This document shows, one piece after another, positions 1 to 64,000 of a stretch of 64,000 bases of DNA. Below the pieces are notes generated by a model, which saw nothing but the letters and a program-made list of their open reading frames with translations, searched no databases and was not told the DNA's origin. The stretch lies in contig WFNG01000055.1 of NCBI GenBank assembly GCA_015488735.1, positions 6,185 to 70,184 on the forward strand. The letters are read 5' to 3'. Origin of the DNA: Bacteroidales bacterium (GTDB taxonomy: Bacteria > Bacteroidota > Bacteroidia > Bacteroidales > F082). The position numbers were made by a program, and so were the translations under genes. Positions within the stretch are counted from its first letter, which is position 1, and every line of letters starts with the position of its first letter.

Positions 1-320
1 AGTTGTTCTGCTGCAGATTCATGAAGGATTTCATCAACCTGAAGATGAACAGCCCAATCACCAGAGATTTCGGCCAGACCTAGATTTGATTGTTGGGCAA
101 AAATTTTTCCACCTTCCCGCAATTCCATATTCCATACCGAATCAATAATCCGGATTTTTTTATTTTTCAAAGCTTCAATGGCTTCCCGGGTGCCGTCATC
201 AGAGTCACCTACAACCACCACCAGTTCATCTACGGCGGGTAGCAACGACAATATGGAGGGGATAAACGGGTATCCCATTTTAACCGCATTTCTAAGGTAA
301 GTAAAGCCACTGATTTTCAT
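1..320 (-). CDS. Glycosyltransferase family 2 protein, N-terminal part (runs off the window start)
   Basis: Manual translation from ATG at 320: MKISGFTYLRNAVKMGYPFIPSILSLLPAVDELVVVVGDSDDGT...DWAVHLQVDE; GT-A fold start with DxD-like QVDE. Not in the ORF track because it is truncated. Confidence 0.8.
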   Translation of the reverse strand, partial: MKISGFTYLRNAVKMGYPFIPSILSLLPAVDELVVVVGDSDDGTREAIEALKNKKIRIIDSVWNMELREGGKIFAQQSNLGLAEISGDWAVHLQVDEILHESAAEQ

Positions 321-443
321 TTGTAAAAAGTTATGTCTGTGGAAATATTTTTTGCAAAAATAGGAAAATGAAAGATTCGTCGTGAAAATAATCCTGTTTG
401 GCTAAAAAGAGAGGCACATCCCGATTTTATTGGGGGCTTTGGT

Positions 444-451
444 TATCTTTG
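444..451 (+). promoter_or_regulatory. Bacteroidota primary-sigma -7 box (TATCTTTG)
   Basis: Matches TAnnTTTG, 32 nt before the ATG at 484. Confidence 0.6.
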
Positions 452-483
452 TAAAGCTTTAGGGTATATTCCGGTTATTTAAT

Positions 484-2841
484 ATGAATACGAAACACGA
501 CTTTAAACAATGGATAATTCTGTTGCTGGCCATCTTTTTTCTCTTGCCGGAATTGACCATTTTTGCCCAAAAGAAAAATCATTTTACCATAAGTGGCTAT
601 GTCCGTGATAAAAACAGCGGTGAATTATTACCCGGTGCTACCCTTTATGTTAAGGAATTAAAAACGGGAACGGTATCCAATAGTTACGGGTTCTACTCTC
701 TCACCATACCCGGCGGAAATTATCATCTCACCTACTCGTTTGTGGGTTATCAGAGCCAGACAGTTTCCATTTCACTTTTTCAGGATATGTTAATTAACAG
801 GGAACTGTCTGCTGTTTCCAGCCGCCTTCGGGAAGTGGAAATAAAATCGGCATCGGCACGTGAGAATATTCGGCTACCTCAGATGTCGGTTACAAAAATG
901 AATATGAAAAACATTGCCGAAATTCCTTCTTTTATGGGGGAAGTTGACCTCGTAAAAGCGTTACAACTACTTCCGGGGGTGAAATTTGTAGCCGAAGGCT
1001 CTTCGGGGATGAGTGTGCGCGGGGGCGGCCCTGACCAGAACCTGATATTGCTGGATGAAGCCACGGTTTACAATGCCGGTCATCTCATGGGATTTTTCTC
1101 GGTTTTCAATCCGGATGCCGTGCAGAGTGTAAAGCTTTACAAAGGGGATATGCCGGCAGCTTATGGCGGAAGGCTCTCCTCGCTCGTGCAGGTGCGTATG
1201 AAAGAGGGAAACAACAAAGCTTTTCATGGTCAGGGCGGTATCGGACTGGTATCCAGCAGGCTGATGTTTGAAGGCCCCATCATAAAAAACAAAGCTTCAT
1301 TTATGGTAAGCGGCCGGCGTACTTATGCCGACCTGTTTCTGAAGTTGTCGCATGATGAAAAACTGCGGCAAAACAGACTCTATTTTTATGACCTGAATAC
1401 AAAGCTGAATTTTTCGCTCAATGGCAATAACCATTTTTTTCTTTCCGGATATTTCGGGAAAGATGTATTCAAAAATAATTTTTTTGGAATGGACTGGGGT
1501 AATGCAACCGGAACTTTCCGGTGGAATCACATTTTCAACGAAAAACTTTTCTCCAATATCTCGGTCATCGTTAGCCGTTTCAACTACAACCTGGGGCTTG
1601 CAGCAGATAATCCGCGGGCTTTTTTGTGGCAGTCGGCATTGACGGATTTCACGTTGAAAGACAACTTCGATTGGTTTATTAATCCTAAAAACAAACTTAA
1701 TTTTGGTTTCTCTGTTATTTATCACGATTTCTTTCCGGGAAAAATTACAGGAATCGGAAAAGAGGCTGTAATAGATGAGTACTGCCTCCCTGATAATTAT
1801 TCTCTCGAAAGTGCGCTATATTTAAGCAATGAACAAAAAATCGGAAAGTTTACCCTTAAATATGGTCTTCGGGTTTCCTTTTTCAACAATCTGGGACCGG
1901 CTACTATTTATCATTATGATGCAGATTTTAACGTTACGGATTCTACGGTTTACGTGACGAAAAAAGCTTTTAATACCTATGTCGGTATTGAACCCCGTGT
2001 GGGGATTGTTTTCCGTGTAAACAAAAGTTCATCTGTAAAAGCCAGCTACGCAAGGAATTACCAATATGTACAGCAGGCGCAGAACTCCACTGCCGGCAAT
2101 CCCATGGACATTTGGTTTCCGGCAAATCCTAACATCAAACCACAGGTGGGCGACCAGGTGGCTGCCGGCTATTATCAAGATTTTAAACAGGGCGCTTATT
2201 CTTTTTCCGGAGAATTATACTATAAATGGATTCACAACGCCATCGACTTTAAAGACCATGCGAATTTAATACTGAACAAATATCTTGATGGTCAACTGCG
2301 TACGGGACGAGGATATGATTATGGTATTGAGCTCATGCTGAAGAAAACATCGGGAAAACTTACAGGCTGGATGAGCTATACCTATTCACGAAGCTTTCGG
2401 GTGATTCCTGAAATAAACAATGGAGAGCCTTATCCAACATCTTACGATCGTCCCAATGATTTTTCGCTGACGTTGAGTTATCGGATAAACCCGGGTATCC
2501 GGTTGAGTATGAGCTGGGTTTACCTCACCGGGCAACCGGTAACTTTTCCTGTAAGCCGTTTCCTGTACAGCCACACCATTGTTCCGGTATATTCGGGGCG
2601 TAACAGTTACCGCATGGCCGATTACCATAGGCTGGATTTGGCGATGATTTGGGATTTGCCCAATAAAAAATCAAAAAAATGGCATAACCAGCTCAATTTC
2701 TCCGTTTACAATGCCTATAATCGTAAAAACCCGTGGGTTATTAATTTTCAGAACGATCCGAATGCTCCCAATACCACCCATGCAGAGATGACCTATTTGT
2801 TTGGGATTGTTCCCACTGTAACTTACAATTTTAGATTTTGA
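484..2841 (+). CDS. TonB-dependent receptor with N-terminal carboxypeptidase-regulatory-like domain
   Basis: Signal peptide, ISGYVRD/FVGY N-domain, plug motif VRGGGPDQNLILLDEATVYN, C-terminal aromatic YNFRF. Confidence 0.9.
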   Translation: MNTKHDFKQWIILLLAIFFLLPELTIFAQKKNHFTISGYVRDKNSGELLPGATLYVKELKTGTVSNSYGFYSLTIPGGNYHLTYSFVGYQSQTVSISLFQDMLINRELSAVSSRLREVEIKSASARENIRLPQMSVTKMNMKNIAEIPSFMGEVDLVKALQLLPGVKFVAEGSSGMSVRGGGPDQNLILLDEATVYNAGHLMGFFSVFNPDAVQSVKLYKGDMPAAYGGRLSSLVQVRMKEGNNKAFHGQGGIGLVSSRLMFEGPIIKNKASFMVSGRRTYADLFLKLSHDEKLRQNRLYFYDLNTKLNFSLNGNNHFFLSGYFGKDVFKNNFFGMDWGNATGTFRWNHIFNEKLFSNISVIVSRFNYNLGLAADNPRAFLWQSALTDFTLKDNFDWFINPKNKLNFGFSVIYHDFFPGKITGIGKEAVIDEYCLPDNYSLESALYLSNEQKIGKFTLKYGLRVSFFNNLGPATIYHYDADFNVTDSTVYVTKKAFNTYVGIEPRVGIVFRVNKSSSVKASYARNYQYVQQAQNSTAGNPMDIWFPANPNIKPQVGDQVAAGYYQDFKQGAYSFSGELYYKWIHNAIDFKDHANLILNKYLDGQLRTGRGYDYGIELMLKKTSGKLTGWMSYTYSRSFRVIPEINNGEPYPTSYDRPNDFSLTLSYRINPGIRLSMSWVYLTGQPVTFPVSRFLYSHTIVPVYSGRNSYRMADYHRLDLAMIWDLPNKKSKKWHNQLNFSVYNAYNRKNPWVINFQNDPNAPNTTHAEMTYLFGIVPTVTYNFRF

Positions 2842-2842
2842 T

Positions 2843-3724
2843 ATGAAAAAGTTTCTTCGAAATATGATTTTTGTCCTGCTTGTGAGTATCGCAGTTGCCT
2901 CTTGTACCAAACAGGTGAATATTCCGTTAAAAACAGGTAACGAAAAGCTGGTCGTAGAAGGCTACCTGTTTGGACGTGATTCCGTCTCGTGGGTGCGGCT
3001 GACAAAAACAAGTGGTTATTTTTCCGATGAACCTCCGCCCCCGGTAACACACGCCCGGATTGTAGTAAGCCACCAGAAAAAGCAATGGCTTTTAATGGAG
3101 TCTTCTGCGAAACCCGGTGTTTATTTTTTACGCGACAGTACATTTCGCCTTCTTGTATCTGATACTTTTAATCTTCAAATTCAACTAAAAAACCCTGTGG
3201 GTGGCCATGATATATACAAAAGTCAGACGGTAGTTCCCCCTTTGCGGATTCGCATCGACTCACTGGGTATTGATTTTGCTCCTGATTTTAAAAAGTGGAT
3301 AATACGCTATTTTGGCAAGGATATTTCCGGCAGAGATTATTATCTTTTTAACAGCAGTGTAAATGGTAAGATTGTAACAGACAGTATTTTGCAGAAGGTG
3401 GTCAGAGATGATGAATTTTTCGATGGCCGATATGTTTCCGGAGTCGTTGTGCAGGTTCTCAATGAGCGTACCATGAAAGTTGGCGATGAATATACCCTCC
3501 TGGCATCCAATATTACAAAAGCATATTATGATTATATGTCTTCCTTGCAGGATGAGGTGGGCGATAAAAACCCCTTGTTTAGCGGGCCGCCGGCAAATGT
3601 GAAGGGAAATATAAGTAATGGTGCCGAAGGATTTTTTACTTCATTTATGACTACTTCCTATACTGTTCAGCTGAAGGCAAACAAGCCTGCTGTCAACTCT
3701 GATACAGATAGATTTTCAAAATGA
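2843..3724 (+). CDS. DUF4249-family lipoprotein partner of the TonB-dependent receptor
   Basis: Lipobox IAVASC, KLVVEGYL motif, C-terminal PPANVKGNISNGAEGFF; directly follows the receptor. Confidence 0.8.
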   Translation: MKKFLRNMIFVLLVSIAVASCTKQVNIPLKTGNEKLVVEGYLFGRDSVSWVRLTKTSGYFSDEPPPPVTHARIVVSHQKKQWLLMESSAKPGVYFLRDSTFRLLVSDTFNLQIQLKNPVGGHDIYKSQTVVPPLRIRIDSLGIDFAPDFKKWIIRYFGKDISGRDYYLFNSSVNGKIVTDSILQKVVRDDEFFDGRYVSGVVVQVLNERTMKVGDEYTLLASNITKAYYDYMSSLQDEVGDKNPLFSGPPANVKGNISNGAEGFFTSFMTTSYTVQLKANKPAVNSDTDRFSK

Positions 3725-4834
3725 AATATCCAGTGCCAGGTCGTAAATATTTGATTTTGGCATGTTAAACAAAGAACTATCTTGATAACTGAAAACTAAT
3801 TTATTTTGTTTTAAAAACCGCCAGCTTACACCATATATCCGGCGCTTGTTAATTTCTATCGCACCATATTTCATTAATGAAAAATAATCGTAACGCGCGT
3901 AAACGGCAAAAGCTGTTTTTGGGATTTTTAATTCACTATAGAATGAAAAGCCATGTTGGGGTAGTGCGCTGAAAGTGCTGTCCACAAAAGTTCCGTAGCT
4001 GTTTCCTCTGCCTGATTCATATTGGGCGGTTACAGTAACATAACGACTTTCATAAGAAACAAATCCTGCGTTTAAAACAAAATCAGGTTTTTCAGGAATA
4101 TTCCCTTTTCCGAAAATGCCGAGATATGAAAATTGCAAACCCGGAACTGCGGAAGGAAAGGGACGGATTGTGATTCTGGCTTCAAAATTCTTATTCATGT
4201 TCCGTTCGAACTGATGATATCCTCCGCCATTATAGATTCCAAAGGCGAAACTGCCATATTTTCCCGGAGAATACGGATGAACACGGGTAACATACTCACC
4301 GCTCATGCGGCCACCCAAAAGCCCCTGACAACTTATGCCAAAACCAGCGGAGTTAAAAAGAAAACTACGCTCCATGAACATGGTACCCTGAACGCGGTAT
4401 GCATTAATGTGTTCTTCAAAATCGAGCCACGGCCGCTGGACAATTCCAAATTTTAAACGGGTATTTGTAAAAAATAAAAAGTCGGGAATCTTATATTGTA
4501 GGTATAGATACTTAACCCGAAGTTCAATATTTCCTGCATCATTACCCTGGTTATCTATGGTGATATCCTGTGTGTATCGTGCGGAAAGATTTTTCGAGAT
4601 TTGTGCATTTACAGAAAGGTAAGCACGGCGAACAAGGAAGGCAAAATCTGCCGTCTTATTCTGGTTTTTGTATTGACCTGCAAGATAAAATAGTCCTGTT
4701 ATTTTAAGGTGCTTGCTGAAATTACTCTTTTTGGAAAATGTTTTGTATTTGGTGCTTTGCGCTTGAAGAACAACAGGGAAGAAAAAAAACATAAATCCAA
4801 AAATAAGACGAATACGTTGGGTAAAATTTTTCAT
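3716..4834 (-). CDS. Outer-membrane beta-barrel/porin (phosphate-selective porin-like)
   Basis: Signal peptide from ATG 4834 (MKNFTQ...VVLQA), F.VRRAYL motif, LKYLYLQY, alternating strands, terminal LDISF. The ORF track extends the start to 4906. Confidence 0.6.
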   Translation of the reverse strand: MKNFTQRIRLIFGFMFFFFPVVLQAQSTKYKTFSKKSNFSKHLKITGLFYLAGQYKNQNKTADFAFLVRRAYLSVNAQISKNLSARYTQDITIDNQGNDAGNIELRVKYLYLQYKIPDFLFFTNTRLKFGIVQRPWLDFEEHINAYRVQGTMFMERSFLFNSAGFGISCQGLLGGRMSGEYVTRVHPYSPGKYGSFAFGIYNGGGYHQFERNMNKNFEARITIRPFPSAVPGLQFSYLGIFGKGNIPEKPDFVLNAGFVSYESRYVTVTAQYESGRGNSYGTFVDSTFSALPQHGFSFYSELKIPKTAFAVYARYDYFSLMKYGAIEINKRRIYGVSWRFLKQNKLVFSYQDSSLFNMPKSNIYDLALDISF

Positions 4835-4955
4835 GGCATATTGGAAAAAGATTATATATTTTAAAAACAGTGCAAATGTATTGTATCGTTTTTGCCTGCC
4901 ATCCACTTAATGTAAAGTTATTGTTAAATTTATTGACTTTTGAACTTATGTTCAT

Positions 4956-4963
4956 TATCTTTG
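4956..4963 (+). promoter_or_regulatory. -7 promoter box (TATCTTTG)
   Basis: TAnnTTTG match 24 nt before ATG 4988. Confidence 0.6.
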
Positions 4964-4987
4964 CGGTGAATTTTAAATTAAACGACA

Positions 4988-5206
4988 ATGAGTACTTCTG
5001 GAAACAATGATGCACCCGGCAGGGGGCTAGGATACGGTGGAGGCCATGGCAGAAACCGAGGTGGTAGTTTTGGTGTTGGCGGATATTGCGTTTGCGCCAA
5101 ATGTGGAACTAAAATCCCTCATCAACAAGGGGTTAAATGTACTACGCTGAAATGTCCGAAATGCGGCCATACTATGATTCGCGAAGAGTTGCTTAAGAAA
5201 TCCTGA
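4988..5206 (+). CDS. Small Gly-rich, six-Cys metal-binding (zinc-ribbon-like) protein
   Basis: GGYCVCAKCG..PHQQGVKC...KCPKCG; has its own promoter box; AT-rich start context. Confidence 0.75.
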   Translation: MSTSGNNDAPGRGLGYGGGHGRNRGGSFGVGGYCVCAKCGTKIPHQQGVKCTTLKCPKCGHTMIREELLKKS

Positions 5207-5278
5207 TAAAGGAATGTTTTTCCTTTTCTTTTTGCTGAAGCGGAAGACATGATACCTCTTTATGTTTATGAGATTAAT

Positions 5279-5286
5279 TATCTTTG
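5279..5286 (+). promoter_or_regulatory. -7 promoter box (TATCTTTG)
   Basis: TAnnTTTG upstream of the VOC-DUF89 operon. Confidence 0.55.
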
Positions 5287-5332
5287 TCAGCCGGCATCCC
5301 TATGGGATAGCCGGCTTTAAAAAAATGCATCT

Positions 5333-5713
5333 ATGACCCTGAATCATATCGGAATAAACATTGCCGACACGCACGAAATACAGTATTTTTATGAGGATAT
5401 TCTGGAATTCGTTCCGGAAAATAATTTTCCTGTTCCTCTTGAAATTTCACAACAATTTTTTGGAATTGATAACAAAACGGATGCTCATATTGTTCAATCT
5501 GAAGATTTGTTGCTGGAGCTGTTTGTATATGACAAGCCGTTAAACACGGGATATGCGCATTTGTGTTTGGAGGTGAAAAATAGAGAAAAAATTGCCCGGA
5601 AATGTATCGAAAATGGCTATCCTGTTATGCGTAAGGAAAGAGAAAAGGGAGATTTGCTGTTTGTTAAAGACAAAGCCGGCAATGTGTTTGAACTAAAAAA
5701 TAAAAGGATATGA
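5333..5713 (+). CDS. VOC/glyoxalase-family protein
   Basis: LNHIGINI ... FYEDIL ... LELF ... HLCLEV ... FVKDKAGNVFEL, with His/Glu metal ligands. Confidence 0.85.
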   Translation: MTLNHIGINIADTHEIQYFYEDILEFVPENNFPVPLEISQQFFGIDNKTDAHIVQSEDLLLELFVYDKPLNTGYAHLCLEVKNREKIARKCIENGYPVMRKEREKGDLLFVKDKAGNVFELKNKRI

Positions 5714-6555
5714 AAACCTATCTGGATTGCCTGCCTTGCTTTGTGGAACAAGCGCTGCGTGCGGCACGAATTGCTACCAACGATGACAAAGTGATTAAGC
5801 AGGTACTCGATGAAGTTGGTTGCATGATTAAAGATACGCCCATGGAGAACACACCTGCTGAATCAGGAATCCGGGTTTATGGGAAGATACGGGAGATTAC
5901 CGGTGTGGCAGATCCTTACCGGGAAATAAAACAACGCCACATTGCCGAAGCCAGGGCGCTGTATCCCGAATTGGAGAAAATGGTTGCAAAAGCAAAAGAC
6001 CCGTTACTAACGGCTATTCGTATTGCTATTGCAGGAAATGTAATTGATCTTGGTATCAACAAAACTTTTAATCTGGTAGCTGATATAAAAGAAATTCTTA
6101 TAAAAGATTTTGCTGTTTTTGATTACGAAGCTTTTAAAAAAGCATTGTATAATGCTGAAAAGGTGTTGTATATAGGTGATAATGCAGGGGAATCAGTTTT
6201 TGATAAGTTGCTTATAAAACAGTTGAATAAGCCTGTAAAATTTGCTGTCCGCTCACAGCCAATCATCAATGACGCAACTATGGAAGATGCGCTTGCATCA
6301 GGATTGGATGAAGTAGCTGAATTAATTGACTCAGGCAGTAAGGCACCAGGAACTATTTTACGACATAGTACTCCGGAATTTATGGAAGTTTACCAGAAGG
6401 CAGACCTTGTGATCAGCAAAGGACAGGGAAATTATGAAGGTTTGTCGGATGAAGATCGCCCCATATTCTTTCTGCTAAAGGCCAAATGCCCGGTAATTGC
6501 ACGGGATATGGGGGTACAGGAAGGAGATATTGTCTTAAAAGGTATAAATTTGTAA
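5710..6555 (+). CDS. DUF89/ARMT1-like damage-control phosphatase
   Basis: N-terminal CLPC, IAGNVID, YIGDNAGE and SKGQGNYE motifs; ATGA overlap with the VOC gene. Confidence 0.9.
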   Translation: MKTYLDCLPCFVEQALRAARIATNDDKVIKQVLDEVGCMIKDTPMENTPAESGIRVYGKIREITGVADPYREIKQRHIAEARALYPELEKMVAKAKDPLLTAIRIAIAGNVIDLGINKTFNLVADIKEILIKDFAVFDYEAFKKALYNAEKVLYIGDNAGESVFDKLLIKQLNKPVKFAVRSQPIINDATMEDALASGLDEVAELIDSGSKAPGTILRHSTPEFMEVYQKADLVISKGQGNYEGLSDEDRPIFFLLKAKCPVIARDMGVQEGDIVLKGINL

Positions 6556-6654
6556 AATCTTCAGAGAGATACTTTTAGACTGTAAAAATATTCTGTCGTG
6601 TGACGGATAAAAAATAATACATTGGTTGATAATTAAATACAAAATTATTAAGAG

Positions 6655-7098
6655 ATGAAAACAAAAATAGGAATTATCATTTGCGATCGTTATCGGAATT
6701 GTGCCGGCGGAAAATGTTTTCGCTCCCTGCAGAATCGCGAAGGTGCTTTCAGTATTTATCCCAAAGAAGATGAAGTGGAAATTGTGGGTTACACAAGTTG
6801 TGGCGGCTGCCCCGGCGGAAACATCGAATATGCACCCGAAGAGATGAAAAAAAATGGGGCAACCGTCATCCATTTTGCCACAGGGTTCGTGGTGGGCTAT
6901 CCGCCCTGTCCGTATATCGACCATTTTAAACGTTTCATAGAAGAAAAATATACTATGAAAGTGGTCGTGGGGACGCATCCCATTCCCGAAAAATATTACC
7001 AGACGCACAAGGCACTAAAAACCTGGAATACCCCTCAATGGCAGGAAATTATCAAGCCAACACTGACCGACGAGAAAACACGGATTGAATATAATTAA
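6655..7098 (+). CDS. CGGC-domain protein (putative Fe-S/metal-binding)
   Basis: IGIIIC....CAGGKC, SCGGCPG, PPCP, VVVGTH. Confidence 0.9.
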   Translation: MKTKIGIIICDRYRNCAGGKCFRSLQNREGAFSIYPKEDEVEIVGYTSCGGCPGGNIEYAPEEMKKNGATVIHFATGFVVGYPPCPYIDHFKRFIEEKYTMKVVVGTHPIPEKYYQTHKALKTWNTPQWQEIIKPTLTDEKTRIEYN

Positions 7099-7333
7099 AT
7101 GTGTTTTATACACTTATTAGCAGCTTTAAACTGACATAGTAACCATGAAAAATAACCATTCATCTTAATAATTTTTCAGGAACTAAAAAAACTATTTATC
7201 CACAGATATTTGCCAGATACAAACTCAATACATAAACATATAAGAAGTTGGCCAAAATGTAAAGAAAAAACAGAAGTCTTATCATTAATAGTTTAATATG
7301 TAAAGATGTTTTGGTTTTCTTGTCAATTGAACG

Positions 7334-7341
7334 TATCTTTG
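7334..7341 (+). promoter_or_regulatory. -7 promoter box for the Fic gene
   Basis: TATCTTTG 38 nt before ATG 7380. Confidence 0.55.
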
Positions 7342-7379
7342 CAAAGAAAATCAAATAATCTATACATAAAAGGTGTAAG

Positions 7380-8441
7380 ATGTTAAAGAAATTACCAATA
7401 GAAAAAGACATTGAAACAAAAAAGGTTCTTAAAAAACTTGCTTCTACACATAGGGCATTAGCCGAATTAAAAGGAATTGTAGCGACAATTCCCAATGAGA
7501 ATATGTTAATTAACACTTTGGGGATTCAAGAAGCAAAAGACAGTTCAGCAGTCGAAAATATCATTACAACCCATGATGATATTTATAAAGCAGAATTAAA
7601 TCTTGGTAATATTAAATCATTAAATGCAAAAGAAGTCCAAAATTATATTTCTGCCCTAAAGAAAGGATTTACTTTAATATCGAAAAACAAGATCCTTACA
7701 AACAATGATATAATTGCAATACAATCTGAATTAGAAAAGAACAATGCGGGTTTTAGAAAACTTCCGGGAACTGCTTTGAAGAATGCAACAACAGGAGAAA
7801 CGGTATACGCACCGCCACAAGAATATTCTGAAATTTTAGATCTGATGTCAAATCTGGAACAATTTATCAATGATGAAACTCTGTCAGATTTTGACCCGTT
7901 AGTAAAAATGGCTATAATTCATTACCAGTTTGAAAGTATTCACCCATTTTACGATGGAAACGGGCGAACAGGGAGGATTATTAATGTATTGTATTTGGTT
8001 ATGCAAGATTTATTAAATCTTCCAATACTATATTTAAGTCGGTATATAATTTTGAATAAAGGAATGTATTATAAGTTATTACAGGAAGTTAGAGAAACCG
8101 ATAATTGGGAGAACTGGCTGTTATACATGCTTGATGCTGTTGAACAAATTTCGAAAGAAACAATAGTATTGATAGCGAAAATACGAGAATTAATCTTTGA
8201 ATATAAAAATATTCTTCGCAGTAACTATAAATTTTACAGCCAGGATTTATTAAATAACCTGTTTAAACACCCTTACACAAAAATTGAATTTATTGAAAGA
8301 GATTTGGGCGTTTCCAGAATAACAGCGGCAAAATATTTAAATGAATTAGCAAAAAGCGGATTACTGAAGAAACAAAAATTCGGGACAGGAAATTATTATA
8401 TAAATGAAAAATTAATGAACTTATTAACGATGAAGGAATAA
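7380..8441 (+). CDS. Fic-family protein with C-terminal winged-helix domain
   Basis: Intact catalytic motif HPFYDGNGRTGR, N-terminal EAKDSSAVENI, C-terminal SRITAAKYLNEL HTH; visibly AT-rich. Confidence 0.92.
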   Translation: MLKKLPIEKDIETKKVLKKLASTHRALAELKGIVATIPNENMLINTLGIQEAKDSSAVENIITTHDDIYKAELNLGNIKSLNAKEVQNYISALKKGFTLISKNKILTNNDIIAIQSELEKNNAGFRKLPGTALKNATTGETVYAPPQEYSEILDLMSNLEQFINDETLSDFDPLVKMAIIHYQFESIHPFYDGNGRTGRIINVLYLVMQDLLNLPILYLSRYIILNKGMYYKLLQEVRETDNWENWLLYMLDAVEQISKETIVLIAKIRELIFEYKNILRSNYKFYSQDLLNNLFKHPYTKIEFIERDLGVSRITAAKYLNELAKSGLLKKQKFGTGNYYINEKLMNLLTMKE

Positions 8442-8450
8442 CACTTTGGC

Positions 8451-8578
8451 TGACAACGGCTCATAGTGCATGCCGCAAATAATTGTAAATATGACGATTA
8501 AGCATTAAAGGAAAATACCGGTTAATAGAAAAATAAAACATTAAACTGCGGCATGCACCATAGCCGCACACGTTAGAA
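8451..8578 (+). repeat. Imperfect inverted repeat with attC-like architecture
   Basis: AAC at 8455-57; arm cggctcatagtgcatgccgca 8457-8477; arm tgcggcatgcaccatagccg 8547-8566; GTTAGAA at 8572-78; 12-bp perfect core and one extrahelical base. Confidence 0.55.
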
Positions 8579-8588
8579 AATTGTAATT

Positions 8589-9524
8589 ATGTATAAATAT
8601 CTTTTTGGCCCGGTGCCTTCGCGCAGGCTGGGCATGTCGCTCGGCGTTGATTTGGTGCCGCATAAAGTTTGTTCGCTCAATTGTGTTTATTGCGAGTGTG
8701 GACGAACCACAAATTTAACCGTTGAGCGAAAAGAATACATCCCGTATGACGAGGTAGTCAGCGAAATTGACCACTATCTTAAGCATAATCCCAATCCTGA
8801 TTATTTTACCTTTTCCGGTTCCGGCGAACCGACTTTGAACAGCCGCATTGGCGATGTGCTTCATTTTATCAAATCCAACAGCAAAGTGCCGGTTGCTGTT
8901 CTCACCAACGGAACATTGTTTTACGATAAGGCTGTCCGGGATGAGCTTCTCGAAGCCGATGTGGTTTTGCCTTCGCTGGATGCTGCTGAAGAGCTGGCTT
9001 TTCGCAAAATAAACCGCCCGTGGCATAAATTGAACATCTCTGAATACATCAGGGGGCTTGTTGATTTCAGAAATGAATATAATGGCCAAATCTGGCTGGA
9101 AGTGCTCATTATTCCCGGTATGAACGATAATCAGGAAAACCTGAATGCTTTGAAAGACGCTTTTTTGAAAATTCATCCGGATGAAATACAGCTGAACACA
9201 TTGGATCGTCCCGGTGCGATAGAAAATATCAGGGCTGCCACGCGTAAGGAGTTACAGGATATTGTGGACTTCTGGGACTTGCCGCAGGTGAAAATCATCG
9301 CGGCAGCACCGGATCGTAAAAAAATTGTTTCCTACCGTGATGATACGGAATCGGCCATATTGGAAACCATCAAACGCCGTCCCTGTACGCTGGAAGATCT
9401 CCATAAAATTCTGGGACTCCACATTAACGAAATCAATAAATATCTTGATGTGCTTGAAGACGAGAAAAAAATTCTTTCCGTAAGGGAAAAGAGGGGCGTG
9501 TTTTATAAGATTAATTCATTGTGA
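8589..9524 (+). CDS. Radical SAM protein (COG0731-like), paralogue 1
   Basis: FGPVPSRRLG.SLG, CSLNCVYC (CxxxCxxC), TFSGSGEPTL, LTNG. Confidence 0.92.
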   Translation: MYKYLFGPVPSRRLGMSLGVDLVPHKVCSLNCVYCECGRTTNLTVERKEYIPYDEVVSEIDHYLKHNPNPDYFTFSGSGEPTLNSRIGDVLHFIKSNSKVPVAVLTNGTLFYDKAVRDELLEADVVLPSLDAAEELAFRKINRPWHKLNISEYIRGLVDFRNEYNGQIWLEVLIIPGMNDNQENLNALKDAFLKIHPDEIQLNTLDRPGAIENIRAATRKELQDIVDFWDLPQVKIIAAAPDRKKIVSYRDDTESAILETIKRRPCTLEDLHKILGLHINEINKYLDVLEDEKKILSVREKRGVFYKINSL

Positions 9525-9637
9525 TTGCAGGCTTTTATTAACATGAGTTAATTAGAAAGCCAGTGAAAAGAAAAACAAAATAATTCGGGATAAATAATAA
9601 ATTTGCCTTTTAAAAGTTTTCTATAATACAAAATGAA

Positions 9638-12166
9638 TTGATGCAAAGACCCGGTTTTTACTTTTACGCTATATTTCTGTTGTTACTCATCGCCTCTCCA
9701 ACCATGCTGTTTTCGCAAACTGCTGTGGTAAAAGGGACTGTTATTAATGAAAAAGGGAAACCGGCCCAATTGGTCAATATACAACTTATCGGAACAAAGC
9801 TGGGCGTAACGACCGACCAAAAAGGTGATTTCAGCCTACGGGTTCCGGTGAATAAAGTGTTGCATTTGGCTGTTACTTATATTGGTTACCGACGGCAGGA
9901 TACAGTGTTGCGTTTAGTATCCGGAGAAACAAAAACGATAAACTTCAGGCTTCGGAGTCTTTCAACTAATCTGCCGGGTCTTGAAGTACATGATGAGCAG
10001 TTGCGAACCGAAAATATTATGCGTCTGAACCCACGCGACGCTATGGTGGCACCTGCTGTATCGGGTGGCGTGGAGAGCCTTATTAAAACCATGCCGGGCG
10101 TTTCCTCCAATAATGAATTGAGCTCACAGTATTCGGTGCGAGGTGGTAATTATGATGAGAATCTGGTATATGTAAATGGTATTGAAATTTACCGCCCGTT
10201 TCTTGTCAACAGTGGAAGGGAAGAAGGCTTGAGCTTTATTAATCCTGCATTGGTCTCTGGAATTCTGTTTTCGGCAGGAGGGTTTGGTGTGCAGTATGGC
10301 GATAAGATGTCGTCTGTATTGGATATTCGCTACCGAAAGCCGGTACAGTTTGGCGGTGGCGTTTCACTCAGTATGCTGGGCGCCGGACTGAATGTGGGTG
10401 GAACGGACAGAAATAAACGGTTTACCTATCTTGTGGGTGCACGTTACAAAACCAATCGTTATTTGTTGGGTAGCCTGGAAACAAAGGGAAACTATGAACC
10501 TGATTTTGCTGATTTTCAAGGTCTTTTCACATACAAACTGAATAAAAAATGGGATGTCTCTCTGTTGACTTATTCCTCCCTGAATAAATACAAAGTAGTT
10601 CCTGCCAACCGTCAGACTGATTTTGGAACGGTACAACAAACCTTGCGGTTTACCGTCTATTTTGATGGCCAGGAAGTGGATAAATACAATATGTTCCAGT
10701 CGGGACTTACGTTTCATTATCATCCGAACAGCAAGACACATTTGCGGTTTATTTTTTCCGGTTTCAAAACAAACGAATCAGAAACCTACGATGTTCAGGG
10801 ACAGTACTGGATAGGACAGGTAGACAATCGTAAGCAGAAAAAAGGCCAGGGTGAAGCTGTACAAACACTGGGTGTAGGGACTTATCTCCAACATGCGCGG
10901 AATTATTTCGATGCCAGCGTTTTCACTTTTGCTCATAAAGGATCGTTGGTATATCGTAACAGTTTATTGCGCTGGGGCATACGGTATCAGTTTCAGCAGG
11001 TGGACGATAAACTTCATGAATGGGAAATGAACGATTCGGCAGGCTATTCATTACCTAACCCTGTGGATAAGCCCGGGAATCCAAACCCATCGCGTGGGAA
11101 CCTGAATTTGTATTATTTTGCCCATGCACACAATGTACTGAATATTCACCGGGTTTCTGCCTATGGTTCTGACCGGTGGAATTTTCAACTGAAGAATAAA
11201 AGCCACCTTTCGCTTACTGCCGGTGTGCGACTTTACTGGTGGAGTTATGCCAACGAGTTTCTGGTAAGTCCCCGTGTAAGCCTTGCCTACAAACCTTTTT
11301 CCAATCCCAACCTGGTATTTCGTTTTTCATCAGGAGTTTATTACCAACCGCCGTTTTATCGCGAAATGCGTAACATGGATGGAAGCCTGAACCCAAATAT
11401 CAAATCACCGCGTGCCATCCATTTTATTCTTGGAGGCGACTATCGTTTTCAGGTATGGGACCGGCCGTTTATTTTTACCACCGAAGCATATTATAAAAAA
11501 TTGGATAATCTGATTCCGTATGAGGTGGATAATCTGCGGATTCGTTATTATGCTAATCTGACAGCCAAAGGATATGCAGCAGGCATCGATTTCAGATTAT
11601 TTGGCGAGTTTGTAAAAGGCATTGACAGCTGGATAACGTTGTCTTTTATGAAGACGGCACAAGACATATCAGGTGATTATTATTATGATTATTTTAATGG
11701 GGCAGGGGAGAAGTTGCCCTCACGTCAATCGGCTGCTGCTGTAGACAGTGTGAAAATAGAGCCGGGTTATATTCCGCGTCCCACTGACCGAAGGGTAAAT
11801 TTTACCATCTTTTTTCAGGATTACATCCCGCATCACAAGCAGTTTAAAGTACATTTGAGATTGTTGTACGGAACGGGATTGCCTTTTGGCCCTCCACAGT
11901 CACAACCATACCAGCAAACATTGCGCATGCCGCCTTACCGCCGTGTGGATATTGGCTTCTCGTGGAATCCGCTGGATAAAAAAGTGAGTAGGATTTCACG
12001 TAAAACCATTAAGTCTATGTGGATTAGCCTGGAAGTGTTTAATCTTTTCCAAACGTATAATACTGTTTCTTATACCTGGATAAAAGATATCTATAACCAC
12101 TCCTTTGCCATCCCAAATTATCTTACTACACGCCGGGTAAACCTGAAAATAGCTTTTAAATTCTAA
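9638..12166 (+). CDS. TonB-dependent receptor
   Basis: Signal peptide, N-terminal carboxypeptidase-like domain, plug SQYSVRGGNYDENLVYVNG, terminal AFKF. Confidence 0.9.
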   Translation: MMQRPGFYFYAIFLLLLIASPTMLFSQTAVVKGTVINEKGKPAQLVNIQLIGTKLGVTTDQKGDFSLRVPVNKVLHLAVTYIGYRRQDTVLRLVSGETKTINFRLRSLSTNLPGLEVHDEQLRTENIMRLNPRDAMVAPAVSGGVESLIKTMPGVSSNNELSSQYSVRGGNYDENLVYVNGIEIYRPFLVNSGREEGLSFINPALVSGILFSAGGFGVQYGDKMSSVLDIRYRKPVQFGGGVSLSMLGAGLNVGGTDRNKRFTYLVGARYKTNRYLLGSLETKGNYEPDFADFQGLFTYKLNKKWDVSLLTYSSLNKYKVVPANRQTDFGTVQQTLRFTVYFDGQEVDKYNMFQSGLTFHYHPNSKTHLRFIFSGFKTNESETYDVQGQYWIGQVDNRKQKKGQGEAVQTLGVGTYLQHARNYFDASVFTFAHKGSLVYRNSLLRWGIRYQFQQVDDKLHEWEMNDSAGYSLPNPVDKPGNPNPSRGNLNLYYFAHAHNVLNIHRVSAYGSDRWNFQLKNKSHLSLTAGVRLYWWSYANEFLVSPRVSLAYKPFSNPNLVFRFSSGVYYQPPFYREMRNMDGSLNPNIKSPRAIHFILGGDYRFQVWDRPFIFTTEAYYKKLDNLIPYEVDNLRIRYYANLTAKGYAAGIDFRLFGEFVKGIDSWITLSFMKTAQDISGDYYYDYFNGAGEKLPSRQSAAAVDSVKIEPGYIPRPTDRRVNFTIFFQDYIPHHKQFKVHLRLLYGTGLPFGPPQSQPYQQTLRMPPYRRVDIGFSWNPLDKKVSRISRKTIKSMWISLEVFNLFQTYNTVSYTWIKDIYNHSFAIPNYLTTRRVNLKIAFKF

Positions 12167-12198
12167 CAGTATTCTGTTAACACAAATGGAAAATACCC

Positions 12199-12924
12199 TT
12201 ACTTTTTATTGCCGGCAGTGGAGCTGGTTATCTTATCAATATACTTTACCAATTTAACAAAGTCAGCCTGTTTACGGATACGGAGGTTTTCATCTTTGAT
12301 GTATCGGCTGAGTTGACTTTTATACTTTGGGAAAAGATGAAGGATAGCTTTTGCCTTTGAAACAGGAATAGCAGCCGATGAATCAACTTTTAAATAAAGG
12401 CTCTTGATGACATCCGTATAGCGTTCGGGCTCAGCAGGTTTATAGGGTTGTGTGGGATGTGCCTGGAGCAAATAAACGGTGTACTTTATCAATGCCTTGG
12501 TATTTCCCTGAACAAGTACCTGAAAATAGCCTGAGGCAAGTTTATTTTTACTTTTATAATAAGGTGAATAAATGAGTGTGGTGTCTCCAATCTCATAAGA
12601 TTTTATTTTATTCTGTCCTTTTAAAGCATACACATTTCCATTAGTGGATTTGTATTCGATATTATCTGTAAATATATTATATCTTAATGGAACTGCGGGA
12701 AATTTCATGTTATATCGGCTGATGAGCTTTCCTTCCTTAAAATTTCTATTCAGATAAGGGTTACCGGCAATAGCAGCATTTCTGATTAGCGGTTTCCCGT
12801 TTTCCATTTGATGAGCACGCCAGACATTATCAACGGTTTTCAGTGTTGGATTGACAACCTGTGCTACAGAAGATAATCCCAGAAAGCCAAATACGATGAA
12901 TAAAAGATATGTTTTTATTTTCAT
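12199..12924 (-). CDS. Secreted hypothetical protein (Bacteroidota type)
   Basis: Signal peptide ending SSVAQ; GNPYL..F..G and LRYNIFTD motifs; no recognisable catalytic motif. Confidence 0.7.
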   Translation of the reverse strand: MKIKTYLLFIVFGFLGLSSVAQVVNPTLKTVDNVWRAHQMENGKPLIRNAAIAGNPYLNRNFKEGKLISRYNMKFPAVPLRYNIFTDNIEYKSTNGNVYALKGQNKIKSYEIGDTTLIYSPYYKSKNKLASGYFQVLVQGNTKALIKYTVYLLQAHPTQPYKPAEPERYTDVIKSLYLKVDSSAAIPVSKAKAILHLFPKYKSQLSRYIKDENLRIRKQADFVKLVKYIDKITSSTAGNKK

Positions 12925-13143
12925 TTTAGATTAACTTTAAAAAAGTATAATTTTTTTACGAAAGTACATATTTAATTAACGGAATTTAACCCCTTGAATT
13001 GTATTTGTTTTTTCAATTTGTGAGATTACCATTCTTTGCAGGGTAAGTAATTATTTATCAGTTTATTAATCATCTTACCCCCGTAATGATAAGATTTTTA
13101 GGAAAAATTATTAAATTTATTTAGATTGTATTAAAATAGTACT

Positions 13144-13151
13144 TACCTTTG
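13144..13151 (+). promoter_or_regulatory. -7 promoter box (TACCTTTG) with no downstream + strand ORF
   Basis: Exact TAnnTTTG match; both flanking genes are on the - strand. Confidence 0.45.
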
Positions 13152-13157
13152 TAAGGT

Positions 13158-13275
13158 GATTATAGTTTTAAATAAAGCTTAATTGCAGGTTAATTTTTTG
13201 GGTTATCCCTCTTTCTGAGGGTTTTAGGTTAATGTTGAAAAAACTTCGATCGCCTGATCGAAGTTTTTTCTTTTT
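13158..13275 (+). ncRNA. Candidate small RNA (~115 nt)
   Basis: Promoter box upstream, internal hairpin ccctc/gaggg, three GGTTA motifs, and a strong terminator with U-tract at the 3' end. The 5' end is approximate. Confidence 0.4.
13238..13275 (+). terminator. Intrinsic terminator
   Basis: aaaaaacttcgatc-gcct-gatcgaagtttttt followed by cttttt. Confidence 0.7.
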
Positions 13276-13295
13276 AAACAGAGGATTTAACAGAT

Positions 13296-13330
13296 AAAAA
13301 AAACAGCCGAGTTTTATACGCGGCTGTTTT
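13296..13330 (-). terminator. Intrinsic terminator of rocD
   Basis: aaaacagccg / cggctgtttt 10-bp stem with an A-run that gives the U-tract on the - strand, 22 nt past the stop. Confidence 0.7.
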
Positions 13331-13352
13331 AATAATTAGCTGAGAAACAAGT

Positions 13353-14576
13353 CTATTCAAAGGAAAGTATAGATTTCCGTATAATTTCCACTGCCTGCAT
13401 TAATTCTTCTTCCGTGATAACCAGTGGCGGTGCAAAACGGATGATGTGGTCGTGGGTGGGTTTTGCCAGCAAACCGTTATCTGCCATTTTCAGGCATACA
13501 TCCCAGGCCGTTTTTCCATTTTTGGGACGGATAATGATAGCATTTAACAAGCCTTTTCCACGAACTGTTTCAATCATACTTGATGAAATATTTTTCATCT
13601 CTTGTCTGAAGATCTTACCCAGTCTTTCTGCTTTTTCAGCCAGATTTTCCTCCTTGATGACTTCTAAAGCAGCCACGGCTACACGTGCGGCAATAGGATT
13701 TCCACCAAAAGTTGATCCGTGTTCTCCGGGTTTGATGGTCAACATGATATCGTCATCGGCCAGTACGGCAGAGATGGGATAAACGCCTCCGGAAAGTGCT
13801 TTGCCAAGTATCAACAAGTCCGGGCGTACACCTTCATGATCGCAAGCCAGTAATTTTCCGGTACGGGCAAGGCCTGTTTGCACTTCATCGGCAATAAACA
13901 ATACGTTTTTTGCTTTACATAAATCGAATGCTTTTTTCAGATAGCCTTCGTCGGGAACCATCACGCCTGCTTCGCCCTGAATAGGTTCCACAAGGAATCC
14001 GGCTACATTCTCATCTTGCAGGGCTGTTTCCAGTGCTTCAAGATCATTGTATGGAATCGTAATGAACCCTGGTGTGTAAGGCCCGAAATCTTTTTTTGCT
14101 TCCGGGTCGGTGGACATGGAAATGATGGTGATGGTACGTCCGTGGAAATTATTTGCGCAGACAATAATTTTGGCTTCGTTTTCCGGGATTCCTTTTTTTG
14201 TGTACGCCCATTTACGACAAAGTTTCAATGCAGTCTCGTCACCCTCGGCACCCGAATTCATAGGGAGTATTTTGTCGTAGCCAAAATATTCTGTTATGTA
14301 TTTTTCATAAACGCCCAGCGAATCGTTGTAAAAAGCCCTTGAAGTAAGGGTTAATATCTTTGCCTGATCTGTAAGTGCTTTAATAATTTTAGGATGGCAA
14401 TGTCCCTGATTTACAGCTGAATAGGCTGATAAAAAATCAAAATATTCTTTTCCTTCAGCATCCCAAACCTTTGGGCCTTTACCTTTGGCCAAAACTACCG
14501 GTAGCGGATGATAGTTGTGTGCTCCGTATTTATCCTCCAGTTCCATAGCCATTTTTGAAGTGAGTTTCTCTGACAT
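13353..14576 (-). CDS. rocD: Ornithine--oxo-acid aminotransferase
   Basis: [43 protein letters not shown] lysine in [17 protein letters not shown]. Confidence 0.95.
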
Positions 14577-14653
14577 GTCCTTGTCTTTTAAATTATAATT
14601 TGATTTATTGAATTGTAAAAATTTATTCTTTTGTATTTCCTAAAATAGCGTTG

Positions 14654-14661
14654 CAAAGGTA
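14654..14661 (-). promoter_or_regulatory. -7 promoter box for rocD
   Basis: CAAAGGTA on + equals TACCTTTG on -. Confidence 0.55.
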
Positions 14662-14809
14662 GCTTTATTTCGATGATTGTATATCAGTCAAACAAAAAAT
14701 AAGGGGATTACTTAGGATTTGTAACGAAGAAAAAGCGGAAAAGAACAAGCTGTAACGGGCTGGTTATTTCGTTAAAATTCCTTAGGGAGTTTCAGACGGT
14801 AAAACCTGG

Positions 14810-15883
14810 TTACAGAAGATGCCTGACGGGGAGAAGCAGCCATTCGAAAAACTTTTCAATGGGAGGCCGGTTTTTCCATTGTCTGTAAACAAATGGAATG
14901 GTTGATTTTCGTGTTTCTTCTACATGCTGTATAACCTGCTGCGCAATTTGGGCGTTGTTACCAAACAGCATAATTTCAAACATATAGCGGAAACTTCTGT
15001 AGTCGAAATTGGAGGAGCCAATGGCAAAAATAGTATTGTCGACAAGGAAAATTTTAGCATGAAGATTGTTAGGTTCATAAAAAAGAAAATTTATTCCTTT
15101 CCTGGCCAGTGGCCCCAGGTATTTGTTGCGGAGTATGTCAACCAGGTTCACATCTGATTTCTTGGGTAAGAAGATGTTAATTTTTACACCGCGTCGGGAA
15201 GCATCCACCAGGCTTTTACGCAACATAAAGCCCGGAAGGAAATAGGGTGTTTCTATATTGATAGACTCTTTGGCTTGTTTAATATGGTAAATGAACTTAT
15301 TATTGATTTTCTTTTTGGTGATGAGTGGTACATCTCTGATAATCTCAAAATTTTCATGTTTAACTAAACGGGTATAGTTGGATTTACTGAAAATGTAATT
15401 GTTATAAATTTTATAATCCTGAAGAAATAATTTTTTAAACGTTGGTGTGATATCGGCTTTCATGCGCAACACCGACTCACGCCAATTCAGGTTGTAACCT
15501 GTAATGTTTGATGAGCCTATGTAGCCTGTTTTATCATCGATAAGCAACAGCTTACGGTGATTTCTCCGGTGGCTTCTGGTAAAAAAATCGAAGTTGTATT
15601 TTATCTTTTTAAAAAAACGGACTTCTCCGCCAGCTGCAATAAACTTATCAAAAAAACCGTAGCGGATACTTCCTGCTCCCCAGTAATCGATAAGCAGTTT
15701 TACTTCTACACCTTTTTTTACTGCTTTGGTCAGCTTGTTGCGAAAACGTTCGCCCATAACATCATTCCCCAGCTTGAAAGTTTCAAGATAGATATAATCT
15801 TTGGCTGTATCAATATCATCCAACATTTGCCCATAACATTTCCATGGGTCTGAAAATAGCTGGTATTTAGCAGATTTGTCCAT
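14810..15883 (-). CDS. cls: Phospholipase D-family cardiolipin synthase (short, ClsB-like)
   Basis: Two HKD motifs, HRKLLLID and HAKIFLVD; GSSN motifs; no N-terminal TM hairpin. Confidence 0.8.
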   Translation of the reverse strand: MDKSAKYQLFSDPWKCYGQMLDDIDTAKDYIYLETFKLGNDVMGERFRNKLTKAVKKGVEVKLLIDYWGAGSIRYGFFDKFIAAGGEVRFFKKIKYNFDFFTRSHRRNHRKLLLIDDKTGYIGSSNITGYNLNWRESVLRMKADITPTFKKLFLQDYKIYNNYIFSKSNYTRLVKHENFEIIRDVPLITKKKINNKFIYHIKQAKESINIETPYFLPGFMLRKSLVDASRRGVKINIFLPKKSDVNLVDILRNKYLGPLARKGINFLFYEPNNLHAKIFLVDNTIFAIGSSNFDYRSFRYMFEIMLFGNNAQIAQQVIQHVEETRKSTIPFVYRQWKNRPPIEKFFEWLLLPVRHLL

Positions 15884-15981
15884 TCGTTGTTAATTCATTG
15901 GGATAAAAAATTATGGGATGAAGATAACTAAAATTTTTAAAAGAAAAGACAATAAAGTTTACCGGAAATTTAAGACATTGC

Positions 15982-17397
15982 TTAATCTTTCACTTTATAT
16001 TTTTTTGTTTCCTTTTTCGCTCTTGTGTATAAAATAAGGACAAGAATCAGAATAACAACAACAAGGGAAAGCCCAAGAGTAAGAATATAAAAACGCTTGA
16101 GTTTGATTTCTTTATGTTCGCTTTCTTCTTTTAAATTTTTGCTTTGTTGGAGAAGCGTATCGATTTTGTACTGAGTTTCCATCTCTGCCATTCTGATTTT
16201 TTTCAGATTCTCTGACAGGGTATCTTTGTTGTGTTCGTAAAGGTTGAAATATTTATTGAAATTTTCATAATCACCCAATGCCGCATAACATTTAAATGCT
16301 CCCATATAATTACTAAGGGTGAAACTTTTAAGGCCAACTTTGGTTGATATTGCCATGCTTTTTTGAAATTGTTTAATTGCTTTCCGAAACCAACCTGTTT
16401 CCTGTAATACTTTCCCCTCGTTCTGATAAACCATGCTCAGCCCGGTTTTATTGCCTGTTTGCTGATAAATGTTCTTGCTTTCATCAAAGTATTTTAAGGC
16501 CAGCGAAAGGTCTCCCATTTGTCCGTATAGTACACCAAGATTGCATTTTACCAAAGCAATACCTTCTTTATCAACGAGGTCTTCCTTTATTTCAAGTGAT
16601 TTATCGTAAAGAATTTCAGCTTTCTTGTATTCTTTGAAATGATCGCTGTATATATCTGCCATGTTATTCAGTACACGTGAAAGTTTCCGTTTGTTCCCTG
16701 TCACCGAGTAAATAGCCCTCGCTTTTTCAAGATAAATTAATGCTTTTTTAAACATTCCGGTTTGTGAATAAATAATTGACAGACTATTGTATGCCATAGC
16801 GATGCCGTTTTTGTCGTTAGTTTGAACAAAACTTTTCAAAGCCTGATAATAATAATTTAAGGCATCATGATAGTTTTTTCGGTAATAATTGATGTTCCCT
16901 AAATTGATCTGAGAGGTGGCCTCTCCCTCTATGTTATTCAACTCTTTTTCTATGTGGCATGAAGCTTTGTAGTAATGCGCGGCACTGTCAAAATTTGCCC
17001 GGCCTTCATAAACAAGACCAATGTTATTCAGACAGTTGGATTGTCCTTCTTTGTTTCCACTTTGCTGGTAATAGAGCAGGCCTTTTTTAAAATATTTAAA
17101 AGCATTTTGCATATCGCCCCAATAAAAATAACTGACCCCCATTGATTTGCTGGATAATCCCATGAGATTTTTATCATTATTTTTTTTGGCTAAGTCAAAT
17201 GCCTTTTGGAAATATTGTTTGCAACCATATACAGACTTACCCCGGTTTTCTTCTGAAAGTTTGATGAGAAGTGAAATTTTTGCTTTACCATGACTTGTAT
17301 CCAACAGTTGCTGCGGGTTGTTCGAATTTTGCAAATTTGTGGCCTGCAACCAGATAGGGAGCAAAAGAAGCAAACCGATAAAGCGAGTCTTTTTCAT
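15982..17397 (-). CDS. Extracytoplasmic TPR-repeat protein with C-terminal membrane anchor
   Basis: Signal peptide from ATG 17397, about 8 TPR-like repeats (LNNIGLVY, NLGNINY, NLGVLY), one TM helix, then a ~12-aa tail. The ORF track starts at 17448. Confidence 0.8.
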   Translation of the reverse strand: MKKTRFIGLLLLLPIWLQATNLQNSNNPQQLLDTSHGKAKISLLIKLSEENRGKSVYGCKQYFQKAFDLAKKNNDKNLMGLSSKSMGVSYFYWGDMQNAFKYFKKGLLYYQQSGNKEGQSNCLNNIGLVYEGRANFDSAAHYYKASCHIEKELNNIEGEATSQINLGNINYYRKNYHDALNYYYQALKSFVQTNDKNGIAMAYNSLSIIYSQTGMFKKALIYLEKARAIYSVTGNKRKLSRVLNNMADIYSDHFKEYKKAEILYDKSLEIKEDLVDKEGIALVKCNLGVLYGQMGDLSLALKYFDESKNIYQQTGNKTGLSMVYQNEGKVLQETGWFRKAIKQFQKSMAISTKVGLKSFTLSNYMGAFKCYAALGDYENFNKYFNLYEHNKDTLSENLKKIRMAEMETQYKIDTLLQQSKNLKEESEHKEIKLKRFYILTLGLSLVVVILILVLILYTRAKKETKKYKVKD

Positions 17398-17479
17398 CCT
17401 TTTGTGCAAATCTAATTCTTTTTTGGAAAATTGTTCTTTTTCAACCAACTATTTTTGGCTAAAAATTGATAATTTCCTC

Positions 17480-17500
17480 ATCCGCGTTTTAAACGCGGAT
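17480..17500. promoter_or_regulatory. 21-bp perfect odd palindrome (possible operator)
   Basis: atccgcgttt-t-aaacgcggat. Confidence 0.4.
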
Positions 17501-17555
17501 ATCTTTATCCAAATCAATTAATTGGTCTACAGGTAAATACAACCTTGTTACAAAT

Positions 17556-17674
17556 GAGGCCGGGTTTGAAGCCGGGAGATGGTGAGGCCACGAATACACG
17601 AAAGGAATAAATTTGTGTATTCGTGGCCATCTTTGCCCAAAAATGGTGTAAGTTCCCGTTTGTGTCCCGGCCTC
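17556..17674. repeat. Nested inverted-repeat element (REP/MITE-like)
   Basis: Inner arms ggccacgaatacac 17586-99 / gtgtattcgtggcc 17615-28; outer arms gaggccggg 17556-64 / cccggcctc 17666-74. Confidence 0.55.
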
Positions 17675-17708
17675 CGCTTGTGCCGTGGGAATGTATATCA
17701 TATTCGCT

Positions 17709-17716
17709 TATCTTTG
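17709..17716 (+). promoter_or_regulatory. -7 promoter box for the yicC-gmk operon
   Basis: TATCTTTG 17 nt before ATG 17734. Confidence 0.6.
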
Positions 17717-17733
17717 CAATTAAAATTATTGTT

Positions 17734-18609
17734 ATGATTGAATCGATGACCGGTTACGGAAAATCCGTAGCTGCCATGCAGCATCAAAAACTGCTGGTGG
17801 AAATCCGTACACTCAACAGCAAACAGCTGGATATTAGTATGCGTATTCCTCAGATTTTCAGGGAGAAAGAAATCGAGATCAGGGCTATGCTACGAAAACG
17901 GCTTCAGCGTGGAAAAATTGATTTTTCTATTTCGAGGGAGCAGTCTGAAAAACTGAATGCTCCTGTTCTTAATAAGACGCTTGCGCATCACTACTATAAG
18001 CAGTTGAGGGTGTTTGCCAAAGAGATAGGGAGCGAAGAAAGAGAGGATTTTCTTGCATTAATTATGCGTTTGCCTGATGTATTTGTTGCAGAAGAATCAT
18101 CGCTTGCTGAGCAGGAATGGAATGCATTGTTGGATGCCATTTTGGATGCTGTTGATCAGGTTGACTTGTTCAGAACGCATGAGGGTAGCGTACTTGAAAA
18201 AGATTTTCGTCAGCGTATTGCCACTATTTTGCAGCTTCTTAACGAGGTCGACCCTTACGAAAAAGCACGTGTTGAAAGAGTGAAAGAGCGTATTTTAAAA
18301 AATCTGAAAGAAAATATTTCGGATATTCATTACGATAAAAACCGTCTGGAGCAGGAATTGATATATTATATTGAGAAACTGGATGTTACCGAAGAAAAAA
18401 TCCGCTTGAAAAAACATTGCGACTATTTTCTCGATGTGTTGAACACGGAGGAGGCAGCGGGTAAAAAACTGGCTTTCGTTCTTCAGGAAATAGGACGTGA
18501 GATAAACACCCTTGGTTCCAAATCCAACGATGCCGACATGCAAAAGATTGTAATACTTATGAAAGACGAACTGGAGAAAATCAAAGAACAAATGTTGAAT
18601 ATTTTGTAA
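17734..18609 (+). CDS. yicC: YicC/YloC-family endoribonuclease
   Basis: MIESMTGYG, EIRTLNSK, GKKLAFVLQEIGREINTLGSK, KEQMLNIL. Start placed at 17734, downstream of the promoter box. Confidence 0.92.
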   Translation: MIESMTGYGKSVAAMQHQKLLVEIRTLNSKQLDISMRIPQIFREKEIEIRAMLRKRLQRGKIDFSISREQSEKLNAPVLNKTLAHHYYKQLRVFAKEIGSEEREDFLALIMRLPDVFVAEESSLAEQEWNALLDAILDAVDQVDLFRTHEGSVLEKDFRQRIATILQLLNEVDPYEKARVERVKERILKNLKENISDIHYDKNRLEQELIYYIEKLDVTEEKIRLKKHCDYFLDVLNTEEAAGKKLAFVLQEIGREINTLGSKSNDADMQKIVILMKDELEKIKEQMLNIL

Positions 18610-19199
18610 TGTCGAATACTGAAAATTATAAAAAAGGCAAACTGGTTATTTTTTCGGCACCTTCTGGTTCGGGAAAAACAACGTTGTTGCGATATGTTAT
18701 AACGCAATTACCACAGCTCTCTTTTTCTGTATCTGCAACCAGCCGTCCGCCCAGGCCGGGAGAGAAGAATGGATATGATTATTATTTTATCACAGTTGAT
18801 GAGTTTAAACAAAAGATTAAAGAGAATGCCTTTGTGGAATGGGAGGAGGTTTATCATAATCAGTACTATGGCTCTTTGCGTTCCGAAGTGGAAAAAATCA
18901 GAGAACGTGGCAATTCAGTTGCTTTTGATGTGGATGTAATAGGAGGTCTGAATATTAAAAAGATGTATGGCAATGAAGCACTCTCTGTTTTTGTCAGGCC
19001 ACCTTCAATAGCCGTTCTCGAAAAGCGTCTTCGCCATCGGTCAACTGAAAGCGAAGAAAGTATTCGTCAGCGTCTGGACAGGGCTGCTTATGAACTTACT
19101 TTTGAAAAACATTTCGATAAAGTGCTGGTAAATGGCGATTTGGAAAAAGCGCACAAAGAAGCACTTGCGTTGGTGCGCGATTTTATTGACAAAGACTGA
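18609..19199 (+). CDS. gmk: Guanylate kinase
   Basis: SAPSGSGKTT, SATSRPPRPGE.NG.DYYF, EWEEVY, YYGS; classic yicC-gmk synteny. Confidence 0.95.
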   Translation: MSNTENYKKGKLVIFSAPSGSGKTTLLRYVITQLPQLSFSVSATSRPPRPGEKNGYDYYFITVDEFKQKIKENAFVEWEEVYHNQYYGSLRSEVEKIRERGNSVAFDVDVIGGLNIKKMYGNEALSVFVRPPSIAVLEKRLRHRSTESEESIRQRLDRAAYELTFEKHFDKVLVNGDLEKAHKEALALVRDFIDKD

Positions 19200-19229
19200 T
19201 TTTACTGCTTTTAACTCAATATAATAGAA

Positions 19230-20240
19230 ATGAATAAAATTGTTTTACCTGCTTACAATAAAAATATTATCAGGGCTTTACGCAGTTTACGTGTAGAGGG
19301 TTGTTCTTTGCGTAAGCCCGGAATAGATGAAGTGCTGATAAAAGTTCACGCGGCACCCTGTAATCCTTCGGATATTGCCTTTATGATGGGAGGATACAAT
19401 ATTATAAAAGAGGTTCCGACTGTCCCGGGTTTTGAGGGTTCTGGAATTGTAGTTGAGGCCGGCGAAGGCGCAGAGGATCTTATCGATCGTAAAGTGAGCT
19501 TCTTTATTCAGGAAGAAAACTGTGGAAGCTGGTCGGAATATGTCATCTCGAACCGTAAAAAGCTGGTGGTGTTGGATGATAAAATGAACATGGATCAGGC
19601 AGCTTGCTTTGCCATTAATCCCTTTACCGCACGTGGCCTGTTGGACATCGCCTTATTACGTGATAACCATGCTGTTATCCAGAATGCTGCCGGAGGTCAG
19701 GTGGCTGCTTTTGTACGGCAAATGGCAGGCGATATGGGTATTGATGTGATTGATATTGTCAGAAAACAGAAAACAGTAGAGCGTTTAAAAAATGAAGGTG
19801 CCCGGTATGTCTTGTTGGAAAATGACCCGCTGTTTGAACAGAATTTGAAAAAACTGGCACATAAACTGGATGCGCGACTGGCTTTTGATGCGGTGGGCGG
19901 CCCGCTTGCAGGGCAAATTTTTAATGCCATGCCTTTCGATGCAGAATTGGTTTCTTACGGTGGCCTTTCCACAAAACATATTTCAGGTATTGACTCAATG
20001 GATTTAATTTTTCATAATAAGATTATTTCCGGATTTAATCTTCCAGAATGGCGTGAGCAAATGGATGATGATTTTTTTGAACAGGTTTCCGTAGATATGC
20101 AACACTTGTTTATTTCAGGAAAATATCAGACAAAAATACAGGGAAGTGTTGGCTTCGATAACATTAGCGATGGCCTTATCCAATGCTTGCGAAACCTGAG
20201 TAAAGGAAAGATGTTAATAAAAGCGAAAGTTGCTGAATAG
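19230..20240 (+). CDS. MDR-superfamily oxidoreductase (quinone reductase/enoyl reductase-like)
   Basis: APCNPSD, PGFEGSG, AAGGQVA nucleotide-binding loop, FDAVGG. Confidence 0.85.
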   Translation: MNKIVLPAYNKNIIRALRSLRVEGCSLRKPGIDEVLIKVHAAPCNPSDIAFMMGGYNIIKEVPTVPGFEGSGIVVEAGEGAEDLIDRKVSFFIQEENCGSWSEYVISNRKKLVVLDDKMNMDQAACFAINPFTARGLLDIALLRDNHAVIQNAAGGQVAAFVRQMAGDMGIDVIDIVRKQKTVERLKNEGARYVLLENDPLFEQNLKKLAHKLDARLAFDAVGGPLAGQIFNAMPFDAELVSYGGLSTKHISGIDSMDLIFHNKIISGFNLPEWREQMDDDFFEQVSVDMQHLFISGKYQTKIQGSVGFDNISDGLIQCLRNLSKGKMLIKAKVAE

Positions 20241-20275
20241 ATAGAATATTTAGGTGCTGTTAAAAAAATTATAGA

Positions 20276-20863
20276 TTGAATCCACACAAAAAAACCGGTT
20301 TGTTGTTTGGCTCATTTAACCCTATTCATTCGGGGCATTTGATATTAGCCAATTTTATGGCAGAGTTCACCGACCTGGATGAGGTGTGGTTTGTGGTCTC
20401 TCCTCATAATCCGCTCAAAAAAAAAGCCAGCCTGTTGTCCGATATCCATCGCCTTGCCTTGGTGCGCCTTGCCGTGGAAGACTTACCTCGTTTGAATGTT
20501 AGCGACATTGAATTTAAAATGCCAAGGCCATCCTATACGATTGACACACTGGCATGGCTTTCTGATAAATATCCGGAGCGACAGTTTGTTATGATTTGTG
20601 GTACTGACATCTTCGCTCATTTTCATAAATGGAAAAATTATCAGGAGATTTTACATCAGTACGTGTTGTACGTTTATCCACGTCCGGGTTCATCGTTGGG
20701 AGAATATGCTGAAAATCCCAAAGTTAAACTATTTGATGCGCCGCTACTGGAAATATCCTCCAGCTTTATCCGGAAAGGAATTTTTGCCAAAAAGAATATG
20801 GCCTTTTGGATGCCTGAAAATGTTTATCGTTACATTCTGGAGATGCATTTCTACGAAAAATAA
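20276..20863 (+). CDS. nadD: Nicotinate-nucleotide adenylyltransferase
   Basis: GSFNPIHSGH, PSYTIDTL, ICGTD, ISSSFIR; TTG start. Confidence 0.93.
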   Translation: MNPHKKTGLLFGSFNPIHSGHLILANFMAEFTDLDEVWFVVSPHNPLKKKASLLSDIHRLALVRLAVEDLPRLNVSDIEFKMPRPSYTIDTLAWLSDKYPERQFVMICGTDIFAHFHKWKNYQEILHQYVLYVYPRPGSSLGEYAENPKVKLFDAPLLEISSSFIRKGIFAKKNMAFWMPENVYRYILEMHFYEK

Positions 20864-20954
20864 CCGGGTGTTCAGGAATCTTCAATATACTTTCTGCCGG
20901 TTATTGCAACAAGCTGTTTTCCTGACTAATCGAGTGAAAATGTGATAATATTTC

Positions 20955-21239
20955 CTATTGATACGGGTCTGTTACCGGAAGCACATAATATTCGCCTGTA
21001 CGCGGGTCTTTGTAGAATTTGCTGTATCCGTTAATACTTTCGATGTTTGCATCCACCGAACCTTTAATAAAAACCGTGTTATCCACATCTACAGTGCCGG
21101 TAACGTTTAGCGCCGAGTCAACGGCAATACGTTGTGGTTTTACCTGCGGAATAATGCCTGCATTTTGGAATACCAATACCCAAATTCCGGCAGCAATCAG
21201 AATCAGGGTGAATTTGATAAAGCGTGAGTTTATTTCCAT
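20955..21239 (-). CDS. Small membrane-anchored hypothetical protein
   Basis: N-terminal hydrophobic helix followed by beta-repeat-like V.GTV.VD.TV.I.GSV. Confidence 0.6.
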   Translation of the reverse strand: MEINSRFIKFTLILIAAGIWVLVFQNAGIIPQVKPQRIAVDSALNVTGTVDVDNTVFIKGSVDANIESINGYSKFYKDPRTGEYYVLPVTDPYQ

Positions 21240-21433
21240 GGTTTTATGATTTGATTTCGATTGTTCAAAAGTATTTAAAAATTAGAATCATTACTTATAA
21301 CAAAATGCAATATACGCAATTTATCTCATTAACTTTTTCTACGCGCATTTACCATTGTAAAATCCCAAATTCCTTATCGGAAATTTGGAATTACAATTGG
21401 TATAATTTATAAGAGATTACGCACTTTAGGAGT

Positions 21434-22195
21434 TCATCCTTCATAGCGTTCCAACCTGAATTTATTACCGTCGAAAATACCGTAGGAAAAATGAGAAATC
21501 CAGTCGCCCAGAATCACCAATTGGGCATTGTCATCAATGTTTGTTACTATTGGCATGTGGCGATGGCCAAAAACAAAATAATCGACATCTGGAAATTGTT
21601 CATGCATATTCCTGGCATGGTTGAATAACATTTCCTTTTCTTTATCAAAGAAAGGTTCTTCTTTTCCCGCCCTGCTCATTTTTGCCAGCCGGCTGCGGCG
21701 CGAGAAATAATTTCCCATCCAGGCGCCCACATCCGGATGCAACCATTGAAACATAAACTGGTTGGGGCGAAATTCAAAAATAGTTTTAAGGAATTTGTAA
21801 CTTTTGTCTCCCGGCCCCAGTCCATCGCCATGGGCAAGATAAAAGGTTTTCCCCATGATGTTTCGAATGACCGGTTTACGATAAAGCTGTATTCCGATTT
21901 CCTTTTCGAGATAATCAAATGCCCACAGGTCGTGGTTGCCACGAAAGAGATGTATTGATATTCCGGCATCCGTCAGCTCGGCCAGTTTTCCCAGCAACCG
22001 GACAAAACCTTTCGGAACAACATTTTTGTATTCAAACCAAAAGTCAAACACATCGCCCATAAGGAAGATTTCTTCTGCATCATGGCGTATTTTTTCCAGC
22101 CATTTTACCAGCAATTTCTCTCTTTCCAGGCTATGTGCGTGGTCTGGGATTCCCAAATGGAAATCGGAAACAAAATATATGTTTTTTCTTCCCAA
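21434..22195 (-). CDS. lpxH: UDP-2,3-diacylglucosamine diphosphatase
   Basis: SDFHLG, GDVFDFW, GNHD, HGDG, FGHRH metallophosphoesterase motifs; near lpxK. Confidence 0.88.
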   Translation of the reverse strand: MGRKNIYFVSDFHLGIPDHAHSLEREKLLVKWLEKIRHDAEEIFLMGDVFDFWFEYKNVVPKGFVRLLGKLAELTDAGISIHLFRGNHDLWAFDYLEKEIGIQLYRKPVIRNIMGKTFYLAHGDGLGPGDKSYKFLKTIFEFRPNQFMFQWLHPDVGAWMGNYFSRRSRLAKMSRAGKEEPFFDKEKEMLFNHARNMHEQFPDVDYFVFGHRHMPIVTNIDDNAQLVILGDWISHFSYGIFDGNKFRLERYEG

Positions 22196-22204
22196 ATTAA
22201 CTAT

Positions 22205-23014
22205 TTACAAGCCTTTAATAACGTCCTTGATAATGGTGATAAGTTTTGGCGTAACCTGTTCAACAGCGGCGAGTACTTCCTGGTGCGAAATCTCAATAAT
22301 TTTTCCTTTTACACCCAGATCAGAAATAACCGAAACGGCAAAAACAGGCATGTCCATATGACGGGCTACAATTACTTCCGGAACGGTTGACATCCCCACA
22401 GCATCTGCGCCCAGGCTGCGAATATAATAGTATTCGGATGGTGTTTCGTACGTTGGCCCTGAAGTGCCGGCATAAACACCTGTTTTATAGCGAATACCGT
22501 GCTGACGGGCTACGCGGGTGGCTTTACTGAGCAGTGCTTTGTCATATGCTTCGCTCATGTCAACAAAACGAGGGCCAAGCTCATCAATATTTTTCCCCAC
22601 AAGCGGATTGGGTAAGAGGTTAATATGGTCGGTAATAAACATGATGTCACCTACTTCAAAATCGGGATTAACACCGCCACTGGCATTTGAAACGAAGAGA
22701 TATTCAATTCCCATTTGTTTGAATAAGCGAATGGGGAAAGTTACCTCTTTCATGGAGTAGCCTTCATAATAATGAAAACGTCCCTGCATGGCAACAACTT
22801 CCACACCACTGAGCGTGCCAAAAATCAATTGGCCTTTGTGTCCCTTTATGGTTGAAACGGGGAAGTTGGGAATGTCGGTATATAATATTTTTTCACTGAC
22901 TTCGATATCATCGGCTAAATCTCCAAGCCCGGATCCTAATATTATGGCTATGCGTGGTTTAACACTAATTTTTGTGTGAAGAAAAGCTGCTGTTTCTTTG
23001 ATTTTTTCTAACAT
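22205..23014 (-). CDS. punA: Purine-nucleoside phosphorylase (trimeric type)
   Basis: ILGSGLG, GRFHYYEGY, NASGG, GPTYET, VGMSTVPE. Confidence 0.93.
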   Translation of the reverse strand: MLEKIKETAAFLHTKISVKPRIAIILGSGLGDLADDIEVSEKILYTDIPNFPVSTIKGHKGQLIFGTLSGVEVVAMQGRFHYYEGYSMKEVTFPIRLFKQMGIEYLFVSNASGGVNPDFEVGDIMFITDHINLLPNPLVGKNIDELGPRFVDMSEAYDKALLSKATRVARQHGIRYKTGVYAGTSGPTYETPSEYYYIRSLGADAVGMSTVPEVIVARHMDMPVFAVSVISDLGVKGKIIEISHQEVLAAVEQVTPKLITIIKDVIKGL

Positions 23015-24047
23015 AATTAATAATTTGCGTATTAAAATTATTTTTGTCCTGCCCGTGAAATTTTACCTCAATGGGTAAATAAACCATGGGAAGATCTTTC
23101 AGCAGGCGAAGATAGGGAGAATTTATTAATCGCATAGCATCTTTTTCTGTTGTCACAATCAACTTGTGCTTTGTGAATTGTTCATCCCAGGTTTTTAATA
23201 TTAAAAGAATATCATTTTTTGTATAGTTGTGGTGATCCGGAAAATCAAGACTTATCAGCTCGCGGCAACGATACCGGAGATTGTCTTTCAGTGGATAAGG
23301 ATTTGCAATTCCGGTAAATAAAATAATGGTGCTGTATTGTTTTTCAATTGTTACCTTTTTTAAAGAAGGAATACCTATGGGTTCTCCATATTTTAAATAG
23401 GAAAAATAAATTTTCTGGTGTGGTTCGGGAGCTAACTTTTTTTCTATTAACCTTTTAATAAGAGGAGACAGAATTCTTTCAGTTTTCGTAACAATGATAA
23501 TATTGGCACGTTTTGCTGCCGATTTCAGATCACGAAGCCTGCCTGCCGGGAAAAGATAATCTTCAGAATATAATTTACGGTAATCTGTAAGTAATAAATT
23601 AATCCCGGGTTTGATGTGCCGGTGTTGTAAAGCATCATCCAAAATGATAACCTCTGGCGGATTATTAAGCTTTAAAAGTTTTTCCACTCCTCTGCATCGG
23701 TTTCTGTCCACTGCAACCCGGATTTTATTACTGAATTTAAGAAGATACTGCATGGATTCATCGCCGATGTCTTTATAGGAGGATGTTTCCTTGGCAAGGA
23801 CAAAGCCTTTACTTTTTCTCATATAGCCACGGCTTAAAATGGCAACGCTAAAATCTTTTTGAAGCAGGCGGGTAATGTATTCTGTGTGGGGCGTTTTGCC
23901 CGTTCCGCCCATGGTAATGTTGCCGACATTAATTATAGGCACATCATAGGATTTTACCGGTAATATGCCGAGATTAAATAGAATATGTCTGAAACCAATA
24001 GCCAGTCCGTACAAAAGTGCGAATGGGTATAACAATATTTTCAGCAT
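22965..24047 (-). CDS. lpxK: Tetraacyldisaccharide 4'-kinase
   Basis: VGNITMGGTGKTP, LSRGY, GDE, LDDALQH, GRLRD, TTEKD. Confidence 0.93.
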   Translation of the reverse strand: MLKILLYPFALLYGLAIGFRHILFNLGILPVKSYDVPIINVGNITMGGTGKTPHTEYITRLLQKDFSVAILSRGYMRKSKGFVLAKETSSYKDIGDESMQYLLKFSNKIRVAVDRNRCRGVEKLLKLNNPPEVIILDDALQHRHIKPGINLLLTDYRKLYSEDYLFPAGRLRDLKSAAKRANIIIVTKTERILSPLIKRLIEKKLAPEPHQKIYFSYLKYGEPIGIPSLKKVTIEKQYSTIILFTGIANPYPLKDNLRYRCRELISLDFPDHHNYTKNDILLILKTWDEQFTKHKLIVTTEKDAMRLINSPYLRLLKDLPMVYLPIEVKFHGQDKNNFNTQIINYVRKNQRNSSFSSHKN

Positions 24048-24160
24048 GAAGAAGATAAAAATTTACGATCCTTACAATTTTTTAATTTTGTGTAAATTTA
24101 AAAAAAATAATTATACATGTTCAGTTATTTTAAAGTTTTATAAAAAAGACATATACAGCG

Positions 24161-25252
24161 ATGAAAATAAATGAAATAACCCGTTATCTGGAGTATCATG
24201 CTCCACTATTTTTACAGGAATCGTATGATAATTCCGGATTACTGGTGGGCTCTCCGGTAAAAGATATATCGAAAGCCCTGATCACCCTCGATGTTACACA
24301 TGAAGTAATGGATGAGGCTATTGCCTGTGGAGCCGGTTTGATTATTGCACACCATCCATTAATTTTTCACGGATTGAAACATTTAAATGGCGGAAATCTG
24401 GTGGAGGATCTGGTGATTAAAGCCATAAAAAATGATATGGCCATTTATGCTATTCATACAAATCTTGATAATGTATCTGCAGGTGTCAACGCCCGTTTGG
24501 CTAAACAACTCGAGCTGAAGAACATGCGCGTTTTGTCACCTTCCGGGAATTTGAAAAAACTGGTTGTTTTTGTGCCCGAAAGTTATGCCGGTGTTGTTCG
24601 GGAGGCTATGCTTAATGCAGGTGCAGGACACATTGGCCGTTATAGTCATTGTAGTTTTGGCGTTTATGGCGAAGGCAGTTTTAAAGCTTTGAAAGGAACG
24701 CATCCCTTTGTGGGAAAGCAGGGAGAAATTCATTTTGAAAAAGAGGTGCGCCTGGAATCGGTTGCTCCGGATTATTTGATAAATACTGTTTTGCAGGCTA
24801 TGCTTGCTGTTCATCCGTATGAAGAGGTGGCTTATGATATTTATCCTTTGGAAAATACAGGTGGCAACGTGGGGGCCGGTATGATCGGGGAATTGTCAGA
24901 AGCTGTATCGTCCCGTGATTTTCTGCGGAATGTGAAAAAACAGCTGGGCGCGCAACAAATTCGTCATGGTCTGCTTATGGAGCAAAAGATAAAGAAAGTA
25001 GCCATCTGTGGCGGGAGTGGCAGCTTCCTTATGGGAAAAGCTTTTGCTTCCGGAGCCGATGCTTTTGTTACGGCTGATTTAAAATACCATGATTTTTTCC
25101 TTTTCCAAAATCAAATGCTTCTTGTGGATGCCGGGCATTACGAAACAGAACAATTTACGAAAGATTTATTATTTGAACTTTTAACCAAAAAATTTCCTAA
25201 TTTTGCACTCCAAATTTCAAATAATAACACAAATCCGGTTTCATTTTTATAG
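24161..25252 (+). CDS. Nif3-like dinuclear metal-centre protein with PII-like insertion
   Basis: QESYDNSGL, IAHHPLIF, HTNLD, HPYEEVAYD, DAGHYETE. Confidence 0.92.
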   Translation: MKINEITRYLEYHAPLFLQESYDNSGLLVGSPVKDISKALITLDVTHEVMDEAIACGAGLIIAHHPLIFHGLKHLNGGNLVEDLVIKAIKNDMAIYAIHTNLDNVSAGVNARLAKQLELKNMRVLSPSGNLKKLVVFVPESYAGVVREAMLNAGAGHIGRYSHCSFGVYGEGSFKALKGTHPFVGKQGEIHFEKEVRLESVAPDYLINTVLQAMLAVHPYEEVAYDIYPLENTGGNVGAGMIGELSEAVSSRDFLRNVKKQLGAQQIRHGLLMEQKIKKVAICGGSGSFLMGKAFASGADAFVTADLKYHDFFLFQNQMLLVDAGHYETEQFTKDLLFELLTKKFPNFALQISNNNTNPVSFL

Positions 25253-25273
25253 TTAATTGAAACATAAGGCATT

Positions 25274-26059
25274 ATGACAAATAAAATCAAAAACACCGCA
25301 GAAAGTCAGGAAGTAAGCGTTGAACAGAAACTGACAGCATTATATAATCTTCAGCAGATTGACTCTCAAATTGACAAAATAAAAATTGTTAGAGGTGAAC
25401 TTCCTCTCGAAGTGGAAGACCTTGAGGACGAAATTGCCGGTCTCGAAACAAGGATGGCTAATTTTCAGGAAGAAAAGGATAAATTTGAGCAGTTTGTTAA
25501 GGATAAAAATGCGGCTATAAAAGAAAGTAACGCGCTGATAAAAAAATATGCAGAGCAACAAATGAATGTCCGTAATAACCGTGAATATGACTCACTGACC
25601 AAGGAGATCGAGTTCCAAAACCTGGAGATTCAGCTTTCTGAGAAAAAAATAAAAGAATCTAAGTTTCGTATTGAAGGTATTGAGGCTGACATGAAAGAAG
25701 CCAACGAAAAACTGGAAATGCGTCAACAAGATCTGGCTGCCAAGAAATCCGAACTGACCGGTATTATTGCCGAGACAAAGAAAGAAGAAGAAGACCTGAT
25801 AAAGAAATCTCAGGAAAATGAAAAATATATAGAAGAACGGTTGCTGACGGCATACAAACGCATTCGTAAAAATGCCCGTAACGGCCTGGCTGTGGTTAGG
25901 ATTGAGAGAGACGCCTGTGGCGGATGTTTTAATAAAATTCCTCCGCAGCACCAGTTAGATATTAAACTCCACAAAAAAATTATAGTTTGTGAGTATTGTG
26001 GACGTATTCTGGTTGACGAAGATCTTGCAAAAGGAGACGATTCAGAAAAAGAATCATAA
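25274..26059 (+). CDS. Coiled-coil protein with C4-type zinc ribbon (DUF164)
   Basis: Long coiled coil, ACGGCF...CEYCGRIL; usual nif3 neighbour. Confidence 0.9.
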   Translation: MTNKIKNTAESQEVSVEQKLTALYNLQQIDSQIDKIKIVRGELPLEVEDLEDEIAGLETRMANFQEEKDKFEQFVKDKNAAIKESNALIKKYAEQQMNVRNNREYDSLTKEIEFQNLEIQLSEKKIKESKFRIEGIEADMKEANEKLEMRQQDLAAKKSELTGIIAETKKEEEDLIKKSQENEKYIEERLLTAYKRIRKNARNGLAVVRIERDACGGCFNKIPPQHQLDIKLHKKIIVCEYCGRILVDEDLAKGDDSEKES

Positions 26060-26080
26060 TTGTGAAAGTTTTATACAAAG

Positions 26081-26106
26081 GCGGGCAGTTATGGCCCGCT
26101 TTTTTT
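26081..26106 (+). terminator. Intrinsic terminator
   Basis: gcgggc-agttatg-gcccgc-ttttttt. Confidence 0.7.
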
Positions 26107-26165
26107 AGATTTATATATTTAAAAATAAAAATTACAACAAGTATAATACATTAAGTACCATTATT

Positions 26166-26705
26166 TTATATATTGGTTCTGCTCACCTGCTCAAAAATTT
26201 TATTAGCGATAAATGTACTTTTATCTTCAAGGTTAAAGATAACAGGATGCTCAATACCAAATTTCTCGATAATTGGCTTTAGCAGGCTTTTGCGAACTGT
26301 AATCAGCGTGGGGAAATTTTTTTCTGCCAGTTTCTTAAAAACCGGGTACCAAACTTTTTCTTTTAATTCAAATCGGCCAATTTCATCGATTACTGCCAGT
26401 GCTTTGGCGTGTTTCATCCCTTCGGTAATTATTTGTTCTCCTGTTTTAATGGTCTGCATGTTGAAAACAAAGATGCCGTTTAGTGTTCCGGGTTTTTCTT
26501 CCCGGTTGCAAAGCAGGTAGTTCCTTTCCGAATTAATATCTTTGAGATGAAAGCGGCTGCGCAGGTTATTTTCCCATTCGCCGGTAGCTATAAATCCAAA
26601 AATATCCACTCCTTTTAACTTTAAAAGTGAGATTACCTTTGTCAGCTTTGTTGTTTTTCCTTCTCCCTGATGGCCGGTAAGGATGAAAACGTTGTGTAAT
26701 TTCAT
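26166..26705 (-). CDS. P-loop nucleoside-triphosphatase (NTPase_1/DUF2478-like)
   Basis: LTGHQGEGKTT, GFIA, VIDEIG. Confidence 0.8.
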   Translation of the reverse strand: MKLHNVFILTGHQGEGKTTKLTKVISLLKLKGVDIFGFIATGEWENNLRSRFHLKDINSERNYLLCNREEKPGTLNGIFVFNMQTIKTGEQIITEGMKHAKALAVIDEIGRFELKEKVWYPVFKKLAEKNFPTLITVRKSLLKPIIEKFGIEHPVIFNLEDKSTFIANKIFEQVSRTNI

Positions 26706-26788
26706 TTTACAAAATTATAAAATTGACAAGGACTGTTATTTAATTAATGAAAAATGTTTTGGACTTTTTGTGCTAACGTTTGAGTCGT

Positions 26789-26796
26789 TATCTTTG
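26789..26796 (+). promoter_or_regulatory. -7 promoter box for prmC
   Basis: TATCTTTG with TTTG at 26767-70 upstream. Confidence 0.55.
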
Positions 26797-26800
26797 CCGG

Positions 26801-27673
26801 ATGTTTTACACGTCAAATCAGCTTGCGGGAATTAAGAGGGAGGAGATAACTCGTTTAACGCAGTTTTATCCGTATCATGAAGCTGAGAACATGATGAATA
26901 TGCTTATTATGCACTTCTTGGGATTGTCAAGGGTTATGCAGCAGCTTCAGGTTGACAAGCGGCTTTCCGAGTCGGAGATGTTGGCGGTGCATGGTGCTGT
27001 AAAACGGCTGCTGAATAATGAGCCGGTTCAATATGTACTTGGCGATACAATGTTTTATGGCCTTAGGCTGGAAGTAAATGCCAACGTGCTTATCCCGCGT
27101 CCTGAGACGGAAGAGCTGGTGGAGATTATTGTTAAAGATGTACACAAAGAGGATACAGATATTCTTGATATCGGAACCGGCAGCGGGTGTATTGCTTTGG
27201 CGTTAAAAAATAATCTTGTCCAAAGCCGGATTTCTGCTGTCGATATTTCTGAAGAGGCACTTTCCCTTGCCCGGAAAAATGCAAAGAACCTTCAGCTTGA
27301 TGTCAATTTCCTGCGATGCAATATTCTGGATACAGCGGCCTGTCTGAAAACGTTTGATAAATACTTTGATATTATCGTTAGTAATCCACCTTATGTTTTG
27401 CAAAAAGAAAAGGAACAAATGTCTGGAAACGTGCTGGATTATGAACCGCATCTTGCACTTTTTGTGGAAGACGATGACCCGCTGATTTTTTACCGGAAAA
27501 TCATTCGTTTTGCGGAAAAATCTCTCAGGTCAGGTGGAAAACTCTATTTTGAACTGAATGAAAATTATGCTGAGGAAACAGCTGCTCTTTTCTGTAAAGA
27601 TATTTTTGATACTCCCGATATACAGATTGATATAAACGGTAAAAAGCGATTTATTGCTGTTAGAAAATATTGA
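26801..27673 (+). CDS. prmC: Release-factor glutamine methyltransferase
   Basis: EPVQY, LIPRPETEELV, DIGTGSGCIA, SNPPY, EP..ALF. Start moved to ATG 26801, after the promoter box. Confidence 0.93.
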   Translation: MFYTSNQLAGIKREEITRLTQFYPYHEAENMMNMLIMHFLGLSRVMQQLQVDKRLSESEMLAVHGAVKRLLNNEPVQYVLGDTMFYGLRLEVNANVLIPRPETEELVEIIVKDVHKEDTDILDIGTGSGCIALALKNNLVQSRISAVDISEEALSLARKNAKNLQLDVNFLRCNILDTAACLKTFDKYFDIIVSNPPYVLQKEKEQMSGNVLDYEPHLALFVEDDDPLIFYRKIIRFAEKSLRSGGKLYFELNENYAEETAALFCKDIFDTPDIQIDINGKKRFIAVRKY

Positions 27674-28171
27674 TTACCGGCTTACATGTTCACCACCAAG
27701 CCGGAACAGTAGTTCTTCCAGAAAACTTTTTGTCTTTTTATAGATTCCCGGACTTTTTGATTCCCGTGGTCCCACAATATTAATTGAGGTAATATCCAGG
27801 TCGCCAAGGAGGGATAATATACCGGTTTCCTGATCTGTTATATTCATGGAAAAATGGACTATATAAACAGGGATGTTTTTTTTTTCGGCATGGTCAATAG
27901 CATAAACTGTCCCTTTATCCGGTTTTCCATCAACAAAGACGAGTACTCCCTGACTTTCCTCTACATTTTTTATTGTACGGCTCTTGTAATTAGGAGATTT
28001 TGTTTCTTTTAGCGGATAAATATCAGGGATGATACCATCTTCGGCTTTCCGCCCTTTTGGGCACCATCCATAACACAAAATGTCATTTTCCAATGCAAAA
28101 TCCAGCGCCGCCCTGTCCACACCTGTTTGCCCTCCCGAAATGATGCGCAACGACTGAATTACTTTTAGCAT
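27674..28171 (-). CDS. Putative molybdenum-carrier / YpsA SLOG-family protein
   Basis: IISGGQTGVDRAALD, GWCPKGRKAEDG, RT..NV, NIVGPRES. Confidence 0.88.
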   Translation of the reverse strand: MLKVIQSLRIISGGQTGVDRAALDFALENDILCYGWCPKGRKAEDGIIPDIYPLKETKSPNYKSRTIKNVEESQGVLVFVDGKPDKGTVYAIDHAEKKNIPVYIVHFSMNITDQETGILSLLGDLDITSINIVGPRESKSPGIYKKTKSFLEELLFRLGGEHVSR

Positions 28172-28174
28172 AGG

Positions 28175-30475
28175 CTACTTCGTATTATTGACAAAATCTC
28201 TTTGGGCTTTAAACAAGTTTATAGCTTGCAACAAAAGGTTCTTACTTTCGTCCAGCAAATTTAAGAATAAAATACTGTTCCTTGTTCCTACTTCTTTCTT
28301 TTTAATTCTTTGAATTTGATTTTTTCTATATACCGATATGTGTTTCAGTCCTTTGGCTTGTTCTTCCAGCAATTTTTCCTGTGAAGAATAATCTGCCTTA
28401 ACAATACTGGTCAGGGTAATTTTCAGAACAGTTTCAATATGCATTGCGAGATGTTTAAGTTCTTCAATTTGTTCGGGAACAAGTGGTTTATGATTATTAT
28501 CCACATGTACAAGGGCGGCACCTGAAAAGAAAGAGATGCTGTGTACCATCTCACGCATGTAGTCCATTGCCTGAACCAGAAACGAACCGGAATCAATGGT
28601 CATTTCATCGAGGCGTTCTATCACAATATTAATGTGGTCTTTGATGTATTTGGTCCTGACAGCCATTTCATCAATTTCTTTTTTGACCTTTCTCAAACTT
28701 TTTACCTTTTCATTTTCAAGGCCATCAATAGTGTGGCGGTATTCGCGGATAACCTTTTTAAGATTGCCGGCTACAAGTGTGAGGAAACGTTCTGAGACAT
28801 TTTCTTCGGTAACACCGTAAACTTCTTGGTCAATTTCATTGGTTCGATCAACCTTTTTCCCATGAGAAACAGAAGTACGATACATTACATAAAACACTAA
28901 TAGTGAGACAACAAAAATACTAATAAACCCTAAATGGGCGAACACGGTAACCAGAATAAATGCAATGGTAAAAGCGGTTAAAGCGGTTAAAAACCAGCCG
29001 CCAATTACGGAGAATACACCGGAAATACGATAAACGGCACTTTCCCTATTCCAGGCACGGTCTGAAAGTGAAGCTCCCATAGCTACCATAAAAGTGACAT
29101 AAGTTGTAGAAAGTGGAAGCCTTAATGAAGTTGCAAAAGCAATTAACACACTGGATACTACCAGGGTAACCGATGCTCTGACTAAGTCAAAGGCAGGAAC
29201 ATCTGATTTAGGTACATCTTTCTCATTATAGGGGGTAAATTGTCTTTCAATAGCGTTGGTTAAAAAAACAGGAGTTATTTTATTTAAACTTTTAGATATA
29301 TTTATAGAAGAACGTACCAATAATTTAGAAACCATAAAAGGTTTAAAACGTTCGTCTCCGGTATCCTGCCGGCTTAAATCTACGGATGTCTTAATAACCG
29401 ATTTGGCCTTTTTAGATAAATAAAGTGTAAAAACCATAATAACGCCTGCAACAAGTAAAAATGAGACAGGAGTAGGAACTTTTCCGTTAAGCCCAATCAT
29501 TCCAAGTGCGTCTGGGGAAATGTGTGGGTGTTTTAAAAAAATTAAGAAAGCATCATATCCTGCAATAGGAACACCGATAAAATTGACGAGGTCATTACCT
29601 CCCCAAGCCATAGCCAGCGCAAAGGTCCCTCCTAAAACGATTGTTTTTAAAATATTTAAATTAAAAATCCAATTAAGGAACTGAAGCAAAATAGTCCATC
29701 CCAGAAAACTGTATAACATGATGAGACCTGAATGGCCGGCTATCCATATTCTGGTATCAGGTGAAATAAAAGTTGCATGGCTGGCCCCTTTTAACAGGAT
29801 AAAATAGGTGATGGTACTAAATGAAATCCCGCCCCAAAGGCTGCCAAACCATTTAATTCTTGATTTGTAATTAAAAGAAAAAACAATGCGTACAATATAT
29901 TGAATAATAGCGCCTGCTACAAATGCTACAGCAACAGAAATCAGAATTCCGGAAATTATAGCAAGGGCTTTTTCCGAATTGATAAAGGATCCCAGATTAA
30001 TTTTCTGATTTATGTTAGAAATGATATGGCCTGAAACAAGGTATTCTTTAAATGAATGCATGGCTTCCGGAGAAACAGAGAGTTTGTAAATGGACATCCC
30101 TACTGCTGCACCTAATAAGTCGAAAACAATGGAAACCGTAGTGGAAGTGGGCATTCCAAAAGTATTGAAAATATCTAGCAATATGATATCCGAAAGCATG
30201 ACGGAAACAAAAATCACCATAATTTCGGAAAAGTAAAACATTTGGGGATGAAAAATTCCTTTTCGTGCCACTTCCATCATCCCGCTTGAGAAAAGTACGC
30301 CAAAAAAAAGGCCGATGGCGGCAGTGACAATAATTATCTTAAATGATGAAACTTTAGATCCGACTGCCGAGTTTAAAAAATTAACAGCGTCGTTGCTAAC
30401 TCCCACTATCAAATCAAAAGCAGCAAGTAAAATTAATAGGCCTATCAATCCTGCATAAATATAAAATGTATCCAT
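28175..30475 (-). CDS. PiT-family inorganic phosphate transporter with C-terminal PhoU-like helical domain
   Basis: GVSNDAVN and GGNDLVNFIG signatures, GMPTSTT, LPLSTTYV, ~220-aa soluble helical tail. Confidence 0.88.
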   Translation of the reverse strand: MDTFYIYAGLIGLLILLAAFDLIVGVSNDAVNFLNSAVGSKVSSFKIIIVTAAIGLFFGVLFSSGMMEVARKGIFHPQMFYFSEIMVIFVSVMLSDIILLDIFNTFGMPTSTTVSIVFDLLGAAVGMSIYKLSVSPEAMHSFKEYLVSGHIISNINQKINLGSFINSEKALAIISGILISVAVAFVAGAIIQYIVRIVFSFNYKSRIKWFGSLWGGISFSTITYFILLKGASHATFISPDTRIWIAGHSGLIMLYSFLGWTILLQFLNWIFNLNILKTIVLGGTFALAMAWGGNDLVNFIGVPIAGYDAFLIFLKHPHISPDALGMIGLNGKVPTPVSFLLVAGVIMVFTLYLSKKAKSVIKTSVDLSRQDTGDERFKPFMVSKLLVRSSINISKSLNKITPVFLTNAIERQFTPYNEKDVPKSDVPAFDLVRASVTLVVSSVLIAFATSLRLPLSTTYVTFMVAMGASLSDRAWNRESAVYRISGVFSVIGGWFLTALTAFTIAFILVTVFAHLGFISIFVVSLLVFYVMYRTSVSHGKKVDRTNEIDQEVYGVTEENVSERFLTLVAGNLKKVIREYRHTIDGLENEKVKSLRKVKKEIDEMAVRTKYIKDHINIVIERLDEMTIDSGSFLVQAMDYMREMVHSISFFSGAALVHVDNNHKPLVPEQIEELKHLAMHIETVLKITLTSIVKADYSSQEKLLEEQAKGLKHISVYRKNQIQRIKKKEVGTRNSILFLNLLDESKNLLLQAINLFKAQRDFVNNTK

Positions 30476-30638
30476 ATCAATAATTGTTATTTCATTTAGG
30501 CCACAAAATTAAGAGATAACCATTTCCTGATACTGCTTTTCATGTTAAGTAATTATTAATTATTGTTTTATCGTGTCTCGTATGTTATTTGTTATCAGGG
30601 AGTTATTTACTAAGGCCATTTCGTATAAATAAATTTTC

Positions 30639-31847
30639 TTAAATCCTAACATCCAGTGCATCGCGCAGGCTGTTGCCCAATGTCATAAACGCCAACACCA
30701 GAATGACAATGGCAACACCGGGAATAATGGCGAGATAGGCAGAATCAAGAACAATGAAACTGTAGTACTCTTTGATCATGTTTCCCCAGGAAGGGGTAGG
30801 AGGCTGAACACCAATCCCCAAAAAACTTAGTCCTGCTTCGATGAGAATAGCTGCGGCGAAATTAGCAGCCGAAATCACGATAACCGGACTCAGAATATTG
30901 GGAAGGATATGCCGCATCATAATCCTGAAGTTGGAATAGCCCAGGGCAAAACCTGCTTCCACGTATTCTTTTTCGCGGACACTCATCATTTGGCCGCGCA
31001 CCACACGCGCCACTTCCACCCACATAGTAAGACCGACGGCAATAAAAATCTGCCAGAATCCTTTTCCCAGTGCAAAGGTTATGGCAATTACCAGTAATAA
31101 TGTGGGAATGGACCATACCACATTGATAAACCACATGATGAGTTCATCCACTTTCCCACGGTAAAAACCGGCCATGGAACCCAACAAAATACCCACGAGC
31201 AACGAGATAGCCACAGATATAAAACCTACTGAAAGACTAATGCGTGTTCCCAACAGCAGCCGGCTCAGCAAATCTCTTCCAAACTGGTCGGTTCCAAGCC
31301 AGAAAGTTTTGGATACCAAATTGTTTTGTAATACTTTCGTTTTTAACACTGTAAGGGAAATGGAATGCTTTTTCCCGGTCAATGAAGTATATTCTACATT
31401 GTTTCCAATAATTTTTTGTTTTCCTTTTACAGGAAAAAGGACATCGGATAAAGGGAAAGATTTGGTAAGTCCTTTGCCGTCTTCATCGAATACTTTAACG
31501 TTAATTTTACCGTTGCCGAAATGGTAGGCGGTAATGGGAACGTAAGTGTACTTATCTTTTGTGCCATCAAACATCTTTTGAAGAAAGTCTTCACCGGAAA
31601 GGATGTTATTTTTCCGGACTTTCAGCAGCCTGACTTTAAAACCGGGTTTTTGTGTAGTGAGTTCCAGAATTTGCCTGTTGGCGTTGGGAGAGGCATCCGG
31701 AACAATCAGGTAGGCGAAGATACTTATCATAATGGTCAGTCCGATAACTGACAACGCAGCCATGCCCTGAATATTTTTCCTGAATTTTTTCCAGGCTAGG
31801 CGTGAAAGAGAGCCGGATGAATGAATTTTTTTCTTTTGCAGGAACAT
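30639..31847 (-). CDS. Peptide/nickel ABC transporter permease (OppC/DppC type)
   Basis: LGTDQFGRDLLSRL, EYVEAG.ALG, RHILPNI, EAGLSFLGIG. Start uncertain (31847 or 31868). Confidence 0.88.
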   Translation of the reverse strand: MFLQKKKIHSSGSLSRLAWKKFRKNIQGMAALSVIGLTIMISIFAYLIVPDASPNANRQILELTTQKPGFKVRLLKVRKNNILSGEDFLQKMFDGTKDKYTYVPITAYHFGNGKINVKVFDEDGKGLTKSFPLSDVLFPVKGKQKIIGNNVEYTSLTGKKHSISLTVLKTKVLQNNLVSKTFWLGTDQFGRDLLSRLLLGTRISLSVGFISVAISLLVGILLGSMAGFYRGKVDELIMWFINVVWSIPTLLLVIAITFALGKGFWQIFIAVGLTMWVEVARVVRGQMMSVREKEYVEAGFALGYSNFRIMMRHILPNILSPVIVISAANFAAAILIEAGLSFLGIGVQPPTPSWGNMIKEYYSFIVLDSAYLAIIPGVAIVILVLAFMTLGNSLRDALDVRI

Positions 31848-31958
31848 CGATTCAAAAGTAAAAAACAAAGTGATAGTTCAAACTTTTTTCGGGATTATTT
31901 CTGCTGTGGTTTTCTGCAAAAATATTTTCTGCTCACTTTGGGAAATTGAAAAATGTTG

Positions 31959-31966
31959 TATATTTG
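31959..31966 (+). promoter_or_regulatory. -7 promoter box for tRNA-His
   Basis: TATATTTG 12 nt before the tRNA. Confidence 0.65.
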
Positions 31967-31978
31967 CGCCCCTGAAAT

Positions 31979-32054
31979 GGTGGATGTAGCTCAGTTTGGT
32001 TAGAGCATCGGATTGTGGTTCCGAGGGTCGTGGGTTCAAGTCCCATCTTCCACC
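31979..32054 (+). tRNA. tRNA-His(GTG)
   Basis: G-1 plus GTGGATG acceptor, D arm GCTC/GAGC, anticodon arm TCGGA-TTGTGGT-TCCGA, T arm GTGGG-TTCAAGT-CCCAT, discriminator C; CCA not fully encoded. Confidence 0.95.
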
Positions 32055-32059
32055 CATTT

Positions 32060-32094
32060 AACAAAAAAGCCGGAAATTTTCCGGCTTTTTTGTT
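32060..32094 (+). terminator. Bidirectional intrinsic terminator after tRNA-His
   Basis: aacaaaaaagccggaa / ttccggcttttttgtt 16-bp perfect stem. Confidence 0.8.
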
Positions 32095-32179
32095 TCTCGA
32101 AGGCTCCTTCTGTAGAAATAAAAAAATCCCCAAAAGCTTTTGCCTTCGGAGATTTTGTGCTTTAAAGAACAGATGATTG

Positions 32180-32560
32180 TTATTCCGTCACTTCCACTAA
32201 CACTTCATCACTTTGCCATAATCCATGCTTGGTGCAAAAAGCCATGGCAGTAAGCTTCATGTTGCGGGTGGGGACAATATGGAAATCAACTTCCACATGG
32301 CCGGCCTGGTTACCCAATGCGCCGGGGACAAAAGTAGCCTGTGCCAGGTTGTTTTCACCGTTCCATAACTGAACCCAGGCAATATAATGGTCAAAATCGT
32401 CCGGATGGGGATATTCGTCACCCAATTTTACGGTAACTTTAAATTTTTCACCTTTTTTGGCTGTTTTCTCACAGTGAATAAAGGGAGAATGGCGGTCGAT
32501 GTAATCTTTTTTTGCTTCACGGTCGATGGTTGAAATATCGACATATCTGTTAATTTTCAT
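32180..32560 (-). CDS. Superoxide reductase/desulfoferrodoxin-family protein (single-iron, class II SORL type)
   Basis: DRHSP, HPDDFDHYI and CTKHGLW supply the 4His/1Cys centre; no desulforedoxin domain; own promoter box at 32593-32600. Confidence 0.85.
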   Translation of the reverse strand: MKINRYVDISTIDREAKKDYIDRHSPFIHCEKTAKKGEKFKVTVKLGDEYPHPDDFDHYIAWVQLWNGENNLAQATFVPGALGNQAGHVEVDFHIVPTRNMKLTAMAFCTKHGLWQSDEVLVEVTE

Positions 32561-32629
32561 AGTCCTATAATTTATATTGATTATTAATAACGCAAAAGTA
32601 TGAAAATTCAGGATGCAAATCCAAAAAGC

Positions 32630-33472
32630 TTAATCTTTTTTAACAAATTCACTAACGCTCTTAGATTTAGCTTCTTCTTTCTTTTCTCCACCATCGAGGC
32701 CCAGGTCGGCTGTGAGCTTTTGTTGCAACGTGGCCATTTCTATGTTGTGCCGGATATTTCCATGTGTACTATAAGAAATATGCCCGCTTTCTTCTGAAAC
32801 AATGATAGCAATAGCGTCCGAGTTTTCGGTTAAACCAATGGCTGCCCTGTGACGTAGTCCGGCATAACGCGGAAGCTTTTTTTTCGACACAGGAAGAACG
32901 CAACCTGCTGACTTAATTCTGTTTTTCGTTATAATCATGGCCCCATCGTGCAACGGGCTGTTTTTGAAGAAAATATTTTCAATTAGGGGGCTGGTGATTT
33001 CCGCATCTATAATAACACCGGTATTGACGACTTGCTGCAGCTCGTTTTGGCGTGTAATTACTATAAGTGCACCTTGTTTTATGTTGCTCATGTGTTGGCA
33101 GGCTACTACAACCGGGTCGATATCTGTTTCAAAAGCTGTTTTAAACCAATGAGACAGGAATACAAAGCGTTTGCCGTACTTTCCCAAAAAAGTCGGGGTG
33201 CCGAGTGCCAGCAGAAACTGCCGTATTTCCGGCTGAAATATGATAATCAGAGCAATGATTCCTACACTTATGAATGCGCCAAGAATATCTGAAAGCAATT
33301 GCATTTTAAGTGCATCTGTGATTTTCCATAAAATAAAAATGGCAACGATACCAATAAATATATTTATGGCTGCCGTTCCTTTCAACAGTTTGTAGAGGGT
33401 AAACAGCAAGACGGCCACAAAAAAAATATCGAGCAGGTCAAGAATACGGATATGAATAAATAATGTAAGCAA
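32630..33472 (-). CDS. dacA: Diadenylate cyclase CdaA/DacA
   Basis: Three N-terminal TM segments, FQPEIR, SPLHDGA, GLRHRAA, VSEE. Probable TTG start at 33472; follows folP. Confidence 0.9.
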   Translation of the reverse strand: MLTLFIHIRILDLLDIFFVAVLLFTLYKLLKGTAAINIFIGIVAIFILWKITDALKMQLLSDILGAFISVGIIALIIIFQPEIRQFLLALGTPTFLGKYGKRFVFLSHWFKTAFETDIDPVVVACQHMSNIKQGALIVITRQNELQQVVNTGVIIDAEITSPLIENIFFKNSPLHDGAMIITKNRIKSAGCVLPVSKKKLPRYAGLRHRAAIGLTENSDAIAIIVSEESGHISYSTHGNIRHNIEMATLQQKLTADLGLDGGEKKEEAKSKSVSEFVKKD

Positions 33473-33503
33473 GTCTGATGTTTTTTTAAAGGTAAAAATA
33501 ATA

Positions 33504-34379
33504 CTATTTGTGAAACCGGCCGGCCTTTTGGTAAAAATGAACAATATCAATGGCTTCGCGGGCTTCTTTCACATCATGTACACGTAACAGGTTGGCGCCG
33601 CCGAGCAAGGCCAGCGTGTTGAGTATCGTAGTGCCGTTCAGCGCTTCGGAAGGTCGGGTGCCGAGTACTTTGTTAATCATGGATTTTCGTGAGATACCGG
33701 CCAGCAGGGGGAGGCCACCGATGCGGGTGTTAGCCATGTTTTGTAAAAGCTCATAGTTACTTTCCAGTGTTTTCCCAAAGCCAAATCCCGGATCCAGTAT
33801 GATGTCTTCCACGCCAAGTGCCTGCAAAGCAGCAACTTTTTTCTCAAAAAAAGTACGGACGACAGAGACAATATTTTCCGAAAGGGGATGTAGCTGCATG
33901 TTTTCCGGCGTCCCGTGGATGTGCATGAGCACGTAAGGAACTTTTAAATCAGCAATAGTGGAGAACATGTTTTTATCAAAATTTCCGCCTGAAATGTCGT
34001 TGATTATCCGGGCACCGGCATTCACGCATTGCAGTGCTACGTCTGCATGATAAGTATCGATGGAAAAAATAGTTTCCGGAAATTCTGCAACCAGCTCTTT
34101 CAAAGGGGGCAACAACCGTTTCAGCTCCAGTTTAGGGCTAACCGGATTGGCTCCCGGCCGTGTGGAAACGGCTCCCATGTCAATGATGTCAGCTCCTTCT
34201 TCCAGCATTCTGCGGGTCTGTCTGACCCATTGCTCCTCGTTTTGGTATTTTCCCCCATCGTAAAAAGAATCAGGCGTCAGGTTTAGAATCCCCATGATTA
34301 CCGGTTTTGAGAATTCAAATAATTTTTCTCCCGTTCGAATGCTCCTGATTTTTGGAAAAGAAGTATCTTTATTGCCCAT
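33504..34379 (-). CDS. folP: Dihydropteroate synthase
   Basis: MGILNLTPDSFYDGG, STRPGA, SIDTY, INDISGG, DPGFGFGKT, SRKS, RVHDV. Start probably 34379. Confidence 0.95.
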   Translation of the reverse strand: MGNKDTSFPKIRSIRTGEKLFEFSKPVIMGILNLTPDSFYDGGKYQNEEQWVRQTRRMLEEGADIIDMGAVSTRPGANPVSPKLELKRLLPPLKELVAEFPETIFSIDTYHADVALQCVNAGARIINDISGGNFDKNMFSTIADLKVPYVLMHIHGTPENMQLHPLSENIVSVVRTFFEKKVAALQALGVEDIILDPGFGFGKTLESNYELLQNMANTRIGGLPLLAGISRKSMINKVLGTRPSEALNGTTILNTLALLGGANLLRVHDVKEAREAIDIVHFYQKAGRFHK

Positions 34380-34431
34380 TAATTTTTGCATTTTTGCAAT
34401 GCCAAAGGTACGGATAAATAGAACGTGATTC

Positions 34432-34986
34432 ATGAAAGATAACACAGCTCAGCAGTTTGAAACCATCATGCAGCAATGCATCACGGTTTTTGAAGATAAA
34501 ATGAAAGATTACGGCGTTGCCTGGCGGATTTTGCGTACGCCCAGCCTCACCGATCAGATTTATATCAAGGCTAATCGCATCCGGAGTATTCAGCAAAAGG
34601 GCGTACAGAAAGTGGACGAAGGTATTGCTCCTGAGTTTGTCGCTATTGTGAATTATTCGGTCATGGCACTGATTCAGCTGGAGCTTGGCGTGGCCGATGA
34701 GCCGGATATGGAAGATGAAGCAGCCATAACTCTTTTTAAGGAATATCTGACAAAGTCGCGTGATTTGATGCTGGACAAAAACCACGATTATGGCGAAGCC
34801 TGGCGAAATATGCGCATCTCGTCGCTGACGGATATTATCCTGATGAAACTTTTGCGTATCAAGCAAATTGAGAACAACAAGGGCAAAACGCTGGTCTCCG
34901 AAGGACTGGATGCCAATTATTACGATATCATCAACTATTCTGTGTTTGCACTGATAAAAATGTTACTTCAAGGTGAAAAGCAGTAA
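34432..34986 (+). CDS. DUF1599-domain protein (tandem repeat of the domain)
   Basis: KMKDYG.AWR and KNHDYGEAWR repeats. Confidence 0.9.
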   Translation: MKDNTAQQFETIMQQCITVFEDKMKDYGVAWRILRTPSLTDQIYIKANRIRSIQQKGVQKVDEGIAPEFVAIVNYSVMALIQLELGVADEPDMEDEAAITLFKEYLTKSRDLMLDKNHDYGEAWRNMRISSLTDIILMKLLRIKQIENNKGKTLVSEGLDANYYDIINYSVFALIKMLLQGEKQ

Positions 34987-36118
34987 ATCCGCAAATCTTC
35001 TGACACGTTTAATGCCTTTCATCCGCATTTTTCTCGGACTAATTTTCATTTTTTCGTCTGTGGTGAAAGGTGTTGACCCGGTGGGAACCTCTTACCGCGT
35101 GCAAGATTACCTGTTGGTTTACGGCTGGACATCGCTGGTGCCTTATGCCATGTGGATTGGGTTTCTTGTCATCGTTTCGGAGTTTTTGCTCGGTGTAGGT
35201 TTTCTTTTCAACATCTTTATCCGTACAGCTTCGCGGGTTATGTTTTTGATGCTGCTGTTTTTTCTCGCGGTTACCTGGCTCGATGCACGTTACAACATGG
35301 TTTCTGATTGCGGATGTTTTGGCGATGCCGTGAAGCTCACCAATTGGCAGACATTTTACAAAAATATTATTCTTATTTTTCTGAATATTCTTTTCCTGTG
35401 GGGAATGGGGAAAAGAAAACGCGGAAAGCCAAAGTTTTTACCGCAGATACTGGTGCTGGCTTTTCTCGGTGCGGGATTTATCGGGTTTATGCTTTATAAC
35501 CTGAACCATCTGCCGGTGATAGATTTCCGCAATTGGAAAACAGGCCGCGATATGACAACGGATACCACGTTGAAAGCCAAAACTTTCGTTACTTACCAAA
35601 ATAAAATAACCGGCAAGAAAAAGGAATTCCTGTTCCCCGATTATCCCTGGAAAGACAGCACCTGGAAGACACACTGGATTTTTGTTTCCCGGCGAACTGT
35701 GGCACCGGCAGTGGTTGCAAAATATAATCTGGTTGTTGAAGACAGCCTTGGTAACGACCGCACAAAAGCCATTGTTGAAAATCCCGGATTTCAGTTTATT
35801 CTTGTATCGTATGATATGAACAGGGCAGACCCCGGCGGGTTGAAGAAGGCTGCTGTTTTGTCCGGTTTTTTAAATAAAAAAGGAATTTCGATGGTGCTGT
35901 TTACAGCCACGGATTTAAAAACAGTAAGAACTATTGAAAAACAATACGGATTGAGAGTCCCTGTTTTCCAGGCAGATGAAACGGATTTGAAGGCAATGAT
36001 TCGATCCAACCCCGGATTGCTCCTGCTGCATCACGGGGTCATATTAAAAAAATGGCACTATCACGATTTCCCGGCCATCGGGCAAGTCAAAAAAGTTTTA
36101 ATTTCACCGGAACAATAG
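34973..36118 (+). CDS. DoxX/MauE-family membrane protein (BT_3928-like)
   Basis: KGVDP.G, DCGCFGDA, TF.KNI, IRSNPG. Confidence 0.88.
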   Translation: MKSSKSANLLTRLMPFIRIFLGLIFIFSSVVKGVDPVGTSYRVQDYLLVYGWTSLVPYAMWIGFLVIVSEFLLGVGFLFNIFIRTASRVMFLMLLFFLAVTWLDARYNMVSDCGCFGDAVKLTNWQTFYKNIILIFLNILFLWGMGKRKRGKPKFLPQILVLAFLGAGFIGFMLYNLNHLPVIDFRNWKTGRDMTTDTTLKAKTFVTYQNKITGKKKEFLFPDYPWKDSTWKTHWIFVSRRTVAPAVVAKYNLVVEDSLGNDRTKAIVENPGFQFILVSYDMNRADPGGLKKAAVLSGFLNKKGISMVLFTATDLKTVRTIEKQYGLRVPVFQADETDLKAMIRSNPGLLLLHHGVILKKWHYHDFPAIGQVKKVLISPEQ

Positions 36119-36122
36119 CATT

Positions 36123-37202
36123 ATGTTACACTACGTCATAAAACGGCTTTTTTACGGTATCCTCGTACTTTGGGGGGTGATAACGCTGGTGTTTATGCTG
36201 TTTAATATTCTCCCGGGCGATGCTTCGCGGATGCTGCTGGGGCAACGTGCAGACATCTCCTCGGTGGAAGCTATCCGGAAAGATCTTGGCCTTGATAAGC
36301 CACTTTATATACAATATTTCAATTTTCTCAATGATTTGTCGCCGGTTTCCCTGCATAATGCGGATAATCCAAAGAGTTACTGGTATCTAAACAGAAAAAA
36401 ATACCCGTCGGCTTTCGTTTTGCTTCGTATTGGCCATGATGTATTGGTATTGAAACCACCTTATTTACGGCAATCGTATCAAAGTAAGCGCGATGTAACG
36501 GCCATTATCGCGGAAGCTTTTCCCAAGACTTTTCTGCTTGCTACGGCAGCCATTGTTATGGCCATGTTTATTGGAATTCTGCTTGGCATCCCGGCTGCGC
36601 TGAACAAGGATAGTCCCTACGACCGGTTTATGATGGTTTTTTCTTCGCTGGGAATGTCGGTTCCTTCCTTTTTTGCGGCCATTCTCATCGCCTGGCTTTT
36701 TGGATTTGTGTGGGAAAAATATACGGGGCTGCCCATGTTCGGAAGCCTCTATTCGGTGGACAGCTATACCGGTGAAGTTTACCTGAGTTTACGTAATCTG
36801 ATACTCCCTGCCATCACACTCGGTATCCGCCCGCTCGCCATTGTTATCAGTCTGACACGCAGTGCCCTGCTGGAGGAATTGTCCAAAGACTACATCCGAA
36901 CGGCTTATGCCAAAGGGTTAAGTCCGGCACGTGTCATCTTCAAACATGCCATGCGCAATGCCCTTAACCCGGTGATTACGGCCATCACGGGATGGTTTGC
37001 TTCGCTGCTTGCGGGAGCGGTATTTGTGGAATATGTCTTTGACTGGAAAGGTATCGGACTGGTTATTGTGGATGCTTTGGAAAAGTATGATTTACCTGTC
37101 ATAATGGGCGTTGTGTTGTTTATTGCAGTTATCCTCATCGTTACCAACATCCTTGTGGACATTATTTACACGTTGCTTGACCCGCGGGTGAGATTGACTT
37201 AA
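36123..37202 (+). CDS. Peptide ABC transporter permease (OppB/DppB type)
   Basis: YVIKRL, LPGD, LGLDKPL..QY, DYIRTAYAKGL, LLDPRV. Confidence 0.9.
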   Translation: MLHYVIKRLFYGILVLWGVITLVFMLFNILPGDASRMLLGQRADISSVEAIRKDLGLDKPLYIQYFNFLNDLSPVSLHNADNPKSYWYLNRKKYPSAFVLLRIGHDVLVLKPPYLRQSYQSKRDVTAIIAEAFPKTFLLATAAIVMAMFIGILLGIPAALNKDSPYDRFMMVFSSLGMSVPSFFAAILIAWLFGFVWEKYTGLPMFGSLYSVDSYTGEVYLSLRNLILPAITLGIRPLAIVISLTRSALLEELSKDYIRTAYAKGLSPARVIFKHAMRNALNPVITAITGWFASLLAGAVFVEYVFDWKGIGLVIVDALEKYDLPVIMGVVLFIAVILIVTNILVDIIYTLLDPRVRLT

Positions 37203-37223
37203 CGTATTTTAAAAACGTTTTTC

Positions 37224-38117
37224 TTAACGGATTGCTTTCTCCGGATAAGAAATGATTTGAGATTTGTTCACATTTTTTACAGAAAAAATCAACTTTTTCT
37301 CATCTGCTGAAAGGTCAGGGGAGCAGAAGGGATAGTGTTCAGATTTTACTACTTTTAATCCTGTACCATCATTGATGATGCTGTACAGGTTAAAATGCCC
37401 TCCATCTTTGGATAGAAATAAAATCCGCCAGCTGTCAGGTGTCCAGCAGGCTCTTCCGGTTACGTTACTGACAAGAACTTTCTGTTTGTCGCCATACCAA
37501 TTCATGATTTTCAATCGGGATATTCCGTTATCTTCCCGAACTGTGAACACAATGCTTTTTCCATCCGGGGAAAAGACGGGAAAACTACAATTTCCCATTT
37601 CGTCGGTAAGACGGTTCAGGTTGTCATAAATAAAATCGTAAGTGAAAATCTGCCAGCGTTGTGTGCGGTCGTCAAAACCTGAAAAAGCCACAAGATGACG
37701 CGATGGTGTGAAGGAAGCCTCTTTACAGGCGATTTTCCGCCGTAGCAGGAGATGTGATTTCCTCGTTTTCAGGTCAAGGTAAAGAAGCCGGCTCTCCTTG
37801 TTATAACCTGTGTCATACACCACCGCATTTTTCTTCGGCACCCAGACAGGATGTTTCTCATTGACACTGCCCACCGTGAGTCGGTCAATTGAATCAGCAT
37901 TAGGATTGAGTAGATAAATGTGTGTATTCCCGTTTCTTTCTAACTGGAAAACGATGCTGCCATCCATTGACAAAGCAGGAAAAAGCAGGTTACCCGAAAA
38001 ATTTATTGGATGTAGCGTGTCATTTACATAGGGACTTTGTGCCCTAAGCATGACGGAGGTATTCAACAAAATGAAAATAACAGAAAAAAACAGCAGAAGC
38101 GTTTTGTTTTTGCACAT
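37224..38117 (-). CDS. TolB-like (PD40 repeat) periplasmic protein
   Basis: Repeats P..S.DG, HPVW.P, ASFTP, PVFSPDGK, WTPD. Start probably 38117 (ORF track 38174). Confidence 0.8.
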   Translation of the reverse strand: MCKNKTLLLFFSVIFILLNTSVMLRAQSPYVNDTLHPINFSGNLLFPALSMDGSIVFQLERNGNTHIYLLNPNADSIDRLTVGSVNEKHPVWVPKKNAVVYDTGYNKESRLLYLDLKTRKSHLLLRRKIACKEASFTPSRHLVAFSGFDDRTQRWQIFTYDFIYDNLNRLTDEMGNCSFPVFSPDGKSIVFTVREDNGISRLKIMNWYGDKQKVLVSNVTGRACWTPDSWRILFLSKDGGHFNLYSIINDGTGLKVVKSEHYPFCSPDLSADEKKLIFSVKNVNKSQIISYPEKAIR

Positions 38118-38249
38118 ATTTTCTAAGGCTTTAATAACGCGGTGTAAAAGTAGGGAAATAGCGGAAATATCCAATACAGGTTAATAGCCGTTCACAGAAA
38201 ATCAGAAAAGCCTAAAATACTATGTTCTAATATTTTAGGCTTTTAAAAG

Positions 38250-38321
38250 TGATCCCGCCGGGATTCGAACCCGAATCATCAGAACCGGAATCTGACATTC
38301 TATCCGTTGAACTACGGGACC
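38250..38321 (-). tRNA. tRNA-Arg(CCG)
   Basis: Reverse complement GGTCCCGTAGTTCAACGGATAGAATGTCAGATTCCGGTTCTGATGATTCGGGTTCGAATCCCGGCGGGATCA; anticodon CCG. Confidence 0.95.
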
Positions 38322-38326
38322 GGTTT

Positions 38327-38361
38327 GGAATGAATAATGTTGAATGAATAATGTTGAATGA
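38327..38361. repeat. Array of five heptamers (TGAATGA alternating with ATAATGT)
   Basis: ggaatga ataatgt tgaatga ataatgt tgaatga. Confidence 0.85.
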
Positions 38362-38382
38362 AAGGCTCCTGCATAAATTGGC

Positions 38383-38739
38383 TTAAACTTTATTCCTTTG
38401 TGCTGTTTTTCTTGAAGCAATAAAAATTGAAGTTAACTCATGGGCTTCTTTCATTATCGAATTTATTTCTTCCTTTTTAAATAGATTGAATTCTAACGCA
38501 AAATCTAACCAAAACTCCGATTCATCAGCTTCCTCTATTACAATACTTAATTTTGCAATAAAAGCCGCTTTTGATTGGGCCAGTCTGGTTGCACGATAGT
38601 TGGCAGCAACCGAAGTGGAGCACCTGATTAGTTGTCCTTTAATGTGGCGGGAAAGATAAGAATCTTTCAGCTTTTCAGCGATATTTACACAGTTAATTGC
38701 AAATGCTTTTGTCCGGAATACAAGATTTTCCCCACTCAT
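38383..38739 (-). CDS. Four-helix-bundle protein (23S rRNA IVP / Avd-like family)
   Basis: L..RTKAFA, QLIRCSTSVAANYRA, S..AFIAKLSIVIEEADES.FWL, EA.EL..IF.AS. Confidence 0.92.
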   Translation of the reverse strand: MSGENLVFRTKAFAINCVNIAEKLKDSYLSRHIKGQLIRCSTSVAANYRATRLAQSKAAFIAKLSIVIEEADESEFWLDFALEFNLFKKEEINSIMKEAHELTSIFIASRKTAQRNKV

Positions 38740-38793
38740 AATTTTGTCATTTAAGAATTAATAATGATAAAATTATGAAAAATTCTTTATTCG

Positions 38794-38828
38794 ACACTCA
38801 TCATTCATCATTCATCACTCATCATTTA
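38794..38828. repeat. Array of five heptamers (TCATTCA consensus), inverted relative to 38327-38361
   Basis: acactca tcattca tcattca tcactca tcattta. Confidence 0.88.
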
Positions 38829-38833
38829 TTTCG

Positions 38834-39231
38834 TGGAGCTGGAGGGATTCGAACCCTCGTCCAAACATGGAACCAATAAGCCTTCTACATGCTTAGTTTG
38901 TCATTGGTTGTCGGGAAATACACGGGGACAAACACCCAAAATATTTCCTTAGCCTCTTAAATTTCATTTTGGCTGCGAGGCAATGCCAAAACTATTCTGA
39001 AGTTGCTTGCGACTCGTTATCAGGCCGGAATCAGAAATCTCCACCTGCGAGCCGTCTCGTCCCCCGTAACTTCGACGGAAGATAAAGCCAATCTACTAAA
39101 CTTCGATCAGGCTGCGAGAGCGTAATTAGGTTCGCCAAATAAAAAAATGTGTAACGCGGTTTTACGGGTTGTGTTACCTTGCCCGGCATGCTTACCTATC
39201 CATTCAAATGCTGTCAAAACCAGTCAGCCCC
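38834..39231 (-). ncRNA. ssrA: tmRNA; tag peptide (A)GEPNYALAA
   Basis: 5' GGGGCTGACTGGTTTTGAC, 3' GAGGGTTCGAATCCCTCCAGCTCCA; tag ORF ggc gaa cct aat tac gct ctc gca gcc tga at 39136-39107. Confidence 0.95.
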
Positions 39232-39265
39232 TTATGTCAATGAACTTTTTCCCCATTAGGGATGG

Positions 39266-39273
39266 CAAAAGTA
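39266..39273 (-). promoter_or_regulatory. -7 promoter box for ssrA
   Basis: CAAAAGTA on + equals TACTTTTG on -. Confidence 0.6.
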
Positions 39274-39352
39274 AAAAAATTACTGTTCGTCTTCTCTTCT
39301 TTTAGTAACAATATTTATGCCATTCGGGTTTTCGTTTTCTTATAGCCACTAT

Positions 39353-40516
39353 TTACAACATCAACGGCTTCACGAAAGTCTCAATATCTTCTTCCGTGAT
39401 TTCTTTGTCGCAAAGGATGAGCAGGCGTTCCACCACGTTGTGAAGTTCACGGATGTTACCGGTCCACCCGAAAGTTTGCAGCATTTTCAGCGCGTCATCC
39501 GTGATATTTTTGTTTGGCTTTCCCTGCATGGAAGAGAGTTCGTCAATAAAATACTGCACCAGCAAGGGGATATCGTCTAACCGTTCGCGAAGTGGTGGAA
39601 CCTGCATAACGATGACGCTCAGTCGATGGTAGAGGTCTTCGCGGAAGTTGCCCTTTTTGATTTCTTCCGGGAGATTTTTGTTGGAGGCTGCCAGAACACG
39701 CACGTCCACAGGAATTTCCTTTTCACCTCCCACGCGGGTTATCTTGTTTTCCTGCAAGGCTCTTAAAACTTTGGCCTGTGCTGAAAGGCTCATGTCTCCG
39801 ATTTCATCCAGGAAAAGTGTGCCGCCATGGGCCAGTTCGAAATCGCCCCGCCGTTGTTTGATGGCCGAAGTAAAAGAGCCTTTCTCATGTCCGAAAAGCT
39901 GGCTTTCAATAAGTTCTGAAGGAATAGCAGCACAGTTTACTTCGAGGAAAGGAGATTTCTGTCGGGTGCTTTGTTCGTGTATTTGTCGGGCTACGAGCTC
40001 TTTGCCGGTGCCATTTTCCCCGGCTATCAGCACACGTGCACTTGTGGGTGCCACGCGGGCAATCATATCTTTCAGTTGCAGTATGGAGGGTGATTTCCCG
40101 ACTATTTCATACCGTTTCTCTATCTCTTTTTTCAGCGTTTTGGTTTGGTTTACCAGCTCTTTTTTATCAATGGCGTTGCGCAGGGTGATAAGCAAACGGT
40201 TCAGGTCGGGTGGTTTTACGATAAAATCATAAGCTCCTTTTTTTATGGCTTCCACGGCTGTTTCAATGGTACCATGACCGGAAATCATAATCACCGGACA
40301 ATCTGTGAACTTTTGTAGCTCTTCCAAAACTTCCATGCCATCCATTTCGGGCATTTTTATATCGAGCAATATCACATCATAAGCGGTGCCTTTGGCCAGC
40401 TCTAATGCATCCATCCCATTAGCGGCTAAATCTACTTCATATTTTTCAAACTCAAGAATTTCTTTCAGTGTCCTGCGGATACTGCTTTCATCATCGATGA
40501 CCAAAATCTTTGCCAT
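39353..40516 (-). CDS. Sigma-54-type response regulator (NtrC/NtrX-like; receiver plus AAA+)
   Basis: ILVIDDE, LLDIKMP, GENGTGKEL, ESQLFGHEKGSFTSA, LFLDEIG, FREDLYHRL, WTGNIREL; no C-terminal HTH. Confidence 0.9.
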   Translation of the reverse strand: MAKILVIDDESSIRRTLKEILEFEKYEVDLAANGMDALELAKGTAYDVILLDIKMPEMDGMEVLEELQKFTDCPVIMISGHGTIETAVEAIKKGAYDFIVKPPDLNRLLITLRNAIDKKELVNQTKTLKKEIEKRYEIVGKSPSILQLKDMIARVAPTSARVLIAGENGTGKELVARQIHEQSTRQKSPFLEVNCAAIPSELIESQLFGHEKGSFTSAIKQRRGDFELAHGGTLFLDEIGDMSLSAQAKVLRALQENKITRVGGEKEIPVDVRVLAASNKNLPEEIKKGNFREDLYHRLSVIVMQVPPLRERLDDIPLLVQYFIDELSSMQGKPNKNITDDALKMLQTFGWTGNIRELHNVVERLLILCDKEITEEDIETFVKPLML

Positions 40517-40618
40517 GTGGGAATTTTTCTTCAAAATTAAACATTCTTTGGTTTTCATAGTATGCCATTATTGGCTGACTTTGACGATTTTCTTACTTTA
40601 GCAAAAAATAATATCAGG

Positions 40619-41455
40619 ATGGCGAAATATTCATTTAGGAATCAGGTAGTTGTTGTTACGGGGGCTTCCTCCGGTATCGGTAAAGAACTGGCACTACGGC
40701 TGGCCGAATCTGGTGCTTTGCTGGTTCTTGGTGCAAGAAATATGGCAAAACTGGAGGCTGTTGCTAAGACGTGCCGACAAAAAGGAGGGCAGGCAACAGC
40801 TGTTCAAATGGATGTTTCTGACAAAGAAAGCTGCCGGAACTTTATTGAGAAAACGATTGAAAAATTTGAAAAGATCGATATTCTGGTTAACAATGCCGGC
40901 ATTTCCATGTGGTCTTATTTTGAAGCGTTTACTGATCTGACACCTTTTGAGAAGATTATGCAGGTGAATTATTTCGGGAGCTTGTATTGTACCTTTTATG
41001 CTTTGCCTTACCTGAAAAAATCCAAAGGACGTCTGGTGGCTATTTCCAGCCTGACCGGAAAAACGGGTGTCCCGACACGGAGCGGTTACGCTGCCAGCAA
41101 ACATGCTATGGCCGGGTTTTTCGATACATTGCGTATTGAGCTGAAAGATACAGGCGTAAGTGTTACCATGATTTATCCCGGCTTTGTGGCTACAGATGTG
41201 CGGAAACATGCCATAGGCAGTAATGGAAAATCGTTGGAAAAAAGTCCGTTGGACGAAACTGCCACTATGACGGTAGAAAAATGTGTTGATTTGATGATGC
41301 CGGCTATCGCTAAAAGAAAGCGGGAGCTGGTCATGACACTCAAAGGCAGATTGGGACTCTGGCTTAAATTAATTGCTCCGGGACTGGTAGATTCCATTGC
41401 CTTAAAAGCGGTTTCGAAAAAGAAACAGCCCATAAAAAAAGCGGATAAAAAATAA
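40619..41455 (+). CDS. Short-chain dehydrogenase/reductase
   Basis: TGASSGIG, NNAG, SS...YAASK. Start moved to ATG 40619. Confidence 0.92.
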   Translation: MAKYSFRNQVVVVTGASSGIGKELALRLAESGALLVLGARNMAKLEAVAKTCRQKGGQATAVQMDVSDKESCRNFIEKTIEKFEKIDILVNNAGISMWSYFEAFTDLTPFEKIMQVNYFGSLYCTFYALPYLKKSKGRLVAISSLTGKTGVPTRSGYAASKHAMAGFFDTLRIELKDTGVSVTMIYPGFVATDVRKHAIGSNGKSLEKSPLDETATMTVEKCVDLMMPAIAKRKRELVMTLKGRLGLWLKLIAPGLVDSIALKAVSKKKQPIKKADKK

Positions 41456-41467
41456 ATATCCGCTTTT
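41437..41467. terminator. Bidirectional terminator between convergent genes
   Basis: aaaagcggata / tatccgctttt 11-bp stem. Confidence 0.65.
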
Positions 41468-41486
41468 CTCAGGTTGAGATATTATT

Positions 41487-41948
41487 TTATAACTTCATCG
41501 AAACACCAATTGTGGAACTGAAATAGGTTCCTCCGCCGATTTCGACATTTAGTCCCCAAGTTTTGTCCCAATACCAGCGTCCGCCCACGTGAATACCGCT
41601 GCTGAAAGATGTCCACCGGCTGAAATCAATTCCCATGGTAGCTCCGGCATATAAGTCCCACTGACTGGGGATATTTAACAAATGATTAAAATGATAATCT
41701 ACTCTTCCTGAAACGACAAAGCTGAAATTATCATAAAAAACAAAGTTAATCTGTGGGCCTACGGTCCAGTCGGGATGCACGTTGAAGTCTACAAAGGCAT
41801 AAATAGGAAATCCGCCCGAGTAAAATCCACTACCTGCATTCAGCTGCATCTTGCTTTCGTTGAAAATTGCTTTCTGGTTGTTTTGTGCAAACAAATTTCC
41901 GAATATGGTGAATACCATAACTACGGAAAGGAAAAGGAATTTTTTCAT
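41487..41948 (-). CDS. Small outer-membrane beta-barrel protein
   Basis: Signal peptide, DYHFN..L.IP..WDLYAG, VGGRWY motifs typical of Bacteroidota 8-stranded barrels. Confidence 0.75.
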   Translation of the reverse strand: MKKFLFLSVVMVFTIFGNLFAQNNQKAIFNESKMQLNAGSGFYSGGFPIYAFVDFNVHPDWTVGPQINFVFYDNFSFVVSGRVDYHFNHLLNIPSQWDLYAGATMGIDFSRWTSFSSGIHVGGRWYWDKTWGLNVEIGGGTYFSSTIGVSMKL

Positions 41949-42007
41949 AAAATTTTTTAATAAAATAAAGTAATGGGATAATAACGTATCAAAGCGAGGT
42001 CTATTAT

Positions 42008-45000
42008 CTATTTTTTTAAATTTTTAATCCGTTGTTCGTTGTTGTATGCCCAAACAACAGTCAAAATAATGACTCCCAGTGTGTAATAAACAAAATTGGG
42101 AATGGGAACAGGATCTCCTTTGGCATAGGAATGCAATCCGGAAAGATAATAGTTTACACCAAAATAGGTCATAAGAATAGAAAAGAATCCCAAAATGGAG
42201 GCCAGATTAAAAGCAAATTTGGATTTCAATCCCGGAATATAGCGCATGTGCACAACGAAACTGTAAACCAGGACGCTAACCAATGCCCAGGTTTCTTTAG
42301 GATCCCAACTCCAGTACCGGCCCCAGCTTTCGTTTGCCCACACGGCACCAAGGAATGTTCCAATGGCAAGCATGTATAATCCAACAATGAGTGTACGTTC
42401 GTTTATGGAGGTTAATTCTTTAATGTGTTCGTTCATGGTCAGCTGATTTTTAGGCGATTTCATAATTATTAAAATCAGATTGAAAAAGCCAAGCAGTGCT
42501 CCCAATGCCAGAAATCCGTAACTTGCCGTAATTACTGAAACATGAATGGTAAGCCAGTAAGATTTTAATACGGGAACCAAGTTGGTAATTTCCGGATCCA
42601 TCCAGCTCAGATGTGCCACAAACAGAATGATTGAGGCCAGGAAAGTAGTTGCCGCAACTGTCATTTTGGAACGCTTTGCAAAAAGCAATCCGGCCAGCAC
42701 GGTAACCCATCCTATATAAATCATGGATTCGTAACCATCGCTCCATGGCGCATGTCCGGAAATATACCATCGTATTCCCAGCCCGAATGTCTGAATTAGA
42801 AATCCGATAAAAATAATACCCACAAAAATATTTAACGTTATGCGCAGTGCTTTTGTGTCTTTAAAAACAGCAACAAATGTTAAAACAATCATTATCAGAC
42901 CAATCATGCTGTAGGCAATGGCCAGACGAAAGAAAATCATCCATCTGTTATACAAAATTTCTGTATCGATTTTCTTTTGTGAGGGAATGATAGCAGCACC
43001 ATATTTTCGCTGGTATTTAGAGAAATTTGTCAGAAGCTCGTGTGCCAGTTTTGTATTGCCACTGGTCAGCGATTGTAAATATTGTGGAATAACGCTGACC
43101 ACCATAACCGAATCCTGCCTTGATAATGTGGCGGGGTTTGATGCCGGAGAATACCATGCAAGGTTGGGATTCTGCGAGTCGGGAATCATCTTTAAAAATT
43201 TGCCTGTAAAAACCATGTAGGCAATATTCATGCGTTCATCAACTTTCATTACTTCCCTGTCGAACCGGCCTCTTTGTGACGGCTCTTTGGCGTACACTTC
43301 CGAAACATATTTTTGAAGTTTGTATTTGTTGTTTCTCATATCAATAAAATCAAGATATGAAGCGTATTTGCCTTGAATACCAATAATTTTGGCCAGTTTT
43401 TCGCTGGAAACTTTTATCATGGGGACTTGCTGCCAGTATTGGGGGTAGGCCATCATCCCCAACAAAACCTGATCTGCATTTTGACCATGGAAGGTACTTT
43501 TCCAGGTAAGCTTTCGTAAAATTTCACTGGCCAGTGAGTTGATAGGTTTTATTCTGCCATCGTTGGATTGTACCAGAAGGTGTCCGAACTGTGAAGCTTC
43601 GGTTTTGTTTATTTTCGGAATCGCGCTAAAGGGGAGATGGCTGTGTTGTGCGTAACTGGTTGCGGAAAGAGCTGTGGTGAAAAACAGAAGTAAAACTGCT
43701 GTTTTGGCCGTTCCCGAAACTTTTCGTAAATATCTTCCCAATGTTGAAAAATGGCTGTTTTTGTTGATAAGAGAAAGGAACATACCCAGTGCCATAAGCA
43801 GATATCCCGCGTAAGTAAAGAATGTACCCCAGTAATCATGGTTTACAGAAAGAACACTGCCATGTTCATCGCGGTCGTAGGACGACTGGAAAAACCGGTA
43901 CCCACGATAATTTAACACGTGGTTCATATAGATATGATAGGGCATGTCGATATTTTTTTCTTTGTCTATAACAACCACACGACTGGAATAGCTTGATGGG
44001 CTCATGGACCCCGGATAACGTTTTAGCTCAAACTTTTTCAGCTCAATGGAAAAGGGAAGCTTTATTTTTGCCGAACCGTAATCCATTTCCATGTTTATGC
44101 CATTAATGGCGAAATAATTTTTTTCACCTACGTAGCCTTTCCCTCCTTTGAGCATAATCACTTTCGACTGATTTCCTGAAGTTACTTTTACCTCAAGTAC
44201 ATCCATCAAATTGGCATTTTTGTTTTTGTAAGGGACATATTCGATTTTTCCATGGGGATATACTTTTGTGAGTACAATGTTCAGCTTGTTTATGCTGTAT
44301 AGTTTTCCTCTGTCGAGTGGGTGTGACTGATTCGGAATCAGGCTTTCCGCAGGGCCCCCTTGCATAGATGTGGTATGTATCGTATCGTTAGTATTGATAG
44401 TCAGCATATCATTGTTCATTGAAATATTTACAGCCTGGGGATCATAAGCTTTCCCAAATTTAATCAGGTATTTTCCAACTTGTTGTTCATCTCCCTTTTT
44501 TAAAAAGAGATTTGTTCTTCCCATGTCAGATGTTGCAATTACCAAAGTAATTATGGGATTGCCGGTTGTACCTTCAGTAATTATTTCACGGGCGTTGGGA
44601 ATAAATTTAACAGCTTTTAGTTCAATATGTTTTGTGCCAACTTTTATTTTTTGATGATAGGCATCGGGTGTGAGGACGGACAGTAAAACATGTTTTTTTG
44701 TTTTTACAGAAACGTGGTCAGAAAGGGCATTCACTTCAATATAAGCCCGGTCGGAAAGTATGGAATTGGAAATGTCACCATCACGCAAATGCATCATCCC
44801 TTCAAAACTGATGAAGCGGGTGATGGCTGCCCCCAGAAGAATAACCAGAAAGGCCGCATGAAATAAAAATATGGTGAACTTCTCGCGGCGGTACATACGA
44901 TAGCGAATGATATTGGCCACGAGATTGGCCGCCAGCAACGCCAGTAAAATATTAAACCATGTGGCGTTGTATATCACTGCTTTGGCTGCGATAGTGCCAA

Positions 45001-45103
45001 AATCGTTTTCGATAAAAGTGGCAGCACCAATACTAAAGGCAAAAATTAAAATGAGAACTCCCATGCTTTGCATGGAGAAAAACAGGTTGGATATTTTTTT
45101 CAT
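42008..45103 (-). CDS. ccsA: Fused system II cytochrome c biogenesis protein (CcsBA)
   Basis: ResB-like N-half (FHAAF, MNHVL.YRGYRFFQSSYD), IHV, WANESWGRYWSWDPKETW, GLHSY. Confidence 0.9.
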   Translation of the reverse strand: MKKISNLFFSMQSMGVLILIFAFSIGAATFIENDFGTIAAKAVIYNATWFNILLALLAANLVANIIRYRMYRREKFTIFLFHAAFLVILLGAAITRFISFEGMMHLRDGDISNSILSDRAYIEVNALSDHVSVKTKKHVLLSVLTPDAYHQKIKVGTKHIELKAVKFIPNAREIITEGTTGNPIITLVIATSDMGRTNLFLKKGDEQQVGKYLIKFGKAYDPQAVNISMNNDMLTINTNDTIHTTSMQGGPAESLIPNQSHPLDRGKLYSINKLNIVLTKVYPHGKIEYVPYKNKNANLMDVLEVKVTSGNQSKVIMLKGGKGYVGEKNYFAINGINMEMDYGSAKIKLPFSIELKKFELKRYPGSMSPSSYSSRVVVIDKEKNIDMPYHIYMNHVLNYRGYRFFQSSYDRDEHGSVLSVNHDYWGTFFTYAGYLLMALGMFLSLINKNSHFSTLGRYLRKVSGTAKTAVLLLFFTTALSATSYAQHSHLPFSAIPKINKTEASQFGHLLVQSNDGRIKPINSLASEILRKLTWKSTFHGQNADQVLLGMMAYPQYWQQVPMIKVSSEKLAKIIGIQGKYASYLDFIDMRNNKYKLQKYVSEVYAKEPSQRGRFDREVMKVDERMNIAYMVFTGKFLKMIPDSQNPNLAWYSPASNPATLSRQDSVMVVSVIPQYLQSLTSGNTKLAHELLTNFSKYQRKYGAAIIPSQKKIDTEILYNRWMIFFRLAIAYSMIGLIMIVLTFVAVFKDTKALRITLNIFVGIIFIGFLIQTFGLGIRWYISGHAPWSDGYESMIYIGWVTVLAGLLFAKRSKMTVAATTFLASIILFVAHLSWMDPEITNLVPVLKSYWLTIHVSVITASYGFLALGALLGFFNLILIIMKSPKNQLTMNEHIKELTSINERTLIVGLYMLAIGTFLGAVWANESWGRYWSWDPKETWALVSVLVYSFVVHMRYIPGLKSKFAFNLASILGFFSILMTYFGVNYYLSGLHSYAKGDPVPIPNFVYYTLGVIILTVVWAYNNEQRIKNLKK

Positions 45104-45109
45104 TAGCTA

Positions 45110-46189
45110 TTATTCTTTGTCGGTGGTAATGGAAACATCCAGTGCCCCCACTCCGAATTTTATGATGGAGGCCATGGTACCCTCCAGATTTTCATATTCT
45201 TTTAATTCATTGATAATGGCGTTCTTAAGAATGCCATTTCCCACACCATGAATAAAGGTAACTTTGCGATAATTCTCTTTAATGGCACTTTCCAGGGCCT
45301 TACTAAAATGATTCATTTGTAGCTGTAACATATCGCGGCTTTCAAGACCTGCAATATTATCTACAACTTCGCCAATATGTAGATCCACAACTGCTTCACC
45401 GGTTTTGGTCCGAAATTTTTCGATAAAAGGGATTTCTCGTTTAATGGTGGCCTTTATCTTGTCGGGAGGTGTGTCAGATTTTTGTTGTCCTCCATTTTCC
45501 ATGGCATCGCTAAGTGCGGTACGCAAGGCGACGACTGAAATAATTGCTTTTTCATTGGTGAGCGTGTTAGACTGATAACTGCCTTCTTTGAAAAAACGAT
45601 TTGCCCGGATATCGATGACAGAATGAACCGGAAAAAAGACCTTATCCGGATTTGTCTCGTGTATCATAATCTGAATGATACCACGAAGCCACAGGTCAAT
45701 CTCGTCGCGGGTAATGGTGGCAAGAACCGTTTTTGATTCCGGAGGAACAGAGCCGTAGTCTATTCCTTCCAGCTTATTGTTGCGTTCCAGAAAAAGATTA
45801 TAAAGAACATCAAAAGGAGTGTGGTTCACCAGCAGAACATCCAGATTACCTGTGAGTACCCATTGTTGTTCGTGTGGTTCAAAGAGCAGATAAAAGCCTT
45901 CCTCTTCCTTTGTTTGTCCCCATGGATTAATATCGCTGACGTTATTTTCTTCAGGTTCGGATGGTGACTCTGACACAGAGGCTTCTTTTTGTGATGATTT
46001 CTGATAGGAAAAATTAATTTCTTCCGCTTCCTTTTCCCGGTAGTCAGGAATTAAATCTTTACTAAGGACAGGCATTTCAAAACCATCATCGGTTTCTACT
46101 TTTACCAACTTATTGTCTACTATGGCTGTAACAACTCCGCCACCTGTTTCATTCAGGAATTTTACTTTATCTCCAACTTTAAACCGCAT
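45110..46189 (-). CDS. DUF2027 plus Smr-domain protein
   Basis: FKVGDKVKFLNE.GGG, VDLHI, FIHGVGNG.LK. Confidence 0.88.
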   Translation of the reverse strand: MRFKVGDKVKFLNETGGGVVTAIVDNKLVKVETDDGFEMPVLSKDLIPDYREKEAEEINFSYQKSSQKEASVSESPSEPEENNVSDINPWGQTKEEEGFYLLFEPHEQQWVLTGNLDVLLVNHTPFDVLYNLFLERNNKLEGIDYGSVPPESKTVLATITRDEIDLWLRGIIQIMIHETNPDKVFFPVHSVIDIRANRFFKEGSYQSNTLTNEKAIISVVALRTALSDAMENGGQQKSDTPPDKIKATIKREIPFIEKFRTKTGEAVVDLHIGEVVDNIAGLESRDMLQLQMNHFSKALESAIKENYRKVTFIHGVGNGILKNAIINELKEYENLEGTMASIIKFGVGALDVSITTDKE

Positions 46190-46362
46190 TTTCCTTTATA
46201 TTTTGGTGGACAAAGGTAAAAAATAATAATATGGAAGCGAAACTATTTAGAATGTTTCTATAATATTTTTCGTTGAAGCTGTAATTGTAAAAAGCTGGTT
46301 GCAGACAGGGGAAAAACGATGGCTGTTGCCAGAAGGTATTCGGCATGAGAAATAATTATGCT

Positions 46363-46370
46363 TATCTTTG
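46363..46370 (+). promoter_or_regulatory. -7 promoter box
   Basis: TATCTTTG 15 nt before ATG 46386. Confidence 0.55.
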
Positions 46371-46385
46371 ATTTTTAATTGTGTT

Positions 46386-47507
46386 ATGAAAGAGACTATA
46401 AAACTTCCGCTCCTCCTAAGGGCTACAATTGTACTGCTGTTTTTGTGGCTTTCTTATTTTATTTTGACGGAATTTCGTAATTACCTTTATCCCATTACGT
46501 TGGGAGGCCTTTTTGCTTATTTGCTCTATCCCGTTGCCAGTTATCTGGAAAAAAATAAAGTGCCGCGAATCTTTGCCAATATCCTGAGTATTATTTTGGG
46601 GATTGCTGTGGTGGGAGGCGTGGTTTTTTTCATCTATAAACAAATGGGGCTTTTTCTCGAAGATCTCCCTTCCCTGAAAATTACGGCTTCAAAAAATATT
46701 AACTCCATCTTTAAATATTTAACACAGTTAACGGGAGTTGAAACGCCTCAGCTAAAAGATCAGTTTAAAGTTTTTGCCGGAAATTTGCTGAGCTTTAGCG
46801 GAGATAATTTTAAAAACACATTTGGTGCCACTTTCCAAACAGTTTTTACTGTGGGTATTATGCCGGTTTATATCTTTTTTCTTCTTTACTATCGTAACAA
46901 ATTTCACAATTTTATCCTGATGATTGTCCCTGCAAAAAAGCATATTATTGCCAGGAAAATTCTTGATGAAGTGAACCAGCTGGTGGTGCATTACATGACA
47001 GGTGTTTTTATTGTCGTATCCATTTTGGTGGTCTTAAATAGTACGGGATTTTTAATCATTGGAATGAAACATGCTTTATTGCTGGGTGTATTGGCAGCGA
47101 TCATGAATTTTATACCTTATTACGGAACCATTATTGGGTACCTGTTTCCCCTTTTTATAGCTGTTTTTACCATGGGATCGCCCCGGTATGCATTTCTTGT
47201 CATTATTCAGTTTGCCATAGTGCAGTTTACAGAGAATAATATATTGACACCCAATATTGTAGGGGCACATGTAAGTATTAATCCTTTCATGATTATTCTG
47301 GCTATCACTTTTGGTGGTTTTATATGGGGATTGCCGGGTATGTTTATTGCGGTACCTGTGGCGGCTGTATTCCGTGTTTTGGGGGAAAATCTTCCCGAAC
47401 TTGCCCCGGTATCCTATTTGGTTGGATCGGAAGGCATGGAAGAGCATAGCCTTTCCCGTAAAAAGCTAACCGGAATTTTTTCAAAAAAGAACAAAAAATT
47501 AAAATAA
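46386..47507 (+). CDS. AI-2E family transporter
   Basis: LLYPV..YLE, NFIPYYG, ENNILTP.IVG, GG.IWG.PGMFIAVP. Confidence 0.9.
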   Translation: MKETIKLPLLLRATIVLLFLWLSYFILTEFRNYLYPITLGGLFAYLLYPVASYLEKNKVPRIFANILSIILGIAVVGGVVFFIYKQMGLFLEDLPSLKITASKNINSIFKYLTQLTGVETPQLKDQFKVFAGNLLSFSGDNFKNTFGATFQTVFTVGIMPVYIFFLLYYRNKFHNFILMIVPAKKHIIARKILDEVNQLVVHYMTGVFIVVSILVVLNSTGFLIIGMKHALLLGVLAAIMNFIPYYGTIIGYLFPLFIAVFTMGSPRYAFLVIIQFAIVQFTENNILTPNIVGAHVSINPFMIILAITFGGFIWGLPGMFIAVPVAAVFRVLGENLPELAPVSYLVGSEGMEEHSLSRKKLTGIFSKKNKKLK

Positions 47508-47803
47508 TGCTGAAACATATTGTCATGATCAGGTTTAATGCCGGAGCGGATGTGGAACAACTGTCCGGCGAGTTTACGGAAAAGCTGAACGGACTGTTAA
47601 ATACAGTACCCTCCCTAAAATCTATGGAAGTGGGGAAAAACATCAGTGCCAAACCTTCGGCTTATCATTTGGTACTAACGGCCGTTTTTGATAATCAAGC
47701 CGGACTGGATACTTATCGTGTTCATCCCAACCATGTCAAAATCCTTGACCGGATGAAAACGACTGTTGAAAAAGTGGCTGCGGCGGATTATTTCTTTTCG
47801 TAA
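47507..47803 (+). CDS. Dabb (stress-responsive alpha/beta barrel) protein
   Basis: MLKHIVMIRF, L..Y.VHPNH, DY. Confidence 0.85.
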   Translation: MLKHIVMIRFNAGADVEQLSGEFTEKLNGLLNTVPSLKSMEVGKNISAKPSAYHLVLTAVFDNQAGLDTYRVHPNHVKILDRMKTTVEKVAAADYFFS

Positions 47804-47906
47804 TTTACACAGGCTTTACTTCTTAAATTTTGTACTCCGGCCTGAGATGTTCTTCTGTCCGGTCTGAATTTTTTTCTATCTTTACCTTTTTGTTAAATAT
47901 AGGGAA

Positions 47907-48494
47907 ATGGCCGTTTTAAAACATCAAAAATTATTCATTAAAAATATGGTTTGTAACCGCTGCATTATGGCCGTGGAAAGTGAGTTGAACAAACTGGATT
48001 TGAAACCGGTATCTGTAATCCTCGGTGAGGCGGTGATTGAAACGAATCCTGATCCGGCAACCATCGAAGTGTTGAGGAAAAATCTGCAAATCATAGGTTT
48101 TGAGCTGATTGATGATACGAAAAGCCGCCTCGTTGAACAGATAAAAACGGAAATTATCAGCTATGTTCATTATGACAAAGAGGTGGAAGGCTATGTTAAC
48201 TTTTCCCAACACCTTTCGCGTACTTTAAAACATGAATATTCCTATTTGAGTAACCTTTTTTCTTCTGTAGTGGGCACTACCATCGAAAAGTATATCATTC
48301 TCCAGCGGATAGAACGGGTAAAAGAATTGCTGGTTTACGATGAACTGACACTTTCCGAGATTTCCTGGAAAACCGGATACAGCAGCGTGCAACATCTTTC
48401 CAACCAGTTTAAAAAGGTGATTGGCATGAGCCCGACAGCCTATAAGAAAATGCAAAGCTATAACCGTAAGACACTGGACTCGGTGGAAAAATAA
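47907..48494 (+). CDS. AraC-family regulator with N-terminal CxxC (HMA-like) domain
   Basis: IKNMVCNRCI, LSNLFS..VG.TIEKY, SSVQHLSNQFKK..G.SPT. Confidence 0.88.
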   Translation: MAVLKHQKLFIKNMVCNRCIMAVESELNKLDLKPVSVILGEAVIETNPDPATIEVLRKNLQIIGFELIDDTKSRLVEQIKTEIISYVHYDKEVEGYVNFSQHLSRTLKHEYSYLSNLFSSVVGTTIEKYIILQRIERVKELLVYDELTLSEISWKTGYSSVQHLSNQFKKVIGMSPTAYKKMQSYNRKTLDSVEK

Positions 48495-48638
48495 TCTTTT
48501 ACTTCTCTCACATCTCCCCATTTCCTTTTCTGCCGGACTTTGCCATATTTTAAAAATGCCTAATTTTGCAAATTATTTAATTCCGGTGTAGGTTTTAGAC
48601 GGAATTCTGATTTGTTATTAGAATATATTTTCTTTTTT

Positions 48639-49298
48639 ATGAAAAAATTATTTAAGGAGAATACGCTGGTTTTAAGCGTTTATTTTGCCTTTTTTTTAGT
48701 AGGTGTGGTTTTGGTGTTCTCTTATTCTAAAGCCGATTTGCATCTTATCATAAACCAGTGGCATACTGCGTTCTTTGATGTGTTTTTTAAATATGTAACT
48801 CACCTGGGCGGCGGCGGAATGGTAGTCGTTTTGTTTTTGATATTTTTGCTGATTAAGACGCGCTATGCGGTTGTTTTCATTTCGGGAAATGTAGTCATTG
48901 CCATTGTGGTCCAGGGGATGAAGCATATTATTTTTCCACATGCTTTACGCCCTGTTGCCTATTTTAAAGGTATTCATGTTTTACATTTGGTTCAGGGAGT
49001 CAGTATGCATTCTTATAACAGTTTCCCTTCCGGTCATTCTGCAGCAGCATTTGGTCTTTTTATGATGCTGATATCCATTACCAAAAACAAGGCTCTGAAG
49101 TTTCTGTGGCTTTTAATAGCGCTGTTAACGGCTTATTCGAGGATTTACCTTTCACAGCATTTTATGGAGGACATCGTGACAGGCTCCATTATTGGTGTTA
49201 CAGGAATGTTTTTAACCGTGTATTATTTTAACCGTTATCATCCTGATCTTTATAATTATTCAATTTTGGATCGTTTGTCTAATAAGCACAAAGCATGA
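48639..49298 (+). CDS. PAP2-family phosphatase
   Basis: K.....LRP, SFPSGH, SRIYLSQHF.ED. Confidence 0.9.
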   Translation: MKKLFKENTLVLSVYFAFFLVGVVLVFSYSKADLHLIINQWHTAFFDVFFKYVTHLGGGGMVVVLFLIFLLIKTRYAVVFISGNVVIAIVVQGMKHIIFPHALRPVAYFKGIHVLHLVQGVSMHSYNSFPSGHSAAAFGLFMMLISITKNKALKFLWLLIALLTAYSRIYLSQHFMEDIVTGSIIGVTGMFLTVYYFNRYHPDLYNYSILDRLSNKHKA

Positions 49299-50965
49299 AA
49301 CGTAGGTATCTTGATTTGCTGTTTATTGCCCTTGTAGCCGGGCTTTTGTTTATCCCTTTTTTAGGTGGAGTACATTTGTTTGACTGGGATGAAATAAATT
49401 TTGCTGAATCAGCACGTGAGATGCTGCAAACACATGATTTCCTGACTGTTCAGATTAACTTCCTCCCATTCTGGGAGAAGCCGCCACTCTTTATCTGGAT
49501 GCAGGTACTCTCCATGAAAATGTTCGGCATAAACGCATTTGCTGCCCGTTTTCCTGATGCCATAGCAGGTGTGGTGACACTTATGGTATTGTATCTGATT
49601 GGAGAAAAGCTGTTTGATCGCCGCTTCGGTCTGCTGTGGGCATTGGTATATGCCGGTTCTGTTTTGCCGCAACTTTATTTTCGCTCCGGAATTATTGATC
49701 CCTGGTTTAACCTGTTTATTTTTCTCGGCATTTATTTTATGGTGCTCTACCTTACTGCTAACAAAAACAAAAAAGAACTGTGGTTTGCTTTTTTGTCAGC
49801 GACTTCTATTGGCCTTGCCATTATGACCAAAGGGCCGGTGGGATTGCTTGTTTTTTTGCTTGCCCTCTTTGTCTGGCTCATGCTGAATGGCTCATGGAAA
49901 AAGGTTTTTCAATGGCGCTTTCTGTTAGTTTACGGCATTACTTTATTGATTGTGGGTGGTTTTTGGTTCATTCTTCAGATTGCTGATGGCCGGGCATCGC
50001 TGATTGCTGAATTTATTGCATACCAGATTCGTCTGTTTTCGCACAAAGATGCAGGCCATGGGGGGTTCCTCTTTTATCATTTTGTGGTTCTCTTTTTTGG
50101 TGTTTTTCCGGCTTCGGTTTTCATGCTTCATGCTTTCCGGAGATTTCGTGATAAAACAGATACCCAAAAGCTTTTCCGTCATTGGATGATGATTAGTTTC
50201 TGGGTAGTGCTTATTCTTTTCACTATTGTAAAAACCAAGATTGTACATTACTCCTCTTTTTGCTATTTTCCCATTACTTTTTTTGCTACTTATGTTATTG
50301 TGAAAATGATAAAAGGAGAGTTAAAATTCCCTGCCTGGTTAAAAGGAATTCTTATAGGTGTGGCAGCTTTTGAAGGATTGTTGTTTGTTGCTTTGCAGTT
50401 ATTCATTCGCTATAAAAACCAGATTATTGCCAAAGGCTGGATTCATGACCGTTTTGCTGTGGGTAACCTTCAGGCAAATGTTCACTGGTCGGGATTTGAA
50501 TTTCTCTTGGGTGTGCTTTTGTTCGTGGGTGTGCTGTCTGCTATTCTTGTTTTCCGAAAAAACATCCAGAGAATGGTTGTTGGAATATTTCTTACCACCT
50601 TGATTTTTACCACACTTTCCGTATTTATTATTACGCCGAAAGTGGAAGGCTATTCGCAAAATGCAGCTATTGATTTTTATGCCAGGCATGCCGGTGAGAA
50701 TGCCTATGTGGATGTGTGGGGATTTAAGAGCTATGCACAGTATTTTTACTTTCGTAAAAAGCCTCCCGAAACTTCACCTGCCGTTACGCAACAAATGCAA
50801 TTAATTGGTGATGTTTCCAAACCGGTGTATGTGGTTACAAAGATTACTTCAAAAGATGCTTTTCAGAAAAGATATCCCGCCTTCCGCCTACTCTATGAAA
50901 AAAACGGGTTTGACTTTTTTAAACGTCTTCCTAATACTAAAATGAAAAATAAAATACATGATTGA
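49295..50965 (+). CDS. GT39/ArnT-like integral-membrane glycosyltransferase
   Basis: LFDWDE.NFAESAREM, EKPPL, ARFP, TKGP; multiple TM helices. Confidence 0.88.
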   Translation: MKRRYLDLLFIALVAGLLFIPFLGGVHLFDWDEINFAESAREMLQTHDFLTVQINFLPFWEKPPLFIWMQVLSMKMFGINAFAARFPDAIAGVVTLMVLYLIGEKLFDRRFGLLWALVYAGSVLPQLYFRSGIIDPWFNLFIFLGIYFMVLYLTANKNKKELWFAFLSATSIGLAIMTKGPVGLLVFLLALFVWLMLNGSWKKVFQWRFLLVYGITLLIVGGFWFILQIADGRASLIAEFIAYQIRLFSHKDAGHGGFLFYHFVVLFFGVFPASVFMLHAFRRFRDKTDTQKLFRHWMMISFWVVLILFTIVKTKIVHYSSFCYFPITFFATYVIVKMIKGELKFPAWLKGILIGVAAFEGLLFVALQLFIRYKNQIIAKGWIHDRFAVGNLQANVHWSGFEFLLGVLLFVGVLSAILVFRKNIQRMVVGIFLTTLIFTTLSVFIITPKVEGYSQNAAIDFYARHAGENAYVDVWGFKSYAQYFYFRKKPPETSPAVTQQMQLIGDVSKPVYVVTKITSKDAFQKRYPAFRLLYEKNGFDFFKRLPNTKMKNKIHD

Positions 50966-51725
50966 TAATAAGAAAATTGTTGTTGTGTTGCCGGCCTACA
51001 ATGCCGCTTCGACTTTGGAAAAAACATACCAGGAGATTCCTTTCGACATAGTGGACGATGTAATTCTCGTGGATGACCACAGCAACGACGAGACGCTGAG
51101 AGTAGCCGAAGACCTGGGTATTCGCCATATTATCGAACATGAGGAAAACAAAGGCTACGGCGGAAATCAAAAGAGCTGTTACAACAAAGCATTGTCTTTA
51201 GATGCAGACATTGTTGTCATGTTACATCCCGATTACCAATATACGCCCAAGCTTATCCATTCTATGTGTTATCTGATTGCCAACGGAATTTACGATGTGG
51301 TCATAGGCTCACGAATTCTTGGGAAAGGTGCCCTGAAAGGTGGAATGCCCTGGTACAAATATGTGGCTAATCGTGGGTTGACACTTTTCCAAAATATTCT
51401 CATGAACCAAAAACTATCGGAATATCATACCGGCTACCGGGCTTTTTCGGGGCGAGTATTAAAAAGCATTCCTTACAACAACTGCAACGATGATTTTGTG
51501 TTTGACAATGAGATGCTGGCACAGATTTTTTATGCAGGCTGGGAAATAGCTGAAATCACCTGCCCAACCAAATATTTTGAAGAAGCTTCTTCCATAAATC
51601 TTAGCCGCAGCACTATTTACGGATTGGGTGTTTTGAAAGTATCTCTTATGTATTTTGCCCAAAAAGCCAACTTTGGAAAGTTTGAAATTTTCAAAGGCAT
51701 CGAGCCAATGCAAAAATCTTCTTAG
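50958..51725 (+). CDS. GT2 polyprenol-phosphate glycosyltransferase
   Basis: VLPAYNA, VDDHS.D, N.GYGGNQK, HPDYQY, GSR, HTGYRAF. Confidence 0.9.
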   Translation: MIDNKKIVVVLPAYNAASTLEKTYQEIPFDIVDDVILVDDHSNDETLRVAEDLGIRHIIEHEENKGYGGNQKSCYNKALSLDADIVVMLHPDYQYTPKLIHSMCYLIANGIYDVVIGSRILGKGALKGGMPWYKYVANRGLTLFQNILMNQKLSEYHTGYRAFSGRVLKSIPYNNCNDDFVFDNEMLAQIFYAGWEIAEITCPTKYFEEASSINLSRSTIYGLGVLKVSLMYFAQKANFGKFEIFKGIEPMQKSS

Positions 51726-51827
51726 GCAAATGTCGATATTATAGAAAAGGTGCAGATTGAATGTACAGAAGATATGCAATCCCGATACATCGGGGATGTA
51801 TAATCGATATTACTTAGTGAAACGCTG

Positions 51828-53114
51828 TTAATCCAGTTCCTTTTTATAGGTTTCGGGCATAAAGAGCAAAGTAATAATGGCTATGATAACAGAAGCAATT
51901 AAGTAGTACACAGGCATTAAGATATTACCGTTACTGATTTTAATCAACCAGACTGAAACGAGGGGCGTGGTGCCTCCAAACAGGGCCAGTGCAATATTAT
52001 AGCTCACGGAAAGTCCTGTGTATCTTACTTTTGCAGGAAAGGCTTCGGTCATGATAGCGGGAATAACTCCCTGGAAAAGGCCTTCAAAAATGGAAAACAG
52101 AAGCATGGCAGCCAGAATAGCCCAATAAGTTTTTTCAAACATCAGCAAAAAGAGCGGATACGAGAAAACCACAAATCCGATTAACGAAATGAAAAGAACC
52201 GTTTTTCTTCCTATTTTGTCGCTTAGATGGCCAAACAGAGGTATTATCAGCATCATAAAAATTATGGCAATGGTGTGAATAGAAAGCGCATCGTCAAGTT
52301 TTATATGGAGAAATGTATGAAGGTAGGAGGGTAGAAAAATAAATATCAGATAAACGGAGACACCAAATGCCCAACTCAACATAATTATTTTAAATGATTG
52401 CATTTTGTAATGTGCAAAAAACTCTGCCAATGGTATTTTGTAGGTTCTTTCTTCTTCCATTATCTTTTTAAAGTGCTCATCATCAGTCATATCTTTTCGG
52501 AGGTAAAGTCCGGCAATGCCAATAAAAGCGCCAAAAAGAAACGGAATTCTCCAGCCAAAACTATTTACTTGCTGTGTAGAAAACATCCATGTAATAAGGG
52601 CTGCTATGCCTGCACCGATGAGCATTCCGCCAAATACGCCAAAAGTTGTCCAGCTGCCATAAAAACCCCTTTTCCCATGAGGGGCTTTTTCCACAAGAAA
52701 CGAAATGGAGCCGGTAAACTCCCCGCCAACCGAAAGTCCCTGAAAAAGTCTCAGGATGACCAGCAACAAAGCTGAATACCAACCAATACTGGCATAAGTA
52801 GGAAGAAATCCTATGAGTGTTGTGGGAATAGCCATCATAAGAATGGAAATTAAAAGTGCTTTTTTTCTGCCTTGCTTATCACCAATGTGTCCAAAAATAA
52901 TTCCCCCGATGGGTCGCATAAGATAACCCGCTGCAAATATGCCGAAAGCAGAAATTAGTTGGACAATCTTATCCTCGTGAGGGAAAAACTGTGATCCGAT
53001 AATGGTCGCAAAAAAACCATAAACGGTGAAATCGTACCATTCCATTATGTTTCCTGAGAATCCGGCAATCAGCGAACGTTTGTCGAAGATGGGTTGTGGA
53101 GTATCTTTAACCAT
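51828..53114 (-). CDS. MFS transporter (MHS/ProP family)
   Basis: GNIMEWYDF..YG, MRPIGG..FG.IGD..GRK, QG.SVGGE, LSDKIGRK. Confidence 0.92.
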   Translation of the reverse strand: MVKDTPQPIFDKRSLIAGFSGNIMEWYDFTVYGFFATIIGSQFFPHEDKIVQLISAFGIFAAGYLMRPIGGIIFGHIGDKQGRKKALLISILMMAIPTTLIGFLPTYASIGWYSALLLVILRLFQGLSVGGEFTGSISFLVEKAPHGKRGFYGSWTTFGVFGGMLIGAGIAALITWMFSTQQVNSFGWRIPFLFGAFIGIAGLYLRKDMTDDEHFKKIMEEERTYKIPLAEFFAHYKMQSFKIIMLSWAFGVSVYLIFIFLPSYLHTFLHIKLDDALSIHTIAIIFMMLIIPLFGHLSDKIGRKTVLFISLIGFVVFSYPLFLLMFEKTYWAILAAMLLFSIFEGLFQGVIPAIMTEAFPAKVRYTGLSVSYNIALALFGGTTPLVSVWLIKISNGNILMPVYYLIASVIIAIITLLFMPETYKKELD

Positions 53115-53180
53115 GACTGATGTTTTTAAAAAGTTAAAAATACTAAAATAACGAATACTTTTACAATTTGAGGTTTCAAC

Positions 53181-53212
53181 AAAAAAAGCCGGTCTCTAAA
53201 ATAGGCCGGCTT
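53181..53212 (-). terminator. Intrinsic terminator of the oxidoreductase operon
   Basis: A7-gccgg...ccggctt stem, 35 nt past the gamma-subunit stop. Confidence 0.65.
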
Positions 53213-53247
53213 CAATTTAAACAGGTTAATTCGGGAATTATATGAAG

Positions 53248-53799
53248 TTATACTTTTTGAACAACTTCCACACTTTTCATCCCGAGGTTAATGGCGTCTT
53301 CGTTGAGAGGAATGAGTTTGTGGTGGCGTTCGGGAAGAGATTTTTTCAATCCTTTAATAACATTTTCCAGTTTAACAATGGGTTTTATTTTCAGATAAGC
53401 ACCCAGTACAATCATGTTGAAAATTTTGGTATTTCCCATTTCTGCAGCTTTTTTGGCCCCTTCCACTTTAAAAATATTGATGTCTTTGCGTGAAGGTTGT
53501 CGTGAGATGCCGTTAGGGTCATAAAGCAATGTACCGCCGGGTTTTACTTCCGGCTCAAATTTATCCATAGATTGCTGGTTTAGGATGATGGCCGTGTCGT
53601 AAGCCCTTAAAATAGGGGAGCTGATGCGTTCATCGCTGACAATTACTGTTACATTGGCAGTGCCACCACGCATTTCAGGTCCATAAGAAGGCATCCAGCT
53701 TACTTCCTGATCTTGCATAATTCCCGAATAAGCCAAAATTTTCCCCATGGAAAGAACACCTTGTCCACCAAAACCGGCTATGATTATTTCTTCAGTCAT
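53248..53799 (-). CDS. 2-oxoacid:ferredoxin oxidoreductase gamma subunit
   Basis: AGFGGQGV, PSYGPEMRGG, NMIVLGA. Confidence 0.92.
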   Translation of the reverse strand: MTEEIIIAGFGGQGVLSMGKILAYSGIMQDQEVSWMPSYGPEMRGGTANVTVIVSDERISSPILRAYDTAIILNQQSMDKFEPEVKPGGTLLYDPNGISRQPSRKDINIFKVEGAKKAAEMGNTKIFNMIVLGAYLKIKPIVKLENVIKGLKKSLPERHHKLIPLNEDAINLGMKSVEVVQKV

Positions 53800-53822
53800 T
53801 TTTTCGTCGTTTTAAGATTAAT

Positions 53823-54611
53823 CTATTTTACTAACTGGCCATCCACTTTAATATCGCCAATGGGATAAAACGGAAACATGTTTTCTTCCATCCAGTTGTT
53901 GGCATCTACCGGGGTCATTTTCCAGCCGGAGTTGCAGTTGGAAACAACCTCTACGAAAGATAAACCAGGTGCATTATTCAACTGATTTTGAAAGGCTTTC
54001 TTTATGGCCCGTTTGGCCTTCCGAACTGCTGAGGGAGTCTCAACAGACTGACGTGTAACATAGTATGTTCCCGGAAGCTGGGCAACAAGTTCTGTAATTT
54101 TCAGAGGATGTCCCATGAGTTCCGGGTCTCTTCCGTAAGGAGAAGTGGAAGTTTTCATCCCTTCCAAAGTGGTGGGTGCCATTTGTCCTCCGGTCATACC
54201 ATAAATACCGTTGTTAATAAAGACAATCACGAATTTTTCACCACGGTTACAGGCATGAATGGTTTCTGCAGTGCCAATGGCTGCCAAATCTCCGTCGCCC
54301 TGATAGGTGAAAACAATGTTGTCGGGCCACAACCTTTTAATGGCGGTAGCCAGTGCGGGAGCACGGCCATGAGCAGCTTCCTGCATGTCGATGTTCATAA
54401 ACTCGTAAGCCAGTACCGAACAACCTACAGGGGCAACACCCACGGTTTCGTGTTCCTTGCCCATTTCTTCAATAACCTCCATGATGAGGCGATGGGTGGT
54501 TCCATGACCACAGCCCGGACAGTAGCTAAGCTCTTTGTCTGTCATCAACCTGGTTTTTTGATAGACCAGATTTTCAGGTTTGATAATATCTTTTAAAGCT
54601 ATCTCTGACAT
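53823..54611 (-). CDS. 2-oxoacid:ferredoxin oxidoreductase beta (TPP-binding) subunit
   Basis: YCPGCGH, GC, HGRA, GDGD...NN TPP motif. Confidence 0.92.
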   Translation of the reverse strand: MSEIALKDIIKPENLVYQKTRLMTDKELSYCPGCGHGTTHRLIMEVIEEMGKEHETVGVAPVGCSVLAYEFMNIDMQEAAHGRAPALATAIKRLWPDNIVFTYQGDGDLAAIGTAETIHACNRGEKFVIVFINNGIYGMTGGQMAPTTLEGMKTSTSPYGRDPELMGHPLKITELVAQLPGTYYVTRQSVETPSAVRKAKRAIKKAFQNQLNNAPGLSFVEVVSNCNSGWKMTPVDANNWMEENMFPFYPIGDIKVDGQLVK

Positions 54612-54614
54612 GGC

Positions 54615-55700
54615 TTATTCTCCTATAATTTTTTGTTCAAGGGCCTCAACAACTTCTTCCGGAGAATGAATTACTCCGCCAAGGCGCCCAAAATGTTCAA
54701 CTTTCACTTTGCCGTTTACGGCCAACCGTACATCTTCAACCATTTGGCCGGCACTCATCTCTACTGAGAGGAATCCTTTTACTCCCTGTTCTACCATGTT
54801 CTGAATTGTTTTGGTAGGGAATGGCCATAAAGTTATGGGGCGTAGCAGCCCGACTTTAATGCCTTTATCACGTAAAAGCTTAACTGCTTTTAGCGAAACG
54901 CGTGCACTGGTACCATAAGCTACCAACACATATTCTGCATCATCGCACTGCAATTCTTCATAACGGACTTCTTTTTCTTCAATTTCGCGATATTTTTCCT
55001 GAAGGTGATGGTTGTGATCTTCCAGTTTTTGCGGATCCAAATCCAGCGAAGTCAGGATTCTCCTTTCACCATTTTTAAGTTTACCGTTTGTTGCCCAGGA
55101 ATAACGTGCTTTAACTTCTTTATCGGACAAGCGGGGAACAGGTTCAAAAAATTCAACTTTTTCCATCATTTGTCCAATGGCGCCATCAGAGAGAATCATG
55201 GCTGGATTTCTGTATTTGAATGCCAAATCGTAGGCTACAGGAACGAAATCGGCCATTTCCTGTACCGAAGATGGGGCCAGCACAATGAGTCTGTAATCGC
55301 CATGGCCACCGCCTTTTGTGGATTGGAAATAGTCGGATTGAGCCGGCTGAATGTCGCCCAGTCCCGGACCGCCCCGAACCACGTTTACAATTAAAATCGG
55401 GATTTCTGCACCGGCAATGTAAGACAAGCCTTCCTGCATGAGGCTGATGCCCGGACTGGAAGAGGAGGTAACTACTTTTTTACCGCTTCCTCCGCCACCA
55501 TAAAGCATATTGATGGAAGCAACTTCACTTTCGGCCTGTAACACAACCATTCCCGTTGTTTCCCAGGGTTTGGAAGCCATCAGGTATTCCAGAACTTCTG
55601 ATTGGGGGGTAATGGGATAACCAAAATAGCCATCCGTGCCGGCACGAATAATGGCTTCGGCCAGTGCCTCATTACCTTTCATTAATTTTATTTCACCCAT
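54615..55700 (-). CDS. vorB: 2-oxoacid:ferredoxin oxidoreductase alpha subunit (VorB type)
   Basis: MKGNEALAEA, GYPITPQSE, QAESE, SSSPGISLMQE, RGGPGLG. Confidence 0.9.
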   Translation of the reverse strand: MGEIKLMKGNEALAEAIIRAGTDGYFGYPITPQSEVLEYLMASKPWETTGMVVLQAESEVASINMLYGGGGSGKKVVTSSSSPGISLMQEGLSYIAGAEIPILIVNVVRGGPGLGDIQPAQSDYFQSTKGGGHGDYRLIVLAPSSVQEMADFVPVAYDLAFKYRNPAMILSDGAIGQMMEKVEFFEPVPRLSDKEVKARYSWATNGKLKNGERRILTSLDLDPQKLEDHNHHLQEKYREIEEKEVRYEELQCDDAEYVLVAYGTSARVSLKAVKLLRDKGIKVGLLRPITLWPFPTKTIQNMVEQGVKGFLSVEMSAGQMVEDVRLAVNGKVKVEHFGRLGGVIHSPEEVVEALEQKIIGE

Positions 55701-55725
55701 ATCTTTTTGTTTTATTTTTTGATAA

Positions 55726-55953
55726 TTATTTAACTTTTATCCTGTAAACGGTAATGACACCATCAGGACATACCACGGCACAGTTGGTGCAACCGGTACA
55801 AACATCCGGATTCTCCATAAAGGCAAAATGATAACCTTTGCCGTTTACTTCTTTTGCCAAAGCAATTACATCGGTAGGGCAGGCAGGGACGCAAACGCCA
55901 CAACCTTTACACTTCTCGATATCAACTACTATGGCGCCTTTCACTTTTGCCAT
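55726..55953 (-). CDS. 2x[4Fe-4S] ferredoxin (delta subunit)
   Basis: CKGCGVCVPACP and CTGCTNCAVVCP. Confidence 0.93.
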   Translation of the reverse strand: MAKVKGAIVVDIEKCKGCGVCVPACPTDVIALAKEVNGKGYHFAFMENPDVCTGCTNCAVVCPDGVITVYRIKVK

Positions 55954-56167
55954 AACTAATGTTTTTATATGGTTTTTAAATTTTTGCACGAAATTACACT
56001 TTTCACAGCGTATTTTTGCTAAGTAATTTACTGATTTTCTTCAGCGGCTGTTATTTATAAAGATTTTAAATATACAAGTATCTGAAAAAACAATTAGTTA
56101 TGAATTAATTTATTAACAATTGGGTGAGCGTTTACTCAAATCAGCACAGGCTAAAACTACCTGGCGC

Positions 56168-57319
56168 TTAATGCAGCCAGTAGGCCATACCCACACCTAT
56201 GAAAGTGGCAATGGCATAACCAAGGGTACCACAGAGTATTGCCGGGATAACAAGTGATTTCCAACGGCGGCCCACAGCCATGGCTGCAGCGGTGGTGGGA
56301 CCACCCATGTTGGCGTTGGAAGCAATGACAATCTCAGCCAAATCGAGATTGAAAAGCCGGCCGAAACCTAAAATAAAAATGAGGTGCACCAATAATATTA
56401 ATCCGGCAAAGAGAAAAAGTATGGGGCCAACTTTCAAGACTACCATGATGTTGGCACTGGCACCAATGGCCGCAAAAAATATCTGCATGAGGAAAGTTCC
56501 TATCTGGTCGGCACCACGAATGGCGTTCATTTGTTTGGGGAAGAGTGTTGCCACGGCAACCACCAACAGCGTAATAATCAATATGGCACTACCCTGTATC
56601 CCGATAAGGTGCTGTAAATAAAAACTAATTGCTGCGGCTAACAAGCCAATACTTAATCCTTTGCCCATGTCAAGCAAATCGGGATTCTCGTAATTAGCTT
56701 CGATAATTTCATTTGTCGTAAGTTCTTTTTCCGCATTTTGCTGATGGTAGTTTTTAAAATGCTTTTTTAAGAAACCAACTCCCGGTAAGGCAAAAAGGAT
56801 GAGGAAATAAATGGTCATAACCAGATTATCGGCAGCGACACCGGCGGTGAGCAAATCGCTGGAATGCAAATGAAGTGCTTCAGAAGTAGCCACATAATTC
56901 ATAGAGCCGCCAATGTAGGTAGAACAGAAGATGCCAGCCAGTTTCCAGCCTTCTTCACCCAGTGGAATCGTTTTGAAAGCGATAATGGTTCCTACGATGG
57001 TTCCCACTGCGCCAATACCAAAAGCAATGAGTGTTGGCCCGGCTTCTTTGATGATTCTGCGAATGTTGGCTTTGAACAACAGCAAAGGTACAGCCAACGG
57101 CACAAGATACGACCACACAATATCGTATGTGGGTGATTGGATAGGAATAATGTAAAGATTGGAAAGAATAAAAGTGGTCAGAATAGAAATGACCACAGCA
57201 GAAACCTTGCCGCCCCATTTGGTTTTTTGCTCCGCCCAAATACCAAAAGTAGCGGAAAGAATAAGAATGGCCCAAAGCATCCACGACTGGTCAGGACCTA
57301 TGATGGCGTGTTGAAACAT
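56168..57319 (-). CDS. DUF819-family membrane protein
   Basis: YIGGSMNY, ASNANMGGP.TAAA motifs; about 11-12 TM helices. Confidence 0.88.
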   Translation of the reverse strand: MFQHAIIGPDQSWMLWAILILSATFGIWAEQKTKWGGKVSAVVISILTTFILSNLYIIPIQSPTYDIVWSYLVPLAVPLLLFKANIRRIIKEAGPTLIAFGIGAVGTIVGTIIAFKTIPLGEEGWKLAGIFCSTYIGGSMNYVATSEALHLHSSDLLTAGVAADNLVMTIYFLILFALPGVGFLKKHFKNYHQQNAEKELTTNEIIEANYENPDLLDMGKGLSIGLLAAAISFYLQHLIGIQGSAILIITLLVVAVATLFPKQMNAIRGADQIGTFLMQIFFAAIGASANIMVVLKVGPILFLFAGLILLVHLIFILGFGRLFNLDLAEIVIASNANMGGPTTAAAMAVGRRWKSLVIPAILCGTLGYAIATFIGVGMAYWLH

Positions 57320-57404
57320 ATATAAAAATTAAGGCGCAAATGTAGAAGAATTTTCAAAGAATAAAAAGGAGGGAAAAAAGACATTCCATACGCAGGGAAA
57401 AGTT

Positions 57405-57420
57405 GCCACGAATGCACGAA
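57405..57420 (+). repeat. Half-site of the 17586-17628 element
   Basis: gccacgaatgcacgaa matches gccacgaatacacgaa (17587-17602) at 15 of 16 positions. Confidence 0.5.
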
Positions 57421-57445
57421 TAACCTCTTTATTTCTCCCACTGCC

Positions 57446-57640
57446 GCTCATCGGGTTGTTGCCATTGAAATTAAATCTTCCTCTACTCCCCGGCCAGGAC
57501 GTGGGTTTTGGCAGGCTCTCGAAGATGTGAAGGCTACTGAATCCTTTATTATTGCGCCTGTTCGCATGCCTTTTCCATTGAAAGACAATGTGATGATGTA
57601 TTCATTAGAGGATTTTCTAAGCAAGGAGATTGATAAATGA
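57446..57640 (+). pseudogene. C-terminal remnant of a COG1373-type ATPase (AAA+/DUF4143) gene
   Basis: Frame reads HRVVAIEIKSSSTPRPGRGFWQALEDVKATESFIIAPVRMPFPLKDNVMMYSLEDFL...stop. No start codon precedes it, and an in-frame stop lies at 57362. Confidence 0.65.
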
Positions 57641-57653
57641 GCTTTTCGTTCTG

Positions 57654-58574
57654 TTATTTCTGAATAAAGTTCAGGGCATTTAACGCGGCCACTGTTCCGT
57701 CTGACACGGCTGTGGTGATCTGGCGGTAACGTTTGGCACAGCAGTCGCCGGCGGCAAACACTCCTTCAAGGTTTGTTTGCAGGTTTTCATCCGTGATAAT
57801 CTCGTGCCATTTGTTAAGGTTTACTGAGCTGTTTTGCAAAGCCTGTGTGTTGGCTTCGTAACCAACGAAGATGAAAACACCATCGATGGCTTTATCATAA
57901 ACTCTCCCGGTTTTCAGGTTCTTGTATTGAATGCCGCGAAGACTTTCATCGCCATAAAACCCGGTTATGTGTGCCTCCATGATGTAATCGATCTTCGGGT
58001 TGGCTTTGGCCTCTTCCACAGCGTGTTCAAAAGCCTGGAAATGGTCAAACTCATGCAGGATGGTTACTTTGCTGGCATATTTTGTGAGAGCAACGGCCTC
58101 TTCGAGTGCCGAGTTGCCGCCGCCTACTACAATAATCTCCTTGTCCTGAAAAAAGTCACCATCACAGGTGGCACAGTAGGAAATGCCCCGGCCTTTGAAT
58201 TCATTTTCACCGGACACATTGAGCATGCGCGAACGACCACCGGTAGCCAGTATGACTGCCGGGGCTGAAAATGTTTCTCCGTTTTCGAGCGTTGCCGTTT
58301 TTTCTTTTCCCTCCAGTTGCAATCCGGCCAGTTTTACATTCGATTTAATGACACAGCCGAAGTTTTTTGCCTGTTTTTTCATGGCGGATGCCAGCTGATA
58401 ACCGCTGATGCTTTCGATACCTGGATAATTGGCAATTTCGTAGGTAAGTACCATTTGTCCGCCGGGCATTCCTGTGTCCAGAATCAGTATTTTGGCTTTG
58501 GACCGGCCGAGATAAATACCGGCGGTGAGACCTGCCGGACCTCCTCCCAGCACAATAACATCAAAATGGTTCAT
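57654..58574 (-). CDS. trxB: Thioredoxin-disulfide reductase (atypical cofactor site)
   Basis: GGGPAG, CATCDG, GGGNSA, GVFAAGD; HRRDxxR is replaced by HEFDHFQ. Confidence 0.88.
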   Translation of the reverse strand: MNHFDVIVLGGGPAGLTAGIYLGRSKAKILILDTGMPGGQMVLTYEIANYPGIESISGYQLASAMKKQAKNFGCVIKSNVKLAGLQLEGKEKTATLENGETFSAPAVILATGGRSRMLNVSGENEFKGRGISYCATCDGDFFQDKEIIVVGGGNSALEEAVALTKYASKVTILHEFDHFQAFEHAVEEAKANPKIDYIMEAHITGFYGDESLRGIQYKNLKTGRVYDKAIDGVFIFVGYEANTQALQNSSVNLNKWHEIITDENLQTNLEGVFAAGDCCAKRYRQITTAVSDGTVAALNALNFIQK

Positions 58575-58667
58575 AGTATCCTTATTTTAAGTGTTTTGAT
58601 GTGTCTAAAAGTAAAAAAGAGCAACGACGTGTTTTTTTTCTTTTTAGGCAACTCCAAAAGTATGAAA

Positions 58668-59012
58668 CTATTTAAACTCCCGGTCGAGAATTTCCGTAAT
58701 TTGTTCTTTGGATTGGATGCTGCTTGTGGCTGCTACCACGCTACCGTTTTTGTAATAAACAGTGAAGGGAAGTCCCATGAAGCCCCGGCATTGTGGAAGC
58801 TCACGGATGACTCTTGCTTCAGGACTGTCAAACAGCATGTCACGGAATTCAACATGGGTATATTCGTCCTGCAGCTCTTCCATAATATCATAAACGGGCA
58901 CACACATGGGACCCATGCGGCCACAGCAAACCATGACGTTTTCATGATCCTTTAAAATTTCATTCAGCTCTGCTTCGCTGTCAACGTGTTTTAAATTTGT
59001 GGGCAATGTCAT
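58668..59012 (-). CDS. Thioredoxin-fold protein with non-canonical CCGRMGPMC site
   Basis: Trx topology with cis-Pro loop GLPFT and YYKNG..V; directly upstream of trxB. Confidence 0.8.
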   Translation of the reverse strand: MTLPTNLKHVDSEAELNEILKDHENVMVCCGRMGPMCVPVYDIMEELQDEYTHVEFRDMLFDSPEARVIRELPQCRGFMGLPFTVYYKNGSVVAATSSIQSKEQITEILDREFK

Positions 59013-59366
59013 CTTTTTCCTTTTTTAATGATATATCACAGCACCCAATCATAAATTATGCCATGCTGCGAAATTGTAAACTTATTAACAGACAAGTGGC
59101 ATTTTTTAAAATATATAATTAATAGTTTATTTATTGCTGACAGTATCAACCCAAAAGATGTCAGGCTATATGGAAGGTTTTCGCCATTTTATCATCAAAT
59201 TATACCTTAATTTTTTATTTTTTTTTTCAATAATGGCAGTAAATTAATGAACGTGATAATTCATATCTGCCAGTCTGGCCGCCCTTACGTTGTAGTTGTA
59301 ACAGACGTTACACATTGTCAGTTGGAGATGCAACTGTTTTGAAGAAGCAAAAGTTTTTCCGGCAGC

Positions 59367-60035
59367 TTACACGCTCAGTTTTTTGCTGATTTCGTCAAGA
59401 TAATATTGAAGTTGTTTCCGCCGGTATTGCATCACCCAGCGAGGATGGGGCAGTGGGATAATCTCTCCAAAAATCTTTAACTCTTCATTTAACCTTTGCA
59501 GATAAGTGAAATTCTTTCCGTTTCCCAGGCAAAAACATTTGTCAGTACGGATACCCAATGCTACCTGATGAACCATGTTTTTCACGATAAAAGATTTGAG
59601 GCTTTGTTCCAGCAACCGGTCATCGTAATAGTTAAAGTTCTTCCCGTTTTTCACAAATCCCAGTGGACTGATGGCACCGATAAAATAATTTCTGTAAAAT
59701 GGAATAACGCCCCCCATGTTTTCTATTAGCAAATAGATAAACTGTGAAGAGAGCTCGGCTTTTTTGTCAAAGTTGTTGACGATACCGCAGGATTTTTCCA
59801 GATGGACAGGGTCGGTGAAAGGGATGCCGGTTACACCTGCACCGAATCTTCCGGGGTTGATACCGAAAATAATGCGGCGGGTTTTTTGGTCGTTGTAGAA
59901 TTTGCTATAAAAAGCTTTACAGGCAGCCACTGTTTCCGGCCGCGAATAGGGATTCAGGATTTCAACATCTTCCGGCAGTTTCCTGTCCGGTGCCAGTTGT
60001 TTGTAAAATGCCATTGTCCTCTCCGCGAAAGTCAT
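59367..60035 (-). CDS. Uracil-DNA glycosylase superfamily protein (SMUG2/DUF4918-like)
   Basis: NPY, FGINPGRFG.GVTGIPFTD, KNFNYYD, LPHPR. Start moved to 60035; the ORF-track extension overlaps the upstream gene. Confidence 0.85.
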   Translation of the reverse strand: MTFAERTMAFYKQLAPDRKLPEDVEILNPYSRPETVAACKAFYSKFYNDQKTRRIIFGINPGRFGAGVTGIPFTDPVHLEKSCGIVNNFDKKAELSSQFIYLLIENMGGVIPFYRNYFIGAISPLGFVKNGKNFNYYDDRLLEQSLKSFIVKNMVHQVALGIRTDKCFCLGNGKNFTYLQRLNEELKIFGEIIPLPHPRWVMQYRRKQLQYYLDEISKKLSV

Positions 60036-60036
60036 G

Positions 60037-60489
60037 TTATTGGATTTTGGATGAAGAGTGGTCGTAAACAATGCGCCAGCCGTTTTTTGTTTTGCGGAAA
60101 AGCAAGGTGAAAAGTCCTTCGGGATGACTTTTTTCTTTGGTGAGTTCCCAATGGCCTGATACGAAAGCTGCTGTGGGGGAGAGGACACGGATTTTCACGT
60201 TGGAGAACCAGAGATGTCCCATGGCTTTTTTATCGGGATAGGATTTTTTGTAACGTGCCAGACTTTGTTTCCAGCCAAAAGTAGTGCTGCAGTTGCCATC
60301 GAATTGCAGCGAATCACTTTTTTCGTAACAGTTCATGTAAGCCGTGATATCACTATTGTTCCAGTCGGTCGCTGATTGATCCAACACTTTCTGTACGGCG
60401 GCTTTAATCTCTTGCTTGTTTGTCTCCTGTCGGCAGGCTCCGAACAGAAAAACGGACGACAATAATATGAAGAGGTATTTTTTTGTCAT
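60037..60489 (-). CDS. NTF2-like (DUF4440/YybH) lipoprotein
   Basis: Lipobox FGAC, WN..DI..YM..Y, G.FTL.F.K...GW.IVYDHSS. Confidence 0.88.
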   Translation of the reverse strand: MTKKYLFILLSSVFLFGACRQETNKQEIKAAVQKVLDQSATDWNNSDITAYMNCYEKSDSLQFDGNCSTTFGWKQSLARYKKSYPDKKAMGHLWFSNVKIRVLSPTAAFVSGHWELTKEKSHPEGLFTLLFRKTKNGWRIVYDHSSSKIQ

Positions 60490-60497
60490 AAGCTACT

Positions 60498-61199
60498 TTA
60501 TCCCCGTTTGCTAATTTCTTTAAGCCTCTCGATATCTATTATATTAATGGCTTTACCATTTATTTCAATGATATTCTCCTTTTTTAATTCTGTGAGCAGT
60601 CTTACTGTTGTTTCGGTTGACAGGCCTGCAAAAGCAGCAATATCTTTTCTGGACAAGTAAGGAAAGATATTGTCTTTATAAAGATTCTTATCGCATAAAT
60701 AAAGTAACGTGTCGGCTAATCGGCCATGCATTTGTTTGTTGCCAAGGCTTTGGATTTTGTCAAAAAGCTGCTTTTCATTCTTGCAATAGCGTTTGATTAT
60801 TTCCGAAGCAAAGGCACCATTGTTGATGAGCAGTTTTCTGAAACTTTCTTTTTCAATAAGGCAGACAGTAGAATCTGTTAATGCGACAGCAGAATAATGA
60901 TAAATATTATCACCGTATATTGAAGAAAAGCCAATGAAATCAGAGGTCTTTAATATTTTTATGTTGATGTTTTTGCTGTTGGGGCTTTCCATGTATAATT
61001 TAACCAGCCCATCGGAAATATATAGCAGATAGGCTGCAAAGGCGCTCTGTTTACAAATATTTTCTCCTTTCCGGTACAAAAGATGGGTTTTGTTTTGGTT
61101 TATAAAAGTAATTTCTGAAGGGATCAATTTTGAAAAACACCTGGCACTTTTTGGGCAGTTTAAACAATTTGTTGTTTTTGAATCTTTCATTACCGGCAA
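60498..61199 (-). CDS. Crp/Fnr-family regulator with FNR-type Cys cluster
   Basis: CLNCPKSARC, ALTDSTVC, HTH LSRKDIA.FAGLSTET..R.L. Confidence 0.9.
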   Translation of the reverse strand: MPVMKDSKTTNCLNCPKSARCFSKLIPSEITFINQNKTHLLYRKGENICKQSAFAAYLLYISDGLVKLYMESPNSKNINIKILKTSDFIGFSSIYGDNIYHYSAVALTDSTVCLIEKESFRKLLINNGAFASEIIKRYCKNEKQLFDKIQSLGNKQMHGRLADTLLYLCDKNLYKDNIFPYLSRKDIAAFAGLSTETTVRLLTELKKENIIEINGKAINIIDIERLKEISKRG

Positions 61200-61225
61200 A
61201 TATAGTATTTATATCAATTAATTTA

Positions 61226-61239
61226 TTGATAAATCTCAA
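61226..61239. promoter_or_regulatory. FNR-box-like site TTGAT-AAAT-CTCAA
   Basis: 9 of 10 match to TTGAT-N4-ATCAA, in the divergent regulator/usp intergenic region. Confidence 0.5.
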
Positions 61240-61294
61240 TACTTGGCTTAAGCTGATAGTGTTGCCTTTTCTTGTAAAACGTTTTATAGCATTT

Positions 61295-61302
61295 TATCTT
61301 TG
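61295..61302 (+). promoter_or_regulatory. -7 promoter box for the usp gene
   Basis: TATCTTTG 52 nt before ATG 61355. Confidence 0.55.
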
Positions 61303-61354
61303 TAAAAGGAAAATAAAAAGAAAAGTAAATAATTGTAACATAAAAATTTAAGCA

Positions 61355-62242
61355 ATGAAAACGATATTAGTACCAACCGATTTTTCAGAGCCCGCCCTGT
61401 ATGCTTTAAAAATAGCTGCAAGTATTGCTAAAAAGACGTATGCTCAAATAAGACTTGTGCATGCCTATAATTTGCCATCATCAGAAGCTCGTGAAGCTGT
61501 TAACTTCAAGGAGTTTTATAAACAGGTATCCATCGACAAAGAGAAAAAGCTCGGTGCATTAACTAAAATGAGTTTTCTAAACGGAATCACTGTCAGTAAG
61601 CATTTTGAAGATAACATGAAACCATGGGAATTGGTTAATGATGAAAAATACAAAAATGCTGATTTAATTGTAATTGGATCACATGGGAATAGCGGCTACC
61701 AAAAGCTTTTCATCGGTTCCAATACAGAAAAAATAATCAGAATGGCCGATGCACCTGTTTTGACTGTCAAGAAAAGCGATGATAATTTTGACATTAAAAA
61801 CATGGTCTTTGCATCAGATTTTAGTGAAGAAACTTACCCTGTTTTTGAAAAAATAAAATTCTTTACAGAACTTTATAAAATGCATGTTGATTTACTTAAG
61901 GTGATTACACCCCATAATTTTGAGAAATCAAGTACAAGCAAAGAATTAATGGATAGTTTTGCAAAGAGTTTTAAATTAACAAATTACACGATAAATGTTT
62001 ACAATGCAGGGAGTATTGAAAACGGCATTCTCGGTTTTAGTAATGAGCAAAAAACCGACCTGATAGCCATCGAAACCCACGGTAGATCGGGAATTAATCA
62101 TCTTATTGGTGGAAATTTGGCTGAGAATATTGCCGATGATGCAAAACTTCCCGTTTTAACCATCAAGATTAAAGAAGATAATCAAACTCACAAAAAGGCG
62201 CAACATCCAACAAAAAATTATGCCAATTGGGGGACAGAATAA
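61355..62242 (+). CDS. Universal stress protein (tandem UspA domains)
   Basis: ILVPTDFSE, DLIVIGSHG.SG...FIGSNTE, second domain IETHGRSG. Confidence 0.92.
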   Translation: MKTILVPTDFSEPALYALKIAASIAKKTYAQIRLVHAYNLPSSEAREAVNFKEFYKQVSIDKEKKLGALTKMSFLNGITVSKHFEDNMKPWELVNDEKYKNADLIVIGSHGNSGYQKLFIGSNTEKIIRMADAPVLTVKKSDDNFDIKNMVFASDFSEETYPVFEKIKFFTELYKMHVDLLKVITPHNFEKSSTSKELMDSFAKSFKLTNYTINVYNAGSIENGILGFSNEQKTDLIAIETHGRSGINHLIGGNLAENIADDAKLPVLTIKIKEDNQTHKKAQHPTKNYANWGTE

Positions 62243-62402
62243 AACAATGACTAAAAAAGCTGTACGTAAGATAAGCAAAGTATGTAGATTTGAATTAATT
62301 ACTTTTAAAAATTATAGAAATGGCCGATTATAACAGAAGTAAAGTTTTACCGGCTATCTTGAAAATATAAATAAATTTATCTAACCTTTAAAAAACAAAA
62401 AA

Positions 62403-62756
62403 ATGAAAGTATTATTAGCAACAGAAGGAAATACGCTGAACAGTAAAATTGCCAAAAGATTTGGAGAAGCTCCTTATTATTTAATTTACAATAGTGATAC
62501 CAAAGAAACAGAAGCCAGAGTGAATCCAGGTCATGACGATAACCATTCCGGATTAATTGATCTGGTTAATGAAGGAGTTTTGTATTATATTGTGGGAAAT
62601 ACGGGACCAAATGCATTTGATGTTTTAAACAACAGAAATGCAGAACTTTATCTGGCAAGAGGAACTGTTGCCAAAGATGCTCTGGATGCTTTTCTGAATA
62701 AAAAATTGGAAAGATTAACAAAAGCCACACTTAAAAGACCCATTCGTAACCATTAA
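62403..62756 (+). CDS. NifB/NifX-family (FeMo-cofactor-binding-like) protein
   Basis: MKVLLATEG, RFGEAPYYLIY, G..G.NA...L. Confidence 0.85.
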   Translation: MKVLLATEGNTLNSKIAKRFGEAPYYLIYNSDTKETEARVNPGHDDNHSGLIDLVNEGVLYYIVGNTGPNAFDVLNNRNAELYLARGTVAKDALDAFLNKKLERLTKATLKRPIRNH

Positions 62757-62768
62757 AAATAAAGAACT

Positions 62769-63707
62769 ATGTATAAATATATTTTTGGCCCGGTACCTTC
62801 GCGACGTCTTGGCATGTCACTCGGAGTAGACTTAGTTCCTAAAAAAGTTTGTTCACTTGATTGTGTATATTGTGAAGTAGGTCAAACCACAAAGTTAACA
62901 ACTGAAAGAAGGGAATATATTCCGTATGATAAGGTTATAGCCGAATTGGAAGATTATTTTGTAAACAATCCCAATCCGGATTATATTACATTTTCCGGAT
63001 CAGGTGAACCTACGCTTAACATAAGGATTGGTGAAGTTTTGCAATTTGTCAAGCAAAAGAAGCCCGATATTCCTGTGGCTGTTTTAACCAACGGAACGTT
63101 ATTGTATGATGAAAATGTCCGGAAGGAATTGCTGGATGCTCATGTTGTCCTTCCTTCGCTTGATGCAGCAACCGAGAGTACTTTTCAAAAGATAAACCGC
63201 CCCGCACAAGGGCTTACTGCCGATAAATATATTCAGGGACTCATTGATTTTAGAAAAGATTATGCAGGACAAATATGGCTCGAAGTATTTATTATTCCCG
63301 GATATAATGACAATGCCAAAGATTTAAATGCATTAAAAGAAGCATTTGGAAAGATACAGCCGGATCAAGTTCAGCTAAATACACTCGATCGGCCCGGTAC
63401 GGTGAAAGGCATTAGTCCGGCCAGCCATGAAAGCTTGCAGAAAATTATTGATTTTTGGGGACTTCCAAATGTGGAAATAATTGCAGCAGCACCGGAAAGA
63501 AAAGAATTAAAATCGTACAGGAAAGATGCGGAAACGGCCATATTGGGAACAATAACAAGAAGACCCTGTACCGTTGACGACCTTGTGAAAATTCTCGGGT
63601 TACATATTAATGAGATTAACAAATATCTTGATGTATTGGAAGGGGAAGGTAAAATCCAGTCAGTGTGGCAGGACAGGGGCGTGTTTTATCAGATAAATAA
63701 CAAGTAA
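62769..63707 (+). CDS. Radical SAM protein (COG0731-like), paralogue 2
   Basis: FGPVPSRRLG.SLG, CSLDCVYC, TFSGSGEPTL; colinear with 8589-9524. Confidence 0.92.
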   Translation: MYKYIFGPVPSRRLGMSLGVDLVPKKVCSLDCVYCEVGQTTKLTTERREYIPYDKVIAELEDYFVNNPNPDYITFSGSGEPTLNIRIGEVLQFVKQKKPDIPVAVLTNGTLLYDENVRKELLDAHVVLPSLDAATESTFQKINRPAQGLTADKYIQGLIDFRKDYAGQIWLEVFIIPGYNDNAKDLNALKEAFGKIQPDQVQLNTLDRPGTVKGISPASHESLQKIIDFWGLPNVEIIAAAPERKELKSYRKDAETAILGTITRRPCTVDDLVKILGLHINEINKYLDVLEGEGKIQSVWQDRGVFYQINNK

Positions 63708-63829
63708 ATATAAAATTGAATATTAAAAATTAAACCGCAAAAGATTGTAAAAGGAGTTATTGAAACAAAGATTACCCATATTTACTATTTAACGCCGGAT
63801 TACAATTTAGCGGGTAAAAACGTAACAGA

Positions 63830-64000
63830 ATGAAAAAAACAGGACTAATAGTAAATCCAATTGCCGGAATGGGAGGAAGTGTAGGTTTAAAAGGTACTGA
63901 TGGGAAAACCTATAATAAGGCTCTTGAATTAGGCGCAAAACCCACTACGCCCAAAAGTATAGATGATACCCTTGCTTTAATTACAAGGAAAGATCTCTAT
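63830..64000 (+). CDS. ATP-NAD/AcoX kinase-family protein, N-terminal part (truncated by the window end)
   Basis: Manual translation [25 protein letters not shown]..., the [16 protein letters not shown] signature of COG3199-type proteins. Confidence 0.8.

What the first reader, a model, noticed from the sequence alone, without database searches (positions are those of the whole stretch)
4988..9524. Uncharacterised metal/Fe-S module, fragment 1 (mini Cys protein, VOC, DUF89, CGGC, radical SAM)
Seen: five co-oriented genes, four with Cys metal motifs (6-Cys mini-protein, DUF89 CLPC, CGGC with about 6 Cys, radical SAM CxxxCxxC), plus a metal-dependent VOC enzyme. Established: DUF89/ARMT1 proteins are metal-dependent damage-control phosphatases; CGGC (PF08821) and this COG0731 radical SAM clade have no assigned bacterial function. 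Inference: together with the NifX-like gene beside the second radical SAM copy, these genes look like parts of one anaerobic cofactor-maturation or metabolite-repair pathway. From memory such neighbourhoods occur in anaerobic bacteria and archaea; I have not verified this.
Basis: partly seen in the sequence, partly recalled or inferred. Interest (0 to 1): 0.62.

Follow-up and report, generated by a model that had tools for sequence, protein, structure and literature searches.

The report
Accessory genes of orange-protein metal-sulfur cluster
These genes are a real, scattered piece of a gene set for handling metal-sulfur compounds that many oxygen-avoiding microbes share (the "orange protein" system, whose job is still unknown), here split by a recently inserted Fic gene.

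Summary
A sixth co-oriented gene, Fic (7380-8441), lies between CGGC and the radical SAM gene. It is an insertion: close relatives have a 26-45 bp CGGC/radical-SAM spacer.

The refutation test fails. In 80 loci holding this radical SAM clade (65-88% identical across at least 8 phyla), 30 of 73 have a module gene immediately upstream (CGGC 13, DUF89 5, VOC 4). NifX-like is immediately downstream in 8 of 75. In about ten genomes everything sits in one co-oriented supercluster: DUF134, DUF5320, mini-protein, two MinD-ferredoxin ATPases, NifX-like genes, MBL, DUF89, CGGC, radical SAM. That is the ORP (orange protein) gene set of Desulfovibrio, extended. Radical-SAM/NifX fusions exist in both domain orders.

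In this genome the set is dispersed. The mini gene, the ORP-core operon (contig C90) and a DUF134-mini fusion gene (C185) share a palindrome, TGAAC-N4-GTTCA, at their promoters. No such site precedes VOC-DUF89, CGGC or either radical SAM gene.

No known radical SAM subfamily or solved structure matches, so the chemistry is unknown. My working guess is a NifB-like division of labour: CGGC as scaffold, radical SAM as modifier, NifX-fold as carrier. Verdict: a conserved but unsolved variant of a known kind, of moderate interest.

The parts
4941..4954 (.). Palindromic operator-like site TGAACTTATGTTCA, directly before the -7 box of the mini gene
   Evidence: There are 5 exact TGAAC-N4-GTTCA sites in the 2.88 Mb genome (3.3 expected; 0 for the reversed control). 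Three lie 41-63 bp before module genes: mini, the C90 DUF5320/ORP-core operon and the C185 DUF134-mini fusion. The same site lies before mini in L001 and L007 and before DUF134 in L020 and L071.
4956..4963 (+). Bacteroidetes-type -7 promoter box TATCTTTG for the mini gene
   Evidence: Motif scan. This is a consensus match only.
4988..5206 (+). 72-aa mini-protein: cationic Gly-rich DUF5320-like head plus a Cys6-His ribbon (candidate Orp5 equivalent)
   Evidence: no Pfam family, at least 526 homologues, C34 C36 C39 H45 C51 C56 C59 invariant. The same domain is fused to DUF134 regulators in the window's own genome (C185) and in L017 and L020. It sits directly before the two ATPase genes in L075 and L020.
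5279..5317 (+). -7 box TATCTTTG followed by the hairpin/palindrome GCCGGCATCCCTATGGGATAGCCGGC in the VOC leader
   Evidence: Function not resolved. The half-site GATAGCCGG is not specific in the genome.
5333..5713 (+). VOC (glyoxalase-fold) protein, 126 aa, with the H5/E62/H76/E120 metal tetrad conserved
   Evidence: Found beside the radical SAM clade in 9-10 loci, mostly Bacteroidales/Lentimicrobiaceae.
5710..6555 (+). DUF89/ARMT1-like metal-dependent phosphatase, 281 aa, overlapping the VOC stop by 4 bp
   Evidence: PF01937 at E 6e-74. NCBIfam damage-control phosphatase models score 201 bits, below the 440 cut-off. D157, N158 and D188 are conserved. Present in 15-16 of the radical SAM loci.
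6655..7098 (+). CGGC-domain protein, 147 aa, with five invariant Cys and three invariant His
   Evidence: PF08821 at E 2e-29. Orthologues are 70-88% identical across phyla. It is the immediate upstream neighbour of the radical SAM gene in 13 of 73 loci. The AF2 model is an alpha/beta fold with no PDB relative.
7099..8588 (+). Inserted segment of about 1.45-1.49 kb carrying a Fic/SoFic-like gene (7380-8441), its own TATCTTTG box (7334) and a 3' inverted repeat (about 8459-8565)
   Evidence: Relatives L001 and L007 have only 26-45 bp between CGGC and the radical SAM gene. The ancestral spacer, up to an ATG, is still visible at 7099-7147. Fic domains. The 6-8 kb bin has the lowest G+C in this part of the window, 0.35.
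8589..9524 (+). Radical SAM enzyme rSAM1, 311 aa: minimal radical SAM core plus a C-terminal ArsR/TrmB-like winged helix; no auxiliary-cluster Cys
   Evidence: Invariant residues: G7 P8 S11 R12 R13 S17 L18 G19 C28 C32 C35 G77 E80 P81 N107 R207. AF2 pLDDT is 94.5. The nearest folds are PFL-AE, TYW1, viperin and NifB at TM about 0.55 and 14-18% identity. There is no PDB sequence hit.
62403..62756 (+). NifX-like (PF02579) protein, 117 aa, 12 bp before rSAM2 ('fragment 2')
   Evidence: NifX-like genes lie immediately after the radical SAM gene in 8 of 75 loci and are fused to it in P0142 and L046.
62769..63707 (+). Radical SAM paralogue rSAM2, 312 aa, 69% identical to rSAM1
   Evidence: It falls in a separate, well supported clade that also includes CGGC-adjacent genes of Desulfuromusa, Chlamydiota and Bacteroidaceae.

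Best explanation
The stretch is a detached accessory sub-cluster of an ORP (orange protein)-type metal-sulfur handling system of anaerobes.

Shown:
- The mini-protein, DUF89, CGGC and the radical-SAM/winged-helix enzyme recur, in many phyla, in one co-oriented supercluster. VOC joins them only in some lineages. That supercluster holds DUF134, DUF5320, two MinD-type ATPases with ferredoxin inserts (the Orp3/Orp4 architecture) and several NifX-fold proteins (the Orp8/IssA fold).
- In this genome the set is scattered over at least four loci.
- The mini gene shares a promoter-overlapping palindrome with the ORP-core operon and with the DUF134 regulator gene.
- CGGC and the radical SAM gene were adjacent until a Fic segment inserted between them.

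Inferred mechanism:
- The DUF134 protein binds TGAAC-N4-GTTCA and controls the core plus mini.
- The mini-protein holds a metal or Fe-S centre on its Cys6-His ribbon, by analogy with the [2Fe-2S] reported for the small Cys-rich ORP-operon protein Dde_3197, to which Orp5 is homologous.
- Its cationic Gly-rich head contacts an anionic metal-sulfide species, as proposed for the IssA tail.
- CGGC is the Cys-rich scaffold for a metal-sulfur species.
- The radical SAM enzyme has no auxiliary-cluster ligands of its own. It would do SAM-dependent radical chemistry on what CGGC or a NifX-fold protein presents. The NifX-fold protein would carry the product. This is a NifB-like division of labour spread over separate polypeptides.
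- VOC and DUF89 are a translationally coupled, lineage-specific pair that would process or detoxify a phosphorylated small-molecule by-product or ligand.
For: 1. Neighbourhood. Among 80 genome loci of the radical SAM clade, a module family is the immediate upstream gene in 30 of 73 (CGGC 13, DUF89 5, VOC 4). NifX-like is the immediate downstream gene in 8 of 75. At least one module family is present in 48 of 80 loci and at least three in 23 of 80.

2. Superclusters. Complete versions occur in L020, L021, L031, L034, L044, L056, L063, L074 and L075. These are labelled Bacteroidales, Neomarinimicrobiota, Chlorobiota, Prolixibacteraceae and Spirochaetales. Families were confirmed by Pfam.

3. Fusions. 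L046 reads Radical_SAM-wHTH-NifX in one 428-aa ORF. P0142 reads NifX-Radical_SAM-wHTH, and P0214 reads Radical_SAM-wHTH-methyltransferase.

4. Co-occurrence. In a 201-genome phylum sample, all 8 CGGC genomes have the radical SAM family, against a 53/201 base rate. Of 50 radical-SAM genomes with no CGGC in the fetched locus, 25 encode a 57-82% identical CGGC elsewhere.

5. Own genome. C90 carries DUF5320, two CbiA/ParA+Fer4 ATPases, NifX, two methyltransferases and a class-V aminotransferase. C185 carries a DUF134-zinc-ribbon-mini fusion, NifX and a Cys/Met PLP enzyme.

6. Operator. Three of the genome's five TGAAC-N4-GTTCA sites sit at the promoters of mini, the C90 operon and the C185 DUF134 gene. 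The site is conserved in relatives.

7. Ancestral adjacency of CGGC and the radical SAM gene.

8. Literature. The ORP complex is Orp3/4 (ATPases with 2x[4Fe-4S] motifs), Orp5 (homologous to a [2Fe-2S]-binding protein), Orp8 (Mo-Cu sulfide cluster protein) and Orp9 (PMC6345978). IssA stores thioferrate on a NifX-fold domain plus a cationic Gly-rich tail (PMC5524996).
Against:
- Here the genes have separate promoter boxes, and only mini carries the operator.
- About a third of radical-SAM genomes show no CGGC, although these are incomplete MAGs.
- One radical SAM subclade (L055, L061-L079) sits in a different context: flavodoxin-like and unknown genes.
- VOC is restricted mostly to Bacteroidales.
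- The radical SAM fold search is generic. PFL-AE, TYW1, viperin and NifB all score alike, so no chemistry can be read from it.
- CGGC cluster binding is inferred only from conserved Cys and His.
- Mini was not compared directly with DVU2105 or Dde_3197.
Confidence: 0.6

Rival explanations
1. VOC-DUF89 (and perhaps the radical SAM enzyme) form a small-molecule damage-control or ligand-biosynthesis route. This route merely travels with the ORP genes because both serve strictly anaerobic, sulfidic life. The metal proteins and the enzymes do not act on a common substrate.
For: DUF89 proteins are metal-dependent phosphatases acting on phospho-metabolites (PMC9062747 abstract; Pfam and NCBIfam names). 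VOC and DUF89 overlap by 4 bp and have their own promoter box. The invariant SRR motif of the radical SAM enzyme could bind a phosphate. Methyltransferases, a PLP enzyme, MBL, and MFS, ZIP and ArsP_2 transporters recur in the superclusters.
Against: CGGC/radical-SAM adjacency and radical-SAM/NifX fusions tie at least the radical SAM enzyme to the metal-binding proteins. The genes after rSAM2 that looked like a pathway include a bona fide class I fructose-bisphosphate aldolase, 644 bits against a 327 cut-off, so they are probably housekeeping.
Confidence: 0.2
2. The gene order is only loosely conserved. The genes are independent anaerobe housekeeping functions with no shared pathway.
For: Separate promoters in this window and no operator before four of the five genes. 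32 of 80 loci show no module gene near the radical SAM gene. The radical SAM tree does not follow phylum boundaries, which indicates much horizontal transfer of whole blocks.
Against: A single-copy 147-aa gene being the immediate neighbour in 13 of 73 loci from several phyla is far above the roughly 1 in 3000 expected (the expectation is my estimate). Domain fusions exist. All 8 CGGC genomes in the phylum sample carry the radical SAM family.
Confidence: 0.12
3. The radical SAM enzyme is a nucleic-acid enzyme, a TYW1/COG0731-like tRNA or DNA modifier that uses its winged-helix tail to bind RNA or DNA. It is unrelated to metal-cluster chemistry.
For: JGI names several homologues 'wyosine synthetase'. 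TYW1 and RlmN are among the fold hits. The tail matches ArsR/TrmB/DprA-type winged helices weakly. Very high conservation across phyla is typical of translation-related enzymes.
Against: TIGR03972 (TYW1) scores 29.7 bits against a cut-off of 318. No second set of conserved Cys exists for TYW1's auxiliary cluster. Wyosine is not a bacterial modification (established knowledge). The gene context is metalloprotein genes, not translation genes.
Confidence: 0.08
4. The mini-protein is a ribosomal peptide substrate (RiPP-like) that the radical SAM enzyme recognises through its winged-helix tail and modifies.
For: A small Cys-rich peptide and a radical SAM enzyme lie in one neighbourhood. RiPP recognition elements are winged-helix-like (established knowledge).
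Against: The Cys domain of mini is 80-90% identical across phyla and occurs as a domain of DUF134 regulators, unlike RiPP cores. The radical SAM enzyme has no SPASM or auxiliary clusters. No protease or dedicated exporter was noted beside the pair. Mini and the radical SAM gene are usually many genes apart.
Confidence: 0.04

Closest known systems
ORP (orange protein) complex and orp operons of Desulfovibrio vulgaris Hildenborough (Orp3, Orp4, Orp5, Orp8, Orp9/MrpORP, OrpR; PMC6345978, PMC8359166)
   Same: Specific to anaerobes. It has two MinD-type ATPases with ferredoxin motifs, NifX-fold proteins and a small Cys-rich protein just before the ATPase genes. The genome of this window has the ATPase pair, NifX and DUF5320 on C90. 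The window's genes sit next to such cores in other genomes.
   Different: The described orp operons contain no radical SAM, CGGC, DUF89, VOC or MBL genes. They are driven by sigma-54 with OrpR. Here the core, mini and a DUF134 gene share a TGAAC-N4-GTTCA palindrome and the set is dispersed. An Mrp-NifX fusion (Orp9) was not looked for. Homology of mini to Orp5 is positional only.
NifB (radical SAM domain plus C-terminal NifX domain; NifB-co synthase)
   Same: A radical SAM enzyme functionally joined to a NifX-fold domain. L046 has the same domain order in one polypeptide. NifB structures are among the fold hits.
   Different: There are no conserved Cys or His ligands for K-clusters. Identity is 15-17%. 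There are no nitrogenase genes in the context. An extra winged helix is present. No NifB model was among the NCBIfam hits.
IssA of Pyrococcus furiosus (thioferrate storage; PMC5524996)
   Same: A NifX-fold (IPR003731) protein family. The cationic, Gly/aromatic-rich disordered segment proposed to wrap anionic metal-sulfide chains resembles the head of mini, which has 13 Gly, 4 Arg/His and 3 aromatic residues in 33, and DUF5320.
   Different: In IssA the tail is fused to the NifX fold. Here the Gly-rich head is on a separate Cys6-His ribbon protein. No thioferrate evidence exists here.
DUF89/ARMT1 damage-control phosphatases
   Same: Full-length PF01937 match with the conserved Asp/Asn metal site.
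   Different: It scores below the NCBIfam equivalog cut-offs: 201 against 440 and 172 against 500 bits. The substrate is unknown. It has a partly conserved N-terminal CxxC (C10 at least 90%, C7 less) and an ORP-type gene context.

Membership tests
ORP (orange protein) complex gene cluster | Pair of MinD-type P-loop ATPases with inserted 2x[4Fe-4S] ferredoxin motifs (Orp3/Orp4) | tested here: met
   Not in the window. Present in the same genome on C90: two adjacent ORFs with CbiA/ParA plus Fer4 domains. Adjacent to the window's gene families in 12 of 80 related loci.
ORP (orange protein) complex gene cluster | NifX-fold (PF02579/IPR003731) small protein (Orp8, the orange protein) | tested here: met
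   Window 62403-62756, E 2.7e-11. Further copies on C90, C185, C35 and C55 at about 73.9 kb.
ORP (orange protein) complex gene cluster | Small Cys-rich Fe-S protein encoded before the ATPase genes (Orp5; Dde_3197 binds [2Fe-2S]) | tested here: inconclusive
   Mini (Cys6-His) occupies that position in L075 and L020. No sequence of DVU2105 or Dde_3197 was available for a direct comparison.
ORP (orange protein) complex gene cluster | Sigma-54 promoter with the OrpR enhancer-binding protein | tested here: inconclusive
   None in the window. A -24/-12-like TGGCAT-N5-TTGAA lies before the C90 operon, but the relaxed pattern has 24 genome hits against about 11 expected. OrpR was not searched for. A DUF134-linked palindrome is present instead.
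TYW1 (4-demethylwyosine synthase, COG0731) | Scores above the TIGR03972 cut-off; second [4Fe-4S] cluster with three further conserved Cys | tested here: not met
   29.7 bits against a cut-off of 317.95. Only C28, C32 and C35 are invariant in 83 sequences.
NifB | Radical SAM core with additional Cys/His ligands for the two K-clusters | tested here: not met
   No conserved Cys or His beyond CxxxCxxC. Structural similarity is only at superfamily level, TM about 0.52.
NifB | Association with a NifX-fold domain | tested here: met
   NifX lies 12 bp upstream of rSAM2. Fusions occur in L046 and P0142.
Glycyl-radical activases (PFL-AE) and tungsten-cofactor radical SAM maturase (TIGR04317) | Score above the family cut-offs | tested here: not met
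   TIGR02493 scores 47.5 against 231.75. TIGR04317 scores 48.8 against 380.
DUF89/ARMT1 damage-control phosphatase | Full-length PF01937 domain with conserved Asp-Asn...Asp metal site | tested here: met
   249 bits against a cut-off of 25. D157, N158 and D188 are at least 95% conserved in 17 sequences. The assignment of these residues to the metal site is from memory of the family.
DUF89/ARMT1 damage-control phosphatase | Phosphatase activity on a defined damaged metabolite | not testable with these tools
   Needs an enzyme assay.
CGGC domain family (PF08821) | Pfam match over the cut-off with the CGGC motif | tested here: met
   102.6 bits against 27. C49-G-G-C52 is present. Among 14 control genomes the family also occurs in Thermotoga maritima, Methanocaldococcus jannaschii and Methanosarcina acetivorans.

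The most novel reading that the evidence does not exclude
CGGC, the radical-SAM/winged-helix enzyme and a NifX-fold protein together form a split, NifB-like synthase. CGGC supplies the cluster ligands that the radical SAM protein lacks. The enzyme uses SAM to remodel the bound Fe-S (or Mo/W-S) species. The NifX-fold protein carries away a complex, non-nitrogenase metallocluster that the ORP ATPases then deliver. The system would be widespread in anaerobic bacteria and archaea and controlled by DUF134 through TGAAC-N4-GTTCA.
Probability: 0.12. Interest if true: 0.85.

Novelty: new variant of a known kind. Interest (0 to 1): 0.45.

Why it matters
The cellular role of the ORP system has been open since the orange protein was isolated. 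The system is confined to anaerobes, is redox-controlled, and binds unusual metal-sulfide species.

An uncharacterised radical SAM enzyme, 65-88% identical across at least eight phyla and sometimes fused to a NifX fold, travels with this system together with an equally conserved Cys-rich CGGC protein. That gives concrete, expressible candidates for the missing chemistry.

The shared palindrome gives a testable regulator-operator pair (DUF134). It also gives a way to define the regulon in genomes such as this one, where the genes are scattered. If the enzyme remodels metal clusters, it would be a second NifB-like activity outside nitrogen fixation.

Tried and rejected
- The VOC-leader palindrome as a shared operator: its half-site GATAGCCGG has 38 genome hits against about 22 expected, with no link to module genes. 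Rejected.
- Degenerate operator copies before VOC, CGGC, rSAM1 or NifX-rSAM2: up to 2 mismatches gives 21 window hits against 34 expected. Only 9538-9551 (TTAACATGAGTTAA, before the TonB receptor gene) is intergenic near the cluster. No support.
- Reading the chemistry from structure: the radical SAM model is confident but matches only generic cores. The CGGC model (pLDDT 76) has no significant PDB match. There is no PDB sequence hit.
- A small-molecule operon after rSAM2 (NAD-kinase-like, HisC-like aminotransferase, DeoC-family aldolase, PSD-like, NifX): the aldolase is a class I fructose-bisphosphate aldolase above its cut-off. Only the kinase-like and aminotransferase genes are conserved beside rSAM2 in relatives. 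Not pursued as a pathway.
- Phylum-level phylogenetic profile: dominated by one family carrying a distant (38-48% identical) radical SAM subfamily. Informative only for CGGC.
- Literature: searches for COG numbers, for CGGC/DUF89/DUF5320/DUF134 together, and for orange protein with radical SAM found no paper describing this association. Fievet 2011 (PMC3133258) is not held.

Full report
**What is in the stretch**

Window 4988-9524 holds six co-oriented ORFs on the + strand.
- A 72-aa mini-protein (4988-5206).
- A VOC/glyoxalase-fold protein (5333-5713).
- A DUF89/ARMT1-like phosphatase (5710-6555), whose start overlaps the VOC stop by 4 bp.
- A CGGC-domain protein (6655-7098).
- A Fic/SoFic-like protein (7380-8441), which this finding does not mention.
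- A radical SAM enzyme with a winged-helix tail (8589-9524).

The flanks are Bacteroidota-style outer-membrane genes: a porin on the - strand and TonB-dependent receptors. The nearest relatives are Lentimicrobiaceae MAGs. The best hit to the mini-protein is from Candidatus Sulfidibacterium hydrothermale.

A 69% identical radical SAM paralogue (62769-63707) follows a NifX-like gene (62403-62756) by 12 bp.

The Cys motifs hold up.
- Mini: C-x-C-x2-C-x5-H-x5-C-x4-C-x2-C, invariant in 29 homologues.
- CGGC: five invariant Cys plus three invariant His.
- Radical SAM: CxxxCxxC, with no other conserved Cys.
- VOC: the H/E/H/E tetrad. DUF89: the Asp-Asn...Asp site.

**The Fic gene is an insertion**

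In L001 (radical SAM 86% identical) the order is mini, VOC, DUF89, CGGC, radical SAM, TonB receptor. Only 26 bp separate CGGC from the radical SAM gene. L007 is alike.

In the window the ancestral spacer, up to an ATG, survives at 7099-7147. About 1.45 kb of AT-rich DNA follows. It carries its own Bacteroidetes -7 box (TATCTTTG at 7334), the Fic ORF and a long inverted repeat (about 8459-8565). The radical SAM ORF then resumes at 8589.

No promoter box lies between Fic and the radical SAM gene. If rSAM1 is expressed, it probably depends on read-through. All family-invariant residues are intact in it.

**The refutation test**

I fetched 80 loci from one-genome-per-species contigs that encode this radical SAM clade. 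They are 65-88% identical to rSAM1. Their record labels include Bacteroidota, Aminicenantes, Thermodesulfobacteriota, Myxococcota, Spirochaetota, Chlorobiota, Ignavibacteriota, Verrucomicrobiota, Chlamydiota, Deferribacterota, Fidelibacterota, Bacillota and one Promethearchaeota MAG.

Results:
- A module family is the immediate upstream gene in 30 of 73 loci: CGGC 13, DUF89 5, VOC 4.
- NifX-like is the immediate downstream gene in 8 of 75.
- 48 of 80 loci hold at least one module family, and 23 of 80 hold at least three.

For single-copy genes the chance of such adjacency is about one in a few thousand per genome (my estimate).

Of 50 radical-SAM genomes with no CGGC in the fetched locus, 25 encode a 57-82% identical CGGC elsewhere. 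In a 201-genome sample of the phylum, all 8 CGGC genomes carry the radical SAM family, against a 53/201 base rate.

The criterion for refutation is therefore not met.

**What the larger unit is**

Clustering all neighbouring ORFs showed what else recurs:
- DUF134.
- DUF5320.
- Two MinD/ParA ATPases with ferredoxin inserts.
- Two kinds of NifX-like protein.
- An MBL-fold protein.
- Two SAM methyltransferases.
- TrmO-like, DUF59-like and OsmC proteins.
- ZIP, ArsP_2 and MFS transporters.

In L020, L021, L031, L034, L044, L056, L063, L074 and L075 these form one co-oriented string that ends in DUF89, CGGC and radical SAM. In L075 it ends in NifX and radical SAM.

The ATPase pair, the NifX fold and the small Cys protein are the architecture of the ORP complex of Desulfovibrio: Orp3, Orp4, Orp5, Orp8 and Orp9. 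That complex is anaerobe-specific, redox-controlled and of unknown cellular role (PMC6345978, PMC8359166). The published orp operons contain no radical SAM, CGGC, DUF89 or VOC gene.

**Fusions**

- L046 reads Radical_SAM, winged helix and NifX in one 428-aa ORF, the NifB domain order.
- P0142 has NifX at the N-terminus instead. P0214 adds a methyltransferase.
- The Cys domain of mini occurs as the C-terminal domain of DUF134 proteins in this genome (C185, 211 aa) and in L017 and L020.
- In L017 the Gly-rich linker before that domain scores as the DUF5320 N-terminus.
- In L075 mini starts with the DUF5320-type MPRGDGTGP head and sits directly before the two ATPase genes.

**The set in this genome, and a shared operator**

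The genome (2.88 Mb, 262 contigs) has the remaining parts elsewhere.
- C90: DUF5320, two ferredoxin-ATPases, NifX, a Ppnp-like protein, a TPR protein, two methyltransferases and a class-V aminotransferase.
- C185: the DUF134-ribbon-mini fusion, NifX and a Cys/Met-metabolism PLP enzyme.
- Further NifX-like genes on C35 and just beyond the window's end.

I followed a lead from earlier notes that DUF134 has a palindromic operator. TGAAC-N4-GTTCA occurs five times in the genome (3.3 expected; the reversed control gives 0). Three sites lie 41-63 bp before the start codons of mini (window 4941-4954), the C90 operon and the C185 DUF134 gene. In each case the site abuts a TAnnTTTG box. The other two sites appear to lie inside coding sequence.

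The same site precedes mini in L001 and L007 and precedes DUF134 in L020 and L071.

No copy, even with two mismatches, precedes VOC, CGGC, rSAM1 or NifX-rSAM2.

So mini belongs to the DUF134/ORP regulon by sequence evidence. The four enzyme-type genes are tied to the system only by comparative gene order.

**The radical SAM enzyme**

The family is large: 1092 clusters at 50% identity with E no greater than 1e-30.

Invariant residues are an N-terminal GPxxSRRxxxSLG hairpin, CxxxCxxC, GxxEP, N107 and R207. An RRP motif opening the winged helix is nearly invariant.

It has no auxiliary-cluster ligands. It scores far below every NCBIfam subfamily cut-off: TYW1 29.7 against 318, PFL-AE 47.5 against 232, W-cofactor maturase 48.8 against 380. 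It has no PDB sequence relative.

The AF2 model (pLDDT 94.5) is a compact partial barrel plus a winged helix. PFL-AE, TYW1, viperin and NifB all align at TM about 0.55 and 14-18% identity. The fold therefore says only 'small radical SAM core'.

The tree mixes phyla and splits rSAM1 and rSAM2 into separate supported clades. Both clades contain CGGC-adjacent members, so the CGGC link is probably older than the duplication.

**Mechanism**

The identity as an ORP-type accessory fragment is well supported. The chemistry is inference.
- By analogy with NifB, and given the NifX fusions, I propose that the radical SAM enzyme acts on a metal-sulfur species. That species would be held by a partner, because the enzyme has no spare ligands. 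CGGC is the obvious scaffold and a NifX-fold protein the carrier.
- The mini-protein's Cys6-His ribbon may hold an Fe-S or Zn centre. Dde_3197, the small Cys-rich ORP-operon protein to which Orp5 is homologous, binds [2Fe-2S] (cited in PMC6345978).
- Its cationic Gly-rich head resembles the IssA tail proposed to wrap anionic thioferrate (PMC5524996).
- VOC-DUF89 looks like a lineage-specific, translationally coupled pair acting on a phosphorylated small molecule.

Rivals, in order of weight:
1. An independent small-molecule route.
2. Loose co-localisation with no shared pathway.
3. A nucleic-acid substrate for the radical SAM enzyme.
4. A RiPP-like role for mini.

**Verdict**

It is a dispersed, DUF134-controlled, enzyme-extended variant of the ORP cluster. 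Interest is moderate. The kind is known and was seen repeatedly in this scan, but the radical SAM, CGGC and NifX trio and the operator are concrete handles on an unsolved system.

Noticed in passing
window 7099-8588: AT-rich insertion carrying a Fic/SoFic-like adenylyltransferase gene (NF046030: 367 bits, below the 550 cut-off), its own promoter box, and a 3' inverted repeat with arms of about 19 bp separated by about 69 nt. It sits exactly at the old CGGC/radical-SAM junction. A 42% identical Fic paralogue lies on contig C173.
   Followed up: partly
genome contig C185:55454-56089 (locus L085:2455-3090): A 211-aa protein fusing DUF134 (putative DNA-binding domain), a zinc ribbon, a Gly/Arg linker and the mini-type Cys6 domain. 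It is preceded by the TGAAC-N4-GTTCA palindrome, which suggests an autoregulated, metal- or Fe-S-sensing regulator.
   Followed up: partly
genome contig C90, about 11695 (- strand), upstream of the DUF5320/ATPase operon: A sigma-54-like -24/-12 element, TGGCATAAATTTTGAA, lies about 30 bp before the palindrome. The relaxed pattern has 24 genome hits against about 11 expected, so a single hit is only suggestive. The Desulfovibrio orp operons are sigma-54 dependent.
   Followed up: partly
window 63830-64000 and beyond (locus L087:515-4680): After rSAM2 come an ATP-NAD-kinase-like gene, a HisC-like aminotransferase, a class I fructose-bisphosphate aldolase, a PSD-like gene and another NifX-like gene. 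The kinase-like gene is conserved beside rSAM2 orthologues in L037 and L045; the aminotransferase is conserved in L045 only.
   Followed up: partly
window 5289-5317: A perfect GC-rich hairpin/palindrome (GCCGGCATCCC TAT GGGATAGCCGGC) starts 2 nt after the VOC -7 box. It could be the mini terminator, an attenuator or another operator. Its half-site is not enriched in the genome.
   Followed up: partly
loci L002/L016 (Aminicenantes), about 8001-8942: There the radical SAM orthologue sits beside a xanthine-dehydrogenase-family molybdoenzyme with XdhC and MocA-like genes. This is a possible hint of a molybdenum link, seen in one lineage only.
   Followed up: no
loci L055, L061, L062, L065, L068, L069, L072, L079: A distinct radical SAM subclade, flanked in most of these loci by a flavodoxin-like protein, a 125-aa protein and a 262-aa Cys-containing protein with no Pfam match (L069 shows only the 262-aa gene, L061 none), and lacking ORP genes nearby.
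   Followed up: no
window 9538-9551: A symmetric variant palindrome, TTAACATGAGTTAA, lies in the intergenic region between rSAM1 and the TonB-dependent receptor gene, about 47 bp before a TAAATTTG box. It has two mismatches to the operator and may be chance.
   Followed up: no

Follow-up and report, generated by a model that had tools for sequence, protein, structure and literature searches.

A 131-bp hairpin that follows a Fic protein gene in a Bacteroidales genome is very probably the recombination site at the end of a 1325-bp Fic gene cassette and works like the attC site of an integron. It was analysed within a 64-kb stretch of contig WFNG01000055.1 (64,000 nt, hereafter the window), for which a first-pass annotation had described the hairpin as attC-like. 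The hairpin does belong to a conserved family of sites that have AAC...GTT ends and bound cassettes, and arrays built from this family carry the crossover signature of integron-type recombination sites. More tentatively, we suggest that Bacteroidota own an integron-like capture system, which would combine a co-oriented Xer-like recombinase, lacking the IntI domain and bearing an extra N-terminal domain, with AAC/GTT sites that have different spacers; the Fic cassette of the window would be a stray product of this system. The features concerned are listed in Table 1.

Table 1. Features of the Fic cassette, of its terminal hairpin and of the flanking genes, in window coordinates.
Feature	Position	Strand	Remarks
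CGGC-domain gene	6655-7098	+	left flank of the insertion; Pfam PF08821
AT-rich filler, 148 nt	7099-7246	.	lies between the CGGC stop and the cassette start
Upstream core-type junction GTTGGCC	7247-7253	+	Fic-cassette homology starts here
Fic gene cassette, 1325 bp	7248-8572	+	leader, Fic ORF and terminal hairpin; last base is the G of GTT
Cassette leader	7254-7379	+	three TGTAAAGAAAA-like boxes and a 30-nt imperfect inverted repeat
Fic protein gene	7380-8441	+	Pfam: Fic_N, Fic and SoFic-like C-terminal domains; stop TAA 8439-8441
Hairpin site, whole	8448-8578	+	131 bp; begins 6 nt past the Fic stop
Left box (R''-equivalent) GGCTGAC	8448-8454	+	alignments A1 and A4
Left unpaired spacer AAC, 3 nt	8455-8457	+	alignment A4
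Left arm as read, CGGCTCATAGTGCATGCCGCA	8457-8477	+	
Left arm in the family register, GGCT-C-ATAGTGCATGCCGCA	8458-8477	+	20 nt
Loop, 69 nt, AT-rich	8478-8546	+	homologous among family members
Right arm as read, TGCGGCATGCACCATAGCCG	8547-8566	+	
Right arm in the family register, TGCGGCATGCACCATAGCC	8547-8565	+	19 nt
Right unpaired spacer GCACAC, 6 nt	8566-8571	+	alignment A4
Right box (R'-equivalent) GTTAGAA	8572-8578	+	GTT invariant in 28/28 copies
Radical-SAM gene	8589-9524	+	right flank of the insertion; Pfam PF04055

The main parts of the hairpin could be read from the sequence just as the first-pass annotation had given them, namely the arms, the 69-nt loop, the 12-bp perfect core (8466-8477 / 8547-8558), the extra C, the GTTAGAA and, 10 nt downstream of it, the next ATG. 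The left end needed correction. The AAC, said to lie 10 nt past the Fic stop, lies 13 nt past it, and the family alignment places this AAC in the 3-nt spacer instead of in the left box, the box column being occupied by GAC; the same alignment extends the element from the proposed 128 bp to 131 bp. Within the left arm, the bulged C is nucleotide 8462, and A 8465 faces C 8559 (an A/C mismatch). The core 12-mer occurs in the 64-kb window as these two arms only, with 0.18 matches expected by chance, and the stem folded as DNA reaches -20.4 kcal/mol (z -2.6), a value equalled by 3 of 200 shuffles. At the right box, 6/7 positions fit the core GTTRRRY, and the crossover would fall at G8572|T8573, leaving TTAGAA on the host side. 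The left box of the window has GAC where the AAC column of the family is near-invariant, GGCTAAC being found in L011 and in the Fic cassettes of L037 and L040. In vent metagenomes, A (not G) accounts for 89-100% of the depth at position 8452 in the three runs with coverage. A 13-nt repeat, AATTGTAA(A/T)TATG, that is present in the loop and at the radical-SAM start was treated as a chance match.

The Fic gene had also been proposed to be a mobilised cassette, and comparison with relatives bears this out. In six contigs of relatives (L031-L036), the site is empty: the CGGC stop is followed by 26 nt and then by the radical-SAM ATG, from which it follows that the window carries a 1.46-kb insertion. 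At the place matching 8572-8578, the empty site reads TTAGAAAC. Radical-SAM orthologues are 74-93% identical among the rows listed, and those whose surroundings were looked up (88-93% identical) have the CGGC gene directly upstream. The GC content is 0.26-0.36 over about 7100-8580 versus 0.42-0.50 in the flanking genes, a low-GC island that is accounted for by the cassette.

The left limit of the cassette was set by homology. At the DNA level, the window, L037 and L040 become homologous exactly at G|TT(A/G)G(C/T)CAAAATGTAAAG, which corresponds to window position 7247, and upstream of this GTT the window does not align to the Fic cassettes of L037 and L040. The junction reads GTTAGCC... in L037 and GTTAGTC... 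in L040, and a vent metagenome contig shows the Fic cassette start as GTTAACC..., in yet another context. This limit identifies GTTGGCC as the true start and the cassette as 7248-8572, with a putative crossover at G7247|T7248. The first-pass annotation had noticed GTTGGCC as a possible but weak upstream junction; it was right about the presence of the motif and wrong about its weakness. One vent contig counts against a G|TT limit, as it tracks the window up to GT (7248) and then has A instead of T. The reverse complement of GTTGGCC agrees with the window's own GGCTGAC at 5/7 positions and with the GGCTAAC of other copies at 6/7.

Fic homologues that are 84-93% identical fill the best 120 rows of 8000 scored, some of them source-named Ignavibacteria or Chlorobi, and this widely shared Fic gene travels as a cassette. 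Its neighbourhoods are unrelated: it lies between hypF and hypD in L038, elsewhere in L039 and L040, and inside a large array in L037. The family model gave no match at the lone Fic cassettes of L038, L039 and L040, whose sites are truncated or decayed. The leader holds TGTAAAGAAAA-like boxes at about 7258-7268, 7299-7308 and 7340-7350 and an inverted repeat at 7297-7326 / 7339-7368, all of which are conserved in the Fic cassettes of L037-L040; these elements are probably the cassette's own promoter and operator, and are perhaps bound by the C-terminal winged-helix domain of Fic. The filler between the CGGC gene and the cassette is missing from the empty sites and shows no homology to other Fic-cassette contexts, and vent metagenome contigs break in it at 7154-7159, as well as at 7248. 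It was rejected as a decayed copy of the site, the best family-model score being 9.1 bits (E 0.11) and a sequence profile finding the element alone (forward E 8.7e-32; reverse-strand palindrome E 5.7e-4). It could be the scar of an older cassette, which no model supports.

Further copies of the site occur in other Bacteroidota, the 64-kb window itself containing only one. A two-core pattern run on one genome per species recovered these arms amid unrelated genes in two metagenome-assembled genomes (MAGs), one of Flavobacteriales and one of Bacteroidetes. A metagenome scan with the pattern gave 16 matches, of which L007, L008, L010, L012, L015, L019, L020 and L021 are unrelated and L009 is the window sequence; the others are further family copies. 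Taken together, the two scans show identical arms and conserved flanks in unrelated contexts in Flavobacteriales, Bacteroidales and other Bacteroidota MAGs. The layout of the family is yAAC, 3 nt, GGCT(C)ATAG..., a 69-71-nt AT-rich loop, ...CYATAGCC, 6-7 nt and CGTTRG. A covariance model built from seven copies then detected further diverged copies in L011, L013 and L016, located 1.1-1.8 kb apart on the same strand, in which the stems are preserved through compensatory changes. Across the 28 aligned copies, 86.9% of stem cells pair, versus 19-34% with slid partners; 13 stem pairs have changes on both sides, and the covariation score of 0.31 (versus 0.107 for shuffled alignments) was reached by 0/500 shuffles. 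AAC is present in 26/28 copies. The bulged C is found in 11/28 copies, including that of the window, and conserved A.C mismatches take its place elsewhere. As in the window, the site is placed right after an ORF and in the orientation of this ORF in L001, L003, L011, L013, L016 and L037.

The family is also visible in hydrothermal-vent metagenomes (runs X1-X4), where the assembler word depth over the element (8394-8624) is about 50-90 times that of the Fic and flanking genes and the flanks diverge at the box boundaries. This excess depth indicates that the site family is very abundant in vent communities. A small ORF in the loop was discarded as a coding feature: its frame is lost in L003, and in the window it stops after 5 codons. 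In L001 (6278-6370, minus strand), L011 (7992-8084) and L018 (1309-1401), an ORF of 28-31 codons starting at TTGTAAATATG covers the loop and the right arm.

The crossover signature comes from arrays of such sites. The chromosome of Ca. Sulfidibacterium hydrothermale (CP083760.1; loci L037 and L041) carries at least 20 same-strand copies, one per gene or gene pair, Fic included, and two-copy arrays are found in L011, L013 and L016, with no recombinase on these contigs. In L037, reverse-complementing the GTT box of one copy (n) gives the AAC box of the next (n+1), with a mean of 6.72/7 matching positions and a perfect match (7/7) at 13/18 junctions; controls give 4.74/7 for a copy's own adjacent GTT box and 4.77/7 for non-adjacent boxes. 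When the four variable positions are considered, 67/72 match versus 33/76 with the copy's own adjacent core, a result reached by 0/20,000 permutations. Crossover at G|TT produces this complementarity between neighbouring boxes, and the complementarity of a cassette start with its own AAC box is a hallmark of integron cassettes.

A candidate enzyme lies at the head of the arrays. To the left of the L041 array are dnaE and the gene of a 387-aa tyrosine recombinase, which is co-oriented with the cassettes and whose stop lies 44 nt before the first cassette; this cassette begins with GTTATGC, the complement of the GCATAAC of the first site. The recombinase is 33% identical to IntI1 and lacks the 43-residue IntI insertion. 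It scores 206.8 on the integron integrase model TIGR02249, under the cut-off of 265, and 240 bits on the NCBIfam XerA model, over the cut-off of 220; its closest solved structures in the PDB are archaeal XerA, and its N-terminus carries an additional domain of about 95 aa. Homologues of the same build are encoded on Chryseobacterium, Rufibacter, Fulvitalea and Pontibacter plasmids, each heading a series of co-oriented small genes. The Chryseobacterium, Rufibacter and Pontibacter plasmids have 60-80-nt AAC...GTT hairpin sites with 3/6-nt spacers that follow the same complementarity rule, 7/7 junctions being perfect in Pontibacter (L047); sites were seen between genes of the Fulvitalea plasmid as well, the rule being read only in the other three. 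The 64-kb window contains no Xer- or IntI-like ORF. The first-pass annotation had described a lone unit with no integrase nearby, which holds, with a single site copy and no recombinase within 64 kb. It had also proposed a search for an intI-like recombinase: none is present in the window, and the candidate that heads the arrays of this site family is Xer-like, not a canonical IntI.

From these observations, a mechanism can be proposed for the cassette 7248-8572, which was inserted between conserved housekeeping genes, one on either side. A single strand, in all likelihood the bottom one, would fold into a hairpin in which the AAC box pairs with the GTT box at the base and a second helix forms above an asymmetric unpaired spacer (3 nt / 6 nt). 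A tyrosine recombinase would then cut at G|TT, and a cassette running from TT... to ...G could leave as a circle and enter a different GTT site. The enzyme would be the adjacent Xer-like recombinase without the IntI insertion. The window copy is a lone cassette, and its GAC in place of AAC and the lack of a recombinase within 64 kb make it probably a stranded copy, and possibly an inactive one.

The sites described here resemble in several respects those of integrons, both of the mobile class 1 type and of the sedentary type found on Vibrio chromosomes, where they are the VCR repeats of ~128 bp. Integron attC sites are imperfect palindromes of 57-141 bp located directly after the cassette ORF, as is the window site. 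Their boxes, RYYYAAC and GTTRRRY, are those of the family, although the window copy has GAC. Crossover at G|TT, with a cassette start complementing its own inverse core, is found in L037 and in the Pontibacter arrays, and cassette presence or absence bounded by core sites is found in the empty sites and in the homology limit at GTT 7247. As in integrons, long same-orientation arrays adjoin a tyrosine recombinase, the sites are alike within one array, the cargo is rich in toxin-antitoxin and defence-like genes, and lone cassettes exist outside arrays. There are also differences. The spacers are of 3 and 6 nt, as opposed to 5 and 5-6 nt in ten class-1 attC sites; the extrahelical base, in class-1 attC a feature of the inner L''/L' helix, is not universal in this family; and the 69-71-nt loop is conserved in sequence. 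Whereas a complete integron has an adjacent IntI with the additional domain, the L041 recombinase lacks the 43-residue segment and further differs from IntI in its ~95-aa N-terminal domain and its co-orientation with the cassettes.

A covariance model of class-1 attC, built from ten sites of plasmid integrons, recovers class-1 sites and gave no match (E<=10, filters off) in the window, the family loci or the plasmid arrays. As this model also misses its own 112-nt training member, its failure was not taken as a refutation, because of its length limit and narrow training set. Among the categories of IntegronFinder, CALIN or single attC resemble the window (one site and one cassette, with no integrase nearby) and L011, L013 and L016 (two sites each, with no recombinase on the contig); membership of these classes depends on a hit with the IntegronFinder attC model, and the likeness here is one of layout. 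Compared with Xer/dif systems (XerA, XerC/D), the array recombinase is closest to XerA, but the substrate of Xer systems is one dif site, 28 bp long and double-stranded, and they do not head arrays of hairpin-bounded cassettes.

The arrays could instead consist of ordinary attC sites served by a canonical IntI encoded elsewhere, with the Xer-like gene as a coincidental neighbour or a dif-type resolvase, which we consider unlikely. The boxes (AAC/GTT), the rule that the cassettes follow and the layout of the arrays are indeed all classical, integrons have been detected in Bacteroidota, and the stretches inspected comprise only 22 kb (L041) and 9 kb (L037) of one chromosome and 15-19 kb of four plasmids. 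However, no IntI1-like ORF was found in any of the loci analysed, and the spacer geometry is unlike that of class 1. In addition, 5/5 recombinase homologues are located directly upstream of an array or small-gene run and are co-oriented with it, and in L041, L044, L045 and L047, where the intergenic sequences were read, the start of the first cassette matches the AAC box of the first site.

A more distant alternative, to which we give very little credence, is that the hairpin acts chiefly as RNA, on the sense strand within the Fic transcript (as a terminator, a stem for RNase III or other processing, or a regulator of the downstream gene) and that its spread reflects selection on RNA. Two observations speak for it: in all contexts the hairpin is preceded by a stop codon and followed by the start codon of the next gene, and the window copy folds strongly as RNA (-38.9 kcal/mol, z -4.0, with 0/200 shuffles as good). 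Furthermore, attC sites can also act as terminators. Yet an intrinsic terminator has a short GC-rich stem, a small loop and a T-run, whereas the loop here is of 69 nt and no T-run is present past 8565; the promoter and terminator scan gave nothing at the hairpin, and Rfam gave no match there (at gathering thresholds over the whole window and at permissive thresholds over 7000-8700). Elsewhere in the window, Rfam identified a tmRNA gene (38831-39231, minus strand) and two tRNA genes (31980-32054, plus strand; 38250-38321, minus strand). An RNA role would also leave unexplained the insertion and deletion of GTT-bounded cassettes and the complementarity between cassette start and AAC box.

The mismatches within the stem point to the other strand. 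Among the non-Watson-Crick stem cells, 63 are A.C when the top strand is read, and hence G.T on the bottom one, versus 12 that are G.T on the top strand, counts that come mostly from two inherited alignment columns and are not independent events. The sense strand thus has the conserved mismatches as A.C, and they become G.T only on its complement. In 22/28 copies it is the bottom strand that has the better fold, by 2.6 kcal/mol on average. This asymmetry of mismatches and folding fits a bottom-strand DNA substrate, as proposed above for the recombination site, and argues against a sense-RNA role as the main function.

It is least probable of all that the hairpin is an end of another kind of mobile element acting as a single strand, be it a MITE, an element of the IS200/IS605 type with its HUH transposase or a REP-like repeat, with Fic as a passenger: the element is high-copy in vent metagenomes and TTAG lies at both insertion edges (7117-7120 and 8573-8576), recalling the insertion of IS200/IS605 elements beside a fixed tetranucleotide, but such elements have hairpins at both ends, whereas the cassette has one at a single end and no matching structure at its left end, the copies are all in one orientation with one per cassette, no HUH transposase was seen in the arrays, and complementarity between neighbouring cassettes is foreign to these elements.

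Integrons are the textbook case of gene capture through single-strand hairpins, and their definition rests on the special domain of IntI and on one attC geometry. If the domain-less adjacent recombinase does drive the arrays, the additional domain would not be universally required for cassette recombination at hairpin sites. The IntI-specific insertion is considered essential for integron function in the literature, and in the part of it that we covered we found no description of arrays headed by a domain-less recombinase. Surveys list Bacteroidota among the integron-bearing phyla, yet at very low frequency, the phylum being almost devoid of integrons. Standard detectors that rely on IntI and attC would miss a Bacteroidota system of the kind suggested here, and the scoring of the phylum as nearly integron-free could be due to this. 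Mobile cassettes, often with defence-like or toxin-like genes, would then form a large reservoir that is overlooked in an abundant phylum, and the origin of integron integrases from Xer-type enzymes would become directly testable in cultured Rufibacter, Pontibacter and Chryseobacterium.

The cargo of the cassettes in L037/L041, L011, L042 and L043 is rich in defence-like and toxin-like genes, which include an OLD/AAA_15 ATPase, a caspase C14, a PemK toxin, Fic, PRTase-CE, a reverse transcriptase, GmrSD with an SMC-like ATPase and a MutS-domain-V ATPase. The OLD-like cassette of L042 and L043 has a single site copy and lies inside defence islands of other Bacteroidota, in neighbourhoods with no recombinase. 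L037 contains a five-fold repeat of a near-identical cassette of ~519 bp that has no forward ORF (5262-6975, 8154-8312 and 13743-13901); in four of these cassettes, gene callers put a 75-aa minus-strand ORF across the hairpin, which is probably spurious. Between dnaE and the recombinase gene, L041 carries GC-rich tandem repeats (7020-7180; units like GCCCGCCTGGCTACGTAGTCGGACAG). Finally, an IS110-family transposase gene is located inside the Pontibacter array (L047, 9874-11229), with GTTGTAT before it and ATACAAC after it. As the complementarity rule holds across this IS, it inserted into a cassette and not at a junction.

What the first reader, a model, noticed from the sequence alone, without database searches (positions are those of the whole stretch)
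38322..38833. IVS-like element: four-helix-bundle gene bracketed by inverted heptamer arrays between tmRNA and tRNA-Arg
Seen: on the - strand the order is tmRNA 3' end, 5 nt, five heptamers (TGAATGA consensus), the ORF, five heptamers (TCATTCA alternating with ACATTAT), 5 nt, tRNA-Arg 5' end. The arrays are mutually complementary and can form an imperfect ~35-bp stem that loops out the gene. I see no terminator or TAnnTTTG box between the three genes, so one precursor is plausible. Established: PF05635/TIGR02436 proteins were first found in intervening sequences excised from 23S rRNA, and they share a fold with the RNA-binding DGR accessory protein Avd; their function is unknown. Inference: a self-contained intervening or mobile unit that sits in a stable-RNA precursor, is released by processing, and may spread through its heptamer arms without an encoded transposase. 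The precise symmetry makes this the strongest candidate for an undescribed system.
Basis: partly seen in the sequence, partly recalled or inferred. Interest (0 to 1): 0.82.

Follow-up and report, generated by a model that had tools for sequence, protein, structure and literature searches.

The report
IVS-like cassette in tmRNA–tRNA operon

Summary
On the minus strand the order is a TAnnTTTG box, tmRNA, a 7-nt array, a 118-aa PF05635/TIGR02436 gene, a complementary 14-nt x2.5 array, tRNA-Arg(CCG) and an intrinsic terminator. No promoter box or terminator lies between the three genes. Fourteen orthologous loci keep this order and keep a stem that starts 0-12 nt after the tmRNA end and stops 1-12 nt before the tRNA, although the repeat sequence differs completely between species.

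The feature belongs to the whole family. Of the 80 closest homologues, 71 upstream and 62 downstream flanks have 7- or 14-nt periodicity. Arms pair better within a locus than between loci (p=8e-9). Distant members (B. thetaiotaomicron BT_0352 type, Xanthomonas Xcc0516 type) have their own heptamer pairs. The genes sit between co-oriented operon partners (MoaE|MoaC, NuoF|NuoG, LeuC|LeuD, AccB|AccC, AraD|AraA).

The best reading is a promoterless cassette whose arms form a processing stem, probably cut by RNase III as in 23S IVSs. That stem would release tmRNA, the mRNA and tRNA from one precursor.

Recent mobility at this site is not supported. The locus is inherited vertically, with one secondary loss and one mosaic replacement. 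No RNA data could be obtained, so processing is inferred.

The parts
39266..39273 (-). Candidate Bacteroidota -7 promoter box (TACTTTTG, matches TAnnTTTG), about 35 nt upstream of the tmRNA 5' end
   Evidence: Regex scan. It is the only such box upstream of the unit, and none lies between the tmRNA 3' end and the tRNA. Function is inferred.
38833..39231 (-). tmRNA (ssrA), tag peptide GEPNYALAA, CCA not encoded
   Evidence: ARAGORN. Rfam RF00023, 144.6 bits. The last 35 nt are identical in all orthologous loci.
38786..38826 (-). Upstream arm: about 4.5 tandem heptamers (A/G)TGATGA plus GTGTCGAATAAA
   Evidence: TRF period 7, 4.1 copies, 38798-38826. Inverted-repeat pairs I1-I4. Paired in the MFE fold.
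38736..38778 (-). Leader hairpin (UCAUAAUUUUAUCAUU / AAUGACAAAAUUAUGA) that includes the AUG of the ORF
   Evidence: Inverted repeat I11, 16 nt, 94% complementary. Present in the MFE folds of WIN, L001 and L002. Hairpins of different sequence occupy the same place in L007, L008, L043 and L092.
38383..38739 (-). 118-aa four-helix-bundle protein gene (PF05635 / TIGR02436)
   Evidence: AF2 model with pLDDT 94.6 and four helices. Foldseek matches 2RLD (TM 0.86), 2GSC (0.82) and Avd 4DWL (0.75). dN/dS is 0.04-0.14 among orthologues where synonymous sites are not saturated.
38328..38362 (-). Downstream arm: TCATTCAACATTAT x2.5 (five heptamers), complementary to the upstream arm
   Evidence: TRF period 14, 2.5 copies, 100% match..
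38249..38321 (-). tRNA-Arg (anticodon CCG), CCA not encoded
   Evidence: ARAGORN. Rfam RF00005.
38206..38244 (-). Intrinsic-terminator-like hairpin (17-bp stem) followed by a T-rich tail (CTGATTTTCT), 4 nt after the tRNA
   Evidence: A hairpin stands in the same position in 11 of 12 orthologous loci, each with a different sequence and most followed by a T-run.

Best explanation
The region is one transcription unit: promoter, tmRNA, a four-helix-bundle (4HB) gene, tRNA-Arg(CCG), terminator. The 4HB gene is a promoterless cassette lodged in the spacer of a stable-RNA operon.

Its two flanking heptamer arrays pair in the precursor RNA. They form a long, interrupted duplex of about 22-30 bp in this window and up to about 75 predicted inter-arm pairs in relatives. 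The base of that duplex lies a few nucleotides from the tmRNA 3' end and the tRNA 5' end.

By analogy with 23S rRNA intervening sequences that carry the same protein family, and with rRNA-operon processing stems, this duplex is most likely cut by RNase III. The cut would separate the three RNAs. The tmRNA 3' trailer would then be trimmed and given CCA. The tRNA leader would be removed by RNase P. The looped-out 4HB mRNA would be released with base-paired ends, and a local hairpin over the AUG probably limits its translation.

The same architecture (a PF05635 gene between inverted, genome-specific heptamer arrays, co-oriented with both neighbours) recurs at intercistronic junctions of many operons. 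The arms are therefore best seen as the device that lets the cassette sit in a host transcript without breaking it.

What is shown: the anatomy, its conservation with complete turnover of arm sequence, its presence across the family, purifying selection on the protein, and vertical inheritance of this locus. What is inferred: co-transcription, RNase III cleavage, and what the protein does. The protein has an Avd-like fold and is probably pentameric and nucleic-acid binding.
For: Anatomy in the window.

Orthologous loci:
- 14 tmRNA-4HB-tRNA-Arg loci have different heptamers in each lineage (AUGAUGA, GGAUUUU, GAUGUGA, GAGUGUU and others). All pair with the opposite arm.
- The stem starts 0-12 nt after the tmRNA end (27 and 42 nt in two loci with expanded arrays) and ends 1-12 nt before the tRNA.
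- A terminator hairpin follows the tRNA in 11 of 12 loci and never follows the tmRNA. Most other Bacteroidota tmRNA genes are followed directly by a hairpin, many with a T-run (read from the downstream sequences).

Family-wide evidence:
- Lag 7 or 14 is the best periodicity in 71 of 80 upstream and 62 of 80 downstream flanks. Intergenic controls differ at p=2.5e-19 and 9.5e-14.
- Matched arms pair better than mismatched arms (p=8e-9) and better than flanks of other ORFs (p=3e-20).
- 50 of 71 loci have both neighbours co-oriented with the gene.
- Junctions are MoaE|MoaC, NuoF|NuoG and LeuC|LeuD-like; AraD|AraA, with (TTGACAA)n upstream and (TTGTCAA)n downstream; and AccB|AccC with GGGAATC/CATTCCC, MoxR|DUF58, and MacB-like|glycosyltransferase.

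Protein: dN/dS is 0.04-0.14 in the pairs where synonymous sites are not saturated. The fold matches 2RLD, 2GSC and Avd.

Precedents in the literature:
- In the Coxiella 23S IVS, RNase III cuts at the first of three or four tandem GACAGAT heptamers upstream of the S23p ORF (PMC4990558).
- In H. influenzae hmw1A, a transcribed (ATCTTTC)n array forms a long hairpin that RNase III processes (PMC12721329).

Strand: RNA duplex energy is slightly better on the sense strand than on the antisense strand (48 versus 30 loci, p=0.014).
Against: - There is no transcript evidence. No RNA run holds this organism or a close relative, and the B. thetaiotaomicron-type locus could not be sent to the read tools.
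- The asymmetry between sense and antisense pairing is weak. It is absent in the gapless score (p=0.18) and is not significant within the tmRNA clade alone. Pairing at the DNA level is therefore not excluded.
- The stem in this window is rich in A-U and G-U pairs and is interrupted (two 11-bp blocks).
- Arrays can occur without a partner or without the gene (L127, L139, L173). In L004 and L005, extra upstream repeats are left unpaired.
- The promoter scan covers only two consensus types. An internal promoter of another kind is possible.
- Why the repeat unit is 7 nt long is not explained.
Confidence: 0.6

Rival explanations
1. A DNA-level mobile element. The inverted heptamer arrays would be terminal inverted repeats or recombination sites, used by a factor supplied in trans or by the 4HB protein itself. 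The unit would move between genomic sites as DNA, like a MITE or a cassette.
For: - The same module is found in at least nine unrelated contexts and several phyla, with 57-70% protein identity.
- The cassette in this window is a mosaic. Its interior is closer to the L001/L002 lineage, while the tmRNA, the ORF 3' end, the downstream arm and the tRNA are 91-100% identical to L003, L004 and L092.
- The gene has been lost within the clade (L127, L139).
- Pairing is about as good on either strand.
- PF05635 genes have been reported inside cas operons and at several rRNA insertion sites.
Against: - Proteins cluster by context, and all filled tmRNA loci form one tmRNA clade. Each insertion is therefore old and vertically inherited.
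- Arm sequences differ between orthologues and follow the genome's own heptamer type. They are not carried along as fixed ends.
- No target-site duplication is visible. No transposase, integrase or reverse transcriptase lies within 6 kb.
- Arrays change copy number like simple-sequence repeats (L004 versus L005).
Confidence: 0.15
2. The stem is not cut. It acts as a clamp that loops the cassette out of the transcript. This would keep the 3' end of the upstream gene next to the 5' end of the downstream gene. The result would be preserved translational coupling or mRNA stability in operons and, in this window, correct folding of the tmRNA and tRNA acceptor ends. It would also limit expression of the 4HB gene.
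For: [quoted passage not shown]
- A hairpin sequesters the AUG in the leader.
- The stem is interrupted and A-U rich, so it is not an ideal RNase III substrate.
Against: - tmRNA and tRNA must be released from a common precursor in any case. A duplex of two or more helical turns next to them is the classical RNase III signal, as in rRNA operons and IVSs (established knowledge).
- RNase III cleavage has been shown for the Coxiella IVS and for the hmw1A heptamer hairpin.
Confidence: 0.15
3. The arrays are ordinary heptamer simple-sequence repeats with a regulatory role of their own. They could be binding sites for a translational regulator or could drive phase variation, as proposed for TAACTGA repeats. 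Their complementarity across the 4HB gene would be incidental.
For: - Heptamer arrays are common in Beggiatoaceae, Cyanobacteria, some Bacteroidetes and Xanthomonas, mostly just upstream of start codons (PMC4679880, PMC4692102).
- Lone arrays exist in L173, L127 and L139.
- Copy number varies between near-identical loci.
Against: - Arms pair in a locus-specific way (matched versus mismatched, p=8e-9; versus other ORF flanks, p=3e-20).
- At least seven unrelated heptamer types are each matched by their complement on the far side of the gene.
- The stem boundaries track the mature RNA ends.
Confidence: 0.07
4. Chance low-complexity sequence in an AT-rich spacer.
For: The spacer is AT-rich. Short two-copy repeats are common in the window.
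Against: The architecture is conserved in 14 orthologous loci and in distant subfamilies.
Confidence: 0.01

Closest known systems
23S rRNA intervening sequences (IVS) that carry an S23p / PF05635 ORF (Leptospira, Coxiella burnetii, Haemophilus and others)
   Same: Same protein family. The ORF is looped out by complementary ends inside a stable-RNA precursor. In Coxiella, tandem heptamers (GACAGAT x3-4) lie at the 5' end and RNase III cuts at the first repeat (PMC4990558).
   Different: The unit is not inside an rRNA helix. It lies between two separate genes (tmRNA and tRNA), so excision separates two mature RNAs instead of fragmenting one. The ORF here is under strong purifying selection (dN/dS 0.04-0.14), whereas the Coxiella ORF is decaying and apparently untranslated. 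Both arms here are heptamer arrays.
Processing stems of rRNA operons (RNase III sites that bracket 16S and 23S rRNA)
   Same: A long-range duplex is formed by sequences flanking a large loop. Its base is close to mature RNA ends. The sequence is free to vary while the pairing is kept.
   Different: The loop is an mRNA for a small protein, not a stable RNA. The arms are tandem 7-nt repeats.
H. influenzae hmw1A 5'-UTR heptamer SSR hairpin (PMC12721329)
   Same: A transcribed heptamer array forms one arm of a long RNA hairpin that RNase III processes. The repeat number varies.
   Different: That hairpin is local, lies in a 5' UTR and controls a downstream adhesin. Its right arm is a G-rich stretch, not a second array. 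It does not enclose a gene.
Avd, the accessory protein of diversity-generating retroelements (PDB 4DWL; DGR RNP 8UB7)
   Same: Same four-helix-bundle fold (Foldseek TM 0.75). The family forms pentamers (2RLD and 2GSC each have five chains). Avd works on RNA together with a reverse transcriptase.
   Different: No reverse transcriptase and no template or variable repeats lie nearby. Sequence identity is only 11-14%. DGRs are not described as having flanking heptamer arrays.
Intergenic heptamer repeat arrays (TAACTGA in Beggiatoaceae, Cyanobacteria and Bacteroidetes; GGGAATC in Xanthomonas)
   Same: 7-nt tandem arrays, intergenic, next to start codons, with a genome-specific unit. The Xanthomonas-type 4HB gene in L208 is flanked by GGGAATC, the very unit reported as enriched in Xanthomonas.
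   Different: Those papers describe direct repeats and do not link them to PF05635 genes or to an inverted partner array.
MITEs and integron gene cassettes
   Same: A short, promoterless unit bounded by inverted repeats and expressed from host transcription.
   Different: The ends are not fixed in sequence. There is no target duplication and no attC-like single site. No recombinase is known. The loci are inherited vertically.

Membership tests
PF05635 / TIGR02436 four-helix-bundle protein (23S rRNA IVS protein, S23p) | Sequence match above the curated cut-off | tested here: met
   PF05635 scores 50.4 bits against a cut-off of 33.8. TIGR02436 scores 69.7 bits against a cut-off of 24.
PF05635 / TIGR02436 four-helix-bundle protein (23S rRNA IVS protein, S23p) | Four-helix-bundle fold like 2RLD and 2GSC | tested here: met
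   The AF2 model has pLDDT 94.6 and four helices. Foldseek gives TM 0.86 for 2RLD and TM 0.82 for 2GSC.
PF05635 / TIGR02436 four-helix-bundle protein (23S rRNA IVS protein, S23p) | Homopentameric ring | not tested
   Inferred only from the five chains in the 2RLD and 2GSC entries. No multimer model was made.
23S rRNA intervening sequence (IVS) | Inserted within a helix of the 23S (or 16S) rRNA gene | tested here: not met
   The unit lies between tmRNA and tRNA-Arg. There is no rRNA in the window.
23S rRNA intervening sequence (IVS) | Complementary ends form a stem that loops out the insert | tested here: met
   The stem is conserved in 14 orthologous loci.
23S rRNA intervening sequence (IVS) | Excised from the precursor by RNase III without re-ligation | not testable with these tools
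   No RNA data could be reached.
Diversity-generating retroelement (Avd as accessory gene) | Adjacent reverse transcriptase and a template/variable repeat pair | tested here: not met
   Pfam scan of ten ORFs within about 6 kb finds no RT. Repeat searches show only the heptamer arms.
Transposable element / MITE | Conserved terminal inverted repeats, target-site duplication, presence/absence polymorphism among close relatives | tested here: not met
   The arms differ between orthologues. No duplication is seen at the arm boundaries. The filled loci form one tmRNA clade.
Integrative element at the ssrA or tRNA 3' end | An integrase gene and a duplicated 3' segment of the tmRNA or tRNA | tested here: not met
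   No integrase is present. The only sequence shared by tmRNA and tRNA is the 13-nt T-arm (D6).
Heptamer simple-sequence-repeat arrays | Tandem 7-nt units with copy-number variation between close relatives | tested here: met
   TRF. L004 and L005 differ only in the upstream repeat number.

The most novel reading that the evidence does not exclude
PF05635 four-helix-bundle genes together with their inverted heptamer arrays form a widespread, so far undescribed class of promoterless 'hitch-hiker' cassettes. They settle between co-transcribed genes in stable-RNA and mRNA operons across many phyla. They remove themselves, or loop themselves out, at the RNA level through an RNase III-type stem. The classical 23S rRNA IVS would then be only the first-noticed special case. 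In the stronger form of this reading, the Avd-like pentamer acts on its own arm RNA or DNA, either to control processing or to promote rare spread. That would also tie the unexplained genome-specific heptamer repeats of Xanthomonas, Cyanobacteria, Beggiatoaceae and Bacteroidota to this protein family.
Probability: 0.35. Interest if true: 0.85.

Novelty: new variant of a known kind. Interest (0 to 1): 0.72.

Why it matters
The function of the IVS-encoded S23p / four-helix-bundle proteins has been open since 1993, and so has the reason for heptamer repeat arrays in bacterial genomes.

The gene comes with a bracket of complementary heptamer arrays almost everywhere. That holds in a tmRNA-tRNA operon, in 23S IVSs, and between subunit genes such as nuoF/nuoG, leuC/leuD, accB/accC and araD/araA. 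This links the two puzzles and makes them testable in tractable organisms. B. thetaiotaomicron BT_0352, for example, sits between araD and araA.

The finding also shows a tmRNA that is probably matured from a tricistronic precursor together with an mRNA and a tRNA. For annotation, it offers a simple signature for predicting RNA processing sites inside operons.

Tried and rejected
- RNA evidence was sought in four ways, all without result. A search for RNA runs holding the window found only 3% of words, from the conserved tmRNA end. Laying four metatranscriptomes on the window showed only the mature tmRNAs of other species. A search with L004 found only 4-5% of words.
- Laying DNA contigs of four metagenomes on the window to find an empty site gave no clean tmRNA-to-tRNA joint. 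It gave only diverged homologues and loose ends that again look like heptamer arrays.
- RNAduplex z-scores against mononucleotide shuffles were uninformative, because GU-rich and AC-rich shuffles still pair. They were replaced by matched-versus-mismatched and other-ORF controls.
- A consistent polarity (GT-rich upstream, AC-rich downstream) was considered as proof of an RNA-level constraint. It was rejected because one clade (L027, L056, L059, L076) has the opposite polarity.
- Sequence-specific binding of the arms by the protein was considered unlikely. Orthologues with 81-85% protein identity to the window protein (L001, L002) have unrelated heptamers.
- A defence-system or phage role was checked. 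PADLOC and PHROGs gave no hits, and only 3 relatives were found in IMG/VR.
- Rfam has no family for the spacer or for the 4HB-less spacers.
- Literature searches for PF05635, TIGR02436, S23p, heptamer plus four-helix bundle, and STRR found no paper that links the family to inverted heptamer arrays. Subscription journals are not covered.
Full report
1. What is in the window

On the minus strand ARAGORN and Rfam place a tmRNA at 39231..38833 and a tRNA-Arg(CCG) at 38321..38249. The 511-nt spacer holds one long ORF, 38739..38383, of 118 aa. It matches PF05635 at E=3e-13 and TIGR02436 'four helix bundle protein' at E=2e-19.

Tandem Repeats Finder reports a period-7 array of 4.1 copies at 38798-38826 and a perfect period-14 array of 2.5 copies, which is five heptamers, at 38328-38362. 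The two arrays are 74-81% Watson-Crick complementary over 26-35 nt.

In the MFE fold of the spacer RNA the arrays form two perfect 11-bp helices (GAUGAGUGAUG and GAUGAAUGAUG, each paired with CAUUAUUCAUU, with 2-3 G-U pairs each). A 3x3 internal loop separates the helices. The fold leaves 9 nt unpaired after the tmRNA and 7 nt before the tRNA. The whole fold has z=-3.1, and no shuffle folds as well.

A Bacteroidota-type TAnnTTTG box lies 35 nt upstream of the tmRNA. No such box lies in the spacer. The only terminator-like hairpin on this strand starts 4 nt after the tRNA.

2. The same locus in relatives

A scan of one genome per species found 347 relatives of the protein, and the best 80 were kept. 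Thirteen of those 80 keep the tmRNA and/or tRNA-Arg(CCG) neighbour: ten have both flanks (L001-L009, L047) and three are cut by a contig end (L039, L042, L043). Two further metagenome contigs (L092, L184) show the full order tmRNA - 4HB - tRNA-Arg(CCG).

The flanking arrays have a different sequence in almost every lineage. Examples are AAUGGNG in L001, GAGUGUU in L002, GGAUUUU in L007 and L008, and GAUGUGA in L047. The opposite arm carries the complement in each case.

In all 14 loci, co-folding the first and last 110 nt of the spacer pairs the arms. The stem starts 0-12 nt after the tmRNA 3' end (27 and 42 nt in L004 and L005, where the upstream array has expanded). It ends 1-12 nt before the tRNA 5' end.

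A hairpin follows the tRNA in 11 of 12 loci, each with a different sequence and most followed by a T-run. By contrast, most of 120 other Bacteroidota-type tmRNA genes are followed directly by a hairpin, many with a T-run (read from the downstream sequences printed). This is the pattern expected of a single transcription unit with a structure-selected processing stem.

3. Vertical inheritance, one loss, one mosaic

In a neighbour-joining tree of tmRNA sequences, all filled loci fall in one clade. L127 and L139 keep tmRNA - about 235 nt - tRNA-Arg, and they keep an AC-rich heptamer array before the tRNA, but they have no 4HB gene. They are nested inside that clade, so they represent a secondary loss.

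The 4HB proteins cluster by genomic context. The insertion here is therefore old and fixed, not a recent transposition.

The window's own unit is nevertheless a mosaic. Its tmRNA, the last ~65 nt of the ORF, the downstream arm and the tRNA are 91-100% identical to L003, L004 and L092. The leader and most of the ORF are closer to L001 and L002 (71-85%, against 23-76% for L003, L004 and L092). This indicates replacement of the cassette interior by recombination between lineages.

dN/dS among orthologues is 0.04-0.14 in the five pairs where it could be computed; synonymous sites were saturated in the other two. The protein is therefore functional, unlike the decaying S23p ORF of the Coxiella IVS.

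4. The bracket is a property of the family

Among the 80 closest homologues, lag 7 or 14 is the best periodicity in 71 upstream and 62 downstream 120-nt flanks. Mean lag-7 self-match is 0.69 upstream and 0.63 downstream, against 0.47 in 99 other intergenic segments of the same loci (p=2.5e-19 and 9.5e-14).

Arms of the same locus pair better than arms taken from different loci (31.3 versus 25.3, p=8e-9). They also pair better than the flanks of 263 other ORFs (22.0, p=3e-20).

Both neighbours are co-oriented with the gene in 50 of 71 loci. [quoted passage not shown] The junctions are often between subunits of one enzyme:
- MoaE|MoaC in about 29 Flavobacteriaceae.
- NuoF|NuoG in Gracilimonas and Balneola.
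- LeuC|LeuD-like.

Distant subfamilies behave the same way:
- The B. thetaiotaomicron BT_0352 type (PDB 2RLD, 31% identical to the window protein) lies between araD and araA. It has (TTGACAA)4-5 upstream and (TTGTCAA)4 downstream.
- A Xanthomonas Xcc0516-type gene lies between accB and accC, with GGGAATC x2 on one side and CATTCCC on the other.
- A Chryseobacterium gene lies between moxR and DUF58, with AGGTAG opposite CCACCTA.
- Another gene lies after a MacB-like gene, with GTAGAGY opposite CTCTACR.

The heptamer type is thus specific to the genome, and the inverted arrangement is constant. Within the Flavobacteriaceae clade, one lineage switched ATTG/CAAT to AATG/CATT on both arms.

5. The protein

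AlphaFold2 gives a confident four-helix bundle (pLDDT 94.6). Its best structural matches are 2RLD, 2GSC (Xcc0516) and the DGR accessory protein Avd, including Avd within the DGR ribonucleoprotein.

No reverse transcriptase, integrase or transposase lies within about 6 kb. The neighbours are housekeeping genes. PADLOC and PHROGs have no model for the protein.

Orthologues with 81-85% protein identity to the window protein (L001, L002) have unrelated heptamers. This argues against sequence-specific recognition of the arms by the protein.

6. Mechanism

The best-supported model is a promoterless cassette in a stable-RNA operon whose arms form an RNase III-type processing stem.

The shown steps are the anatomy, the conservation of structure with full turnover of sequence, the positions of the promoter box and the terminator, and the family-wide recurrence.

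The inferred steps are co-transcription, cleavage by RNase III, end trimming with CCA addition (neither gene encodes CCA), and translation of the released mRNA.

A conserved hairpin that contains the AUG suggests that translation is restrained.

Two experimental precedents support the cleavage step. RNase III excises the Coxiella IVS, cutting at the first of its tandem heptamers (PMC4990558). RNase III also processes the long hairpin formed by the transcribed heptamer array in the hmw1A 5' UTR of H. influenzae (PMC12721329).

Two weaknesses remain. No RNA data could be obtained. The strand asymmetry expected of RNA pairing is only weak (p=0.014 by duplex energy; not significant by the gapless score).

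Rival readings are given separately: DNA-level mobility, an uncut clamp that preserves coupling, and independent regulatory repeats.

7. Comparison with what is known, and novelty

The unit works like a 23S rRNA IVS and carries the same protein family. It fails the defining feature of an IVS, which is location inside an rRNA helix. It is not a DGR, a MITE or an integrative element.

Published work has noted the following:
- Heptamers in the Coxiella IVS.
- PF05635 genes inside cas operons and at several rRNA insertion sites in CPR bacteria.
- Genome-specific heptamer arrays in Beggiatoaceae, Cyanobacteria, Bacteroidetes and Xanthomonas.

In the searchable library I found no paper that connects these observations. 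None describes the inverted-array bracket as a family-wide feature, and none describes a tmRNA-4HB-tRNA operon.

I therefore rate this as a new variant of a known kind. It carries a substantial chance that the general pattern is a new class of RNA-excisable cassette.

Noticed in passing
window 38736-38778 (-): A 16-bp hairpin (94% complementary) in the leader pairs CAUAAUUUUAUCA with the stretch that contains the AUG of the 4HB ORF. It is conserved in L001 and L002. Hairpins of different sequence stand at the same place in L007, L008, L043 and L092. This may be translational control.
   Followed up: partly
window 38383-39231 compared with L001-L004 and L092: The window's unit is a mosaic. The tmRNA, the ORF 3' end, the downstream arm and the tRNA are 91-100% identical to L003, L004 and L092. 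The leader and most of the ORF are closer to L001 and L002. The breakpoints lie near the upstream arm and near ORF position ~390 of the spacer.
   Followed up: partly
L004 and L005, first 100-140 nt after the tmRNA: The two loci have an identical 4HB protein and downstream arm. Their upstream array has about 5 versus about 7 copies of a 15-nt double unit (GAATGATGAATGAAA). One arm therefore expands like a simple-sequence repeat and leaves unpaired repeats.
   Followed up: no
L127 and L139, spacer between tmRNA and tRNA-Arg (about 235 nt): These loci keep the tmRNA-tRNA-Arg linkage and an AATCACT-type array just before the tRNA, but the 4HB gene and the partner array are gone. The first ~112 nt after the tmRNA form a different hairpin (AATGAAAAATCC...GGATTTTTCATT). 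There is no Rfam match.
   Followed up: partly
L173, first 40 nt after the tmRNA: A lone GGATTGA heptamer array lies directly after a tmRNA and is followed by gyrB. There is no 4HB gene and no complementary array.
   Followed up: no
L047, upstream leader (about 200 nt within the 349-nt leader): An insertion with ~26-nt terminal inverted repeats (AATATAAAATATTGGAAACCAGAAAA ... TTTTCTGGTTTTCAATATTTTATATT) sits between the upstream arm and the ORF. It looks like a MITE nested in the cassette.
   Followed up: no
L184 (1180-nt metagenome contig): The 4HB match is split over two reading frames, which means either a pseudogene or a low-coverage sequencing error. The arms are long and almost perfectly complementary. 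If the disruption is real, the stem outlives the gene.
   Followed up: no
L208 1423-1844: In a Xanthomonas-type genome the 4HB gene between accB and accC is flanked by GGGAATC repeats. This is the heptamer reported in the literature as strongly enriched and quadruplex-forming in Xanthomonas (PMC4692102). This suggests that part of that repeat population belongs to such cassettes.
   Followed up: partly
L201 and L202 (IMG/VR contigs), 1300-1900: A 42%-identical 4HB gene lies between two large co-oriented genes on contigs classed as viral. Their translated ends made me think of a BREX-like defence operon, but this was not checked with any tool. The gene has a short GATTGAT/GGATTTT array upstream only.
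   Followed up: no
window 38249-38321 and 38833-39231: Neither the tmRNA nor the tRNA-Arg encodes its 3' CCA, here or in any orthologous locus. Both therefore need exact 3' trimming and CCA addition.
   Followed up: no
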